In this document: positions 1-32,674 of the stretch, piece by piece
How positions within the stretch are numbered: the stretch's first letter is position 1
Layout of the letters: each line of letters opens with the position of its first letter
From: a virus
Direction: 5' to 3' (one strand)
Length of the DNA stretch: 32,674 nt
Virus genome (UHGV): UHGV-0193647
Notes under the pieces: generated by a model
The model's database searches: none
Told to the model about the DNA's origin: nothing
The model's input: only the letters and a program-made list of their open reading frames with translations
Made by a program: the position numbers and the translations under genes

Positions 1-88
1 ATGGCTTATCCCTCACACAACAGCACCTTAGCGATTCGGATCACCCGTTTCTTTAGCCTTGCCCTGTATCAATCACGGCGAGGCATCC

Positions 89-1858
89 ATGACCATCACC
101 ACCGACACCACTTTATTAAACGACCCGCGACGCCAGGCGGCTTTGTTGTACTGGCAGGGGTTTTCCGTGCCGCAGATTGCCGAAATGTTGCAGACCAAAC
201 GCCCGACAGTGCAGAGCTGGAAACAGCGCGACCAGTGGGAGGAAACCGCACCGCTGAACCGGGTCGAAAGCACCTTAGAGGCCCGGCTGATTCAGCTCTA
301 CGCAAAGCCCAACCTGACACCCCACGATTTCAAGGTGGCGGATTTTCTGGCCCGACAGATGGAGCGCTTTGCGCGCATTAATCGCTATGGCCAGACCGGA
401 AATGAGGTTGACCTTAATCCCAATGTGGCCAACCGCAACAAAGGCGACCGCAAAAAGCCGACAAAGAACTTTTTCAGCGACGAGGCTATCGAGAAACTGG
501 AAGAGATTTTTTTCGCGGAGTCTTTCGAGTATCAGCTCCGCTGGCACCGCGCCGGGCTTGAGCACCGTATTCGCGACATTCTGAAATCGCGCCAGATTGG
601 GGCGACGTTCTACTTTTCCCGCGAGGCGCTGCTGCATGCGCTGAAAACCGGCCATAACCAGATTTTCCTGTCAGCGAGTAAGACGCAGGCGTATGTATTC
701 CGCGAGTACATCATTCAGTTTGCCCGCCGGGTCGATGTCGACCTGACCGGCGACCCGATTGTCATAGGCAACAACGGCGCAAAGCTGATTTTTCTCGGCA
801 CCAACTCAAACACCGCGCAGAGCCACAACGGCGACCTGTATGTCGACGAAATTTTCTGGATCCCCAACTTCCAGAAACTACGCAAAGTGTCGTCGGGCAT
901 GGCCTCACAAAGCCACCTGCGCAGCACCTACTTTTCGACACCTTCCACCCTGGCACACGGCGCTTACCCGTTCTGGTCGGGGGAATTATTCAACCGGGGC
1001 CGCGCCAGCGCCAGCGAGCGGGTTGATATCGATATCAGTCATGACGCGCTCGCCGCTGGCGTGGCGTGTCCTGACGGTCAGTGGCGGCAGATTGTCACCA
1101 TTGAGGATGCGCTCGCCGGGGGCTGTACGCTGTTCAATCTGGAGCAACTCAAGCGCGAAAACAGCGTCGACGACTTCCGCAATCTGTTTATGTGCGAGTT
1201 CGTTGACGACAAGGCGTCGGTGTTCCCGTTCGAGGATTTGCAACGCTGCATGGTCGACAGTCTGGAAGAATGGGAAGACTTTGCGCCGTTCGCCGACAAC
1301 CCGTTCGGCTCCCGCCCGGTCTGGGTGGGATACGACCCTTCGCACAGCGGCGACAGCGCCGGGTGTGTGGTGCTCGCACCGCCGGTTGTCGCTGGGGGCA
1401 AGTTTCGCATTCTGGAGCGCCATCAGTGGAAAGGCATGGACTTCGCTACTCAGGCCGAATCCATCCGCCAGCTCACCGAAAAATACAACGTCGAGTACAT
1501 CGGTATCGATGCGACCGGCCTCGGTATTGGCGTCTTCCAGCTGGTTCGCTCGTTTTATCCCGCCGCCCGCGATATCCGCTACACGCCGGAAATGAAAACC
1601 GCAATGGTGCTGAAAGCAAAAGACGTTATCCGCCGTGGCTGTCTCGAATATGACGTCAGCGCCACCGACATCACCACCTCGTTTATGGCAATCCGTAAGA
1701 CCATGACCAGCAGCGGGCGCAGCGCCACCTATGAGGCCAGCCGCACCGAGGAAGCCAGTCACGCGGACGTCGCCTGGGCGACCATGCACGCGCTGTTAAA
1801 CGAACCGCTTACCGCTGGCAGCGGCCAGGTAACATCATACATTCTGGAGTTCAACTGA
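89..1858 (+). CDS. P: terminase large (ATPase) subunit, gpP-like
   Basis: 599-aa ORF. From the internal Met, MTITTDTTLLNDPRRQAALLYWQGFSV... resembles the P2 gpP N-terminus (..RRQAxLLYWQGFSV..QSWKxRDQW). The 589-aa length from that Met matches P2 gpP (~590 aa). The first Met of the ORF is at 59. Confidence 0.85.
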   Translation: MTITTDTTLLNDPRRQAALLYWQGFSVPQIAEMLQTKRPTVQSWKQRDQWEETAPLNRVESTLEARLIQLYAKPNLTPHDFKVADFLARQMERFARINRYGQTGNEVDLNPNVANRNKGDRKKPTKNFFSDEAIEKLEEIFFAESFEYQLRWHRAGLEHRIRDILKSRQIGATFYFSREALLHALKTGHNQIFLSASKTQAYVFREYIIQFARRVDVDLTGDPIVIGNNGAKLIFLGTNSNTAQSHNGDLYVDEIFWIPNFQKLRKVSSGMASQSHLRSTYFSTPSTLAHGAYPFWSGELFNRGRASASERVDIDISHDALAAGVACPDGQWRQIVTIEDALAGGCTLFNLEQLKRENSVDDFRNLFMCEFVDDKASVFPFEDLQRCMVDSLEEWEDFAPFADNPFGSRPVWVGYDPSHSGDSAGCVVLAPPVVAGGKFRILERHQWKGMDFATQAESIRQLTEKYNVEYIGIDATGLGIGVFQLVRSFYPAARDIRYTPEMKTAMVLKAKDVIRRGCLEYDVSATDITTSFMAIRKTMTSSGRSATYEASRTEEASHADVAWATMHALLNEPLTAGSGQVTSYILEFN

Positions 1859-2901
1859 TGAGTAAATACAAAGGCCGCAAGCCACAGCCACAAAAGAGCC
1901 CGCGCAACATGAAAGACAGCGCGCCCCAAAAAATGGAGGCGTTTACCTTTGGTGAACCGAGCGCCGTGCTCGACCGCCGCGATATTCTGGATTACGTGGA
2001 ATGCGTCAATAATGGCCGCTGGTTCGAACCGCCGGTCAGCTTTAACGGGCTGGCGAAAAGCCTGCGCGCCGCCGTTCACCACAGCTCGCCGATTTACGTT
2101 AAGCGCAACATTCTGGCCTCAACGTTTATTCCGCACCCGCTACTGTCACAACAGGACTTCAGCCGCTTCGCGCTTGATTTTCTGGTGTTTGGCAACGCGT
2201 TTTTAGAGCTCCGAAAGAGTGTCACCGGTCGCCCGCTGAAGCTGGAAGCGTCACCGGCTAAATACACGCGGCGTGGTATTGAAGATGATGTCTATTGGTG
2301 GGTGCCGTCATTCGACCAGCCGCACCCGTTCGCGCCGGGATCCGTATTCCATCTGCTGGAGCCTGACATCAACCAGGAGCTGTACGGCATGCCGGAATAT
2401 CTCAGCGCGCTAAACTCCGCCTGGCTGAATGAAGCGGCGACCCTGTTCCGTCGCAAGTATTACCAGAACGGGGCTCATGCGGGTTACATCATGTATGTGA
2501 CGGACGCCGCGCAAAGCGGTACCGATGTTGAGGCGCTGCGCGATGCGATGCGCAGCTCGAAGGGGCTCGGCAACTTCAAAAATCTGTTTTTCTACGCACC
2601 GCACGGAAAACCGGACGGCATAAAAATTGTGCCGCTCAGTGAGGTGGCAACGAAAGACGATTTCTTCAATATCAAAAAAGTCAGCGCCGCCGACCTGCTC
2701 GACGCTCACCGCATCCCGTTCCAGCTGATGGGCGGCAAGCCGGAAAACGTCGGTTCGCTCGGTGACATCGAGAAGGTGGCAAAGGTTTTTGTCCGTAACG
2801 AGCTCATCCCGTTACAGGACCGGATGCGCGAGGTCAACGCCTGGGCCGGTCAGGAGGTGATCCGGTTCAAAAGTTACACCCTCGACACCGAAAGTGACTG
2901 A
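1858..2901 (+). CDS. Q: portal protein, gpQ-like
   Basis: 347 aa, compared with 344 aa for P2 Q. It follows P with a TGATG stop/start overlap, which suggests translational coupling. Confidence 0.85.
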   Translation: MSKYKGRKPQPQKSPRNMKDSAPQKMEAFTFGEPSAVLDRRDILDYVECVNNGRWFEPPVSFNGLAKSLRAAVHHSSPIYVKRNILASTFIPHPLLSQQDFSRFALDFLVFGNAFLELRKSVTGRPLKLEASPAKYTRRGIEDDVYWWVPSFDQPHPFAPGSVFHLLEPDINQELYGMPEYLSALNSAWLNEAATLFRRKYYQNGAHAGYIMYVTDAAQSGTDVEALRDAMRSSKGLGNFKNLFFYAPHGKPDGIKIVPLSEVATKDDFFNIKKVSAADLLDAHRIPFQLMGGKPENVGSLGDIEKVAKVFVRNELIPLQDRMREVNAWAGQEVIRFKSYTLDTESD

Positions 2902-2902
2902 T

Positions 2903-2932
2903 TTCCGCCGCCTCCGGGCGGCTTTTTCTTAC
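2903..2932 (+). terminator. rho-independent terminator after Q
   Basis: The sequence ccgccgcctccgggcggc forms a GC hairpin followed by ttttt, directly after the Q stop codon. Confidence 0.6.
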
Positions 2933-3070
2933 CCCCACGCCTGACCGCCTCAGAAGCCCGCCAAGCCCTCGGACGCCCCCGCATCACCCACCTACACCCT
3001 CGCGAACCCGCGCGGCACAGCGACGCGCTCAGGCTGCGAAAATAAATGCGCAAAAGTACGCTGGCGCGCA

Positions 3071-3089
3071 GTGCTTTCCCCGCCTCGCC
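3071..3089. other. cos: cos site (19-nt cohesive end)
   Basis: gtgctttccccgcctcgcc is the reverse complement of GGCGAGGCGGGGAAAGCAC. That is the 19-nt cohesive end as I recall it for P2/P4. It sits just past Q, as in P2. Confidence 0.75.
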
Positions 3090-3246
3090 TGCCCGCTTCG
3101 TGAGTCGGAATTAATGCAGATGCAACAGGCCTCCCGATCCGCGCCAGTCCTGGCGGCAAGTATCAAAATATAAAGGTAAACACACATGCAAAATGATGCA
3201 TCAAACGGATGCATTAACTTGACTGAGATAGAGACAAACTTTAATA

Positions 3247-4047
3247 CTATTTCATAAGCCCTATAAACGCGGCAAACATACTTCCCAGACCACCTATTGC
3301 AGCAAATAGAGTAGCCCAAAACATACTCCTCTGGCTGCGTATGTTTTCTGTATATCGCTGCTCTGTTTTATTAAAATTAGCCAAGGTATTTACCGCTTTT
3401 CCTGTTGGCCTATACCCCAACTTAGTCCTTGAAATATCGCCATTTTCAACAAGTGAATCAAGGCACAGACGGAGTTCTTTTCTCATCCGTGATTGATCAT
3501 CGTGATAGACCCATAATCTACCAGCAACATCATTCATAACTAGTATTTCGCTGAATGGTCCTTCGCCTTCCTGCTCTCGATAGATTCTAACAACGGAGGC
3601 TAAAACAGTCATTGCATCAGTAATTTCTTGCTTACGCTGACGATAAAGAAACTTCTCACGGCTAAATCTTTTATTCTCTGCGTTAGCGAAGCGTCTAAAT
3701 CTTAGCAGCTTCAAAAAGCTCAAATCACTTAATGAATTAAATCTCAACTCATGCGCATGATAATAATAAATACCCGAAAAAGAATCACACTCAAGATCTT
3801 TTGGAAAGAGAATAGAATCAATATTGAATATATTTTCATTCGCATTCCATTTTTTAACTTTCACCTCACCATCCACAAACCTTTCGAATAAATAATCCGC
3901 ACCATCACGGTCTTTGATGTAAACAGAATACATGTTGTAATGTATGGCTTTTTCATATATCAAACTAATCCGCCCATTATCAGGGGTTCTCATCACATCG
4001 AAAATATCAAGATATTTTATAATGTTAATTTGTCTTTTATTTTTCAT
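3247..4047 (-). CDS. hypothetical AT-rich cargo protein, 266 aa, C-terminal transmembrane anchor (FWATLFAAIGGLGSMFAAFIGLM)
   Basis: Long ORF in a visibly AT-rich island between cos and tum, on the same strand as A and tum. I recognise no family. The only hydrophobic helix is at the extreme C-terminus. Confidence 0.6.
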   Translation of the reverse strand: MKNKRQINIIKYLDIFDVMRTPDNGRISLIYEKAIHYNMYSVYIKDRDGADYLFERFVDGEVKVKKWNANENIFNIDSILFPKDLECDSFSGIYYYHAHELRFNSLSDLSFLKLLRFRRFANAENKRFSREKFLYRQRKQEITDAMTVLASVVRIYREQEGEGPFSEILVMNDVAGRLWVYHDDQSRMRKELRLCLDSLVENGDISRTKLGYRPTGKAVNTLANFNKTEQRYTENIRSQRSMFWATLFAAIGGLGSMFAAFIGLMK

Positions 4048-4176
4048 TCTACGTACCCCTTTAAATTTACTTCAATACCATAGTTTGAGTGTAACTAACG
4101 CCTCGCATGCTCGTTGTTCAACCCCGCCGGCACTGAAAACAAGTTTCAGCACCGGCGGCGTTTGTAGCTATATTGG

Positions 4177-4908
4177 TTAATTATCGAGTATCGAAACGAT
4201 CTCACCGGTTCGCACGTCGACACGCGCCGCTACGGTCTGTTTTACCACCCCACCATAAGCATTAGTACCGCGAAACGTGGTTTTTACGATGGCATGTGGG
4301 TCTTTATTTAAAACCAAATGATAGACCGTTGAAACATGCTTGTAAGATGAATCATCATTCATGTTCGATTTTATTAGTTTTTCTAACGGACGATAAGAGC
4401 CATCCCAACCGCTAAAATTACCCTGAAATGCGTCAAGGTTGATTTTATTATTTAGAGATTGCGGCTCTTTCTCGAAGTCATTGAAACACCACCCCAACGC
4501 ATCACCGAGCTTTAATGCATCATCTTTAGTAAAAGTGTACTCACTCATACAAGCATAAAAAACATCAGTAGAGCTGGCCGGTACACTTTTGAAATCAACA
4601 TAGTTTTTAACGATATCGTGTCGGGCTTCTTTTGGCTCGTTGCGATATTCTTTGAGGGTTTTATCTGCATACTCAAACGTTGGCGTAGCCGGTTCCGCTT
4701 TAACCTCCAGCGCATCAGTTTTTTCAACAGGCTGGCTCTTTTCAGTCGGCCATAAAATTGAGCCAATAACGCCCAACGCGAGACAGCCACCAAGGTAAAC
4801 CGCACTGGAGCGTTTACGGTTCGGCATCCGAACCAGAGACGGCTTGATTAAACCCACTATAAAAGCAATAAAGAGTGCCAAAGATAAAAATGCTATTACG
4901 GTATCCAT
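4177..4908 (-). CDS. hypothetical AT-rich cargo membrane protein, 243 aa, N-terminal two-helix hairpin plus ~185-aa predicted periplasmic domain
   Basis: ORF begins MDTVIAFLSLALFIAFIVGLI ..KPSLVRMPNRKRSS.. AVYLGGCLALGVIGSILW and then a soluble domain. It is AT-rich. It occupies the P2 tin/old position. Confidence 0.6.
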   Translation of the reverse strand: MDTVIAFLSLALFIAFIVGLIKPSLVRMPNRKRSSAVYLGGCLALGVIGSILWPTEKSQPVEKTDALEVKAEPATPTFEYADKTLKEYRNEPKEARHDIVKNYVDFKSVPASSTDVFYACMSEYTFTKDDALKLGDALGWCFNDFEKEPQSLNNKINLDAFQGNFSGWDGSYRPLEKLIKSNMNDDSSYKHVSTVYHLVLNKDPHAIVKTTFRGTNAYGGVVKQTVAARVDVRTGEIVSILDN

Positions 4909-4990
4909 GATTTTCCTTTATGTGTAATCCCCATACAAAACAACCCCATGCTATCAAACAAGGGGTCGATGGTTGTACATTTTTCAGGAA

Positions 4991-5431
4991 CTAACGCCAG
5001 CTCTCATCTTCCCATACTTCCTGAAGGATACCGTCTAACGCTTCTCGGTCTGACTCCTGGTCGAACCCAACCAGTTCTACTCCGGTCATTGACCCTTTTT
5101 TTACCGTCACTCTCGTTGATGGGAAAATTGATTCTACGCGTCGGGTCAACTCGCACTGAAAAGCATCGACAACTTGCTGCCCGATTTTTTGGTCTTTATC
5201 CAACGTGATGTTAACCCTCACTTCGCCCCCTTTTTTTAATCTTTGTTCAACAGGAGCGGGAGCGAAAACAACTGAAAAAGAGTTGTTTTTCATCAAGTTC
5301 CCTCTCGCAATTTCCGCAATTAAATTCAAAGCAATTTCACGATCTCTTTCCTGACAAACACCCTCTGTCGTCAGACGCGCAATCATCTCGACCCGTTCAA
5401 TCATGACTTGCTCGTTTAACTCTCTATCCAC
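4991..5431 (-). CDS. tum: Tum-like SOS-inducible antirepressor (DinI-family C-terminal domain)
   Basis: C-terminus ..VRVNITLDKDQKIGQQVVDAFQCELTRRVESIFP..LQEVWEDESWR is DinI-like. A GTG start at 5431 has a GGAGG SD 4 nt upstream and gives 146 aa, the length of 186 Tum. An alternative ATG at 5404 gives 137 aa. The ORF track starts at 5512, but the LexA box lies inside that extension. Confidence 0.7.
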   Translation of the reverse strand: MDRELNEQVMIERVEMIARLTTEGVCQERDREIALNLIAEIARGNLMKNNSFSVVFAPAPVEQRLKKGGEVRVNITLDKDQKIGQQVVDAFQCELTRRVESIFPSTRVTVKKGSMTGVELVGFDQESDREALDGILQEVWEDESWR

Positions 5432-5451
5432 ACAACCTCCAATACGGGATA

Positions 5452-5467
5452 CTGTATAAATATACAG
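5452..5467. promoter_or_regulatory. LexA operator (SOS box) in the tum promoter
   Basis: CTGTATAAATATACAG is a perfect CTGT-N8-ACAG palindrome with an AT-rich centre. It lies ~20 nt upstream of the tum start, the same arrangement as the LexA-controlled p95-tum of 186. Confidence 0.8.
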
Positions 5468-5546
5468 TAGCACGTATCGATAAGAATATGAAAGAAAAAA
5501 GTTACGCCACAAAAGGTCGTATGTGCATGATATGGATATGAATTAG

Positions 5547-7619
5547 TTACAGTCTCAACTTAGTAACTGACGCTAACCCCGCGACTCGATTTAGGATTTG
5601 TCTGGCCTGCGCCCGGTGTGACGGTGCTGCCGGGAAAATTTCACCGGTTGATGAACCACGGCACCATTTGCCGTTTATGCAACTTTTTCCACCGGCCATC
5701 AGGTGCAGGGCCTCACCCCGGCTGATGGTTTCGCCGGTAGTGAGCCGAATCTCGTCTATTGTTCTGTCAATGGCTGCACTTTGTTTATCCGTTCCGTGGA
5801 TAAAATCACACCCGATGACCCGTTTTTTGTCCCTGAGTCTGGTCGTTAGCTTCCGCCTTTCACTTCGACTCAACGGTTTGGATAAATCCAGCTCCGGCGG
5901 ATCGCTTTCGCTTCCCGTACAGTTATTGACAGAACTCCGAGAGGGCGCAGGAGCGCCCTTAACGTCAACGGCCAAATCAACGGCACGCTTCGGCACAATT
6001 TTCCACTGCGTGAGACGAGTCATAATTGGGGTATCTGCACCGATGGCAGAGTCGTAAACGCCACGAATACAGACGGTCTCCTCGCCGTACTGATTAAACT
6101 CGGTACGTGGTTCATACAACGTGCGTACCTGCAAATCGTCGCGGCGAACAAACGGCCCGCCCTGGGCGTTAACGTAACCAGCCCAGTCACCGGCATCAGC
6201 AGCATCATGCACAGCAGCAAACTCAACACTCAGACCATGCGCGGTCTCAGTATCGGCAAGGCGGCGTAGTTCGCGATAGACCGTCACTGGCGCACCACCG
6301 ACAAATTGAAACTGACGAATATGCCAGCGCGCGGCCCAGGCAGAAACGGCGGGCGCGGTCTCTTTCAACAGTTCGCCGCTTTCGTCGTCGAGCTCGCCAT
6401 CAAGCGCATATCCGTCGATATTTTTCGAAATGTATTTAGCAACATAGCCGGTAGCGCTACCCTTCTCCGGGTCAATGGCTTCGCCGTGGAAACGTGCTTT
6501 TTTGGCTTTATCGCTTCTCAGTTCGTGGCGGTCTTCCTCCCACGCATAATCGCGAATAATGAGGCGCACGCGCTCGACGTCTTCCGGCAACATGAACATA
6601 AGCATGTGCCAGTGAGGCGTTCCGTCGTGATGAGGCTCGGCAACACGGATGCCGAAAATGCGGATTTCTTCCCGATGTAGTTTGGCACGAATGCGTGCCC
6701 AAAGGCCGGTGAGATAACTCTGCGTGTCCGACGGGCTGGCTCCGTTCCATTTGCTGTTACGGTAGCCCGCTTTAGTTGTGGCGTGATATTTAGACGGCGC
6801 GGTCAGGGTGTAAAACTCCCCGACATAACCGAGTTCATTGCAGATATTTTCAAACCCACGGATGCGGGTCATCAGCTCGCAGCGGCGTATCGCAGGGTTA
6901 GCGACCGAACCGTCATATTTTTCTATCAGGCTGATTCGGTTGCCGTCTTCGTCTTCGAGATCCAGCCCCTTGAGAAACTCACGCGTGCGGCGCTTCTGCT
7001 CGCGCCAGTCTGTCACGCAGTTTTTACTCGCGTAGGCGTGCTTTTTCTTGCTGACGTTGCCGACTGCAATTTGTAGATGTTCGCGCCAAGCCGACGCGAC
7101 ACGACGCAGACGATTACGCCACCATGACTCAGTAAACATACGGATTACTGCGGGGGCTATATCATCTTTGTTGAAGTATTTATTTGCCACGCGCTCCCAA
7201 TGGGGAGGGGTGATATTGAATTGCAGAGAAATAAAACCAGCGTGCATGTACCAGGTGTATAGCGTTTTGAGCTCTCCAAAACCTGAGTCATCAATATTTG
7301 CCAGCTCAGAACGAATGAAATTCGCAATGTCACCGGCGAGCAGGTCAACATCGGCGCGCGACATATCAGGGAGGCGGTTATACCTGGCGACCATATTGAC
7401 CATGCGGGATGCCAGATATTGCATAAGCCGGGTATCAAAATGACCGCCAAAAATAGCGGCAGACGCATCGGAGTTGATGCCGTTGACCTGATACTTTTTG
7501 GTAACTAGCTCAATACGCGGCAATGCCTTTTTGCAGAAATTGACTAAAAAGGCATTGGCTCGTTGGCTACCCTGGCTTTTCTCCAGCGCATCAGCCTTAC
7601 GGAACACATCAAAGCGCAC
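5547..7619 (-). CDS. A: replication initiation endonuclease (rolling-circle), gpA-like
   Basis: 690 aa. Contains ..ATGYVAKYISKNIDG.., the active-site tyrosine motif of P2/186 A. Its position and size match 186 A (~694 aa). Confidence 0.85.
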   Translation of the reverse strand: MRFDVFRKADALEKSQGSQRANAFLVNFCKKALPRIELVTKKYQVNGINSDASAAIFGGHFDTRLMQYLASRMVNMVARYNRLPDMSRADVDLLAGDIANFIRSELANIDDSGFGELKTLYTWYMHAGFISLQFNITPPHWERVANKYFNKDDIAPAVIRMFTESWWRNRLRRVASAWREHLQIAVGNVSKKKHAYASKNCVTDWREQKRRTREFLKGLDLEDEDGNRISLIEKYDGSVANPAIRRCELMTRIRGFENICNELGYVGEFYTLTAPSKYHATTKAGYRNSKWNGASPSDTQSYLTGLWARIRAKLHREEIRIFGIRVAEPHHDGTPHWHMLMFMLPEDVERVRLIIRDYAWEEDRHELRSDKAKKARFHGEAIDPEKGSATGYVAKYISKNIDGYALDGELDDESGELLKETAPAVSAWAARWHIRQFQFVGGAPVTVYRELRRLADTETAHGLSVEFAAVHDAADAGDWAGYVNAQGGPFVRRDDLQVRTLYEPRTEFNQYGEETVCIRGVYDSAIGADTPIMTRLTQWKIVPKRAVDLAVDVKGAPAPSRSSVNNCTGSESDPPELDLSKPLSRSERRKLTTRLRDKKRVIGCDFIHGTDKQSAAIDRTIDEIRLTTGETISRGEALHLMAGGKSCINGKWCRGSSTGEIFPAAPSHRAQARQILNRVAGLASVTKLRL

Positions 7620-7767
7620 GCACTCAGGCTGAAGTGAGAGTGCTTACGCGCACGCAGCAAAGCCGCAATCATTCGATCGCGGCGATACTCTTCATCATAG
7701 GTAAGGTATGGGCTGGCTATTGCCGACCGTGGAGCATTCCACGGATAAGCGTAAGAAATCCCCACGC

Positions 7768-8241
7768 TCACCCCTTCACTGAAACGGACTGGTCATATTC
7801 CCATACACCATCTGGGGAAACTAAAGCGCCCCGCGACATACCTGTTTGAGGGTCACGGAAAACCGCCAGCCCAATAGGGTGTAGAATTTCATTATTAATA
7901 CGGATGATAAGACCGCGTTCGCTTAATTCATTCCACGATATCCAGTCACAACCTCCAATTTTTTCGCTTTGTTCCATGACGTTAAATGCATCGCCACATA
8001 GCGCGCTGATACGCTTAATCTCTGCGGCCATTTCCTCAATTGAGGTGATGGTCGACTGCTGGATGTGATGATGAATCAGGCCGGAAATAAGTTGCTCGAT
8101 TTTCGGATAGTAGCCAATAGTATCGAGCCACTCCTCGCCAGCTTTACGGCCGCTTTTAGCGACCTTTTTCTCGCTCAGAATGAATTGATACTGGTCGCTG
8201 GTAATAACCCACTTACCGCCAATCTCGATATTTAGGCTCAT
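7768..8241 (-). CDS. hypothetical early protein (157 aa)
   Basis: ORF in the early operon upstream of A. No family recognised. Confidence 0.5.
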   Translation of the reverse strand: MSLNIEIGGKWVITSDQYQFILSEKKVAKSGRKAGEEWLDTIGYYPKIEQLISGLIHHHIQQSTITSIEEMAAEIKRISALCGDAFNVMEQSEKIGGCDWISWNELSERGLIIRINNEILHPIGLAVFRDPQTGMSRGALVSPDGVWEYDQSVSVKG

Positions 8242-8441
8242 GCTTTTACCTCCGGATAACCGATTAATACCTGGTCAACCACACCATTGATAATTTCACA
8301 AAGAGCTTTTCCAGCCTCTTGGTCATTAATTCCAGTTATCGTCCCCATAGCTAAGGCTACAATCCGAACCTTCATAAGCGCCTCTATCTCGCCTTGCTGT
8401 TTAGCTTTCTGGATTTCAAGCTCGCTCATATCAGACCCCAC
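8238..8441 (-). CDS. hypothetical early protein (67 aa)
   Basis: Small ORF whose ends overlap its neighbours, consistent with translational coupling in the early operon. Confidence 0.4.
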   Translation of the reverse strand: MGSDMSELEIQKAKQQGEIEALMKVRIVALAMGTITGINDQEAGKALCEIINGVVDQVLIGYPEVKA

Positions 8442-8652
8442 GGTAATGTTTTGTTTTCAGCTCAGTGATTTCCTTACAGGTCACGCAAAGCGCAACGCCC
8501 TGAATGGCAATGCGGCGTTCATCCGGGATTGGGGCTTCACACTCTTCGCAGGTAAAACGAGAAGGCGCAGCGATACGGCTGCGCGCGTTGTTGATAAGGC
8601 GCTCACGTTCTGCCTGCTCGCGCTGTTGTGCGATATCCATTACGTCGGCCAT
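8431..8652 (-). CDS. TraR/DksA-family C4 zinc-finger protein
   Basis: ..CEECEAPIPDERRIAIQGVALCVTCKE.. is a CxxC-N17-CxxC zinc finger typical of phage TraR-like proteins such as the P2 orf82 class. Confidence 0.7.
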   Translation of the reverse strand: MADVMDIAQQREQAERERLINNARSRIAAPSRFTCEECEAPIPDERRIAIQGVALCVTCKEITELKTKHYRGV

Positions 8653-8879
8653 TAGTGCAGCTCCTGAGATTCGTTTTCGTAGCGGGTGGCTTCGCGGCGC
8701 AGCAGTTCAGCGGCTTCTTTACCGCTCATATCTTTGTTTGCGATATGGGTTGCCAGAGCTTCAAGGCGGATAGAAACAGCGAGAGCGCGACCTTTACGCT
8801 CTTCTTTTCTGACCTCATTAAGTAGGTCATTCAAAAATGTTTTTCCGAATTTACGTGGTAACTCTAAACAAAGACTCAT
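8652..8879 (-). CDS. hypothetical early protein (75 aa)
   Basis: Small ORF in the early operon. Confidence 0.4.
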   Translation of the reverse strand: MSLCLELPRKFGKTFLNDLLNEVRKEERKGRALAVSIRLEALATHIANKDMSGKEAAELLRREATRYENESQELH

Positions 8880-8945
8880 CGTTCAATCTCCTGATTTCTG
8901 GCAATAAGAAGCCTGGCGGGTTTACGCCATTAATTACGGGTTTAT

Positions 8946-9317
8946 TTAATTAGCTAAAAAGCATTCATGGATTGAAATATGCCGGGGTAAAATCCCACCC
9001 CAGCGGGAAATTTTATTCATTGACGCAATAATCAGCTTGCGGCGGTTCATATCAAAATATTCATATGGTTTACCGACTTCATCAGAGCTAAACGCACCCG
9101 GATTATTTCGGTTAGCAAGCGTTAAAACCACAAACTTAAAATCTTCATCAAGCTTATTGAAATTACGCAGTGCCTTATTTTCTGTTGCTTTCAGTTTTTG
9201 ATGAAACCGTGCGAAACACTCTTCGCCGGTCATGGTCTTCGGTTGCTCAGTAGAACAATCTGCATTGCTAAAAAGCTTGCTCGCCTGGGTGTCATGAGCT
9301 GAAATTCTTTCGTTCAT
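8946..9317 (-). CDS. hypothetical early protein (123 aa), in the positional slot of 186 dhr
   Basis: ORF overlaps the next gene by 4 nt. No family recognised. The dhr analogy is positional only. Confidence 0.5.
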   Translation of the reverse strand: MNERISAHDTQASKLFSNADCSTEQPKTMTGEECFARFHQKLKATENKALRNFNKLDEDFKFVVLTLANRNNPGAFSSDEVGKPYEYFDMNRRKLIIASMNKISRWGGILPRHISIHECFLAN

Positions 9318-9520
9318 TTTGCCCCCATTAATGCATTTAAAATCCGCTTAACCGCAGAGACTTTTTTTGCTGTTAAGCCGTTCAACAATTCGGACTGAGA
9401 GCTGCAAGGGTGCCAGCGCTGGCCGTCGCTACCCATTATCCAGCCGTGCCCGTAGTGCATGGATGGGCTACGTTTTTTGAGCAGAGAGGCGAGTGACGGT
9501 TCGTTAGTCAACATAAGCAC
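9314..9520 (-). CDS. hypothetical small protein (68 aa), in the positional slot of 186 fil
   Basis: ORF immediately after cII. The fil analogy is positional only. Confidence 0.4.
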   Translation of the reverse strand: MLMLTNEPSLASLLKKRSPSMHYGHGWIMGSDGQRWHPCSSQSELLNGLTAKKVSAVKRILNALMGAK

Positions 9521-9521
9521 C

Positions 9522-10031
9522 TCAAATCAAACCGAATGACGCGCTGATGCCGCTGACGGTATCAACGACACTCGTCATTGCTGGGTTAGCCTGGAGCCTG
9601 GCCTGCAACGCCATTGCCGATAGCGACAGCATGCGAATACCCGCGTTTACGCTCGCAATCATGTTTTGCTTACGGGCCGGGGTAAGACGGTCGCCTGAAA
9701 CGGCACCGCTCGCCAGTTCGCCGAGTTCACTCATTGCGCGCATGACGTAGGATTGCAGCTTCTCTTTTGCCAGCTCGTTGACCGGCACGCATGGCAGACA
9801 ATGGATCTGCGCCAGAAAACCATCGACAAGGGTCGAGTCTTCGGTCAGGTCTGTCAGCGTCCAGATTTCGCGCGGCGTTAACTGGTGTGGCTGTTCCGGG
9901 TTGAGTTTGTTGTAAAGCGTATGCGGCTTGATACCGGCTTTATCTGCCAGCTCTTTCACGTTATGCGTGGCCGCGAATTTTCTGCATGCATCATCAAAGT
10001 GTGCATGTGACGAAACGCAAAAATCTAACAT
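9522..10031 (-). CDS. cII: CII-like lysogeny-establishment activator
   Basis: 169 aa, the same length as 186 CII, and in the same position after apl in the pR operon. Confidence 0.7.
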   Translation of the reverse strand: MLDFCVSSHAHFDDACRKFAATHNVKELADKAGIKPHTLYNKLNPEQPHQLTPREIWTLTDLTEDSTLVDGFLAQIHCLPCVPVNELAKEKLQSYVMRAMSELGELASGAVSGDRLTPARKQNMIASVNAGIRMLSLSAMALQARLQANPAMTSVVDTVSGISASFGLI

Positions 10032-10061
10032 GCTGCATCCTTACAGTTCACATAAAGTGAA

Positions 10062-10325
10062 TTACGCACCGATGACAAGTTGGAACCGTGAATGACCTAA
10101 AGCCTTACGCAGCTGCTCTTCTTTCCAGCGGGCGTAATAAATACGAATCGGGCCACCTGCTTTCTTGCAGCCTTTACGGATGGTGCGGGGTTCGATTGGT
10201 ACACAAGGGTTGTCGCCGGTTGTCCAGCGATAAGCAGTACGTTCAGAAACACCCTCGAGCTCTGCGAACTGTTGCAGAGTAACGATAGGTGCAGGCACTT
10301 TGATGATTGCGATTTCAGAAGCCAT
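10062..10325 (-). CDS. apl: Apl-like excisionase / lytic-switch regulator (HTH)
   Basis: From Met at 10325: MASEIAIIKVPAPIVTLQQFAELEGVSERTAYRWTTG... This is an 87-aa HTH protein, the size of 186 Apl, and it is divergent from cI. Confidence 0.75.
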   Translation of the reverse strand: MASEIAIIKVPAPIVTLQQFAELEGVSERTAYRWTTGDNPCVPIEPRTIRKGCKKAGGPIRIYYARWKEEQLRKALGHSRFQLVIGA

Positions 10326-10457
10326 GTTGCATGATTCCCATTTTGACAATGTTTGCAATCAATGGCCTCTGTTTGCCAACTTCTGCCACTGATTGCCCGA
10401 ATTAGCAACGATACTAATGCTCGATTGAATATTAGTAAATACCCAAAGGAATAAATT
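10326..10457. promoter_or_regulatory. lysis-lysogeny switch region (pR for apl-cII, pL for cI, CI/Apl operators expected)
   Basis: 132-bp AT-rich gap between divergent apl and cI. It holds repeated tgtttgc motifs and a TTGATACT-TGATACT direct repeat at the cI start. In 186 this region holds face-to-face pR and pL. Confidence 0.5.
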
Positions 10458-11033
10458 TTGATACTTGATACTCAGGTGAATAACGACGAGTTACTGGATA
10501 GAATTTGTCAAGTATATGGTTTTACTCAAAAAATCCAGCTAGCCCGGCACTTCAATATTGCAGCCAGCTCCCTACAAAATCGCTACACTCGTGGCACTGT
10601 TTCTTATGACTTCGCCGTGCAGTGCGCCTTAGAAACTGGAGCAAGCCTACTATGGCTACTTACGGGGCAAGGCTCTCAATATGATGGCAAACCGTCCCCA
10701 ACGGATCCGAAAACGATAGACTCATTCACTCTTAGTGATGGAAAGCTCGAAGAAAATTCACCATTGAGTATTGACTCCGGTTTTTTTAGCAAGCAAATGT
10801 CAAAAGGCATTGCTGTTCGCGCCGATGGAAAGCTGCACTTCATAGAGCAAGATGCCTCACTTTCTGATGGCCTTTGGTTGGTTGATATTGAGGGGGCTAC
10901 CAGCATCAGAGAATTGACGCTCCTACCAGGCAAAAAGCTACACGTTGCGGGCGGAAAAGTACCGTTTGAATGTAGGATTGACGAAATAAAACTGATTGGC
11001 CGTGTAATTGGTATATATAGCGATGTCAACTAA
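10458..11033 (+). CDS. cI: CI immunity repressor (186 CI-like)
   Basis: 191 aa. ..LLDRICQVYGFTQKIQLARHFNIAASSLQNRYTRGTVSYDFAVQCALETGASLLWLLTG.. and a C-terminus ..LWLVDIEGATSIRELTLLPGKKLHVAGGKVPFECRIDEIKLIGRVIGIYSDVN. I recognise both as 186 CI-like. The start is TTG, with an AAGGAA SD 6 nt upstream and an in-frame TAA just before it. Confidence 0.8.
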   Translation: MILDTQVNNDELLDRICQVYGFTQKIQLARHFNIAASSLQNRYTRGTVSYDFAVQCALETGASLLWLLTGQGSQYDGKPSPTDPKTIDSFTLSDGKLEENSPLSIDSGFFSKQMSKGIAVRADGKLHFIEQDASLSDGLWLVDIEGATSIRELTLLPGKKLHVAGGKVPFECRIDEIKLIGRVIGIYSDVN

Positions 11034-11065
11034 TCCCTATATCCACGATGAATAAGGAAACTATC

Positions 11066-11596
11066 ATGGATACTATAATTCCGATTTTGTTTTTAGGTCT
11101 GTCTTTTTTTTCGATGATTACTTATTTTAAGTCACCGGAAAAATTAGCAATGCGAGTGGCTAAAGGAGTTGCAGCTTTTCTTGCTTCTATTGCTGCCTTT
11201 GGGGCCTTTTTAGGTGGTGATTATGCACTATCACTTCCTATCGCCTTTATTGTTCTTTTCCTGACAATTCGCCAGTTAAAAACATCTAAAACCCTATCAT
11301 CTGTAACACATCAACCAATCTCTTTTAGCACACCAAAAGATCCTATAAGTAAGCGTAAGCCCGATAGTGAGTTTAGAAATATTTCATTTGAGTACACAGA
11401 CTTAAATGGCAATTCAACTCATAGAGAAGTTGATGTAAAAGAGATTACTGAACAACACATTACAGGATATTGTCATTCACGCAGGCAACTAAGGACCTTC
11501 CGTTTAGACCGAATTGATAATAGTGAGATTGTCGTCCGTGATACGGGCGAGTTAATCAATGTCTATGACTGGATTGTCCAGCTATATGGAGAATGA
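11066..11596 (+). CDS. membrane-anchored WYL-domain protein (3 predicted TM helices plus C-terminal WYL-like domain)
   Basis: AT-rich ORF between cI and int. The ORF track starts at 11048, but the Met at 11066 has an AAGGAA SD. TM helices: IIPILFLGLSFFSMITYF, VAAFLASIAAFGAFLGG and LSLPIAFIVLFLTI. C-terminal ..ISFEYTDLNGNSTHREVDVKEI..GYCHSRRQLRTFRLDRIDNSEIV matches the WYL-domain hallmark (..Y.d..G..t.R.v.P......w.l.ayc..r...RtFRldRI..). Confidence 0.6.
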   Translation: MDTIIPILFLGLSFFSMITYFKSPEKLAMRVAKGVAAFLASIAAFGAFLGGDYALSLPIAFIVLFLTIRQLKTSKTLSSVTHQPISFSTPKDPISKRKPDSEFRNISFEYTDLNGNSTHREVDVKEITEQHITGYCHSRRQLRTFRLDRIDNSEIVVRDTGELINVYDWIVQLYGE

Positions 11597-11605
11597 GGTT
11601 TACTC

Positions 11606-12604
11606 ATGACCGTTCGAAAAAACCCCGATGGCGGTTGGATTTGTGAACTCTACCCAAACGGTGCGAAAGGCAAGCGCATCAGAAAGAAATTCGCCACTAA
11701 AGGCGAGGCGCTGGCGTTCGAACAGTACACCGTTCAAAACCCTTGGCAGGAAGAAAAGGAAGACAGGCGCACATTAAAAGAGCTGGTTGACTCATGGTAT
11801 AGCGCTCATGGCATTACCCTGAAAGACGGCTTAAAACGCCAGTTAGCGATGCACCATGCTTTTGAGTGTATGGGCGAACCTCTTGCACGCGATTTCGATG
11901 CACAGATGTTTTCCCGCTACCGAGAAAAACGGTTAAAAGGTGAGTACGCCCGTTCAAACAGAGTGAAAGAGGTATCGCCTCGCACGCTTAATCTTGAGCT
12001 GGCCTATTTCCGGGCAGTATTCAATGAGCTAAACCGTCTCGGAGAATGGAAGGGGGAAAACCCACTGAAAAATATGCGCCCATTCCGCACAGAAGAAATG
12101 GAAATGGCCTGGCTAACTCACGACCAAATTTCGCAACTGCTCGGAGAGTGTAAACGGCATGACCACCCTGATTTAGAAACCGTGGTAAGAATTTGTCTCG
12201 CCACTGGCGCACGGTGGTCTGAGGCCGAGAGTCTGAGAAAAAGCCAGCTTGCGAAATACAAAATCACATACACCAACACGAAAGGCAGAAAAAACCGCAC
12301 CGTCCCAATCAGCACAGAGCTCTATGAGTCTCTGCCTGATGATAAAAAAGGCCGGTTGTTTAGTGATTGTTATGGCGCGTTCCGGTCAGCTCTGGAAAGA
12401 ACAGGCATCGAACTACCAGCAGGACAGCTTACCCATGTTTTGCGCCACACCTTCGCCAGCCACTTTATGATGAATGGAGGCAACATTCTTGTTCTACAGA
12501 GGATATTAGGACATACAGATATAAAAATGACCATGCGTTATGCTCATTTTTCCCCTGACCATTTAGAAGATGCTAAACTATTAAATCCATTGGTAAAAAA
12601 ATGA
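11606..12604 (+). CDS. int: tyrosine integrase (186/P2 family)
   Basis: 332 aa. The N-terminus MTVRKNPDGGWICELYPNGAKGKRIRKKFATKGEALAFEQY.. is 186 Int-like. The C-terminal catalytic region has ..HVLRHTFAS.. and ..LGHTDIKMTMRYAHF.., the R-H-R-Y signature. Confidence 0.9.
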   Translation: MTVRKNPDGGWICELYPNGAKGKRIRKKFATKGEALAFEQYTVQNPWQEEKEDRRTLKELVDSWYSAHGITLKDGLKRQLAMHHAFECMGEPLARDFDAQMFSRYREKRLKGEYARSNRVKEVSPRTLNLELAYFRAVFNELNRLGEWKGENPLKNMRPFRTEEMEMAWLTHDQISQLLGECKRHDHPDLETVVRICLATGARWSEAESLRKSQLAKYKITYTNTKGRKNRTVPISTELYESLPDDKKGRLFSDCYGAFRSALERTGIELPAGQLTHVLRHTFASHFMMNGGNILVLQRILGHTDIKMTMRYAHFSPDHLEDAKLLNPLVKK

Positions 12605-13374
12605 CGACACTAGAAAAAGCAATATATAATATATCTAAACACAAGGCTATCTCTATTTTCCTTTTTATGGTAATAGCATTGATATTCCTATCACCTTTAT
12701 TATTATATTTTCATCAGTTCCATAACAACCTATCATCTCAACCTGAAAAATGGTCATTTTTTGGTTCTTTCATTGGTGGGATTTACGGACCTATAGTTAC
12801 ATTAATTAGTGTATTTGTATTAGTAATCACAGTCATAGAAATCAATCAATCAAATAAAGCAAGTATTAACGAGGCAAGAAACACGAATTATGTAAGTGAG
12901 TTGATAACCTTATCAGAAATCCTTAATAGATCTATAGATAATAACATTTACATTAAAAATGACAGAAATTATTTTTTCAACAACCTAAACAACATTGCAT
13001 TTAATAAAATAAAGAGCAAGCCCCATGTAAATAGTGAAGTGATTTTAAAGACCTGTACACGAAAATTCGTAGAAAATGAGAGGGTTTTATTTGAAAATGA
13101 GATTGATATTCTGCATGAAATCTTTTCTAGAATTGAAAGCATCCCTAACGCGGAATTAGCTGAGAGGGCAAAAGGTATTTTTAGGGGGGTTATACGTAAT
13201 AATGAAAGGTTTTGGATTGAATGTTACATACGTCGTTTTAGGGAAGACCTTGTTCCCTACCTATTGTCATGGAACACGTTTAGCAAGACCCCGCTAAAAC
13301 TTCTAAGTCTAATACCTGAACCATCGCAAGAAGATGGCGATAAAGTGGCGATGGAAATGGCGGATAATGGGTAA
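12601..13374 (+). CDS. hypothetical AT-rich membrane protein (257 aa), translationally coupled to int, adjacent to attP
   Basis: The ATG overlaps the int stop (ATGA). Two N-terminal TM helices: ISIFLFMVIALIFLSPLLLYF and FFGSFIGGIYGPIVTLISVFVLVITVI. Then a ~170-aa soluble domain. Very AT-rich. No family recognised. Confidence 0.6.
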   Translation: MTTLEKAIYNISKHKAISIFLFMVIALIFLSPLLLYFHQFHNNLSSQPEKWSFFGSFIGGIYGPIVTLISVFVLVITVIEINQSNKASINEARNTNYVSELITLSEILNRSIDNNIYIKNDRNYFFNNLNNIAFNKIKSKPHVNSEVILKTCTRKFVENERVLFENEIDILHEIFSRIESIPNAELAERAKGIFRGVIRNNERFWIECYIRRFREDLVPYLLSWNTFSKTPLKLLSLIPEPSQEDGDKVAMEMADNG

Positions 13375-13445
13375 TCGCTGGCAAACAAAGGCAATCTATA
13401 TCAATGATAAATAACGCAAACTATTGATTTTCAGTTGTTCCTACA

Positions 13446-13494
13446 GGAACTCATAATCGCTTGGTCGTTGGTTCAAACCCAACAGGGGCCACCA
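13446..13494 (+). other. attP: attP core: 3' portion of a tRNA-Ile2(CAU)/Met-like gene (anticodon loop to CCA), not a complete tRNA
   Basis: ..aactcataatcgcttggtcgttggttcaaacccaacaggggccacca has a CTCATAA anticodon loop, a GTTGG/TTCAAAC/CCAAC T-arm, AGGGGCC and ACCA. It closely resembles the 3' half of enterobacterial tRNA-Ile2 (ileX/ileY). No matching 5' acceptor strand or D-arm is upstream. It lies between the int-side ORF and B, as attP does in 186. Confidence 0.7.
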
Positions 13495-13522
13495 AATTTT
13501 AGCTTTAAAATCATATAATTAA

Positions 13523-13548
13523 GCCACTCACGCGAGTGGCTTTTTTCT
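13523..13548 (+). terminator. rho-independent terminator (end of cI-int lysogenic operon)
   Basis: gccactcacgcgagtggc hairpin followed by tttttt. Confidence 0.6.
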
Positions 13549-13610
13549 TATATCGTTATTGAGTGGCGATAAAATGGCGGTGCATTTTTTACCGCCACTT
13601 TTCAGATCAC

Positions 13611-13633
13611 ATAAAAAACCCGCTCGCGGCGGG
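13611..13633 (-). terminator. rho-independent terminator after B/ogr (end of late tail operon)
   Basis: On the minus strand, a CCCGCCGCGAGCGGG hairpin is followed by TTTTTTAT, just downstream of the B stop. Confidence 0.6.
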
Positions 13634-13650
13634 CATTTTATGAAATTTTT

Positions 13651-13869
13651 CTAGAGCCATAGCGGGCGCTGACCACCAACTGTCGGATGAGGCGGGGCCG
13701 GGATTATCGTTCCTGGCGTAACAATAAAACGTTCCACCGATTCCATCGTTACAAACGTACAGCTGCAATTTATGTTAGTGCATTGATGGTAACGCTCTTT
13801 GGTATTCTCACTTAGATAGCGACTGGTGCGCGCATGTGCCGCGTGCTGGCATTTTGGACAATGGAACAT
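13651..13869 (-). CDS. B: Ogr/Delta/B-family zinc-finger late-gene transcription activator
   Basis: MFHCPKCQHAAHARTSRYLSENTKERYHQCTNINCSCTFVTMESVERFIV.. has the CxxC-N22-CxxxxC pattern of the 72-aa Ogr/186 B family. The ORF track starts 5 codons upstream. Confidence 0.85.
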   Translation of the reverse strand: MFHCPKCQHAAHARTSRYLSENTKERYHQCTNINCSCTFVTMESVERFIVTPGTIIPAPPHPTVGGQRPLWL

Positions 13870-13909
13870 TTCACACCCCAACAATTCACATAAAGTGAAT
13901 TAATGATAC

Positions 13910-15103
13910 TCATTTTTTCACAATTTGAGAATAGCTATATTCTTCCTCCCCTTCAGTCCCGTACTCGACATCCAACAATCTAACCTCAAGCTCTAAACTC
14001 GTCGTAAAGCCACTATTACTCAGAGAGTGCATAACCTTCGTGATTGTCCATGACTGCTCGTCTATGACGCGCTTAAAGCCTGAAACCTGCACAGGTGTCT
14101 CTGGGTAGAGGTCGGCGCGTCCTGTCGCAAGCCTGATAGAAAACTCAGCAACACCACGTTGCAGTTTGTCCCATTTGGCCTGGGCGGCTCGCATGGCCTG
14201 CGCTTTGGTTGAAAAAATTGTCGTTAGGGCAAACACGTTGTCATCCTCGCCGACCATGTATTCACCCTCCCTGGCTTCCGGCGTCTTCACCGTTTTTTTC
14301 TTCGTTACCGGCTTGGCTTTGGGGTGCTGTAGCGCGCGTAAATGCTGCTCTTTGGGTTTGCGTTTTAACGCAACCTTTTGTTTTTGTGGCTTCGGGTCTT
14401 TGGTGTGTAACCATTTTGCCGTAACGCCGGTATATGCCCCACGGTCAGCAATGGAAAACTGATGGCGGTCGCCATCGCTGCGGGTGATCGTGACCTGCGG
14501 AATGGCTTTTCCGCTGGCTGTAACCCCACGACCGGCTTTGAGGAAAAGTAACTTTCCCGCTTTTACCGAAACCTCACCGCCGTTTCGCTCGGCGAGCCGC
14601 GTCAAAAATTTGGCATCCGATTCCTGTGACTGGTCGATATGCGGAATTTTTATTCCGGCCAGCTCCGGTATAACGCTCGACGTCAGTTTGTTACGTGTCG
14701 CTATCGCTGCCACGATCTCGCCGAGCGTCTTGTCATGCCAGGACTCTTCCCTACGTGAGTTAAGCGTCCCCCGAAAATCGGCGCTACGGGCGCGGATTGT
14801 CACCGTATCTGGCGCGCCATGATGTTCAACCTCATCGACGGTAAAACTTCCCTTACCAATTAACGCAAAGCCTTTCCACCCGAGGTAAAGCGTCAGTACC
14901 GCACCGCGTAACGGCAGTTCGACCAGCCCGTCAGCATCATCAAGCTCGATGTCGAGCTGGTCGGCCTCGAATCCGCGATTGTCTGTCATGGTCAGACTCA
15001 TCAACCGACTACTGATGTTGCCGGTAATATCTTTGCTGTCGAGCATCAGCATAAAATCGGGCGTCAGTACGCCACCCGCATTCAGATTCAGCATATCCAG
15101 CAT
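13910..15103 (-). CDS. D: tail protein gpD-like
   Basis: 397 aa. It is the last large tail gene before B/ogr, as in P2/186. Its start overlaps the U stop. Confidence 0.8.
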   Translation of the reverse strand: MLDMLNLNAGGVLTPDFMLMLDSKDITGNISSRLMSLTMTDNRGFEADQLDIELDDADGLVELPLRGAVLTLYLGWKGFALIGKGSFTVDEVEHHGAPDTVTIRARSADFRGTLNSRREESWHDKTLGEIVAAIATRNKLTSSVIPELAGIKIPHIDQSQESDAKFLTRLAERNGGEVSVKAGKLLFLKAGRGVTASGKAIPQVTITRSDGDRHQFSIADRGAYTGVTAKWLHTKDPKPQKQKVALKRKPKEQHLRALQHPKAKPVTKKKTVKTPEAREGEYMVGEDDNVFALTTIFSTKAQAMRAAQAKWDKLQRGVAEFSIRLATGRADLYPETPVQVSGFKRVIDEQSWTITKVMHSLSNSGFTTSLELEVRLLDVEYGTEGEEEYSYSQIVKK

Positions 15104-15582
15104 CAGCTAATCCCCACCATGCCGGCCACTGACGACGCCATATTTCCCGCCTTGCCAATCAGTGATTTTGCCTGTTCGCCGATATCGCCATACAGCGCCG
15201 CAAGGGATTCATCCACGCGGGTGAGCGTCAGCGTAAAATCAATTTTGCGCGCCGTTCCATCAGCAAAAAACAGGCTTCCTGTCTCGCTGATATTATTGAT
15301 GACATACATACCGTAAATCGTGCCGGTACCATCCAGTAACGGCCAGGCGCGCCCCTCGTCAGCCATTAAACGAATGGCCGTCATCGTCAACTTTCCGCCG
15401 GTGAGCTCCGGGTACAACACACCGGCCAGGGTAATTTTTTCATCCCCCGGCCCCAGATACTGGCAAGAATCCCGCTTACCTACGCGGGAGTTTGACGGCC
15501 ACCGATATTCGGCATCGCGTTGCATCGTCTGGTGTGGCAACGTCTGGCGCATAAAAACAAACATACCGAGTGCTAGCATCAT
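15103..15582 (-). CDS. U: tail protein gpU-like
   Basis: 159 aa, lying between T and D as in P2. Confidence 0.75.
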   Translation of the reverse strand: MMLALGMFVFMRQTLPHQTMQRDAEYRWPSNSRVGKRDSCQYLGPGDEKITLAGVLYPELTGGKLTMTAIRLMADEGRAWPLLDGTGTIYGMYVINNISETGSLFFADGTARKIDFTLTLTRVDESLAALYGDIGEQAKSLIGKAGNMASSVAGMVGIS

Positions 15583-15595
15583 TTTTCGTCACCTC

Positions 15596-18037
15596 CTATC
15601 CGTCGTGGTTCATGCTGGCACGCTGGCGGGCGCGTTTTTCACGCTCAATTTTTTCGAGCGCATCCTGTAGTTGGCGATCGAGCTGCGTGCCGTTACCGCC
15701 ACCATCAACTGAAATGTGATACTCGCTTTTGCTCTGGTCGATGTAAGAACGTCCGGCGGGTGCAGTGACGGGTTGATATGCCTGATAGCCACCGTAAGTG
15801 CCGGTTGCCGGAATATAAGAGTTACCCTGCGTGGCTGCGTTCGCTTTTGCGGCAGTCTGGTCAAGCGTGCTGGACTCTTTATTAATAATGCCGAGTTTCT
15901 CCAGCACCCAATCAATACCGCTGCGCAGCTTATTGAATGCTGTAAGCGGTAACGTAAGAGCGTCAGCCAGGCGCTGACCAAACAACACACCGGCATCACG
16001 AAAACTGTTTAAGGTTTCCTGCGATGACTTGACCGGCGCAATCAGGTTGTTAAACCAGTCCCACACGGCTTTCAGTTTTCCGCCCAGCCAGTCAAACATC
16101 GGTTTAAGCGGCGCAAACAGTTCAGCTACTGGCGCAAATGCAGCCCGTATTCCTTCAATCACTCCGCCGAAAAATGCGCTGATGGGCTCCCAATATTTAC
16201 GGATGAGCAATGCCCCTGCGACAATCGCAGCCACAACAGCGACAACCGGCCAGGAAATCGCACCAATAGCGGTAATGATGCCGCCGGCCACCGTTGTAAA
16301 TACGGTACCGAGCGCCGTCGCAGCGGCGATGATGGCATTAACTCCCGTTATAACCGGCCAGGCAATCAGACCAATGGCCCCAATCATACCCACCACGCCA
16401 AGCGCCAGGGCGGTAATCACCCCAAGCGTCTGCGCGAGCTCTTTATTTCGCTGGATCCATTTATCAAGTTTGAGCACGTAGCCGGTCGCAGTCTGCACCA
16501 GTTTGCGTAATGAGGATTCCTGCTGGTCAAACAGGTCGGTGCCAACAGCCTCATACGCAGACTGAAACTCTTTGAAGTCGCCGCCGAGGTTATCCTGCAT
16601 GACTTTAACTAGTTCCTCCGTCTTACCGTCAGAGGCTTTAAATGCAGCCGTGAGCTTGTCCAGCTTTCCTGATTGAGCCGCGTTCATCAAAACAGCGGCG
16701 GCAGAGCTGGCCTCTTCACCAAATATCGTTTTCATGTATTCAGCGCGCTGACCGGTACCCAGTTTATTTTTATCAAAACTGGCCTGCATTTCCTTCAGGA
16801 TGGTAAAGATCGGGCGGGTATTCCCGTTACTGTCTGCCGTTTTAATTCCAAGCTCTTTAATCGCCGCGTAGGCTTGCCCGGTCGGTGCCTGGAGTCGACT
16901 TAAAATAGCGCGACTACCCGTACCAGCCATTGATCCCGTAATTTTCGCATCATGTAGGGCGCCAACCATTGCAGCGGCTTCCTCAATGCTGACACCGGCA
17001 TTTTTCGCCACCGGCGCAGCATATGTCAGCGCATCACTAAGCCCGTCAAAATCTGCGGCGGTTTTATTCATTGTCATCGACAGGACATCACCGATGTGAG
17101 AGACCTGCTCGTTAGAAAGCTGGAAAGCTGATTTCATCCCCATCAGCAAACCGGCGTTCTCTTCCATTGTTCGACGGTTAGCAAGCGCCATATTAAGTGT
17201 GACGGGCGTCGCCGCCTGAATCGCTGCCGCGTCTCCGCCTGCTTTCGCAATGATAATCTGAGCACCGGCCGCATCATCGGCAGAGGCGGCTGTATTGTCA
17301 CCCAGCAGTCGGGCCTGCTTTCGCAACGCAGTCATTTCTGCGGAGTCTTTCGCCACGCCGAGTACAGCCTGTAACTCGGAGTTTTTCTGCGCAAAATCAT
17401 AACCCGGTTTCATCAGTGCAACACCGGCCAGCGTGCCTGTCGTCGCCATACCGACACCGGCGGCACCCATTGCTGCCGCATTTCCGGCCAGCTCCTTACC
17501 GGCCTGATATCGCTGCTTAACAGCATTGAGCTTTGCCTGTTGCGCGCTGACCCGCGCCAGCGCTTCACGCTGACGATTGAGCTGTGCTGTCGTTTCGCTA
17601 ATGTTGGTTTTTAACCGGCGTTCATCCGCGGCCAGGGTACGGGTATTAATTCCCGCCTGGCTGAGTTCCTGCCGCTGGCGCTGTACAGCCTGCAGCAAGC
17701 TGTTGTGTTTGAGCTGGAGCGCTGCGGCACTTTTTCGGGCGGCATCCATTGCCTGCGCCTGCGCGCGCGTCGGCTGTTCCGTATTTCTAAACTGGATCGC
17801 CAGTGCGGCGGCTTCCTGTTTAGCTTTCTTCAGCTCCTGACCGGTAACGGCAAGTTGCGCGCTGGCCTTGCGAAACCCGTCGATACGGGATGCCTGGCCG
17901 TTCAGTTCACGCAGTGATTTTTGAGTGTCCCGGATGTCACCAGACAGCGTTTTGCTCGCTGTCTGGATGGATTTAAACGGGCGGGTCGCCTGGTCAACAG
18001 CCTTGAGTAATACCTGCAATTTAACGTCGTTACTCAT
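15596..18037 (-). CDS. T: tail tape-measure protein gpT-like
   Basis: 813 aa with coiled-coil and Ala/Gln-rich composition and hydrophobic TM-like central segments. Its position is after E/E'. Confidence 0.85.
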   Translation of the reverse strand: MSNDVKLQVLLKAVDQATRPFKSIQTASKTLSGDIRDTQKSLRELNGQASRIDGFRKASAQLAVTGQELKKAKQEAAALAIQFRNTEQPTRAQAQAMDAARKSAAALQLKHNSLLQAVQRQRQELSQAGINTRTLAADERRLKTNISETTAQLNRQREALARVSAQQAKLNAVKQRYQAGKELAGNAAAMGAAGVGMATTGTLAGVALMKPGYDFAQKNSELQAVLGVAKDSAEMTALRKQARLLGDNTAASADDAAGAQIIIAKAGGDAAAIQAATPVTLNMALANRRTMEENAGLLMGMKSAFQLSNEQVSHIGDVLSMTMNKTAADFDGLSDALTYAAPVAKNAGVSIEEAAAMVGALHDAKITGSMAGTGSRAILSRLQAPTGQAYAAIKELGIKTADSNGNTRPIFTILKEMQASFDKNKLGTGQRAEYMKTIFGEEASSAAAVLMNAAQSGKLDKLTAAFKASDGKTEELVKVMQDNLGGDFKEFQSAYEAVGTDLFDQQESSLRKLVQTATGYVLKLDKWIQRNKELAQTLGVITALALGVVGMIGAIGLIAWPVITGVNAIIAAATALGTVFTTVAGGIITAIGAISWPVVAVVAAIVAGALLIRKYWEPISAFFGGVIEGIRAAFAPVAELFAPLKPMFDWLGGKLKAVWDWFNNLIAPVKSSQETLNSFRDAGVLFGQRLADALTLPLTAFNKLRSGIDWVLEKLGIINKESSTLDQTAAKANAATQGNSYIPATGTYGGYQAYQPVTAPAGRSYIDQSKSEYHISVDGGGNGTQLDRQLQDALEKIEREKRARQRASMNHDG

Positions 18038-18457
18038 TCGTGTTTCCGCTTCGCTGTAGCGCTTTTTCGCGCCAGGTGGTGAGCTCGGTCAGGCTCATGG
18101 GGTATAACTCTGATGGCGGCCAGTGAAAAATCACCGCGATATCCGCCATCAGGTCATCGACCGACATATCTTTCGGAAAATTTAATCCGCCAAATTCGGC
18201 GACAAAAAACCGATCACCTTTGTTGCCAGCGCCATCAAATCGGGTAAATCCATCATGACGACATCCGACTCGGTGAGTGATGGGCTGGTCATACGCGGCA
18301 GCACTTTAATCAGGGCGTCGACTTCAGAGCGCGCAACGTCGGCCAGGCTGACACCGCGCAGGGTTCCGGCGTTGGGCTTCATCAGGGTGATTTTTTCGAT
18401 GACCTGCTCGCCGCGTTTGATGGGGTTTTCCAGGGTGACGATGTTTTCTTTGCTCAT
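18030..18457 (-). CDS. E': gpE+E' -1 programmed frameshift product (tail chaperone extension)
   Basis: A slip at T TTT TTG (~18203..18209) into the -1 frame reads FVAEFGGLNFPKDMSVDDLMADIAVIFHWPPSELYPMSLTELTTWREKALQRSGNTNE. That frame ends at a TAA overlapping the T start codon, as in P2 E/E' and lambda G/GT. Confidence 0.7.
18182..18457 (-). CDS. E: tail assembly chaperone gpE-like
   Basis: 91 aa. The ORF ends ..VIGFLSPNLAD with a GGTTTTTTG slippery site near its 3' end. Confidence 0.8.
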   Translation of the reverse strand: MSKENIVTLENPIKRGEQVIEKITLMKPNAGTLRGVSLADVARSEVDALIKVLPRMTSPSLTESDVVMMDLPDLMALATKVIGFLSPNLAD

Positions 18458-18516
18458 GATTTTCTCGCTGTTTACGGATTCGGGATTAACCGGCCAGGCA
18501 TGCTGGCCGGGGAAAA

Positions 18517-19032
18517 TTACAGGCCGATATTGCGGCGGTGCTGGTCGAGTCGGTCGACGCCGTTCACCTTCTCAATCATGTTGAGGACGTCGATTTCTAC
18601 CAGCTCTTTACCGTTCATGGTCAGCTTGTAGTACGTGCAGACCAGCGATAATTTGCTGCTGGTATCCTCGCCCTGTTTGCTCTCGCCGTTATCGACTTCC
18701 TTCACCTTGAAACGGGTCTCAACTTCCACCGCCACGGTTTCGCCGGTATCGTCCCGCTGGTAAGAGCCTGCATAGCGCAGTAGCGTCCCGGTACCGACGG
18801 CACCGTAAAGCGACCAGATCGCATCATCAGGGAAGCCTCCGAGGGAAATCTCCATCGCCAGCGCGTCATCGTCGAGGCCGAAATCGACAGGGGCTGAGCC
18901 TGACATCCCGCCGCCCCGGTAATTTTCCAGCTTACGGGTCAGCTTAGGCAGGGTGACGGACTCGATAACGCCGAGATAGCTGACGCCATCCAGAAACGTG
19001 TTCAGATATTTGAGCTTGCGCGGCATTGCCAT
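18517..19032 (-). CDS. FII: major tail tube protein gpFII-like
   Basis: 171 aa. The N-terminus MAMPRKLKYLNTFLDG.. is P2 FII-like, and the gene follows FI. Confidence 0.85.
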   Translation of the reverse strand: MAMPRKLKYLNTFLDGVSYLGVIESVTLPKLTRKLENYRGGGMSGSAPVDFGLDDDALAMEISLGGFPDDAIWSLYGAVGTGTLLRYAGSYQRDDTGETVAVEVETRFKVKEVDNGESKQGEDTSSKLSLVCTYYKLTMNGKELVEIDVLNMIEKVNGVDRLDQHRRNIGL

Positions 19033-19045
19033 TGGTCAGGGCTCC

Positions 19046-20227
19046 TTAATTGCTGTTAACCGATGACACCAGATTCGCCAGGTATTTATCGGTAATGCGC
19101 TGGCGTAGCGTCAGGTTTTCGAGAGGGGGAACCGGCGTATAGCCGTAATCGATATACAGTTTTCCGGCTTTGAGGGTCGCCGCGTCGTTGGCCGATTCAT
19201 CAAACCAGCAGGTCGCATCGACGATATAGCCCGCCGTTTTCATCTCGCGGAATTTCGCATTGATACCCGCAACGATGTCCTTAATCAGCGTGGCAGTGAT
19301 CGGCTTGTCGACCGCCCACATGTGACCAGCGGCCATTGTGTCAGCGATAACCTGCGCGGTGCGGGTGTAGTTCTCGAACAAGAACAGCGGGTCATCGGAG
19401 CAGCAGCGGTTGCCCCAGAAGCGGAAACCGTCTTTACGAATGAGCGTGGTGACGCCTGCCTCGTTAAGCAGGTCGGCATCGGTGCCGGATTCCTGCAAAT
19501 CCCAGAAGACCGACGCGCTGATGCCGGTGACGCCATTCACACCAACGTTTGACAGAGTTTTGTGCCAGCCGGTGTCCTGGTCGATTTTGGCGCGCAGGCC
19601 CAGCGCGCGGGCGGTCGCCCAGGCGGTCTCGGTCGCGTTCGCCGTGGTATCCCATGCCAGAAAATCCGGCCAGATAACCATCAGCTCACGCTGGCTGAAA
19701 TTCTCGCGATAGAGCATCGCCTCGGAAATGTTCTTACAATCCCATGCGCTGATATAGCCAAAGGCGCGCAGCTTCTGGCAAATCGGCGCGAGGGCGGTCG
19801 CCACTTCAAGGGAATCGAGGCCCGGCACGCCAAGGATGCGCGGTTTAACGCCGGTGACGGCCTCCGCCGTGAGCAGCGCTTTCAGCCCGGTGTAATTGCC
19901 GCTTTCGTCGGTACCGCCGATGATATTAGAGATAGTCTGCGCCTCGGCATCGTCGCCGGTACCTTCGGCAACGCGCACAACGACAATGACCGGTTTCGAC
20001 TGGTCGGCGATTGCCTGAAGGGATGCGGCCAGGGTGCCTTTTGTACCCGCTTTCGCAATGGCGCTTTGCACGCTGGTAATCAGTACAGGCTTATTTAGTG
20101 GGAAGGTGGCGGCATCGGCATCGCTTGCCGTGCAGACCATGCCGATAATCGCCGTTGATACGGTGGAAATGACGCGGGTGCCGTCGTTAATCTCGACAAC
20201 CTGGACGCCGTGATGAAAATCGCTCAT
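19046..20227 (-). CDS. FI: contractile tail sheath protein gpFI-like
   Basis: From the internal Met, MSDFHHGVQVVEINDGTRVISTVSTAIIGMVCTASDADAATFPLNKPVLIT... is near-collinear with P2 FI along the whole length, and the C-terminus ..RQRITDKYLANLVSSVNSN matches. That Met gives 393 aa. The ORF track starts at 20320. Confidence 0.9.
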   Translation of the reverse strand: MSDFHHGVQVVEINDGTRVISTVSTAIIGMVCTASDADAATFPLNKPVLITSVQSAIAKAGTKGTLAASLQAIADQSKPVIVVVRVAEGTGDDAEAQTISNIIGGTDESGNYTGLKALLTAEAVTGVKPRILGVPGLDSLEVATALAPICQKLRAFGYISAWDCKNISEAMLYRENFSQRELMVIWPDFLAWDTTANATETAWATARALGLRAKIDQDTGWHKTLSNVGVNGVTGISASVFWDLQESGTDADLLNEAGVTTLIRKDGFRFWGNRCCSDDPLFLFENYTRTAQVIADTMAAGHMWAVDKPITATLIKDIVAGINAKFREMKTAGYIVDATCWFDESANDAATLKAGKLYIDYGYTPVPPLENLTLRQRITDKYLANLVSSVNSN

Positions 20228-20298
20228 CCGTTTAACTCCGTGGTTAAGGGTGAGCATTATTTTCAATCGTGGTGGAAAGGGTGACGAGTCATCCCCGC

Positions 20299-20316
20299 TG
20301 TAACAGGGGTAGTACA
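20299..20316. promoter_or_regulatory. Ogr/B-dependent late promoter element (TGT-N12-ACA dyad) upstream of FI
   Basis: tgtaacaggggtagtaca lies in the 110-bp gap upstream of the FI start. This is the P2/186 late-promoter activator site, normally centred near -55. Confidence 0.6.
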
Positions 20317-20336
20317 ACAAGAATGACCGTCACAGG

Positions 20337-21410
20337 TTAGGCAACACGACTCCAGCACATCAGCAGCGTGTGGGATTCCACCACACTGAACGATTTGCCC
20401 TCACCGAGGCTGGCTGTTTTGCCGCTGGTCGAGTGTTTGTGCGGCGGGATCGTGACGCCATGCTGATGGTCTTCTGCATAGTCGGTATAGTTCCACCCCG
20501 TATATTTCTGGTTATCCGTTCCGTGGGTGGCATCCTGCCAGGTATCCCCCGGCGCCCCGTCACCTGCCCTGTGCCGGTGCCTTCCGTTGCCCGATGTCGT
20601 CAGCTCCTGCTGCCCCTGTTCGCTGGTTTCGCCGCTCACGTCAATCTGAACGGCGGGCAGGTTGGCCTGCTGAAGTGTGACGTTATCGCTGCCGCCGCTC
20701 TGCCCGACGTTCGAACCGTCCGCTTTGCCTACACGAATTGTTTTATTCTCGCCGGTGTACACCCATTCTGACCACGGCCATTTTTCATTAGGGTTGACGT
20801 TCTGGTTAAAAAAGCGGGTGGTTCCCACCGGGTTATCATCTTCCCAGAAATCTCGCTTTGCCGCCGTTATCGCATCGGCAATTACCTGTTTTATATCTGT
20901 ATCAAGTTTTCCCAGCACTTCATCAGCGTAATCTTTGGCCTCATTTTTTGCCCTGTTAACCTCAGCCTGCGAAGCCAGAATAACGGAGGGATCCGCTTTG
21001 AGGAGCACATCCGCGGTACTGGTAACGGCTACCCAAAGATTGACTGCCTGAAGCCGCCCCGAACCTTCAGCCAGAAGAGGTTTATAAGAGTCCGGCACGC
21101 TGGCAAGTGCCAGGCATACACCATCATCATCATAGAGCGCTGCCTCACGCATCCAGAATCCGCCCACTTCCGGCGGCATCACCATTTCGGCGCGAATGAC
21201 ATTTGCCCCCTGGTCTGCGATAACCAACCGGTTTAGGGGGGCCCGGTATTTCTCATTCACCAGTCCATCAGGTGAAGACGCAAGATTCACGCGAACACCG
21301 CTACCATCACCGACCCCCATCCAGGAGAAGCCAACCGGCTCCCCTGTCAGCGCTGCATTCGCCAGTGCCTCCACACCTGCGGTGGTCAGCGTCGTATAGA
21401 ATGTCTTCAC
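20337..21410 (-). CDS. short tail fibre carrying the gpH-type N-terminal baseplate-attachment (tail-collar) domain
   Basis: 357 aa. N-terminus MKTFYTTLTTAGVEALANA..VGDGSG..MPPEVGGFWMREAALYDDDGVCLALASVPDSYKPLLAEGSGR matches the conserved P2 gpH N-terminus (..IPPEVGGFWMRELGLYDDAGTLIAV..ESYKPALAEGSGR). The C-terminus has an HxH-rich tip (EDHQHGVTIPPHKHS). Confidence 0.75.
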   Translation of the reverse strand: MKTFYTTLTTAGVEALANAALTGEPVGFSWMGVGDGSGVRVNLASSPDGLVNEKYRAPLNRLVIADQGANVIRAEMVMPPEVGGFWMREAALYDDDGVCLALASVPDSYKPLLAEGSGRLQAVNLWVAVTSTADVLLKADPSVILASQAEVNRAKNEAKDYADEVLGKLDTDIKQVIADAITAAKRDFWEDDNPVGTTRFFNQNVNPNEKWPWSEWVYTGENKTIRVGKADGSNVGQSGGSDNVTLQQANLPAVQIDVSGETSEQGQQELTTSGNGRHRHRAGDGAPGDTWQDATHGTDNQKYTGWNYTDYAEDHQHGVTIPPHKHSTSGKTASLGEGKSFSVVESHTLLMCWSRVA

Positions 21411-21423
21411 TCCGCCCCCCTGC

Positions 21424-22182
21424 TTAAGAAATGTTATTTTCTGACATCAGTTGCTGCACCATTGCGCCGCGCGTGGTGGCATCGTGATATGCGCCATACC
21501 CCAGCACGGTACGTAACCCCATCGGGCATCGCTGGTCAGCATAATCAGGGCTGTACCCGAACGACATTAACCCGCCGCCTTCAGGTGGAGAAATGGTCAT
21601 CGTGTTAGATACTTCGGTCCCGTTAATATTGAAGAAGGCAATATTATTGGCGACCGACCAACCGACGCACGCCACGATATAACCGGATTTCGCAAACACC
21701 TGTGACATTGAGGTGATATTTGCACCACCGTCTACAAGCCACTGAATAGAGGCGGCGGAAGCGTATTTACGCAGAATGAAGCCTTTATCCGTTGCGCCTG
21801 CCCCGGTATATTTCGCCATCCAGCGGAAAATGACACCGTTCGCATCAGCTTTTGACAAATCAGCGCGGAATACCAGATATACAGTCACCTCACTGGCATT
21901 GTTCAGGTCATCATATGCTGCGGCAAGCCCGGCACCTTTCGGAAAATCCAGTTCTGCAAATCCGTCCACCATCGCAATGACCGGAGAAGCGGGAATTTGC
22001 GTTATTTCGTGACCGGACATGGGAGAGAATACCCGCGACGGCTTCAGGTAATCAGCCAGACTGACCACCGACTCATGCTCTACGGCACGCGACGCATTAA
22101 GATGAAGCGCATCTCCCAGCGCTATCGGAGAGCGACCGGATACCAGTATATTTTTTGATTTCAAAATAACAGCGCCTGCCAT
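21424..22182 (-). CDS. hypothetical tail-fibre-module protein (252 aa)
   Basis: ORF between the two fibre genes, roughly in the gpG position, but it does not resemble a gpG-type fibre-assembly chaperone. No family recognised. Confidence 0.5.
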   Translation of the reverse strand: MAGAVILKSKNILVSGRSPIALGDALHLNASRAVEHESVVSLADYLKPSRVFSPMSGHEITQIPASPVIAMVDGFAELDFPKGAGLAAAYDDLNNASEVTVYLVFRADLSKADANGVIFRWMAKYTGAGATDKGFILRKYASAASIQWLVDGGANITSMSQVFAKSGYIVACVGWSVANNIAFFNINGTEVSNTMTISPPEGGGLMSFGYSPDYADQRCPMGLRTVLGYGAYHDATTRGAMVQQLMSENNIS

Positions 22183-22184
22183 AA

Positions 22185-24281
22185 TTATAACCCCTCCAGA
22201 TAATCGTAATTCATCAGCGATGCCGGGCTGACAATATTCATTTTTCCGATATATGTATCGGCGTATGTATTCTGCGTTTCATGCGACCAGGCGAAATACA
22301 GGTTATCCCCGTATATTTCCATATCCTGCACGCCAACGTTTGACGCTCCGGTGATGGTTTCCTTGACGATTTTACCAATCGGCATTTTCCAGAAGTTTGA
22401 GGCAGTTTTGCTGTAAAAGTCAGTCGGAGTGCCAAACCATAAATTCATGGCTCCCGTGTTGTAACGCTCCACCGTTAATAAAATAAACTGACCATTAATA
22501 CGGCGAATAGCCATCGGGCTGTATTGCACGGATTCTGGCGCATCAAACCGGGTAAACCCGGTTAAATCTGGATTCATAAAGTACAGCTGCGAGGGATAAG
22601 CATTCGTTTGTGTGCGAATGCCACCATAAACTGTGCCAGTCTGGTTGCGGGAATATTCGACCGCAATTGTTGGCTCACAATAAACCGTGGTTGAATACTC
22701 ACCGTGAGCGATAACATCCTGCGTTACGATAGTGTTTAACGGGTCGCTGATATCAAACGACATAAATCCGACGCGCGACGAGTTCGCAAAATGGTACCCC
22801 GTAATCATCCGCCCGGTGGTCGGCACAAAACACATATCGTGAAACAGTTCTGGTACATACTCGACATCGTTAATGGTCTGGGTGACTGCCGAAATTTCGC
22901 CGACTTTTGCCCACGACGCCCCGCCATCCGTCGATTTATACAGGTTGTAAAACGTCACGCCGACCTGATTTGTTGCCCCGCGACTGCGAACGATGCCCCA
23001 CAGATAATTGTCACTATCCACCCCCAGCGACCACCAGTCAGTTCCGCGTGCGTAGTTTTCCCCGGTAACGACATAAACCGGCTCTGACCAGCTCACACCA
23101 TCGTCATCACTGTAGGTAATCACCGGCACGGTACCTTTTCCGCCGTGGGCTGGCGCACTGTTATAGCCACAATAAATCCGCCCGTTACCATCAATGCACA
23201 GCTTGCCCTGGGGCCAGGAATTCAGGTTATACCCGGTTTTCTGGCGGCGGGTTACACGCCCGATACGCACCGCCTGGCTGACCAGTTCCCCGTCACGGTT
23301 CATTCCGTAAAACAGGCGGTCGATAAGAACCGGCTTCATTGCCTCAAAGGATTTCTGCACAGAACCGATACCCGCAATTCCGGCTTTAATTTCCCCCTCA
23401 CTGCTGACAGCATAAATATCCTGTAGCGCTTTCGTCATCCCTGGCAAATACACGCCACCATCGGGCGCGACGGACAGAAACGGATTGCCGCTGGCGTCAT
23501 GAAAAACAGACAGCATTGACGAGTTGTCAGCGCCTACGACTTCTGCGATACCTTCAACGCTTTCAATGCCGCTCCTGACTTTACCGGCGTATTTAATCGC
23601 GTACTGGTCCTGTAATGAGCCGCTCATCCCGACAAGGTGGAATGAACCATCGGAAAGAAACACGCCGAAATTATTCCCTGCCGCATCAGACAAAAATGCC
23701 AACGGCGTTAACGCGGATTCAGTAAACAATAATTCATTGATAGCGTTGACCTGCGCCTGTCCCGTCGTCTGCGTAATGAGCGTGGCGATGCCATTATCAT
23801 TGCGATACAGGCACTCTTTTTCATCTTCGCCGCTGAAGGCTACACGGAACGTCTGACCGGTAAAGGTAGCCTCAAGCCCGGCAAGGGTGCCGTCCGGGTC
23901 ACCTTCTCCCGGAAAAACGGTCACAGACACCGAACGACCATCAAGGATTTTTTTTCCGGTGGCGACAGGCTTGCCGCCGGTATTGGTGAACTCTTCCACC
24001 CACACGCGGGAATCCTGCGAACGAACCGAAAAGCGCGCCCCCTCTGGTATCTTTCCGGCGGTAATCGCAGATTTTGCCTCGTCCTCTGTCGAAAACGGAA
24101 TTTCTCCGGACTTAATCAGCTGATTATAAGATTCGAGCTGATCTTTCAGGTACTGCGTACGGTTCGCCAGTTGTTGCGCCTGTTCGTTAGCTTTCCCCCC
24201 GACGCCGCCCTCAACTTTATCTGAGCGACGCAGCAAAGAGACGCCATTTTCCCACTGTTTTTTTTCAATGATTGTTGACAC
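22185..24281 (-). CDS. tail spike / receptor-binding protein with sialidase-type (BNR/Asp-box) beta-propeller domain
   Basis: 698 aa in the gpH position after I. Asp-boxes SDDDGVSWS (aa 391-399) and STDGGASW (aa 450-457). Tandem ~38-aa internal repeats (GNNFGVFLSDGSFHLVGMSGSLQDQYAI and GNPFLSVAPDGGVYLPGMTKALQDIYAV). It lacks the gpH N-terminal anchor domain. Confidence 0.7.
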   Translation of the reverse strand: MSTIIEKKQWENGVSLLRRSDKVEGGVGGKANEQAQQLANRTQYLKDQLESYNQLIKSGEIPFSTEDEAKSAITAGKIPEGARFSVRSQDSRVWVEEFTNTGGKPVATGKKILDGRSVSVTVFPGEGDPDGTLAGLEATFTGQTFRVAFSGEDEKECLYRNDNGIATLITQTTGQAQVNAINELLFTESALTPLAFLSDAAGNNFGVFLSDGSFHLVGMSGSLQDQYAIKYAGKVRSGIESVEGIAEVVGADNSSMLSVFHDASGNPFLSVAPDGGVYLPGMTKALQDIYAVSSEGEIKAGIAGIGSVQKSFEAMKPVLIDRLFYGMNRDGELVSQAVRIGRVTRRQKTGYNLNSWPQGKLCIDGNGRIYCGYNSAPAHGGKGTVPVITYSDDDGVSWSEPVYVVTGENYARGTDWWSLGVDSDNYLWGIVRSRGATNQVGVTFYNLYKSTDGGASWAKVGEISAVTQTINDVEYVPELFHDMCFVPTTGRMITGYHFANSSRVGFMSFDISDPLNTIVTQDVIAHGEYSTTVYCEPTIAVEYSRNQTGTVYGGIRTQTNAYPSQLYFMNPDLTGFTRFDAPESVQYSPMAIRRINGQFILLTVERYNTGAMNLWFGTPTDFYSKTASNFWKMPIGKIVKETITGASNVGVQDMEIYGDNLYFAWSHETQNTYADTYIGKMNIVSPASLMNYDYLEGL

Positions 24282-24283
24282 GC

Positions 24284-24886
24284 TCAGTCCTCGGAATAAT
24301 TAAAATTACTGTCGAAATGCGTTTCACCGTCGTAGTAAATACCGTTGCCCGGGTCATATCCTGGCGGATATACCGTAATAACCTCCCCGTCACATAACGC
24401 CGCTCCCGCACACGCCTCACCCTGGATACCTACTGACAGGGTCAGTTGGGAAATGTGGCGACTCACTGGCTTCGCATCGCCGATAATTCGCTCGAGTTCT
24501 TTAATCATCGGCTCAGTGATGCCAATGTCATTGAGGTCAATCTCAAGGCGGAATGTCCCGGCAGGATCGGCCACCTTCCACCATTCCTGGAGCGTCATGC
24601 TGTAGCCCAGCGTTTCAATCACACGCCGAACGGCGGCAACGGTACCTTTGCGTTGGTGGATCCAGAAAGCATCACTAACAGCCTGGCGTTTCTCTGTTTC
24701 CGTCCATGTTTCTTCCCAGCAGTCGACAGAAAACGCCCAGGCCAGATAGGGCAGGAATTTCACCGGGCATTTCCACGGATTCCATAAATCGCGCAGCGAT
24801 ACGGGTAAATCGCTGATAGAGGCGCATGCTGCGGCGGCTCGCTGTTCCAGCAGAGATGACCCGGGCGCCATTAGAGAATTATTCAT
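24284..24886 (-). CDS. I: baseplate protein gpI-like
   Basis: 200 aa from Met at 24886 (MNNSLMAPG..). Its start overlaps the J stop by 8 nt. It follows J as in P2. The ORF track start at 25039 lies inside J. Confidence 0.7.
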   Translation of the reverse strand: MNNSLMAPGSSLLEQRAAAACASISDLPVSLRDLWNPWKCPVKFLPYLAWAFSVDCWEETWTETEKRQAVSDAFWIHQRKGTVAAVRRVIETLGYSMTLQEWWKVADPAGTFRLEIDLNDIGITEPMIKELERIIGDAKPVSRHISQLTLSVGIQGEACAGAALCDGEVITVYPPGYDPGNGIYYDGETHFDSNFNYSED

Positions 24887-25787
24887 CCGATCCCCCGATA
24901 ATGACGCGGGCGTCGGTGCAATAAGCCGCCTGCGTTTTATCCAGCACCACATCGGCCAGAGGTTCGCGCAGCTCGACGCGCTGAACCCCCTGCACATGCA
25001 ACGCGGCGTAAATCGCCGACATTCGGATGTCACGACCAAGGCGGCGCTGCTCCGTAATATAGGCAGTTAACTGCGCTTTTGCGGCGGCAAGAATCGGCTC
25101 GGTCGCTGGTCCGGGGGAAACATACAGCACTGCGTCGATCGCATAATTGACGATTTCAGCCGAGACGACTGTCAGGCGGTCAGCGACCGGTCGTACACTC
25201 TCATCATTTAGCGCGGTACTGACGGCCAGCAATAAATCATCCGACGCCGTGCCGTCACCTTCCCGCGATAGTACCGCGATAGTGACCTCAGCTGGAGCCG
25301 GGCTATTAGCCGAAGCATCCGCGACACGTCCGTCGGCACTCAGGGCGTGAAATTCATAGGCACCGGTTGGCCCAGCAACACTCATACCCTCAAATGCCGC
25401 CGGTACGCGCTGACGTAAATCACTGTCAGATTCCATGACCGCCGCCACCGGCGGGATTTGGGTCTCGTCTCCGGGGGTGATGACCAGGCGTTCAACGTTA
25501 TTATTTGCCGCGAGCTGGTCGAGGTCGTTTTTGATGGCATAGGCCACCATCCCGGCTTTCGCCGCCTCGTTAATGCGCTGGCGTAAAATCACCTCACGAT
25601 AGGCATTCTCTTCGAGATATTTCACCAGTGGCTCAGACTCCAGCGTTAATGTCCTGGCGACCGCTTCCTGCTCATCTTCCGGGTACAGTGAAATCAGCGT
25701 CGCTTTGCGCTCGGCGAGGATGGTTTCAAAATCCAGTGTTTCCACCACATCAGGCGCGGGGAGCTGGCTCAGGTCGATAACTGCCAT
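24879..25787 (-). CDS. J: baseplate wedge protein gpJ-like
   Basis: 302 aa, the P2 J size, lying between W and I. Confidence 0.8.
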   Translation of the reverse strand: MAVIDLSQLPAPDVVETLDFETILAERKATLISLYPEDEQEAVARTLTLESEPLVKYLEENAYREVILRQRINEAAKAGMVAYAIKNDLDQLAANNNVERLVITPGDETQIPPVAAVMESDSDLRQRVPAAFEGMSVAGPTGAYEFHALSADGRVADASANSPAPAEVTIAVLSREGDGTASDDLLLAVSTALNDESVRPVADRLTVVSAEIVNYAIDAVLYVSPGPATEPILAAAKAQLTAYITEQRRLGRDIRMSAIYAALHVQGVQRVELREPLADVVLDKTQAAYCTDARVIIGGSDE

Positions 25788-25791
25788 AGGT

Positions 25792-26139
25792 TCAACTCAC
25801 AGGGATGGTTAAGGAAAGGCTCTTACCGGTATCGGTGATTTGGCCGGTCACGTTGACGACCATCTGCCCGTTAAACTGCCGCGCTGTGGTGATGCTGGTC
25901 AGCCTGACGCGCGGCTCCCACTTCAGGATCGCCATGTAGCACGCGGCCATAATTTGCAGCTCAAGTGCCGGTGTCTGAGGCTGGTCAATCATCTGCGACA
26001 ACAGCGAGCCGTATTCACGACGCATGACGCGGGAGCCGACGGGCGTGCGCAGAATATCCCCGATGCTCTGACTGATATGGTCAACGTCTGAAATGCTTTC
26101 ACCGGTCGTGCGGTTCATGCCGAGATAACGCGCCGTCAT
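25792..26139 (-). CDS. W: baseplate protein gpW-like (GPW/gp25 family)
   Basis: MTARYLGMNRTTGESISDVDHISQSIGDILRTPVGSRVMRREYGSLL.. is near-collinear with P2 W (MTARYLGMNR..HISQSIGDILRTPVGSRVMRRDYGSLL). 115 aa from Met at 26139. Confidence 0.9.
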   Translation of the reverse strand: MTARYLGMNRTTGESISDVDHISQSIGDILRTPVGSRVMRREYGSLLSQMIDQPQTPALELQIMAACYMAILKWEPRVRLTSITTARQFNGQMVVNVTGQITDTGKSLSLTIPVS

Positions 26140-26777
26140 TGGGTGCCCTCCGTCCATTCATCGCCGCGCCTGATGCCGCCGTGGCCGTGTTTATCCACCT
26201 GCACACCGTTGGAAGTGAAAGCGCCGCCGCTGTGCTCGATATCACCTGACATCTTGCCGCCTTGCTTCACCTCCAGCGTGCCGGTCGTCAGCTTGTTGGT
26301 GCAGACCACCTCCGGTGTATCGAGGGTGACGCGGGTCTCGGCTTTTACCAGCACCACCGGCACGCTGACGGCAACCGAATCGGATGCGGTCACATCGGCG
26401 GTTTTAATGCCGGTGACGGTCAGCGCGCCGGTTTCCGGCTCATAACTCATAACGGCACCGTCGGGAAATTCAACGTGCCAGGCATCAGCAGAGGCCGACG
26501 GCGCGGGGTTGTCGTCGGAATAAATACCCGGCAGCACAAAAGCGGTATCGAGCTCACCGCCCACGGCCAGAATCATCACCTGCTCACCAATGGAGGGAGC
26601 CCACCAGGTGCGCGAGCGCCCGGCCCGATGCGTCAGCCACTGGAGCCAGTCGGTATAAATGCCGCCGGTCTGCACGCGACAGCGCCCGGCGTCGAGGTCA
26701 GTTTCGACGACGATTCCGGTGCGGATCATGTTGCGTATCGCGCGGGCGAGTTCCTGGATAGATGCGAGTGTATTCAT
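26136..26777 (-). CDS. V: baseplate spike protein gpV-like
   Basis: MNTLASIQELARAIRNMIRTGIVVETDLDAGRCRVQTGG..DWLQWLTHRAGRSRTWWAPS.. matches P2 V. 213 aa from Met at 26777. Confidence 0.9.
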   Translation of the reverse strand: MNTLASIQELARAIRNMIRTGIVVETDLDAGRCRVQTGGIYTDWLQWLTHRAGRSRTWWAPSIGEQVMILAVGGELDTAFVLPGIYSDDNPAPSASADAWHVEFPDGAVMSYEPETGALTVTGIKTADVTASDSVAVSVPVVLVKAETRVTLDTPEVVCTNKLTTGTLEVKQGGKMSGDIEHSGGAFTSNGVQVDKHGHGGIRRGDEWTEGTQ

Positions 26778-26845
26778 AGGGGAAAGGATGCCGCCGGGGT
26801 GTTCCGGCGGCAATCTGCGGGCGTTTTGCCCTGGCTGGCACAACG

Positions 26846-27295
26846 TTAATCGGCGAGGTAGTCGATAATGACGCTTTCCACAAGCTGCCGGTCATCTTCG
26901 GTAAAGCCCAGGAGCTGACGCTGTGGGTACTCGACGGCGGCGCTTTTGGGGGATGGTTTATCCTTGAGCCCGAGCTGATGCACGCGGGCGATGCGCTGCA
27001 CTTTCCCGGTAAATTCCACCACCGCCGCGCTGTCGTTACCGCTCGCTTTCATATAGCGATTGGTGCGCAGCTTCGCAAACATCTCGCGCTTAATCCGGCC
27101 TTGCTTTGCCCTGACGGGCGGGCGCTTACGCGGGGCAAATGGCGAACCGTCCGGCGCTTTTTGCGATTTAATGCGCTGTTGTTGCCGCTGGCGCAGTTTC
27201 TTCGCAATATCGGCGGTCATCCGACGACGCCCGGCGGGGGAAAGGGCCGCTATCAATCCGGCGAGCTTGTCCTCAAAGGGTTTGAAGTCATTCAT
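26846..27295 (-). CDS. S: tail completion protein gpS-like
   Basis: 149 aa, after R as in P2. Confidence 0.75.
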   Translation of the reverse strand: MNDFKPFEDKLAGLIAALSPAGRRRMTADIAKKLRQRQQQRIKSQKAPDGSPFAPRKRPPVRAKQGRIKREMFAKLRTNRYMKASGNDSAAVVEFTGKVQRIARVHQLGLKDKPSPKSAAVEYPQRQLLGFTEDDRQLVESVIIDYLAD

Positions 27296-27755
27296 CCCAT
27301 TTACTCACCAGTTCGCCATTACTCCATATCTCGACAGGGCTCGTCACCAGCTCCGGCGGTGGCGGCTCCGGGATGTTCTCAACGTACATTGCGCCGTCGA
27401 CCTCGTTGACCAGCGTGCGCTCGGTCAGCAACAGGCTGATGCTGACATCGAGGCTGCTGTCGTTATTAATGTCAGCGAACCAGGCAAATCCGTTTTTTCT
27501 CCCCTCGTCGGTTGTCATGATGTCCGGTTGATTGACCCGCAGCCAGGCCATAATCGGCACAAACAGCAGGTCAATATCGTCGGTAAAATCCGTGACCACG
27601 ATGTTAAGCGTGTACCGCTTTTCAAACGACAGGGAGCGCGCCAGCGTCGCCGTATTGTTGCCATCGTCCAGGCGAAGGTGAAGCATATCGGGGTTGGTAC
27701 GCAGTACCGGTACCGCATCAGTTAAGGCTTTTCGCAGACTGTTGGGCTTTAACAT
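27288..27755 (-). CDS. R: tail completion protein gpR-like
   Basis: MLKPNSLRKALTDAVPVLRTNPDMLHL..TLNIVVTDFTDDIDLLFVPIMAWLRVNQPDIMTTDEGRKNGF.. matches P2 R. 155 aa from Met at 27755, the P2 R length. The ORF track starts at 27764. Confidence 0.85.
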   Translation of the reverse strand: MLKPNSLRKALTDAVPVLRTNPDMLHLRLDDGNNTATLARSLSFEKRYTLNIVVTDFTDDIDLLFVPIMAWLRVNQPDIMTTDEGRKNGFAWFADINNDSSLDVSISLLLTERTLVNEVDGAMYVENIPEPPPPELVTSPVEIWSNGELVSKWDE

Positions 27756-28014
27756 CGATTTCATCCTGGCATTGTTTAACCGTATCGACCTGGATTGCGC
27801 AGCTTTTCAGTGCGTTTTCGAGCTGGCGTATATCCGCACTCAGGTCGCCATTAGTCAGCGGGTCGCTGCCCGGCATCGGGCAGGGACTGACCTTCGGGCA
27901 GGCGTTGTAAACAATCACCGGCGGCGGCGTTGGTACAGGCGGCGCGCTGGTGCAACCGGCGCACAGCATCAGGTAAATCAGCGCGATACCAGCGGCGAAA
28001 CGCGTCATTTTCAT
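27718..28014 (-). CDS. lysC: o-spanin (LysC/Rz1-like outer-membrane lipoprotein), embedded in and out of frame with the LysB/R overlap
   Basis: MKMTRFAAGIALIYLMLCAGCTSAPPVPTPPPV.. has a signal peptide with a Cys-containing lipobox-like LCAGC followed by a proline-rich segment. It is nested in the 3' half of the i-spanin gene, as for P2 lysC and lambda Rz1. Confidence 0.6.
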   Translation of the reverse strand: MKMTRFAAGIALIYLMLCAGCTSAPPVPTPPPVIVYNACPKVSPCPMPGSDPLTNGDLSADIRQLENALKSCAIQVDTVKQCQDEIDVKAQQSAKSLN

Positions 28015-28282
28015 TGAGTAACCTCGTGATAGTTTGTTCACGCCGAAAGGCCAGCAGGTTAGCCGCCGTGAGCTTATCCCTCATGGCAACCTGCGCCAGC
28101 TCTTTGCGCTGCGACTGCTCTGCGGCAACGTTGAGCTGATTTTTCAGCATGGTGATCGTGGTTTTCTGCGTACCGGCGACCCGGTTCGCACGTTCAAATG
28201 AGGCGCGCAAATTGCTGTTATCGTGTCTCATCCACAGCAGACCCGCACAGGCCAGCGCCAGCAGGAGAATCACTATCTTCAT
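27851..28282 (-). CDS. lysB: i-spanin (LysB/Rz-like)
   Basis: From Met MKIVILLLALACAGLLW.. there is an N-terminal TM helix and then a charged coiled-coil region. An ATGA overlap joins it to the endolysin stop. The ORF track begins with a non-ATG start 9 codons upstream. Confidence 0.7.
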   Translation of the reverse strand: MKIVILLLALACAGLLWMRHDNSNLRASFERANRVAGTQKTTITMLKNQLNVAAEQSQRKELAQVAMRDKLTAANLLAFRREQTITRLLNENDAFRRWYRADLPDAVRRLHQRAACTNAAAGDCLQRLPEGQSLPDAGQRPAD

Positions 28283-28776
28283 GCAGTTCCCCCTCCGGCC
28301 TTGCGCCACACTGCGACCAGCTTGTCGAGGCTGTGCTCACGCTGACCGTATCCGGCACCCGGCAATGAAGCCCAGATATTGCGACAGCGGGAAATCGCGC
28401 GCTCGATGCGCCCTTGCTGCAAATCTTCCAGCGCGCCACGCTCCCGAATAAGCTGAATGGCGAGCCTGTCCTGTGATACCGGGCTGAAATCCGGCAAAGC
28501 GAGCTGTTTCTGATAATGCGGCCAGAACAGATAAAGCTGCTGGTAACGCCCAGATGCCGTGGATTTTTCCCCGCGACGATTGAAGACCTTCGCCGGGCGC
28601 CCACCGGCGAACGGGTGATCGCGATAATCGGTAAAAATCTCCGGCTTGCCATCGATACCCGTGACGATAACGTCGTAACCGTTGTTTCGGGTCAGCGGAT
28701 GCGTTGCTGTCCCTTCCGAAAATGCCAGCGTGTCGAGGAATGCCGCAACGTTGGGATGTGTCTTAATGACTGCCAT
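28279..28776 (-). CDS. K: endolysin (lysozyme-like), gpK-like
   Basis: MAVIKTHPNVAAFLDTLAFSEGTATHPLTRNNGYDVIVTGIDGKPEIFTDYRDHPFAGGRPAKVFNRRGEKSTASGRYQQLY.. is near-collinear with P2 K. 165 aa from Met at 28776. Confidence 0.9.
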   Translation of the reverse strand: MAVIKTHPNVAAFLDTLAFSEGTATHPLTRNNGYDVIVTGIDGKPEIFTDYRDHPFAGGRPAKVFNRRGEKSTASGRYQQLYLFWPHYQKQLALPDFSPVSQDRLAIQLIRERGALEDLQQGRIERAISRCRNIWASLPGAGYGQREHSLDKLVAVWRKAGGGTA

Positions 28777-29053
28777 CGTTTTCCCCTTTTTTAATCTTGC
28801 GCTGGATAGCAAGCTCTACCGCCTGATAACCGGCGATACCCAGCATGGAGCCAAATCCGCACACGGCCGCAGTTGGCAGGTCTGGAAACTGTACCAGGGC
28901 AACCCCGGCCACCATCGAAACAAAGCCACCCAGCAACGTGCGACCAATAAAAAGACGTGCGGTGATCGGTTCACCACCGGCCAGCACTTTACCGACGACA
29001 ATCAGCGCGCCGATTATAAAAAGCGAAATGACGCTTTTTTCCCCTTCCGTCAT
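28763..29053 (-). CDS. Y: holin, gpY-like
   Basis: 96 aa with three hydrophobic helices (SVISLFIIGALIVVGKVLAG, LLGGFVSMVAGVALV, VCGFGSMLGIAGY) and a charged C-terminus. It is directly upstream of the endolysin. Confidence 0.75.
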   Translation of the reverse strand: MTEGEKSVISLFIIGALIVVGKVLAGGEPITARLFIGRTLLGGFVSMVAGVALVQFPDLPTAAVCGFGSMLGIAGYQAVELAIQRKIKKGENDGSH

Positions 29054-29057
29054 GTGG

Positions 29058-29261
29058 TTACTCCCAGAGGTTTATGGTTTCTGTTACGGGGGATGACTTA
29101 ACATCAGGTAGCTCGATCACAGTGCCATGAGGCAATACTGCGCCGAGCTCGGCTAACCCCGGATTTGCGGCGAGCACCGACTCGAAGACCCCCTCAGTGC
29201 GCCCGTAATACCGGGCGCAAATCATGTCGAGCGTGTCGCCCTGTTGCGCGATGGCCTGCAT
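29058..29261 (-). CDS. X: tail protein gpX-like (LysM-like)
   Basis: MQAIAQQGDTLDMICARYYGRTEGVFESVLAANPGLAELGAVLPHGTVIELPDVKSSPVTETINLWE matches P2 X (..LQGDTLDAICVRYYGRTEGVVETVLAANPGLAELGAVLPHGT..ETVNLWE). 67 aa. Its ATG overlaps the L stop by 1 nt. The ORF track start at 29330 lies inside L. Confidence 0.9.
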   Translation of the reverse strand: MQAIAQQGDTLDMICARYYGRTEGVFESVLAANPGLAELGAVLPHGTVIELPDVKSSPVTETINLWE

Positions 29262-29767
29262 CAGATTTGGCTCACGATGCAGCGGGGTTTGTCCTGGACG
29301 CGTGATACCGCCCAGCGCATGTCCCGCCACAGCTCGTCGACAGTGGTATCGATGCTGTCGGCTTTCTTGTCACCTTTGGCGCTGGCATCCACACCGCGAT
29401 AACGCTCATAGAGCGTGGCGGTCGCCATTGAGGTGACGGCGCGCAGGTAATAGAAAACTCGCACACTCTCACCGTCGAGATCGTCAGCCGGCACGTCGGC
29501 CAGCTTGCTAAAACCCCCGGCAATCTGCTGTTCCCGCCACAAAAACAGCTCGGCATTGGTTTCGGCGATGCCGGTTTTGATGGCCTCACGCAGCCGGGCC
29601 GGGGCGACGGTCTGCTCAAGTCGCATCCCTTCACGCACGCGTTTCGGGTCGATGTCAGGAAAGAAAAACGTATTTTTTATCACCGGCTCATCGCTGGCAG
29701 GCGGCGGGATGATCACCACGCCACCCGGCTGCGGCTCATCGTTCTTTTTAATAATCAGCGTCGTCAT
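29261..29767 (-). CDS. L: head completion/stabilisation protein gpL-like
   Basis: 168 aa, between M and X as in P2. Confidence 0.8.
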   Translation of the reverse strand: MTTLIIKKNDEPQPGGVVIIPPPASDEPVIKNTFFFPDIDPKRVREGMRLEQTVAPARLREAIKTGIAETNAELFLWREQQIAGGFSKLADVPADDLDGESVRVFYYLRAVTSMATATLYERYRGVDASAKGDKKADSIDTTVDELWRDMRWAVSRVQDKPRCIVSQI

Positions 29768-29863
29768 GACTACCTCTGAATAGGTGGGCGGTGGACGCCG
29801 GTCTCAGGTCAGGTAAAACACCCTCATCGACCGGCGTGCCGCCCTGGCGCGGGGCGCATTCTG

Positions 29864-30607
29864 TTAACCGACGGTCTTTTTCGGGCGGCCACGTTTAGCC
29901 GGTGCCGTGGTTTTCACGGCGCGCGGCGCTCTTACCGGGGCTTTAACGACTGTTGCCGGTTTGGGCTTCAGCTCTCGCTCAAGCCGTTCAATGTCTTTTT
30001 TGACGCCTGCCTGACAGTCGAGCTGCATCGCTCGCTTGAGGTGGGCCAGCGCGTCGGCGGGCTGTTTGTTGTCCCGCAGCACCAAGCCGGTGATTTTGTG
30101 CAGTTTTGCGCGCACCTCATCAGGCATATCGGCGGCGGCGGTCAGCGCCAGCGTGTCGAGCAGCTGGCTGACGACGACCGGTTCACCGGCGGCATGGGCG
30201 CGCATGGCGGCGAGCGCCACCTCTTCGGTAAACATGTACTGCGGCGGGCGGCGGTGTTTGCCTGGCATGGTCAGACCGTACTTAAACGCGTAGCGGGCAA
30301 TATCCATCGCGCCGCCGATATCGCCGACATCGAGACGCCATAGCATGACGGTCATCACGATGTCATCCTGTGCACCTTTGCCCTGTTCCAGCACGCCACT
30401 GACCCACGGCAGATAGAACGGCAGCAGCTCGCGCTTTTTCGTGGCTTTCAGCTCTTTACCAAAGATGGCTTTTAACGTGCGTTGGTCTGCGGCCAGCTTA
30501 ACCAGCATCTGCTCGTAGGCAGTGGCATGCCGCAGCGGGTTGTTTTCCCGCTGCGCGGTTTCAATGGCCGAGACCCGCATCATGTGACGCTGTGCGGGGC
30601 TCGTCAT
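29864..30607 (-). CDS. M: terminase small (endonuclease) subunit gpM-like
   Basis: 247 aa, directly after N. It has a basic C-terminal tail (..KRGRPKKTVG) and matches P2 M in size. Confidence 0.8.
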   Translation of the reverse strand: MTSPAQRHMMRVSAIETAQRENNPLRHATAYEQMLVKLAADQRTLKAIFGKELKATKKRELLPFYLPWVSGVLEQGKGAQDDIVMTVMLWRLDVGDIGGAMDIARYAFKYGLTMPGKHRRPPQYMFTEEVALAAMRAHAAGEPVVVSQLLDTLALTAAADMPDEVRAKLHKITGLVLRDNKQPADALAHLKRAMQLDCQAGVKKDIERLERELKPKPATVVKAPVRAPRAVKTTAPAKRGRPKKTVG

Positions 30608-30610
30608 CGG

Positions 30611-31669
30611 TTAGCCCTCCGGTTGTGCGGCAGAGAAATCGCCCAGCTTGATATTTTCAATGAAGCACCCGGCGGCGTAGGTTTCGACCACGTAATCGAT
30701 GTTCATCGATTCGTAGTTTTCCACTTGGTCGAGTTTCGGGTTTTCGATAATGGAGCGGCGATGACTTTCATCCATGAAATAGATGGACAGGTTATCGAGA
30801 CGCGTCACCATAATCGCGTTCGCCGGGAAGTACGGCACACGGACGGCGGGCAGGTTGCCGATGCGTTTCTGGCTGATGATGATGTCAGCCGCGAGCGCTT
30901 CGCTGTTGGGCTGGTCTTTGTTAACGATCGGGAAATATTTGTCGGCCAGCAGCTTACGGCCCACAATCGCTACAAGTTCGGCATCTTCCTGATAAATCTC
31001 GTCAATCAGGTTGTCGGTTGCATCCATGACCAGCGCATCGAGGTTAACGTAATCGCCGTTTTTACCCACACGGATCACAGCGGAAACAACATTCCCTTCT
31101 TCGTCGACAATTTTGCTCATCACGCGGGTCGGCGCTTCATTACGGTATTTCTGCAGCCAGCCGACGGCGACGTCCTGCAACATCGGATGAGTGGCGCGGT
31201 CTGAGGTTTCGGCGCGCTCAACGCCGTTGAATCCGGCCATGATGAAATCGAGCGCCTGCCGCTGGATGATGGCATCGCGAATACGGCGCTGGAAGTCCTG
31301 GAAGCGCGCCCACAAATCCAGCTTTTTATATTTGAAGTGGAAGTCAAAGTTGACCTGATCGCACTCGTATTTTTTGGACTCCAGCGCGGTAAAGTCGGCG
31401 GTTTTACGCTCCTTGCCGCTGTTGGTGTCCGTGGTGCTGGCGATGGTGCCATTGACGCCGACGCCAATTTTTTCACCCTTCAGCTCATCCACCGGCACGA
31501 TATTAATTTTCTGCAAAAAGGCCGATGACATCTGCACGGTGTTCATCATGGTTTGCGTGACGGACGGCTCGACGGAGAATTTTTTACTCACGTCGTCCGG
31601 GTCGATGCCGTTCAGCTCGGCAACGCGGGACAGGTAGGCATTGAATTTAAAACGGGTTTCCTGACGCAT
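30611..31669 (-). CDS. N: major capsid protein gpN-like
   Basis: From the internal Met, MRQETRFKFNAYLSRVAELNGIDPDD.. matches the P2 N N-terminus. There is an AGGAAAG SD 5 nt upstream. 352 aa, compared with 357 aa for P2 N. The ORF track starts at 31711. Confidence 0.9.
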   Translation of the reverse strand: MRQETRFKFNAYLSRVAELNGIDPDDVSKKFSVEPSVTQTMMNTVQMSSAFLQKINIVPVDELKGEKIGVGVNGTIASTTDTNSGKERKTADFTALESKKYECDQVNFDFHFKYKKLDLWARFQDFQRRIRDAIIQRQALDFIMAGFNGVERAETSDRATHPMLQDVAVGWLQKYRNEAPTRVMSKIVDEEGNVVSAVIRVGKNGDYVNLDALVMDATDNLIDEIYQEDAELVAIVGRKLLADKYFPIVNKDQPNSEALAADIIISQKRIGNLPAVRVPYFPANAIMVTRLDNLSIYFMDESHRRSIIENPKLDQVENYESMNIDYVVETYAAGCFIENIKLGDFSAAQPEG

Positions 31670-31742
31670 AGTCTTTCCTGTTGGGTTAAATCGGGTTGTC
31701 TGACCGGGCAAGCCTGTCGCCCGGCGATAAATTCACGACCGT

Positions 31743-32597
31743 TTAGCAGTCGGTCAGCAGCTCATCGCCACCGCCACCGGTGGAGAGCTTGCGGCGTGGC
31801 TGCGTGGTGCTTTCTGTGTTATCCAGCGACGTTTTTAACTGGCTGAATGCCTGGCTGGTCTGGTCAGCCTTCGTGGTGACGTCCTTTTTCAGGGTCGCAA
31901 AGGCATTTTCCAGCGTGGCAAGACGCTGTTCAGTGGCAGTGAGGTTTTCCAGCACATGTTCACTGACGGTCGTCACGGCTTCATGCACATCCTGAAAACG
32001 GGCGTCATCGCTGGCCTGTTTGCGGCTGAAGATCGCTTTCACTTTGTCGCTCAGGGCGGTAAAGACATTTTCCGCCTGGTCTTCAAACTCCAGCTCGGCG
32101 AGAGTGGCGACGGAAATCAGGTTGCCCGGCTCGGCTTTGAAGCGGTTGAGGGGGTTAAATTTGGCACCCCGGCAAAATTCGAGGTATTCGGTGCCGAGGC
32201 TGGCCGGGTCATCGGTCACGGCGAGACCGACCAGGTAGCATTTACCGCTATTGGCGAAATTCGGCTGAATTTCCATTGAGGTGTAGACCTTCTGCAATTT
32301 TTTATTCATTGCGATCAGGTCATCGGTCGGGGTGATTTTGGCGAACAGCGCCAGCTTGCCTTTCAGTACCGAATCGTCGTCAATCTTTTCAGACTTCAGC
32401 TCAACCACATCGCCGTAACGGCTGAACGGGCCATCCGGCAGGATGCCCTTCAGGTGTTCGAGGTTAATGCGGCAACCATAGACGCGGGGGTCAAAGGTCT
32501 CTGCCATTTCCTGAATATCCGTCGCGCTGATAACGCGGCCGTCACAGGTATCGCCTTCGACGCCGATGCGAAACCATTTTGAAACTTTTTTTGCCAT
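31743..32597 (-). CDS. O: capsid scaffolding protein gpO-like
   Basis: 284 aa, the P2 O size. The N-terminus MAKKVSKWFRIGVEGDTCDGRVISATDIQEMAETFDPRVYGCRINLEHLKG is P2 O-like. It lies upstream of N. Confidence 0.85.
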   Translation of the reverse strand: MAKKVSKWFRIGVEGDTCDGRVISATDIQEMAETFDPRVYGCRINLEHLKGILPDGPFSRYGDVVELKSEKIDDDSVLKGKLALFAKITPTDDLIAMNKKLQKVYTSMEIQPNFANSGKCYLVGLAVTDDPASLGTEYLEFCRGAKFNPLNRFKAEPGNLISVATLAELEFEDQAENVFTALSDKVKAIFSRKQASDDARFQDVHEAVTTVSEHVLENLTATEQRLATLENAFATLKKDVTTKADQTSQAFSQLKTSLDNTESTTQPRRKLSTGGGGDELLTDC

Positions 32598-32674
32598 TGT
32601 CAGGAGTCCTGATATCGGGTTAACGGGTCGGGGTTAGTTTCCCGACGTCGCCGCCCACCCGCTATCAATCCCGG

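What the first reader, a model, noticed from the sequence alone, without database searches (positions are those of the whole stretch)
3090..4990. AT-rich two-gene cargo cassette in the cos-proximal variable locus (position of P2 tin/old), a candidate novel anti-phage system
The ~1.9 kb between cos and tum/A is sharply AT-rich against a GC-rich backbone. It carries exactly two co-oriented genes (266 aa and 243 aa) that I cannot assign to any family. In P2 this interval, A to cos, holds the anti-phage genes tin and old. It is a recognised variable defence hotspot in P2-like prophages. Both products are membrane proteins with opposite topologies: one tail-anchored and cytoplasmic, one N-anchored and periplasmic. 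That is a plausible sensor-plus-effector or exclusion pair. I rank this as the best candidate for an undescribed defence or exclusion system in the window.
Basis: partly seen in the sequence, partly recalled or inferred. Interest (0 to 1): 0.85.

Follow-up and report, generated by a model that had tools for sequence, protein, structure and literature searches.

The report
Known orf97 plus unknown hotspot gene
The AT-rich stretch next to the packaging site of this 186-like prophage is not a new two-gene defence system: one gene is the known SOS-controlled orf97 of phage 186, and the other is a separately mobile, uncharacterised membrane-anchored gene sitting in a known defence hotspot, which makes it a reasonable but untested anti-phage candidate.

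Summary
An AT-rich tract lies between cos (3071-3089) and tum. It carries exactly two co-oriented ORFs, of 266 aa (GC 37%) and 243 aa (GC 43%), on a ~57% GC backbone.

- **ORF243** is 90% identical to phage 186 Orf97. That is the second gene of the LexA-controlled tum-orf97 SOS operon, annotated "expression from plasmid blocks 186 infection". It is backbone in sequenced 186-like phages.
- **ORF266** is separate cargo. Relative to 186, it sits where the terminator t95b lies.
- **The two genes are not inherited as a pair.** 62 of 76 orf97 loci lack ORF266, and 14 of 32 ORF266 loci lack orf97. Some loci have an intrinsic terminator between them.
- **The orf97-to-cos slot is a real variable defence hotspot.** Alternative occupants include AbiP2, PDC-S31, PDC-S64-like and DUF262/NsnA-like genes.

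ORF266 belongs to a large uncharacterised family (612 representative clusters). Pfam, NCBIfam, PADLOC and PDB give no match. The predicted fold is a β-domain, a basic helix, a winged helix and a C-terminal membrane anchor.

My best reading is a known SOS-induced exclusion gene next to an autonomous single-gene hotspot cargo that may be anti-phage. That function is untested.

The parts
3071..3089 (-). cos: the 19-nt P2-type cohesive-end sequence GGCGAGGCGGGGAAAGCAC
   Evidence: Exact match on the minus strand. It aligns with the P2 cosR end and the 186 right end.
3090..3214 (-). Conserved cos-proximal region, including a weak stem-loop ATGCATCCGTTTGATGCAT followed by CATTTTGCAT at 3196-3214. 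This is the downstream boundary of the ORF266 cassette.
   Evidence: Aligns with 186, Kp4852-2, an Enterobacter prophage and P2. Flagged as terminator-like, but its fold is no better than shuffled sequence (z -0.66).
3247..4047 (-). ORF266: a 266-aa cargo gene. Predicted as a tail-anchored inner-membrane protein with a cytoplasmic β-domain (about 37-105), a very basic long helix (106-140, pI 11.6), an acidic winged-helix domain (about 141-215) and a C-terminal TM helix (about 242-265). GC 36.7%.
4095..4164 (-). Conserved ~70-bp boundary element. It contains a 15-bp-stem hairpin (about 4125-4160) with no U-tract. The ORF266 cassette begins just after it, following GCGAGGCGTTAG.
   Evidence: Centroid fold -31.6 kcal/mol, z -3.3. 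Found at 90-96% identity, mostly unannotated, in the listed E. coli genomes, most of the 56 matching records, and in PSP3 and Midge. It lies after orf97 in 186-type phages, before orf97 in E. coli P2-type locus L014, and after a truncated tum in L026. No Rfam match.
4177..4908 (-). orf97 homologue (243 aa): two N-terminal TM helices, a flexible linker and a predicted periplasmic helical + β-sheet domain with invariant Cys120 and Cys141.
   Evidence: 90% identity over 243/243 residues to 186 Orf97. The 186 annotation reads 'expression from plasmid blocks 186 infection'. phrog_3403. AF2 model pLDDT 84. Family conservation.
4933..4968 (-). t95a-like stem-loop followed by GUUUUGU, lying between tum and orf97. 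Its counterpart in 186 is a partial terminator.
   Evidence: Fold -24.7 kcal/mol, z -2.7. Its position matches the annotated t95a in 186.
4991..5431 (-). tum homologue (146 aa from a GTG start behind GGAGG): a DinI-family antirepressor and the first gene of the SOS operon.
   Evidence: 83% identity over 146 aa to 186 Tum. Pfam DinI E 6e-16. phrog_189.
5452..5467 (-). LexA box CTGTATATTTATACAG in the p95-equivalent promoter region upstream of tum.
   Evidence: The only CTGT-N8-ACAG site in the 32.7-kb window. It lies at the position of the annotated LexA site and p95 of 186. Similar boxes occur in homologous loci L007, L024 and L026.
5547..7619 (-). Replication gene A, the upstream backbone flank of the hotspot.
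   Evidence: Pfam Phage_GPA E 5e-134. 80% identity to 186 A.

Best explanation
The interval holds two independent modules, not one system.

**Module 1: orf97 (4177-4908).** This is the orthologue of phage 186 orf97. It lies downstream of tum in the LexA-repressed p95 operon, so it should be switched on by DNA damage together with the antirepressor. It encodes an inner-membrane protein whose folded domain is predicted to face the periplasm. Its known phenotype in 186 is that expression blocks 186 infection. The most likely role, by inference, is superinfection exclusion at the envelope or DNA-entry step while the prophage is being induced.

**Module 2: ORF266 (3247-4047).** This is an autonomous single-gene cargo. 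It occupies the variable slot between the conserved backbone hairpin and cos, where 186 has only its terminator t95b.
- Expression: no canonical terminator or convincing promoter lies between orf97 and ORF266. In 186, p95 transcripts pass the same hairpin. ORF266 is therefore probably transcribed, at least in part, by read-through as a third SOS-operon gene (inferred).
- Product: a tail-anchored membrane protein with a cytoplasmic β-domain, a basic helix and a winged helix.
- Function: from its position in a proven defence hotspot and its neighbours elsewhere, the most likely function is single-gene phage exclusion or abortive infection. The cytoplasmic domains would recognise a phage protein or nucleic acid at the inner face of the membrane. 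The membrane helix would either anchor that sequestration or oligomerise to damage the membrane. This part is hypothesis.

**Sub-confidences**
- orf97 identity: about 0.98.
- The two genes are independent modules: about 0.85.
- SOS read-through expression of ORF266: about 0.5.
- ORF266 is anti-phage: about 0.45.
For: **orf97 and the SOS operon**
- 90% full-length identity to 186 Orf97.
- The 186 record annotates p95, the LexA site, t95a, t95b and the infection-blocking note.
- tum is 83% identical to 186 Tum.
- The window has a single LexA box, at 5452-5467, and a t95a-like hairpin.
- At least 21 sequenced phage records share the tum-orf97 block, but none encodes ORF266.

**Insertion point**
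- Homology to 186 stops after GCGAGGCGTTAG.
- It resumes at the cos-proximal GTGCAT...TTTTGCATG motif.
- The 186 t95b sequence (GACCGGTACTATTAAAGCCGGTTTTTTT) is absent from the window.

**Independence of the two genes**
- Of 76 IMG/VR orf97 loci, 14 have ORF266 and 62 do not.
- Of 32 informative ORF266 loci, 18 have orf97 and 14 do not.
- In E. coli, only 6 of the 105 genomes matching the orf97 + ORF266-homologue query cover both genes.
- L007 has ORF266 fused onto the orf97 ATG-GAT start, with orf97 deleted.
- L027 and L054-L058 have A followed directly by the ORF266 homologue and then the portal gene.
- L014 has a GC stem plus T8 terminator between the two genes.
- L003 and L006 carry the same ORF266 allele, but their orf97 alleles are 88% and 71% identical to the window's.

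**Hotspot character**
- At least 15 unrelated gene families occupy the slot after orf97.
- They include AbiP2 (E 3e-162), PDC-S31, PDC-S64-like, NsnA/PD-T4-2_A-like and PtuB-like HNH genes.
- The gpA-gpQ hotspot has been described in the literature (PMC9122126).

**ORF266 homologues outside P2-like phages**
- One lies beside a type VI retron and PDC-S31 (L010).
- One lies beside an Mrr-like gene, with a Shedu SduA_C gene nearby (L021).

**Architecture**
- AF2 model, pLDDT 80.
- The same length and architecture is kept across 612 clusters.
Against: - There is no functional evidence of any kind for ORF266. Context association is anecdotal for the distant family members, since only a few loci were sampled.
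- Rousset et al. found activity for only about a third of the hotspot systems they cloned. They also note that non-defence cargo lives in the same hotspot, such as partition systems and a cytolethal distending toxin.
- ORF266 and orf97 are adjacent and co-oriented in about half of ORF266 loci, on two different backbones (186-type and P2-type). That is more than a random hotspot occupant might show.
- Read-through of the strong hairpin (-31.6 kcal/mol) is inferred from the 186 annotation, not measured here.
- SOS-only expression would be unusual for a lysogen-protecting defence gene. P2 old and tin have their own promoter and the opposite orientation.
- The winged-helix domain is acidic (pI 5.0). 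DNA recognition by it is therefore doubtful.
- The exclusion mechanism proposed for Orf97 rests on a one-line GenBank note. The primary paper, Brumby et al. 1996, is not held.
Confidence: 0.55

Rival explanations
1. ORF243/Orf97 and ORF266 form one two-component anti-phage or exclusion system. One would be a periplasm-facing membrane sensor and the other a cytoplasm-facing membrane partner, working together.
For: - The two genes are adjacent and co-oriented, and are predicted to sit in the same membrane with complementary topology.
- The pair is found together in 18 of 32 ORF266 loci, on two different backbones: 186-type with tum, and P2-type without tum.
Against: - Each gene is frequently found without the other: 62 of 76 orf97 loci and 14 of 32 ORF266 loci.
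- 186 Orf97 has its phenotype with no ORF266 present in the phage.
- orf97 alleles and ORF266 alleles reassort: L003 and L006 carry the same ORF266 allele with orf97 alleles of 88% and 71% identity.
- In L014 an intrinsic terminator separates them.
- In Pantoea L007 orf97 is cleanly deleted while ORF266 stays intact.
- The position after orf97 is filled by at least 15 unrelated genes. These include stand-alone systems such as AbiP2.
Confidence: 0.12
2. ORF266 is not a defence gene. It would instead be a phage-benefit or host-modulating accessory gene (a moron). One possibility is an SOS-induced membrane-tethered adaptor or regulator that helps lytic development, DNA handling near the membrane, or the timing of lysis. 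Another is a lysogenic-conversion factor unrelated to phages.
For: - It is co-oriented with tum-orf97 and probably co-transcribed with them, so it would be expressed when the prophage is induced rather than in the quiescent lysogen.
- In Pantoea it sits directly in the SOS operon.
- The same hotspot is documented to carry non-defence cargo (PMC9122126).
- Winged-helix domains of the kleisin, MarR and PadR types mediate protein binding or regulation.
- It matches no known defence model.
Against: - It is dispensable for every sequenced 186-like phage, since none has it.
- It is rare and patchy.
- It is interchangeable with recognised defence genes in the same slot.
- It is also found outside prophages, next to a retron, PDC-S31, Mrr-like and Shedu genes.
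- One copy is decaying into a pseudogene (L072). That fits dispensable cargo.
Confidence: 0.3
3. ORF266 is a spurious ORF or a decayed remnant in AT-rich spacer DNA.
For: Its composition is AT-rich, and no curated family matches it.
Against: - A full-length conserved family exists: 27 close clusters at 51-99% identity, with 59 invariant columns across the 21 aligned sequences.
- 612 representative clusters share the same length.
- It matches a PHROG family.
- The AF2 model is confident, pLDDT 80.
- A ribosome-binding site, AAAGGGG, lies 8 nt upstream of the ATG.
Confidence: 0.01

Closest known systems
Phage 186 orf97, the second gene of the LexA-controlled p95 'SOS operon' tum-orf97 (Brumby et al. 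1996, as annotated in GenBank U32222)
   Same: - The 243-aa gene is 90% identical over its full length.
- It occupies the same position, after tum and a t95a-like hairpin, downstream of a LexA box.
- The same conserved hairpin lies just after its stop codon.
   Different: - In 186, orf97 is followed by the terminator t95b and then cos. Here t95b is absent, and an 0.8-kb extra gene fills that space.
P2 old and tin, and the gpA-gpQ cos-proximal defence hotspot of P2-like phages (Rousset et al. 2022, PMC9122126; PMC13586616)
   Same: - Same genomic interval, between replication gene A and cos/portal.
- AT-rich and variable among relatives.
- Alternative occupants here include AbiP2, PDC-S31 and DUF262-type genes.
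   Different: - There is no sequence relationship to Tin, and no PADLOC model, Old-type models included, matches either protein.
- old and tin are transcribed from their own promoter on the cos side, towards A.
- ORF266 and orf97 point the other way, in line with the SOS operon.
Inner-membrane superinfection-exclusion proteins, such as T4 Imm/Sp, P22 SieA and HK97 gp15. This is a functional analogy recalled from general knowledge and was not tested here.
   Same: - Orf97 is a small prophage-encoded inner-membrane protein.
- Its expression blocks infection by its own phage type.
- Its folded domain is predicted to face the periplasm.
   Different: - No sequence or fold similarity was found or tested against these proteins.
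- Orf97 is SOS-induced rather than constitutively expressed.
- The step it blocks has not been established.
Membrane-tethered winged-helix proteins (ToxR/CadC type) and winged-helix domains of kleisins and MarR/PadR regulators
   Different: - The order is reversed. The anchor is at the extreme C-terminus and there is no periplasmic sensor domain.
- The winged helix is acidic, pI 5.0.
- There is no sequence-level match apart from one distant member that hits Pfam HTH_45 at E 0.002.
- An additional N-terminal β-domain has no identified relative.

Membership tests
Phage 186 Orf97 / SOS-operon second gene | Full-length sequence homology to 186 Orf97 | tested here: met
   219/243 identical residues, no gaps, E 3e-172. 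phrog_3403 matched over its full length.
Phage 186 Orf97 / SOS-operon second gene | Located directly downstream of tum, behind a LexA-controlled promoter, with a partial terminator between tum and orf97 | tested here: met
   tum homologue at 83% identity. LexA box at 5452-5467. t95a-like hairpin followed by a U-run. The layout matches the U32222 annotation.
Phage 186 Orf97 / SOS-operon second gene | Expression blocks infection by 186-type phage | not testable with these tools
   Only the GenBank note for 186 is available. The primary paper is not held.
Cargo of the P2-like gpA-gpQ (cos-proximal) defence hotspot | Lies between replication gene A and cos/portal | tested here: met
   The gene order is A 5547-7619, tum, orf97, ORF266, cos 3071-3089, portal 1858-2901.
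Cargo of the P2-like gpA-gpQ (cos-proximal) defence hotspot | Presence or absence varies among otherwise collinear relatives | tested here: met
   For ORF266: absent from all 50,697 phage records, present in 14 of 76 orf97 loci, and covered in only 6 of the 105 E. coli genomes that match the orf97 + ORF266-homologue query. For orf97 this is only partly true. It is near-constant in 186-type phages, but the orf97-type DNA matches only 105 E. coli genomes, against 2156 that match the flanking cos/portal region.
Cargo of the P2-like gpA-gpQ (cos-proximal) defence hotspot | The slot is shared with recognised defence genes | tested here: met
   AbiP2 (E 3e-162), PDC-S31, PDC-S64-like, NsnA/PD-T4-2_A-like and PtuB-like HNH genes occupy the same position after orf97.
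Cargo of the P2-like gpA-gpQ (cos-proximal) defence hotspot | Confers resistance to phage infection | not testable with these tools
   This needs cloning and phage challenge.
P2 Tin / Old | Sequence homology to Tin, or to the Old ATPase-nuclease | tested here: not met
   hhalign of both family profiles against Tin gives probability below 1%. No PADLOC or Pfam hit for either protein.
Any defence family modelled in PADLOC-DB v2.0.0 | HMM match of the protein or of its wider family | tested here: not met
   There are no hits for either protein. Of 53 diverse ORF266-family members, one gives a marginal WH_III-A hit at E 0.004. Newer DefenseFinder models could not be run.
Obligate two-gene system (orf97 + ORF266) | Consistent co-occurrence and co-transcription of both genes across relatives | tested here: not met
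   62 of 76 orf97 loci lack ORF266, and 14 of 32 ORF266 loci lack orf97. L014 has an intrinsic terminator between them. Alleles reassort.
Winged-helix fold superfamily (ORF266 residues about 141-215) | An H-H-H-β-β winged-helix topology that matches solved winged-helix domains | tested here: met

The most novel reading that the evidence does not exclude
ORF266 would be the founding member of a widespread, undescribed single-gene anti-phage family of about 260 aa, spanning at least 612 clusters at 50% identity. It would be a tail-anchored inner-membrane protein. Its cytoplasmic β-domain and winged helix would sense an invading phage component at the membrane. It would then act alone, through its own membrane helix or by sequestration. 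In this prophage it would be wired into the LexA/SOS operon, so that protection is switched on while the prophage is being induced.
Probability: 0.3. Interest if true: 0.6.

Novelty: new member of a known kind. Interest (0 to 1): 0.4.

Why it matters
The cos-proximal hotspot of P2-like phages has already yielded several validated defence systems. ORF266 is a compact, autonomous occupant of that slot. It belongs to a large family that curators have not touched, and its architecture is unusual: a winged helix tethered to the membrane by a C-terminal anchor. If it protects against phage, it would add a new single-gene family.

It would also give an example of defence cargo plugged into an SOS-induced operon rather than expressed in the resting lysogen.

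The analysis also shows that orf97 acts as a conserved anchor gene beside a highly variable slot. A conserved 70-bp hairpin element marks the boundary between backbone and hotspot. That makes the hairpin a practical landmark for mining this hotspot in 186-like prophages.

As submitted, though, the 'novel two-gene system' claim is half explained by a gene described in 1996.

Tried and rejected
**Family and structure searches**
- Pfam, NCBIfam and PADLOC gave nothing for either protein. PHROGs gave only unknown-function families.
- Scanning 53 diverse ORF266-family members gave only one marginal HTH_45 hit and one marginal WH_III-A hit.
- PDB sequence profiles found nothing for either family.
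  - ORF266 matched generic winged-helix domains only, and no match was found for its N-terminal β-domain.
- Foldseek against viral predicted structures found nothing at E ≤ 0.001.
- The AFDB libraries were not available.
- Homology to P2 Tin was rejected.

**RNA and promoters**
- Rfam found nothing in the whole window or the locus.
- One sigma-70-like site lies upstream of ORF266 (TTGAAG-18-TAGAAT, ending at 4046). Its -10 hexamer overlaps the start codon, so I rejected it as this gene's promoter.

**Alternative occupants of the slot**
- I tested whether the different genes found after orf97 in E. coli H10, E. coli AR_0081 and Klebsiella phage Kp4852-2 are diverged ORF266 relatives. They are not.

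**Searches that added little**
- A profile search of the 5.8-billion-sequence database with the wide alignment added no new annotated members.
- The species-representative genome scan gave only 4 loci.
- Brumby et al. 1996 is not held.
- The WP accessions of the E. coli homologues appear in no held paper, and not in the supplements of Rousset et al..
Full report
**1. What is there**

The window is a 186-like (Peduoviridae) prophage. The closest sequenced relatives and protein matches point to Klebsiella.

Reading the minus strand from 7619 down to 2900, the order is:
- replication gene A (5547-7619; Pfam Phage_GPA, E 5e-134);
- a LexA box, CTGTATATTTATACAG (5452-5467), the only such site in the window;
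- a 146-aa tum/DinI gene starting at a GTG behind GGAGG (4991-5431; 83% identical to 186 Tum);
- a stem-loop followed by a U-run (about 4933-4968);
- the 243-aa ORF (4177-4908);
- a very stable hairpin without a U-tract (about 4125-4160; centroid -31.6 kcal/mol, z -3.3);
- the 266-aa ORF (3247-4047);
- the P2-type cohesive-end 19-mer at 3071-3089;
- the portal and terminase genes, on the other strand.

Composition:

| Feature | GC | GC3 |
|---|---|---|
| ORF266 | 36.7% | 33% |
| ORF243 | 43.0% | 41% |
| tum | 45.8% | 46% |
| portal (Q) | 56.5% | 70% |
| terminase (P) | 57.8% | 73% |

The one caveat is that the low-GC tract continues through tum.

**2. The 243-aa gene is phage 186 orf97**

The protein is 90% identical to 186 Orf97, with 219 of 243 residues matching and no gaps. 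The surrounding DNA is about 85% identical to the tum-orf97 block of 186. The same block occurs in at least 21 phage records, covering Salmonella, Yersinia, Erwinia and Klebsiella phages.

The 186 GenBank record annotates:
- p95, 'SOS-dependent transcription of SOS operon';
- a LexA site;
- t95a, a partial terminator between tum and orf97;
- t95b, the operon terminator after orf97;
- for orf97, 'expression from plasmid blocks 186 infection'.

A Salmonella prophage paper likewise treats tum and orf97 as the 186 SOS operon, citing Brumby et al. 1996 (PMC5322425). The primary paper is not in the held library.

So this gene has been known since 1996, and an exclusion-type phenotype is on record, although its mechanism is not.

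The AF2 model (pLDDT 84) shows:
- two N-terminal membrane helices joined by a +5 loop;
- a disordered linker;
- a helical bundle plus a four-stranded sheet.

**3. The 266-aa gene is a separate insertion**

Alignment with 186 shows that homology ends just after the conserved hairpin, at GCGAGGCGTTAG (window about 4095). It resumes at the cos-proximal motif near 3214. The 186 terminator t95b (GACCGGTACTATTAAAGCCGGTTTTTTT) lies in between in 186. It is absent here, and the ORF266 cassette fills that interval.

No sequenced phage in the 50,697-record collection encodes a relative.

Close homologues (51-99% identity, 27 clusters) occur in Klebsiella, Enterobacter, E. coli, Citrobacter, Cronobacter and Salmonella.

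A profile search of 1.84 billion representatives finds 612 clusters at E ≤ 0.001, and 186 at E ≤ 1e-10. Nearly all of the 150 listed are 230-330 aa, and most match over most of their length. The family is therefore large and entirely uncurated. It has no Pfam, NCBIfam, PADLOC or PDB match, even across 53 diverse members.

**4. The two genes are not a co-inherited pair**

IMG/VR viral contigs gave 76 orf97 loci that also contain the portal gene:
- 14 carry an ORF266 homologue;
- 62 do not. Of those, about a dozen have the short, 186-like gap to cos, and about 50 carry other cargo.

Of 32 informative ORF266-family loci:
- 18 have orf97 immediately upstream (10 on a 186-type backbone with tum, 8 on a P2-type backbone without tum);
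- 14 have no orf97.

In complete E. coli genomes, 105 match the orf97 + ORF266-homologue query. Only 6 cover the ORF266-homologue part; the listed remainder match only orf97.

Individual loci make the same point:
- In Pantoea L007, orf97 is deleted and ORF266 is joined to the orf97 ribosome-binding site and first two codons.
- In L027 and L054-L058, the ORF266 homologue is the only gene between A and the portal gene.
- In E. coli L014, a canonical terminator (GCCGAC...GTCGGC followed by T8) separates orf97 from the ORF266 homologue.
- L003 and L006 carry the same ORF266 allele, but their orf97 alleles are 88% and 71% identical to the window's.
- One locus, L072, has the ORF266 homologue split in two.

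The pair is adjacent more often than a random occupant would be, so I keep the pair model as a minor rival.

**5. The slot is a real defence hotspot**

Clustering the ORFs found between orf97 and the portal gene gives at least 15 unrelated gene families. PADLOC scans identify:
- AbiP2 (E 3e-162);
- PDC-S31/DUF2971;
- a PDC-S64-like gene;
- a DUF262 NsnA/PD-T4-2_A-like gene;
- a PtuB-like HNH gene, from the Kp4852-2 locus.

The commonest occupants have no match at all: a 244-aa two-TM protein in 15 loci and ORF266 in 14.

This agrees with the published description of the gpA-gpQ region as a defence hotspot. In that study about a third of cloned systems were active, and non-defence cargo was also present (PMC9122126; PMC13586616).

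Outside P2-like phages, ORF266 relatives were seen in these contexts:
- next to a type VI retron (HTH_VI + RT_VI) and PDC-S31, inside a conjugative T4SS cluster (L010);
- next to an Mrr-like gene, with a Shedu SduA_C gene nearby (L021);
- in a Rahnella island beside a SEC-C-motif protein (L009);
- in another prophage near HicAB (L012).

These contexts are suggestive, but they are few.

**6. Expression (inferred)**

No canonical terminator lies between orf97 and ORF266. The only sigma-70-like site there overlaps the ORF266 start codon.

In 186, the p95 transcript ends at t95b. That is about 50 nt beyond the same conserved hairpin, so the hairpin does not stop it.

ORF266 is therefore probably transcribed, at least in part, as a third gene of the LexA-controlled operon. 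In Pantoea it certainly sits in that operon. In L026 it follows a LexA box, a truncated tum and the hairpin. In P2-type loci it must have its own promoter.

This wiring differs from P2 old and tin. Those have their own promoter and the opposite orientation.

**7. What ORF266 may do**

The AF2 model (pLDDT 80) has five parts; charges and pI values are:
- a six-stranded β-domain (about 37-105) carrying the family's most conserved motif, SFSGIYYYHAHE;
- a long, very basic helix (106-140; 11 K/R, pI 11.6);
- a winged-helix domain (141-215), which is acidic (pI 5.0);
- a basic juxtamembrane helix;
- a C-terminal membrane helix ending two residues before the stop codon.

My working mechanism is a single-gene exclusion or abortive-infection protein. 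The cytoplasmic domains would bind a phage protein or nucleic acid at the inner face of the membrane. The membrane helix would either hold that target there or oligomerise to damage the membrane. I put the anti-phage role at about 0.45. The main rival, an SOS-induced accessory function that benefits the phage or modulates the host, I put at about 0.3.

**8. Verdict**

The hotspot and its variability are right. 'Unassignable', 'two-gene cassette' and 'pair' are wrong.
- orf97 is already known.
- ORF266 is a new, untested member of the known class of cos-proximal hotspot cargo.
- Interest is moderate.

Noticed in passing
window 4095-4164 (hairpin about 4125-4160): A conserved ~70-bp element with a 15-bp-stem hairpin and no U-tract. 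It occurs at 90-96% identity, mostly unannotated, in the listed E. coli genomes (most of the 56 matching records), and in PSP3 and Midge. It marks the backbone/hotspot boundary: after orf97 in 186-type phages, before orf97 in E. coli P2-type prophages, and after a truncated tum in L026. There is no Rfam match and its function is unknown. It could be a recombination boundary or an RNA 3' stabiliser.
   Followed up: partly
window 11048-11596 (+): A 182-aa AT-rich ORF between the CI repressor (10458-11033) and the integrase (11606-12604). It has a hydrophobic N-terminal region (apparent TM segments, not computed) and a C-terminal WYL domain (Pfam WYL E 4.5e-7; PADLOC WYL). This is a membrane-anchored WYL protein in the immunity region.
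   Followed up: partly
window 12601-13374 (+): A 257-aa ORF whose start overlaps the integrase stop codon. The region is about 34% GC, the N-terminus is hydrophobic (apparent TM segments, not computed), and no family matches. It looks like cargo at the integrase/att end, which PMC13586616 lists as a minor defence hotspot of P2-like phages.
   Followed up: partly
L010 4255-7778 (Acerihabitans arboris contig): A 38%-identical ORF266 homologue lies about 460 bp downstream of a type VI retron (HTH_VI E 4.5e-27, RT_VI E 7.7e-104). A PDC-S31/DUF2971 gene lies beside it. The whole cluster is embedded among VirB4/6/8/9-like conjugation genes.
   Followed up: partly
L007 about 5880-6015 (Pantoea sp. 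B65): orf97 is precisely deleted. The ORF266 homologue is fused to the orf97 ribosome-binding site and its first two codons (ATG GAT ATG CTG...). This makes it the second gene of the SOS operon.
   Followed up: yes
IMG/VR loci L064-L143, the slot between orf97 and the portal gene: The most frequent occupant of the slot, in 15 loci, is an unrelated 244-aa protein with two N-terminal TM helices and no PADLOC match. Other unassigned occupants are 353-aa (minus strand), 311-aa, 313-aa and 429-aa proteins. These are further untested hotspot candidates.
   Followed up: partly
L072 (IMGVR_UViG_2740892277_000001): The ORF266 homologue is split into 126-aa and 121-aa ORFs, an apparent pseudogene. This fits dispensable cargo.
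   Followed up: no
L026 3632-3900 (E. coli contig AATIEZ010000041): A LexA box is followed by an ORF of about 60 aa in the position of tum (tblastn with the window's Tum finds no match there), then the conserved hairpin, then the ORF266 homologue. This is a variant SOS operon without orf97.
   Followed up: no
window 8946-9317 (-): A 123-aa ORF in a local AT-rich dip (GC about 0.38-0.41) within the early region. Pfam and PADLOC give no match.
   Followed up: no

Follow-up and report, generated by a model that had tools for sequence, protein, structure and literature searches.

A membrane-anchored WYL-domain protein encoded between cI and int of a 186-like Klebsiella phage represents a large, repressor-adjacent prophage family with a possible role in conflict with incoming phages

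WYL domains have been described almost exclusively as the ligand-sensing part of transcription factors that activate genes for defence or the DNA-damage response. The solved WYL domains bind ssDNA, in the cases of CapW, DriD and PafBC, or ssRNA, in that of WYL1. A related logic operates at the membrane in Cam1, which combines transmembrane (TM) segments with a CARF sensor and depolarises the membrane, and the fusion of a ligand-binding domain to membrane helices is also the principle of TM-CARF, TM-SAVED and Cap15 proteins. By their genetic location, other systems come into consideration: lambda rexAB, BstA, Tuc2009 sie2009, TP-J34 ltp and K139 glo are exclusion genes found beside the repressor and expressed in the lysogen, and three of their products, Sie2009, Ltp and Glo, exert their effect outside the cytoplasmic membrane. 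In phage 186, the cI-int region is transcribed from pL and pE. CARF and WYL were paired as analogous sensors in a survey that listed a membrane-associated CARF as well as WYL fusions, with no membrane form among the latter (Makarova 2014, PMC4012209). The protein described here, hereafter called TM-WYL, appears to be the same sensor without its DNA-binding part and attached to the inner membrane instead, and it belongs to a large family.

The window, i.e., the whole stretch of 32,674 nucleotides that was analysed (UHGV virus genome UHGV-0193647), is a complete 186-like temperate phage genome of the P2 family and of the Klebsiella type, whose late genes are about 95% identical to those of Klebsiella phage ST147-VIM1phi7.1. 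A first-pass annotation of the DNA had drawn attention to an open reading frame at 11066..11596 on the plus strand, and both its placement and the peptides quoted from it proved correct. It codes for a protein of 176 residues with a Pfam WYL match. A second in-frame ATG at 11048 would add 6 residues, yielding a 182-residue product, but position 11066 is the better start because a Shine-Dalgarno sequence, AAGGA (11053..11057, plus strand), is found 8 nt 5' of this ATG and because the 176-residue product annotated at NCBI has the same start. That identical protein is named 'WYL domain-containing protein [Klebsiella]' and is present on 44 contigs. The gene is AT-rich, with 37.5% GC compared with 52.4% for the window. 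A spurious or non-coding reading frame is ruled out by dN/dS ratios <1 in both the TM and the WYL parts and by conservation across genera.

As announced by the same annotation, the TM-WYL gene is located between cI and int. The cI gene for a 186-type repressor (10458..11033, plus strand; Phage_CI_repr 2e-23, Phage_CI_C 3.2e-22) is the first of the lysogenic operon, and its product is 92-97% identical to the cI proteins of Klebsiella and E. coli 186-like prophages. The apl (10062-10358) and cII (9522-10031) genes are found on the minus strand. A gap of 32 nt separates the cI stop from the TM-WYL start, and at the other end the junction with int is tighter (11595..11608, plus strand), with the int ribosome-binding GAGG overlapping the TM-WYL stop and the int ATG at 11606. 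In phages with an empty slot, about 3 nt separate the cI stop from the int start. The gene for the tyrosine integrase (int, 11606..12604, plus strand; Pfam Int_N 8e-34, Phage_integrase 3.7e-25) is followed by orf257 (12601-13374, plus strand), which codes for a 257-residue membrane protein with two helices according to the ORF list and hydropathy, and then by a partial tRNA 3' end resembling attP (about 13440-13495). A terminator scan identified a hairpin at 13521..13542 on the plus strand, with a 9-bp stem and a T run, as the first strong terminator-like element downstream of cI; it is the likely end of a cI/TM-WYL/int/orf257 transcript. Beyond it, ogr/B and gene D are found on the minus strand. 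No promoter-like or terminator-like site was predicted by sequence scans between cI and the TM-WYL gene, and co-transcription of the two genes is therefore likely. By analogy with the known pL/pE transcription of 186, the TM-WYL gene would thus be expressed together with cI in the lysogen. The phage also carries the antirepressor Tum, for SOS induction.

The C-terminal part of TM-WYL, for which a WYL domain had been proposed from its motifs, matches Pfam WYL (PF13280) above the curated threshold of 21.8 bits: the score is 30.2 bits (E=4.5e-7) when the entire protein is searched and 33.2 bits when the search is limited to the domain. In addition, 55 of 58 family members match this signature. 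The PADLOC WYL models match the protein with E values of 1.6e-8 and 7.7e-8. When a profile of the C-terminal domain was run against solved structures, PafBC, PafC, CapW and BrxR were among the matches. The full-length AlphaFold model is weak over this part (pLDDT about 60), and the domain was remodelled alone with a 58-sequence alignment; the fold matches of this domain include DriD and PafBC, and also Sm, SH3 and Tudor folds. Its core, an Sm-like beta-barrel, spans residues 104-154 (11375..11527, plus strand). In alignment A1, with the numbering of the 176-residue protein, the invariant core residues are F108, Y110, R120, E121, D123, G134, C136, H137, R139, R143, F145, D148, R149, I150 and E154, and R146 is almost invariant. 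A cysteine and basic residues have been predicted to line the ligand groove of WYL domains (Makarova 2014, PMC4012209), and the corresponding R120, C136, R139, R143 and R149 are all invariant in alignment A1. The profile score, the fold and the residues of the groove all place the C-terminal domain in the WYL superfamily.

A family-specific extension of residues 155-176 (11528..11593, plus strand), conserved in alignments A1, A2 and A3, follows the core. It consists of a strand and a helix (E70-72 and H73-81 in the model of the domain alone), and G161, E162, V166, D168, W169 and L173 are invariant in alignment A1. Its motif reads D-T-G-E-L-I-N-V-Y-D-W in this phage and D-x-(T/S)-G-E ... W at the family level, the 'TGE...W' motif being found in Pseudomonas-type members as well. 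The extension comprises only about 22 residues, whereas the WCX domain found in the transcription regulators is much longer.

The closest relatives of TM-WYL by sequence and fold are thus the wHTH-WYL-WCX regulators BrxR, CapW, PafBC and DriD, which gave the best profile and fold matches; they share with it a homologous WYL domain, including the cysteine and the basic groove residues. Unlike them, TM-WYL has no WCX domain, and three membrane helices take the place of the wHTH. In agreement with the proposal of a WYL domain devoid of a wHTH, no HTH family was matched in the protein in Pfam searches, and no enzyme domain was found. With neither HTH, WCX nor enzyme domain, TM-WYL cannot act as a transcription regulator in the manner of BrxR, CapW, PafBC or DriD. 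The WYL domain of CapW binds ssDNA, and its RWHVR motif makes the contacts (PMC11662680). This motif aligns to E-Q-H-I-T in TM-WYL, with both arginines lost, so ssDNA binding in the manner of CapW is not assured. The loss is nevertheless compatible with ssDNA binding, because PafBC is also devoid of those arginines.

The N-terminal part supports the claim of three TM helices. A Kyte-Doolittle scan delineated a membrane module of residues 1-71 (11066..11278, plus strand) with hydrophobic helices at 1-21, 31-50 and 53-71, and the full-length AlphaFold model shows three confident N-terminal helices (pLDDT 84-91). The seven Lys/Arg residues near the helices are confined to loop 1 and to the stretch directly following helix 3, i.e., seven inside and none outside. 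By the positive-inside rule, the N-terminus is therefore predicted to be outside, and loop 1 and the WYL domain to be cytoplasmic. Between the membrane module and the WYL core, residues 72-103 (11279..11374, plus strand) form a polar, basic and flexible linker that is predicted to be disordered, with pLDDT values below 50 in the full-length AlphaFold model. Its length differs by tens of residues in alignments of the homologues, and in the wider family the membrane module itself is swapped for unrelated modules of one, two or three helices.

These parts evolve under different constraints. Relative to the more divergent relatives, the three nearly identical loci differing by too few substitutions, the dN/dS ratios are 0.04-0.13 for the WYL domain (104-176), 0.2-0.3 for the membrane module (1-72) and about 0.4-1.4 for the linker (73-103). 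Purifying selection acts strongly on the WYL domain, and the linker is nearly neutral. A comparison with a Klebsiella relative that has near-identical cI and int genes shows the same partition, with 35-63% nucleotide identity over the 5' two-thirds of the TM-WYL gene and 78-88% over the WYL part. Given the dN/dS pattern, the swapped membrane modules and the variable linker length, the WYL domain with its short helix is the conserved functional part. The membrane part behaves like an anchor that can be exchanged, and the linker like a leash.

This organization bears on the idea, put forward by the first-pass annotation, that the sensor gates an exclusion or abortive response. Gating in the strict allosteric sense is unlikely because the linker is disordered, variable and near-neutral and because the TM modules are unrelated and swapped. 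The same features argue against a ligand-gated pore of the Cam1 type. TM-WYL has in common with Cam1, TM-CARF, TM-SAVED and Cap15 the fusion of a ligand-binding domain to membrane helices, but its sensor has another fold, a long disordered linker replaces tight coupling, and no signal-producing partner such as CRISPR type III or a CD-NTase is conserved in its vicinity.

We then considered the genomic niche of the gene. In phage 186, in hundreds of E. coli prophages and in about 70 of 80 IMG/VR relatives of this integrase, cI abuts int, with 3-30 nt from the cI stop to the int start, compared with about 570 nt here. That TM-WYL might be a conserved 186 gene at this position is ruled out by this arrangement. 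When 5,426 complete E. coli genomes were searched with the nucleotide sequence, no match to the TM-WYL gene emerged; at the DNA level, sequenced E. coli are essentially devoid of it. The gene is thus an accessory, AT-rich insertion into an otherwise tight cI-int junction. The slot is a small hotspot for cargo: other phages carry there one of two distinct signal-peptide proteins, a bPH_3-SHOCT protein (at four loci) or a 309-residue protein in which a middle domain separates two TM helices from a WYL domain. For K139-like Vibrio phages, the cI-int slot was reported to be a defence hotspot (Rousset 2022, PMC9122126).

Conflict with incoming phages is the most plausible function of TM-WYL. More specifically, we see about an even chance that it is a prophage-encoded 'moron' consisting of a single gene, which shields the lysogen from other invading elements. 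This reading is favoured because the niche is repressor-adjacent, AT-rich, accessory and mosaic, and because the slot elsewhere carries defence or exclusion cargo. TM-WYL would be a small inner-membrane protein made in the lysogen together with cI, anchored by its helices, with a floppy linker of approximately 30 residues carrying the cytoplasmic WYL domain and the short conserved C-terminal helix. The WYL domain would bind, close to the membrane, a nucleic acid or nucleotide that a superinfecting phage injects or produces. Several tethered domains on one polymer might hold the nucleic acid of the invader at the membrane, resulting in exclusion; alternatively, clustering of the helices might depolarise the cell and damage its membrane in the manner of Cam1, as an abortive infection. 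Both the ligand and the anti-phage role are inferred.

The comparison with known exclusion genes is informative in this respect. Like TM-WYL, rexAB, BstA, sie2009, ltp and glo are repressor-adjacent, often in the repressor-integrase interval, accessory and variable; they are expressed in the lysogen, as is probable for TM-WYL, and they are often membrane-associated. They have no sequence or fold relationship to TM-WYL, and RexAB consists of two proteins. In addition, the conserved domain of TM-WYL is predicted to be cytoplasmic, unlike Sie2009, Ltp and Glo, and the fact that classical Sie proteins act on the outer face speaks against a protective function. A further difficulty is that the induced resident phage also yields ssDNA intermediates, and self-targeting would need explaining. 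WYL domains without an obvious HTH are also found in a context of phage or satellite conflict in WYL-Kiwa, which occurs in P4 hotspots, and in the Cas13-associated WYL1. Those proteins are soluble and accompany multi-gene systems, whereas TM-WYL is membrane-anchored and has no conserved partner. Searches of PADLOC-DB v2 returned no system-defining model, but only the generic WYL accessory models PDLC01457, PDLC03787 and PDLC01652, whose matches cover the WYL domain only; this also weighs against a protective role.

The cargo of the slot is relevant to another reading, in which TM-WYL is a membrane protein of lysogenic conversion, acting on the envelope or on stress tolerance, with a WYL fold that serves as a protein-binding or oligomerisation module and has no link to invading nucleic acids. 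Small beta-barrels of the same fold do mediate protein contacts, as in the Sm, SH3 and Tudor domains retrieved among the fold matches, and the signal-peptide proteins found in the slot are secreted proteins without a known role. The invariance of the groove cysteine and basic residues and the confinement of most of the family to phage immunity regions nonetheless make this reading very unlikely.

Close homologues of TM-WYL form 34 clusters, all from Enterobacterales, and are named 'WYL domain-containing' or 'hypothetical'. At 43 of the 43 close loci collected from NCBI, Logan and IMG/VR, the gene order is the same as in the window, with cII and apl, then cI, TM-WYL and int. Across these loci, identity to the window ranges from 26 to 97% for cI, from 48 to 98% for int and from 31 to 92% for TM-WYL, and the identity of TM-WYL tracks neither that of cI nor that of int. 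Apart from cI, or another repressor, and int, no neighbour is constant, and the genes beyond int vary between loci. A partnership with the 257-residue membrane protein, which had been envisaged in view of its position, is not borne out, because orf257 is absent from all 43 other TM-WYL loci. Searches with orf257 itself gave no match in the phage database or in PADLOC, and its homologues number only 12, all hypothetical.

The wider family was explored with several searches. A WYL-domain profile run against 1.84 billion cluster representatives gave 1362 matches at E<=1e-3, of which 130 at E<=1e-10. One to three N-terminal hydrophobic helices precede a C-terminal WYL domain in 121 of the 145 proteins checked among the top matches listed, and many of the other 24 are short fragments (60-120 residues) or stand-alone domains. 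From these numbers, the TM-WYL architecture is widespread rather than unique. A search of a 90%-clustered protein database with the domain profile retrieved mainly short proteins and provided names and genetic contexts rather than a census; a scan of species-representative genomes with the same profile yielded a single locus, the degenerate patterns being too specific. The novelty suggested by the first-pass annotation thus needs to be nuanced. We found no paper describing the TM-WYL family in the searchable literature, but the arrangement is not rare, and its members are labelled in NCBI. The label 'WYL domain-containing' is thus already known, and what seems to be new is any study of the family.

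The retention of the anchor helps to assess two readings centred on ssDNA. In the first, TM-WYL is an anti-defence decoy, whose WYL domain soaks up the ssDNA ligand that derepresses host CBASS, through CapW, or BREX, through BrxR, and thereby protects the induced prophage. CapW-driven expression of CBASS was shown to block the induction of a lambda prophage, via ssDNA binding by the WYL domain (PMC11662680), and expression of TM-WYL with the repressor, if it occurs as expected, would ensure that the protein is present before induction. A sponge has no obvious need for an anchor, and yet the membrane helices are kept in the large majority of the proteins checked and are under purifying selection; as in addition the ssDNA-contact motif of CapW is not conserved, such a decoy is hardly probable at all. 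In the second, TM-WYL intercepts incoming ssDNA at the inner membrane and acts against conjugation, transformation or filamentous phages, rather than against tailed dsDNA phages. A predicted nucleic-acid-binding domain leashed at the cytoplasmic face of the inner membrane would suit that task, the WYL domains of CapW, DriD and PafBC bind ssDNA, and lytic Stenotrophomonas phages encode stand-alone relatives, with a primase gene on one side and a helicase gene on the other. The proposal is purely inferential, no context ties the gene to conjugation systems, and the RWHVR contacts are missing here too; we consider it improbable to a high degree.

Outside the close homologues, protection of the lysogen must be weighed against a role in the lysogeny module itself, and the genetic contexts are most relevant to this question. 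A Pseudomonas-type profile run against IMG/VR gave 76 loci, of which 74 were analysed, and the WYL ORF was found in 72 of these. A helix is present in 63 of the 72 ORFs, and at 69 loci an ORF on the same strand ends <=300 nt upstream. The 65 distinct upstream proteins, which are mostly of the Cro/CI HTH, S24 or Phage_CI_repr types, match HTH_3 (32), HTH_31 (31), HTH_19 (12), Peptidase_S24 (11) and Phage_CI_repr (10), these counts being given per Pfam family. Hallmark genes of the P2 family (gpD, gpU, Ogr, GpA, primase) were found within 5 kb at 62 of the 74 loci. Together, these analyses give a consistent picture of Peduoviridae lysogeny modules in which a repressor gene is followed by that of TM-WYL. 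The address of the family is very consistent, right after the immunity repressor, in P2-family prophages of Enterobacterales, Pseudomonas and beyond.

This layout raises the possibility that TM-WYL is a part of the lysogeny switch, in which a tethered WYL domain senses ssDNA, damage or an infection signal and modulates the neighbouring repressor, integrase/excision or induction, e.g., by retaining a factor at the membrane. In several P2-family lineages, the gene is found directly downstream of repressors of unrelated families (186 cI, HTH_3/HTH_31 and S24), the genes beyond it vary, and translational adjacency to int is seen in the window. The gene looks more constant than the cargo beyond in the P2-like lineages of Pseudomonas and E. 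coli, which would also fit a lysogeny-module role and speaks against protection. Moreover, the WYL regulators PafBC, DriD and CapW are DNA-damage sensors. However, most 186-like phages, including 186, are devoid of the gene and have a working switch, and Tum already serves SOS induction in this phage. TM-WYL has neither an HTH nor a protease domain, it shows no visible co-variation with the cI type, its identity being independent of that of cI, and, like a typical moron, it is AT-rich and subject to mosaic replacement. A function in the switch is therefore unlikely. Quite unlikely as well is the broader proposal that TM-WYL is a conserved third component of P2-family immunity regions, functionally coupled to the adjacent CI-type repressor. 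As such, it would be a tethered sensor of single-stranded nucleic acid that alerts the lysis-lysogeny switch to superinfection or DNA damage, or it might enforce immunity at the membrane, and in either case it would be more than interchangeable defence cargo.

Each of these possibilities would have consequences of its own. If TM-WYL is an exclusion or abortive-infection protein, a compact single-gene module of about 150-220 residues would join the catalogue of defence systems and, with the output and the sensor in one protein, would offer a direct route to what WYL domains sense in infection. If it is coupled to the repressor, the lysogeny switch of a classic phage family would have an input that has escaped notice.

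Individual members illustrate the range of forms and contexts. An E. coli P2-like prophage encodes a 144-residue, single-helix form, starting 4 nt after the gene of an HTH_31/HTH_19 protein and followed by a pair of TIR and caspase-like genes. In P. leptonychotis, a form with one TM helix starts 4 nt after a small ORF without a Pfam match, and in P. aeruginosa a BRCT-like ORF is found between the small ORF and the WYL gene. A Thiomicrospira prophage harbours a form with two to three helices directly after an S24 repressor gene, and a Burkholderia member is located in a prophage early region, but the repressor gene is not adjacent. Finally, the isolated phage Yersinia vB_YenM_201.16 carries a copy that is 69% identical to TM-WYL and is annotated as hypothetical.

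WYL domains related to that of the TM-WYL protein also occur on their own. Stand-alone WYL proteins of about 69 residues are encoded by Stenotrophomonas phage StenM_174 (comparison locus L050, positions 3992-4201) and by eight related lytic phages, and they share up to 50% identity with the WYL domain of the window. In these lytic Autographiviridae the stand-alone WYL genes lie between primase and helicase genes, a placement which suggests that this WYL subtype has a role related to nucleic acids.

We also considered the neighbours of the genes for the distant WYL relatives with a single membrane helix (1-TM WYL). In an E. coli P2-like prophage (L044/L045/L046, 7001-8837), the repressor gene is directly followed by the 1-TM WYL gene, and then by genes for a ThsB-type TIR protein (133 residues) and a Peptidase_C14 caspase-like protein (321 residues). 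The latter pair resembles a TIR + caspase defence system. Downstream of the repressor there is therefore a defence hotspot in these loci as well. In a P. aeruginosa prophage (L047), the 1-TM WYL gene is separated from the small repressor-like ORF by a gene (6246-6884) for a 212-residue protein with a weak BRCT match. Makarova 2014 (PMC4012209) includes BRCT-WYL fusions in its catalogue.

The slot between cI and int harbours other cargo in other 186-like phages. It is occupied by a 188-residue bPH_3 (bacterial PH) and SHOCT protein in four loci (L126, L127, L129 and L131, about 3430-4000), by signal-peptide proteins in L120 and L130, and in L125 by a 309-residue protein in which a middle domain separates two TM helices from a WYL domain.

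Downstream of int, a 257-residue ORF with a GC content of 32.7% (12601-13374, + strand) starts in overlap with the int stop codon (ATGA). Its product begins with two hydrophobic helices, shares 99% identity with a hypothetical protein of Klebsiella oxytoca (named 'DUF4760' in UniRef) and has only 12 homologues, with zero matches in Pfam, PADLOC and the phage database. The ORF is absent from all 43 other TM-WYL loci checked and appears to be a second and independent cargo gene. On its other side lies a stretch resembling the 3' part of a tRNA (about 13440-13495, + strand), with an anticodon loop (CTCATAA), a T-arm (GTTGG/CCAAC) and an acceptor end that carries CCA. No complete tRNA was predicted there by ARAGORN, and this stretch is probably the attP core, which would rebuild a tRNA (CAT anticodon) upon integration.

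The portal-tum interval, where P2 has its well-established 'old' defence hotspot, contains ORFs of 266 (3247-4047, - strand) and 243 residues (4177-4908, - strand). Neither has a match in Pfam or PADLOC, and both may represent cargo or defence genes of an unknown kind. The 173-residue protein encoded at 4991-5512 (- strand), with a C-terminal DinI-like domain (6e-16), is a 186 Tum-type antirepressor, and the phage is thus probably SOS-inducible.

Follow-up and report, generated by a model that had tools for sequence, protein, structure and literature searches.

A 186-like phage encodes a membrane protein between its integrase gene and its attachment site; what is the function of this protein? 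The question is raised by ORF257, a gene of 257 codons (12601..13374, plus strand) in the virus genome UHGV-0193647, of which the whole stretch of 32,674 nucleotides is referred to here as the window. The original prediction, made from the letters and reading frames alone, was that of a lysogen-expressed exclusion or abortive-infection protein, by analogy with prophage genes that lie in the repressor operon. The lambda genes rexAB and sieB and the P22 gene sieA are lysogen-expressed accessory membrane genes that act against other phages. ORF257 would share their repressor-operon position; no similarity to them in sequence or fold was detected, and RexA and RexB work as a pair, whereas ORF257 is a single gene.

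ORF257 and the lysogenic operon

ORF257 is a genuine, conserved gene under purifying selection. It is not a chance reading frame, as it belongs to a conserved family in which 56 alignment columns are invariant among 13 close members, and dN/dS is 0.10-0.23 in every pair of relatives tested. The AlphaFold2 model of this membrane-anchored protein is all-helical and has a pLDDT of 93.2. The deviant composition that had been pointed out at the start is real: the GC content of ORF257 is 0.327 (GC3 0.31), whereas int has 0.475 and the whole window 0.524. Low GC, in the range 0.32-0.37, is found in each lineage of the family.

Upstream of ORF257 and on the same strand lie the repressor gene cI (10458..11033, plus strand), identified by the Pfam families Phage_CI_repr and Phage_CI_C, and the tyrosine integrase gene int (11606..12604, plus strand), identified by tblastn and by the Pfam families Int_N and Phage_integrase. 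The encoded Int is 97.6% identical to that of phage 186. At the junction of int and ORF257 (12595..12604, plus strand), a run of seven A is directly followed by ATGA, so that the ORF257 start codon (12601-12603) overlaps the int stop codon TGA (12602-12604), exactly as first described. An overlap of the int stop with the start of the downstream gene, of -1 to -17 nt, occurs in most lineages of the family. This arrangement suggests that translation of ORF257 is coupled to that of int. A fusion of Int and ORF257 through -1 slippage on the A-run was also considered and is not favoured, since conservation of the heptamer does not extend to other lineages.

In 186, the lysogenic operon is annotated together with its terminator. 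A scan of the plus strand of the window for terminators returned one weak match of five pairs inside cI (10582) and the next only at 13521. As no terminator-like site separates the genes between these two positions, cI, int and ORF257 probably form one transcription unit. The downstream site is an intrinsic terminator past the attP core (13521..13549, plus strand), with its hairpin at 13521-13542, and is homologous to the 186 'predicted terminator of lysogenic operon'. The homologous operon annotated in 186 makes expression of ORF257 in lysogens likely. The search for an internal promoter in ORF257 gave 11 promoter-like matches, a number in line with the 8.4 expected for such AT-rich sequence, and an internal promoter was therefore discarded.

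The slot between int and attP

Loci of the family were located with the 13-sequence ORF257-family alignment. Relatives with 21-99% identity to ORF257 are present in 24 other loci, and in 23 of these the gene is situated directly 3' of int in a 186-like prophage, with Int identities of 59-100% across the family loci. The remaining locus (L024), in Pectobacterium polaris, is a decayed prophage at tRNA-Ile2. Only the ORF257-family gene is intact there, and it adjoins a remnant of the 3' end of int. The content of the int-attP slot differs or is absent in 186, EtG and the loci L001 and L002, whose Int proteins are 96-98% identical: 186 carries Orf69, the slot of EtG is empty, and E. coli prophages contain either DUF6602 plus SEC-C or a 482-aa gene. 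This comparison of the junction among related prophages confirms that ORF257 is variable cargo.

The comparison with the sister prophage L005 is informative in this respect. Int is 95% identical between the two, and ORF257 50%; dS is 0.36 for int and 2.7, that is saturated, for ORF257. The DNA identity drops from ~0.95 to ~0.5 where int ends (12500-12600); from 13306, on the attP side, it reaches no more than 0.64-0.79. Given this drop and the merely partial recovery, ORF257 behaves at the sequence level as an exchangeable cassette in the int-attP slot.

Such slots are familiar from P2-like phages, in which the int-att region has been described as a minor defence hotspot, holding only 3% of the defence systems (PMC13586616). 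The slot between cI and int has likewise been described as a hotspot of these phages (Rousset et al. 2022, PMC9122126; NAR 2026, PMC13586616), and in the window both slots are occupied. ORF257 resembles hotspot cargo in being low in GC, variable, and located between conserved phage genes, here int and att. In contrast to such cargo, it is not a recognised defence system according to PADLOC, it is joined to the phage operon by the stop/start overlap rather than forming a free-standing island, and it reads into the arm sites of Int.

The relation of ORF257 to attP turned out to be closer than first stated. The gene had been predicted to abut attP and does lie there, but its last 14 codons (13332-13374), which encode ...DGDKVAMEMADNG*, themselves contain three Int arm-type sites of the attP P arm (13332..13365, plus strand). 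These sites are direct repeats and follow the consensus YAYCGCCAYTY given in the 186 annotation. In phage EtG, the DNA of the same three sites encodes the C-terminal tail of Int; a cassette that inserted at the 3' end of an int like that of EtG would account for the overlap in the window. Family lineages with other integrases have a gene that stops before the arm. A gap of 75 nt separates the ORF257 stop codon from the attP core (13449..13494, plus strand), in which 46 nt of the 3' part of tRNA-Ile2 (anticodon CAU) are copied. The core is the counterpart of the 186 feature 'tRNA-Ile truncated'; the intact tRNA in L024 served for comparison. Only a 3' fragment is present, so ARAGORN reported no complete tRNA; Rfam gave no RNA feature in the region 10300-14000. 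Two further arm-type sites belong to the P' arm (13561..13582, plus strand); they form the direct repeat family D1/D2 and correspond to the '2 sites to right' of the 186 annotation. Cargo spliced into the very end of int would take over the last codons, which double as Int binding sites, and leave attP undisturbed. This bears on how phage hotspots are constructed and on the prediction of prophage boundaries.

The 186 protein Orf69 (CP69) offers a comparison from the same slot. Its gene has the same orientation and is likewise located between int and the P arm. Unlike ORF257, Orf69 is a repeat-rich soluble protein of 83 aa with an unrelated sequence, and its gene ends before the arm sites.

A gene that is constantly adjacent to int, overlaps its stop codon in most lineages and carries three P-arm sites in its 3' end might be taken for a factor in integration or excision. 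This role is scarcely credible. Phage 186, EtG and the E. coli prophages lack ORF257 despite their 96-98% identical Int and the same attP, and a membrane protein is unlikely as a recombination cofactor. The overlap with the arm sites, for its part, is accounted for by the cassette insertion, and it is missing where the gene is combined with other integrases.

The cargo of the slot between cI and int in the window is a TM-WYL gene (11048..11596, plus strand; Pfam WYL, 4.5e-7), which had been proposed to form a sensor/effector pair with ORF257 that brackets int. Both are AT-rich membrane-protein genes in one operon in the window, and in several defence systems WYL domains serve as ligand sensors (PADLOC WYL matches). 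However, the distribution of the TM-WYL gene is independent of that of ORF257, and the two are found together only in the lineage of the window (L017-L019). ORF257 occurs without TM-WYL in L005-L011, L014-L016 and L021-L035; in L014-L016 it is 99% identical to the gene of the window, with cI directly abutting int. The converse, TM-WYL without ORF257, is seen in the Yersinia phage vB_YenM_201.16; among the loci, it is L020 that has TM-WYL alone. Elsewhere, the cI-int slot holds unrelated cargo, namely a bPH-SHOCT-like protein of 185 aa, or a 369-aa protein together with DUF4325. As either gene is also found alone, the proposed pair is not supported, and a two-gene system is very improbable.

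Membrane module and C-terminal domain

ORF257 has two hydrophobic helices, at approximately residues 17-37 and 53-80, and after these a soluble part of ~175 aa. This agrees with the architecture originally proposed. The N-terminal module (aa 16-95; 12646..12885, plus strand) was delimited by hydropathy, HMMER, hhalign and the PADLOC AbiC/AbiP matches on bridging proteins. It consists of TM1, a short loop with an LS motif, and a glycine-rich TM2 (W-x2-FG-x3-GG-x-YGP). According to the prediction, the protein would cross the membrane as a helical hairpin, with a cytoplasmic N- and C-terminus and ~10-15 residues facing the periplasm.

The soluble domain had been said to belong to no recognisable family. 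For the standard libraries this stands: ORF257 matched zero families above threshold in Pfam, NCBIfam and PADLOC, and with PADLOC-DB v2 (0 families) there was no match to AbiC or AbiP even at E<=1. Matches in PHROGs cover the N-terminal region only and belong to three families of unknown function. A tblastn search of 50,697 phage records gave no match, and a profile search of the PDB sequences found nothing. The name DUF4760, which UniRef gives to the relatives P0001 and P0093, could not be reproduced, as the Pfam match is absent at E<=10 for both and is also absent among the matches of ORF257 itself at E<=1.

For the N-terminal module, however, remote homology searches lead to proteins of the AbiC/AbiP type. 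HMMER with the ORF257-family profile against 1.84 billion representatives retrieved 2,335 protein clusters, and most of these ~2,300 module-sharing clusters have different C-terminal domains. Clusters that pass the Pfam model putAbiC (PF16872) and the PADLOC models of AbiC/AbiP contain the same N-terminal module as ORF257. Alignment of the ORF257 family with AbiC/AbiP-type proteins by hhalign gave a probability of 99.65% and an E-value of 4.4e-25 over 206 columns, and in the bridging protein P0108 the PADLOC AbiC model spans the N-terminal module. Judging from these profile comparisons, the two-helix module of ORF257 is homologous to that of AbiC/AbiP-type proteins. PF16872 did not match ORF257, P0001, P0022 or P0093 even at E<=10, and none of ~60 full-length relatives reaches the Pfam putAbiC or PADLOC AbiC/AbiP models, which do match the positive controls P0064, P0108 and P0143.

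The C-terminal domain (aa 122-235; 12964..13305, plus strand) is all-helical, and contains conserved FENE and NERFWLEC motifs; a cytoplasmic location is predicted. It matched no known fold or family. When only the C-terminus was compared with putAbiC by hhalign, the match was weak (E 0.002-0.007, probability 6-13%), in the expected register, and an iterative HMM search did not link the domain to putAbiC. The order of helices is compatible between the AF2 models of ORF257 and an AbiC/P-like protein. The domain is not demonstrably related to the putAbiC domain. The sequence of ORF257 gives no indication of an enzyme or toxin domain.

Taken as whole proteins, ORF257 and the AbiC/AbiP group are alike in being encoded by single genes of similar size and in having the anchor motif Y-F-x2-F-x3-LS-x5-W-x2-FG-x3-GG-x2-P in common. 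In both, a long stalk helix and then a helical bundle come after the anchor, with a similar helix order in the models. They differ in that the AbiC/AbiP-like model has a beta-hairpin that is missing in ORF257, and in origin: AbiC and AbiP are encoded on Lactococcus plasmids, while ORF257 is a prophage gene of Enterobacterales with its apparent coupling to int. The number of TM helices is two in AbiC and one in AbiP; in AbiP, the TM segment is required for the phenotype, and the soluble domain binds RNA (review PMC13064643). The common two-helix anchor could also be a generic module, which need not mean a common function.

Candidate function

The homology of the N-terminal module to AbiC/AbiP-type proteins strengthens the idea of abortive infection by analogy, and the relationship of the membrane anchor to lactococcal AbiC/AbiP makes ORF257 a plausible candidate anti-phage gene. 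With moderate confidence, ORF257 is regarded as a single-gene accessory cassette of 186-like temperate phages that most likely encodes an anti-phage protein of the AbiC/AbiP type, acting by abortive infection or exclusion. The gene would be transcribed last in the lysogenic operon, after cI, TM-WYL and int. Ribosomes finishing int would, owing to the ATGA overlap, give a low level of its translation. The protein would then enter the inner membrane in the form of a helical hairpin whose N- and C-termini are cytoplasmic. Its cytoplasmic helical domain may recognise a product or consequence of the incoming phage, a trigger that is speculative, upon which the glycine-rich two-helix module would act at the membrane and stop the infection. 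Equally speculatively, this step could consist of oligomerisation and damage to the membrane barrier.

P22 SieA, T4 Imm and HK97 gp15 block the DNA entry of incoming phages, and ORF257 could act in the same manner in the inner membrane, excluding superinfecting phages without killing of the cell. Exclusion proteins of prophages are typically small membrane proteins, and a predicted inner-membrane hairpin protein that is presumably encoded in the lysogenic operon and has no indicated enzyme or toxin domain would fit this description. This mode of action is nevertheless considered improbable. With the predicted cytoplasmic location of the large conserved domain, intracellular sensing fits better than a block of the injection channel, for which only the ~10-15 periplasmic residues would be available. 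In addition, characterised relatives of the N-terminal module are limited to AbiC and AbiP, and both exert their effect once the DNA has entered (review PMC13064643).

ORF257 may also have no part in defence, and could instead be an envelope function of lysogenic conversion, a selfish or addictive element, or a hitch-hiker without benefit in a recombination-prone slot. The gene matches no defence model and has no known fold, hotspots hold non-defence cargo as well, and a lactococcal AbiC-like protein, 38% identical to AbiC, did not protect against the phages tested (PMC11381338). Such a role is possible but unlikely, in view of the purifying selection in all pairs tested, the position and int coupling that are kept over deep divergence, the retention of the gene in the decayed prophage L024, and the homology of the N-terminal module to known Abi proteins.

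An extension of the favoured anti-phage reading is put forward as a long shot. The ORF257 family would be an unrecognised single-gene defence family specific to 186-like phages, with the two-helix module as a general membrane effector that is combined with interchangeable cytoplasmic sensors. The coupling to int would provide a low constitutive dose, and occupancy of the P arm by Int could modulate expression.

Should ORF257 prove inactive against phages, it would be an ordinary hotspot gene. If it is active, it is a compact and easily cloned single-gene defence candidate that is missed by PADLOC, Pfam and NCBIfam. It would then tie many uncharacterised two-helix membrane proteins to the old, mechanistically unsolved AbiC/AbiP group, for which it would offer an enterobacterial model. 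The carriers of ORF257 are common prophages of Klebsiella and Enterobacter.

Gene order and integrity of ORF257

The window is the genome of a temperate phage of 186-like (Eganvirus) type and has an intact attP; its int region shares 92% DNA identity with that of phage 186. The plus strand carries cI (10458-11033), the TM-WYL gene (11048-11596), int (11606-12604) and ORF257 (12601-13374), the last lying between int and the attP core. The TM-WYL product combines two N-terminal hydrophobic helices with a WYL domain (Pfam E 4.5e-7). An Ogr/B-type zinc-finger activator (13651-13884) and tail gene D (13910-15103) follow on the minus strand.

The overlap with int, the deviant composition and the two membrane helices of the original prediction are all borne out. 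The ORF257 ATG (12601-12603) overlaps the int TGA (12602-12604), and its GC content is 0.327 (GC3 0.31), compared with 0.475 for int and 0.524 for the window. Hydropathy places the helices at residues ~17-37 and ~53-80; the positive-inside rule predicts a cytoplasmic location for both termini. ORF257 is a real gene, since 13 close members of its family share 56 invariant alignment columns, pairwise dN/dS in the family is 0.10-0.23, and AlphaFold2 yields a model with a mean pLDDT of 93.2 from 65 family sequences. In this model, a short N-terminal helix is followed by TM1 (15-40), a seven-residue loop, a single long helix (48-113) comprising TM2 and a stalk, and a helix bundle (residues 122-235).

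Cargo exchange on either side of int

The exact ORF257 protein is common: 137 blocks of the assembly collection list it. The relatives returned by word-seeded searches numbered only about 30 and belonged to Enterobacterales, except for one partial, N-terminal match in Pseudomonas soli. Full-length relatives (21-99% identity) are encoded in each of 24 other loci examined, which derive from Klebsiella, Enterobacter, Hafnia, Rahnella, Brenneria, Citrobacter, IMG/VR contigs and metagenomes. The family gene lies directly 3' of a 186-type int, at the prophage end, in 23 of these, the remaining locus being a remnant in Pectobacterium polaris. In most lineages the family start overlaps the int stop by 1-17 nt; two lineages have 81-82 nt between them. 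The GC content of the family gene is 0.32-0.37 in every lineage. ORF257 is thus a conserved int-coupled cassette.

Comparison confirms that the int-attP junction is variable cargo, as had been predicted. With nearly the same Int, phage 186 carries Orf69 in this slot and phage EtG carries no gene; one E. coli prophage holds DUF6602 plus a SEC-C protein on the opposite strand, and another holds a 482-aa protein. The hotspot holding ORF257 has already been described in P2-like phages, where the int-att region is a minor site with 3% of defence systems (PMC13586616). The int-primase region holds 8%, and P2-like phages of Vibrio are reported to have a hotspot between cI and int (PMC13586616; PMC9122126).

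An Enterobacter prophage illustrates the exchange. Its Int is 95% identical to that of the window, its ORF257 relative only 50%; dS is 0.36 for int and 2.7, saturated, for ORF257. DNA identity falls from ~0.95 to ~0.5 at 12500-12600 and recovers only partially, to 0.64-0.79, from 13306. This pattern is one of cassette exchange between conserved int and attP flanks rather than divergence in place. The P. polaris remnant (L024, 6596-7820) lies at tRNA-Ile2, in the order intact tRNA-Ile2, P'-side sequence with terminator, int 3' remnant, family gene and tRNA 3' fragment. The int 3' end (6822-6989) and the tRNA fragment are degenerate and the family gene (7001-7672) is intact. The locus is a decayed prophage that has kept the ORF257-family gene as its sole gene.

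The P. soli match is a 231-aa protein (L013, 8001-8696) that shares only the N-terminal two-helix module with ORF257. Its gene, alone on the opposite strand, sits within a lambdoid-type prophage's early region, close to RecT/YqaJ and a cI-like repressor, which is another typical accessory-gene site.

TM-WYL and ORF257 had been proposed to form a sensor/effector pair bracketing int. Such a two-gene pair is not supported, and the distribution contradicts it, as each gene is found without the other. Three prophages (L014-L016) encode a 99% identical ORF257 with cI abutting int and no TM-WYL gene, which is also absent from all other lineages of the family. Yersinia phage vB_YenM_201.16 has a 68% identical TM-WYL gene between cI and int and no ORF257 relative. 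Elsewhere the cI-int slot holds cargo unrelated to TM-WYL: in L030-L035 its product is a 185-aa protein whose C-terminus is SHOCT-like, and in L021-L023 it encodes a 369-aa protein together with DUF4325. The cI-int and int-attP slots are independent of one another.

Junctions of ORF257 with attP and int

In the phage 186 record, the core is flanked by Int arm-type sites (consensus YAYCGCCAYTY), three on its left and two on its right, and a lysogenic-operon terminator is annotated past it. The window has the same layout, with three left (P-arm) sites at 13332-13365, a 46-nt tRNA-Ile2 3' fragment at 13449-13494, a hairpin terminator at 13521-13549 and two right sites at 13561-13582. ORF257 was originally described as abutting attP. 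It is indeed adjacent, but in fact overlaps the P arm: its last 14 codons (to 13374), reading ...DGDKVAMEMADNG up to the stop, contain all three left sites.

In phage EtG, whose slot is without cargo, int reads through the same three sites and ends in ...SGDKVAVEMANNG at the same stop codon as ORF257. The last 13 codons of EtG int (L004, 3005-3046) are the three P-arm sites, so that the C-terminal tail of this Int is encoded by its own binding sites. The window int ends earlier, in NPLVKK, and the DNA at 13332-13374 ends ORF257 instead. The cassette therefore entered an EtG-type int gene at its 3' end; int gained a new stop codon, and its former tail passed to the incoming ORF. Overlap with Int-binding sites brings in a role of ORF257 in recombination as a rival explanation. 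In lineages with other integrases, the family gene terminates short of the arm, without this tail; the tail is therefore conserved as Int-binding DNA, and the protein may have no need of it.

The int/ORF257 junction (12595-12604) reads A AAA AAA TGA, a classic slippery heptamer in the int frame. ORF257 is in the -1 frame relative to int, and a -1 slip would give an Int-ORF257 fusion. Conservation of the heptamer does not extend to other lineages (e.g., GAAATAATGA and GGAATATGA), and it is thus probably incidental.

AbiC/AbiP relatives and candidate function

ORF257 has no above-threshold match in Pfam, NCBIfam or PADLOC, and three PHROG families of unknown function match its N-terminal region only. 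The UniRef label DUF4760, attached to two family members (P0001, P0093), was not borne out: the Pfam copy searched gives no DUF4760 match even at E<=10. A HMMER search of 1.84 billion representative proteins with the close-family profile (E<=1e-3) returned 2,335 clusters, about 60 of which are full-length relatives of 220-260 aa. The others share only the N-terminal module, with the motif Y-F-x2-F-H-x2-LS-x5-W-x2-FG-x3-GG-x-YGP. Of the 105 hits that were scanned, six pass Pfam PF16872 (putAbiC, "putative phage abortive infection protein"; best E 2.9e-20), which covers their C-terminal part, the N-terminal part being the shared module. These proteins also match the PADLOC models AbiP (E 1e-8 to 1e-10) and AbiC (E 3e-6 to 3e-9), and in one of them, P0108, the AbiC model spans the module.

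Profile-profile comparison of the 65-sequence family with eight AbiC/P-type proteins gave a probability of 99.65% (E 4.4e-25, 206 columns), with a mostly N-terminal signal. The C-terminal halves alone align in the expected register at E 0.002-0.007 and 6-13% probability, and an iterative HMM search found no connection between them. An AlphaFold2 model of one AbiC/P-type protein (pLDDT 75.5) has the same order of elements as ORF257 but an extra beta-hairpin. The membrane module of ORF257 is thus homologous to that of the AbiC/AbiP group; full-length membership is not established. Fold searches against solved and viral predicted structures found none resembling the ORF257 model, in agreement with a review that reports no fold-based function for AbiC or AbiP (PMC13064643).

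The best reading of ORF257 is a single-gene prophage accessory protein of AbiC/AbiP type, which would act against other phages. The original candidacy as lysogenic-operon cargo with a defence role stands, with a remote AbiC/AbiP link and without the pair. As the terminal gene of the cI-int operon, ORF257 would be expressed in lysogens, with coupling to int setting a low dose. Its cytoplasmic domain may serve as a sensor and its two-helix module may act at the membrane; trigger and membrane effect are speculative. Two TM helices are reported for AbiC and a single one for AbiP; the AbiP TM segment is required for its phenotype, and AbiP binds RNA (PMC13064643). A rival explanation for such a membrane protein is exclusion of incoming phage DNA at entry. 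A lactococcal screen found an AbiC-like protein, 38% identical to AbiC, to be inactive (PMC11381338), which calls for caution regarding the AbiC/AbiP-type reading; an accessory gene with a non-defence role is the other rival.

The window contains further low-GC DNA. A local dip (0.378; 8800-9320) surrounds a 123-aa ORF (8946-9317, -) without counterpart in Pfam or PADLOC, in the early region upstream of cII/fil. A second block (3200-5520; GC 0.35-0.45) lies between the portal gene (1858-2901, +) and replication gene A (5547-7619, -), an interval that is the main defence hotspot of P2-like phages. Neither Pfam nor PADLOC matches two of its ORFs (3247-4047, - and 4177-4908, -); a third (4991-5512, -) encodes a DinI-domain protein, possibly a Tum-like antirepressor.
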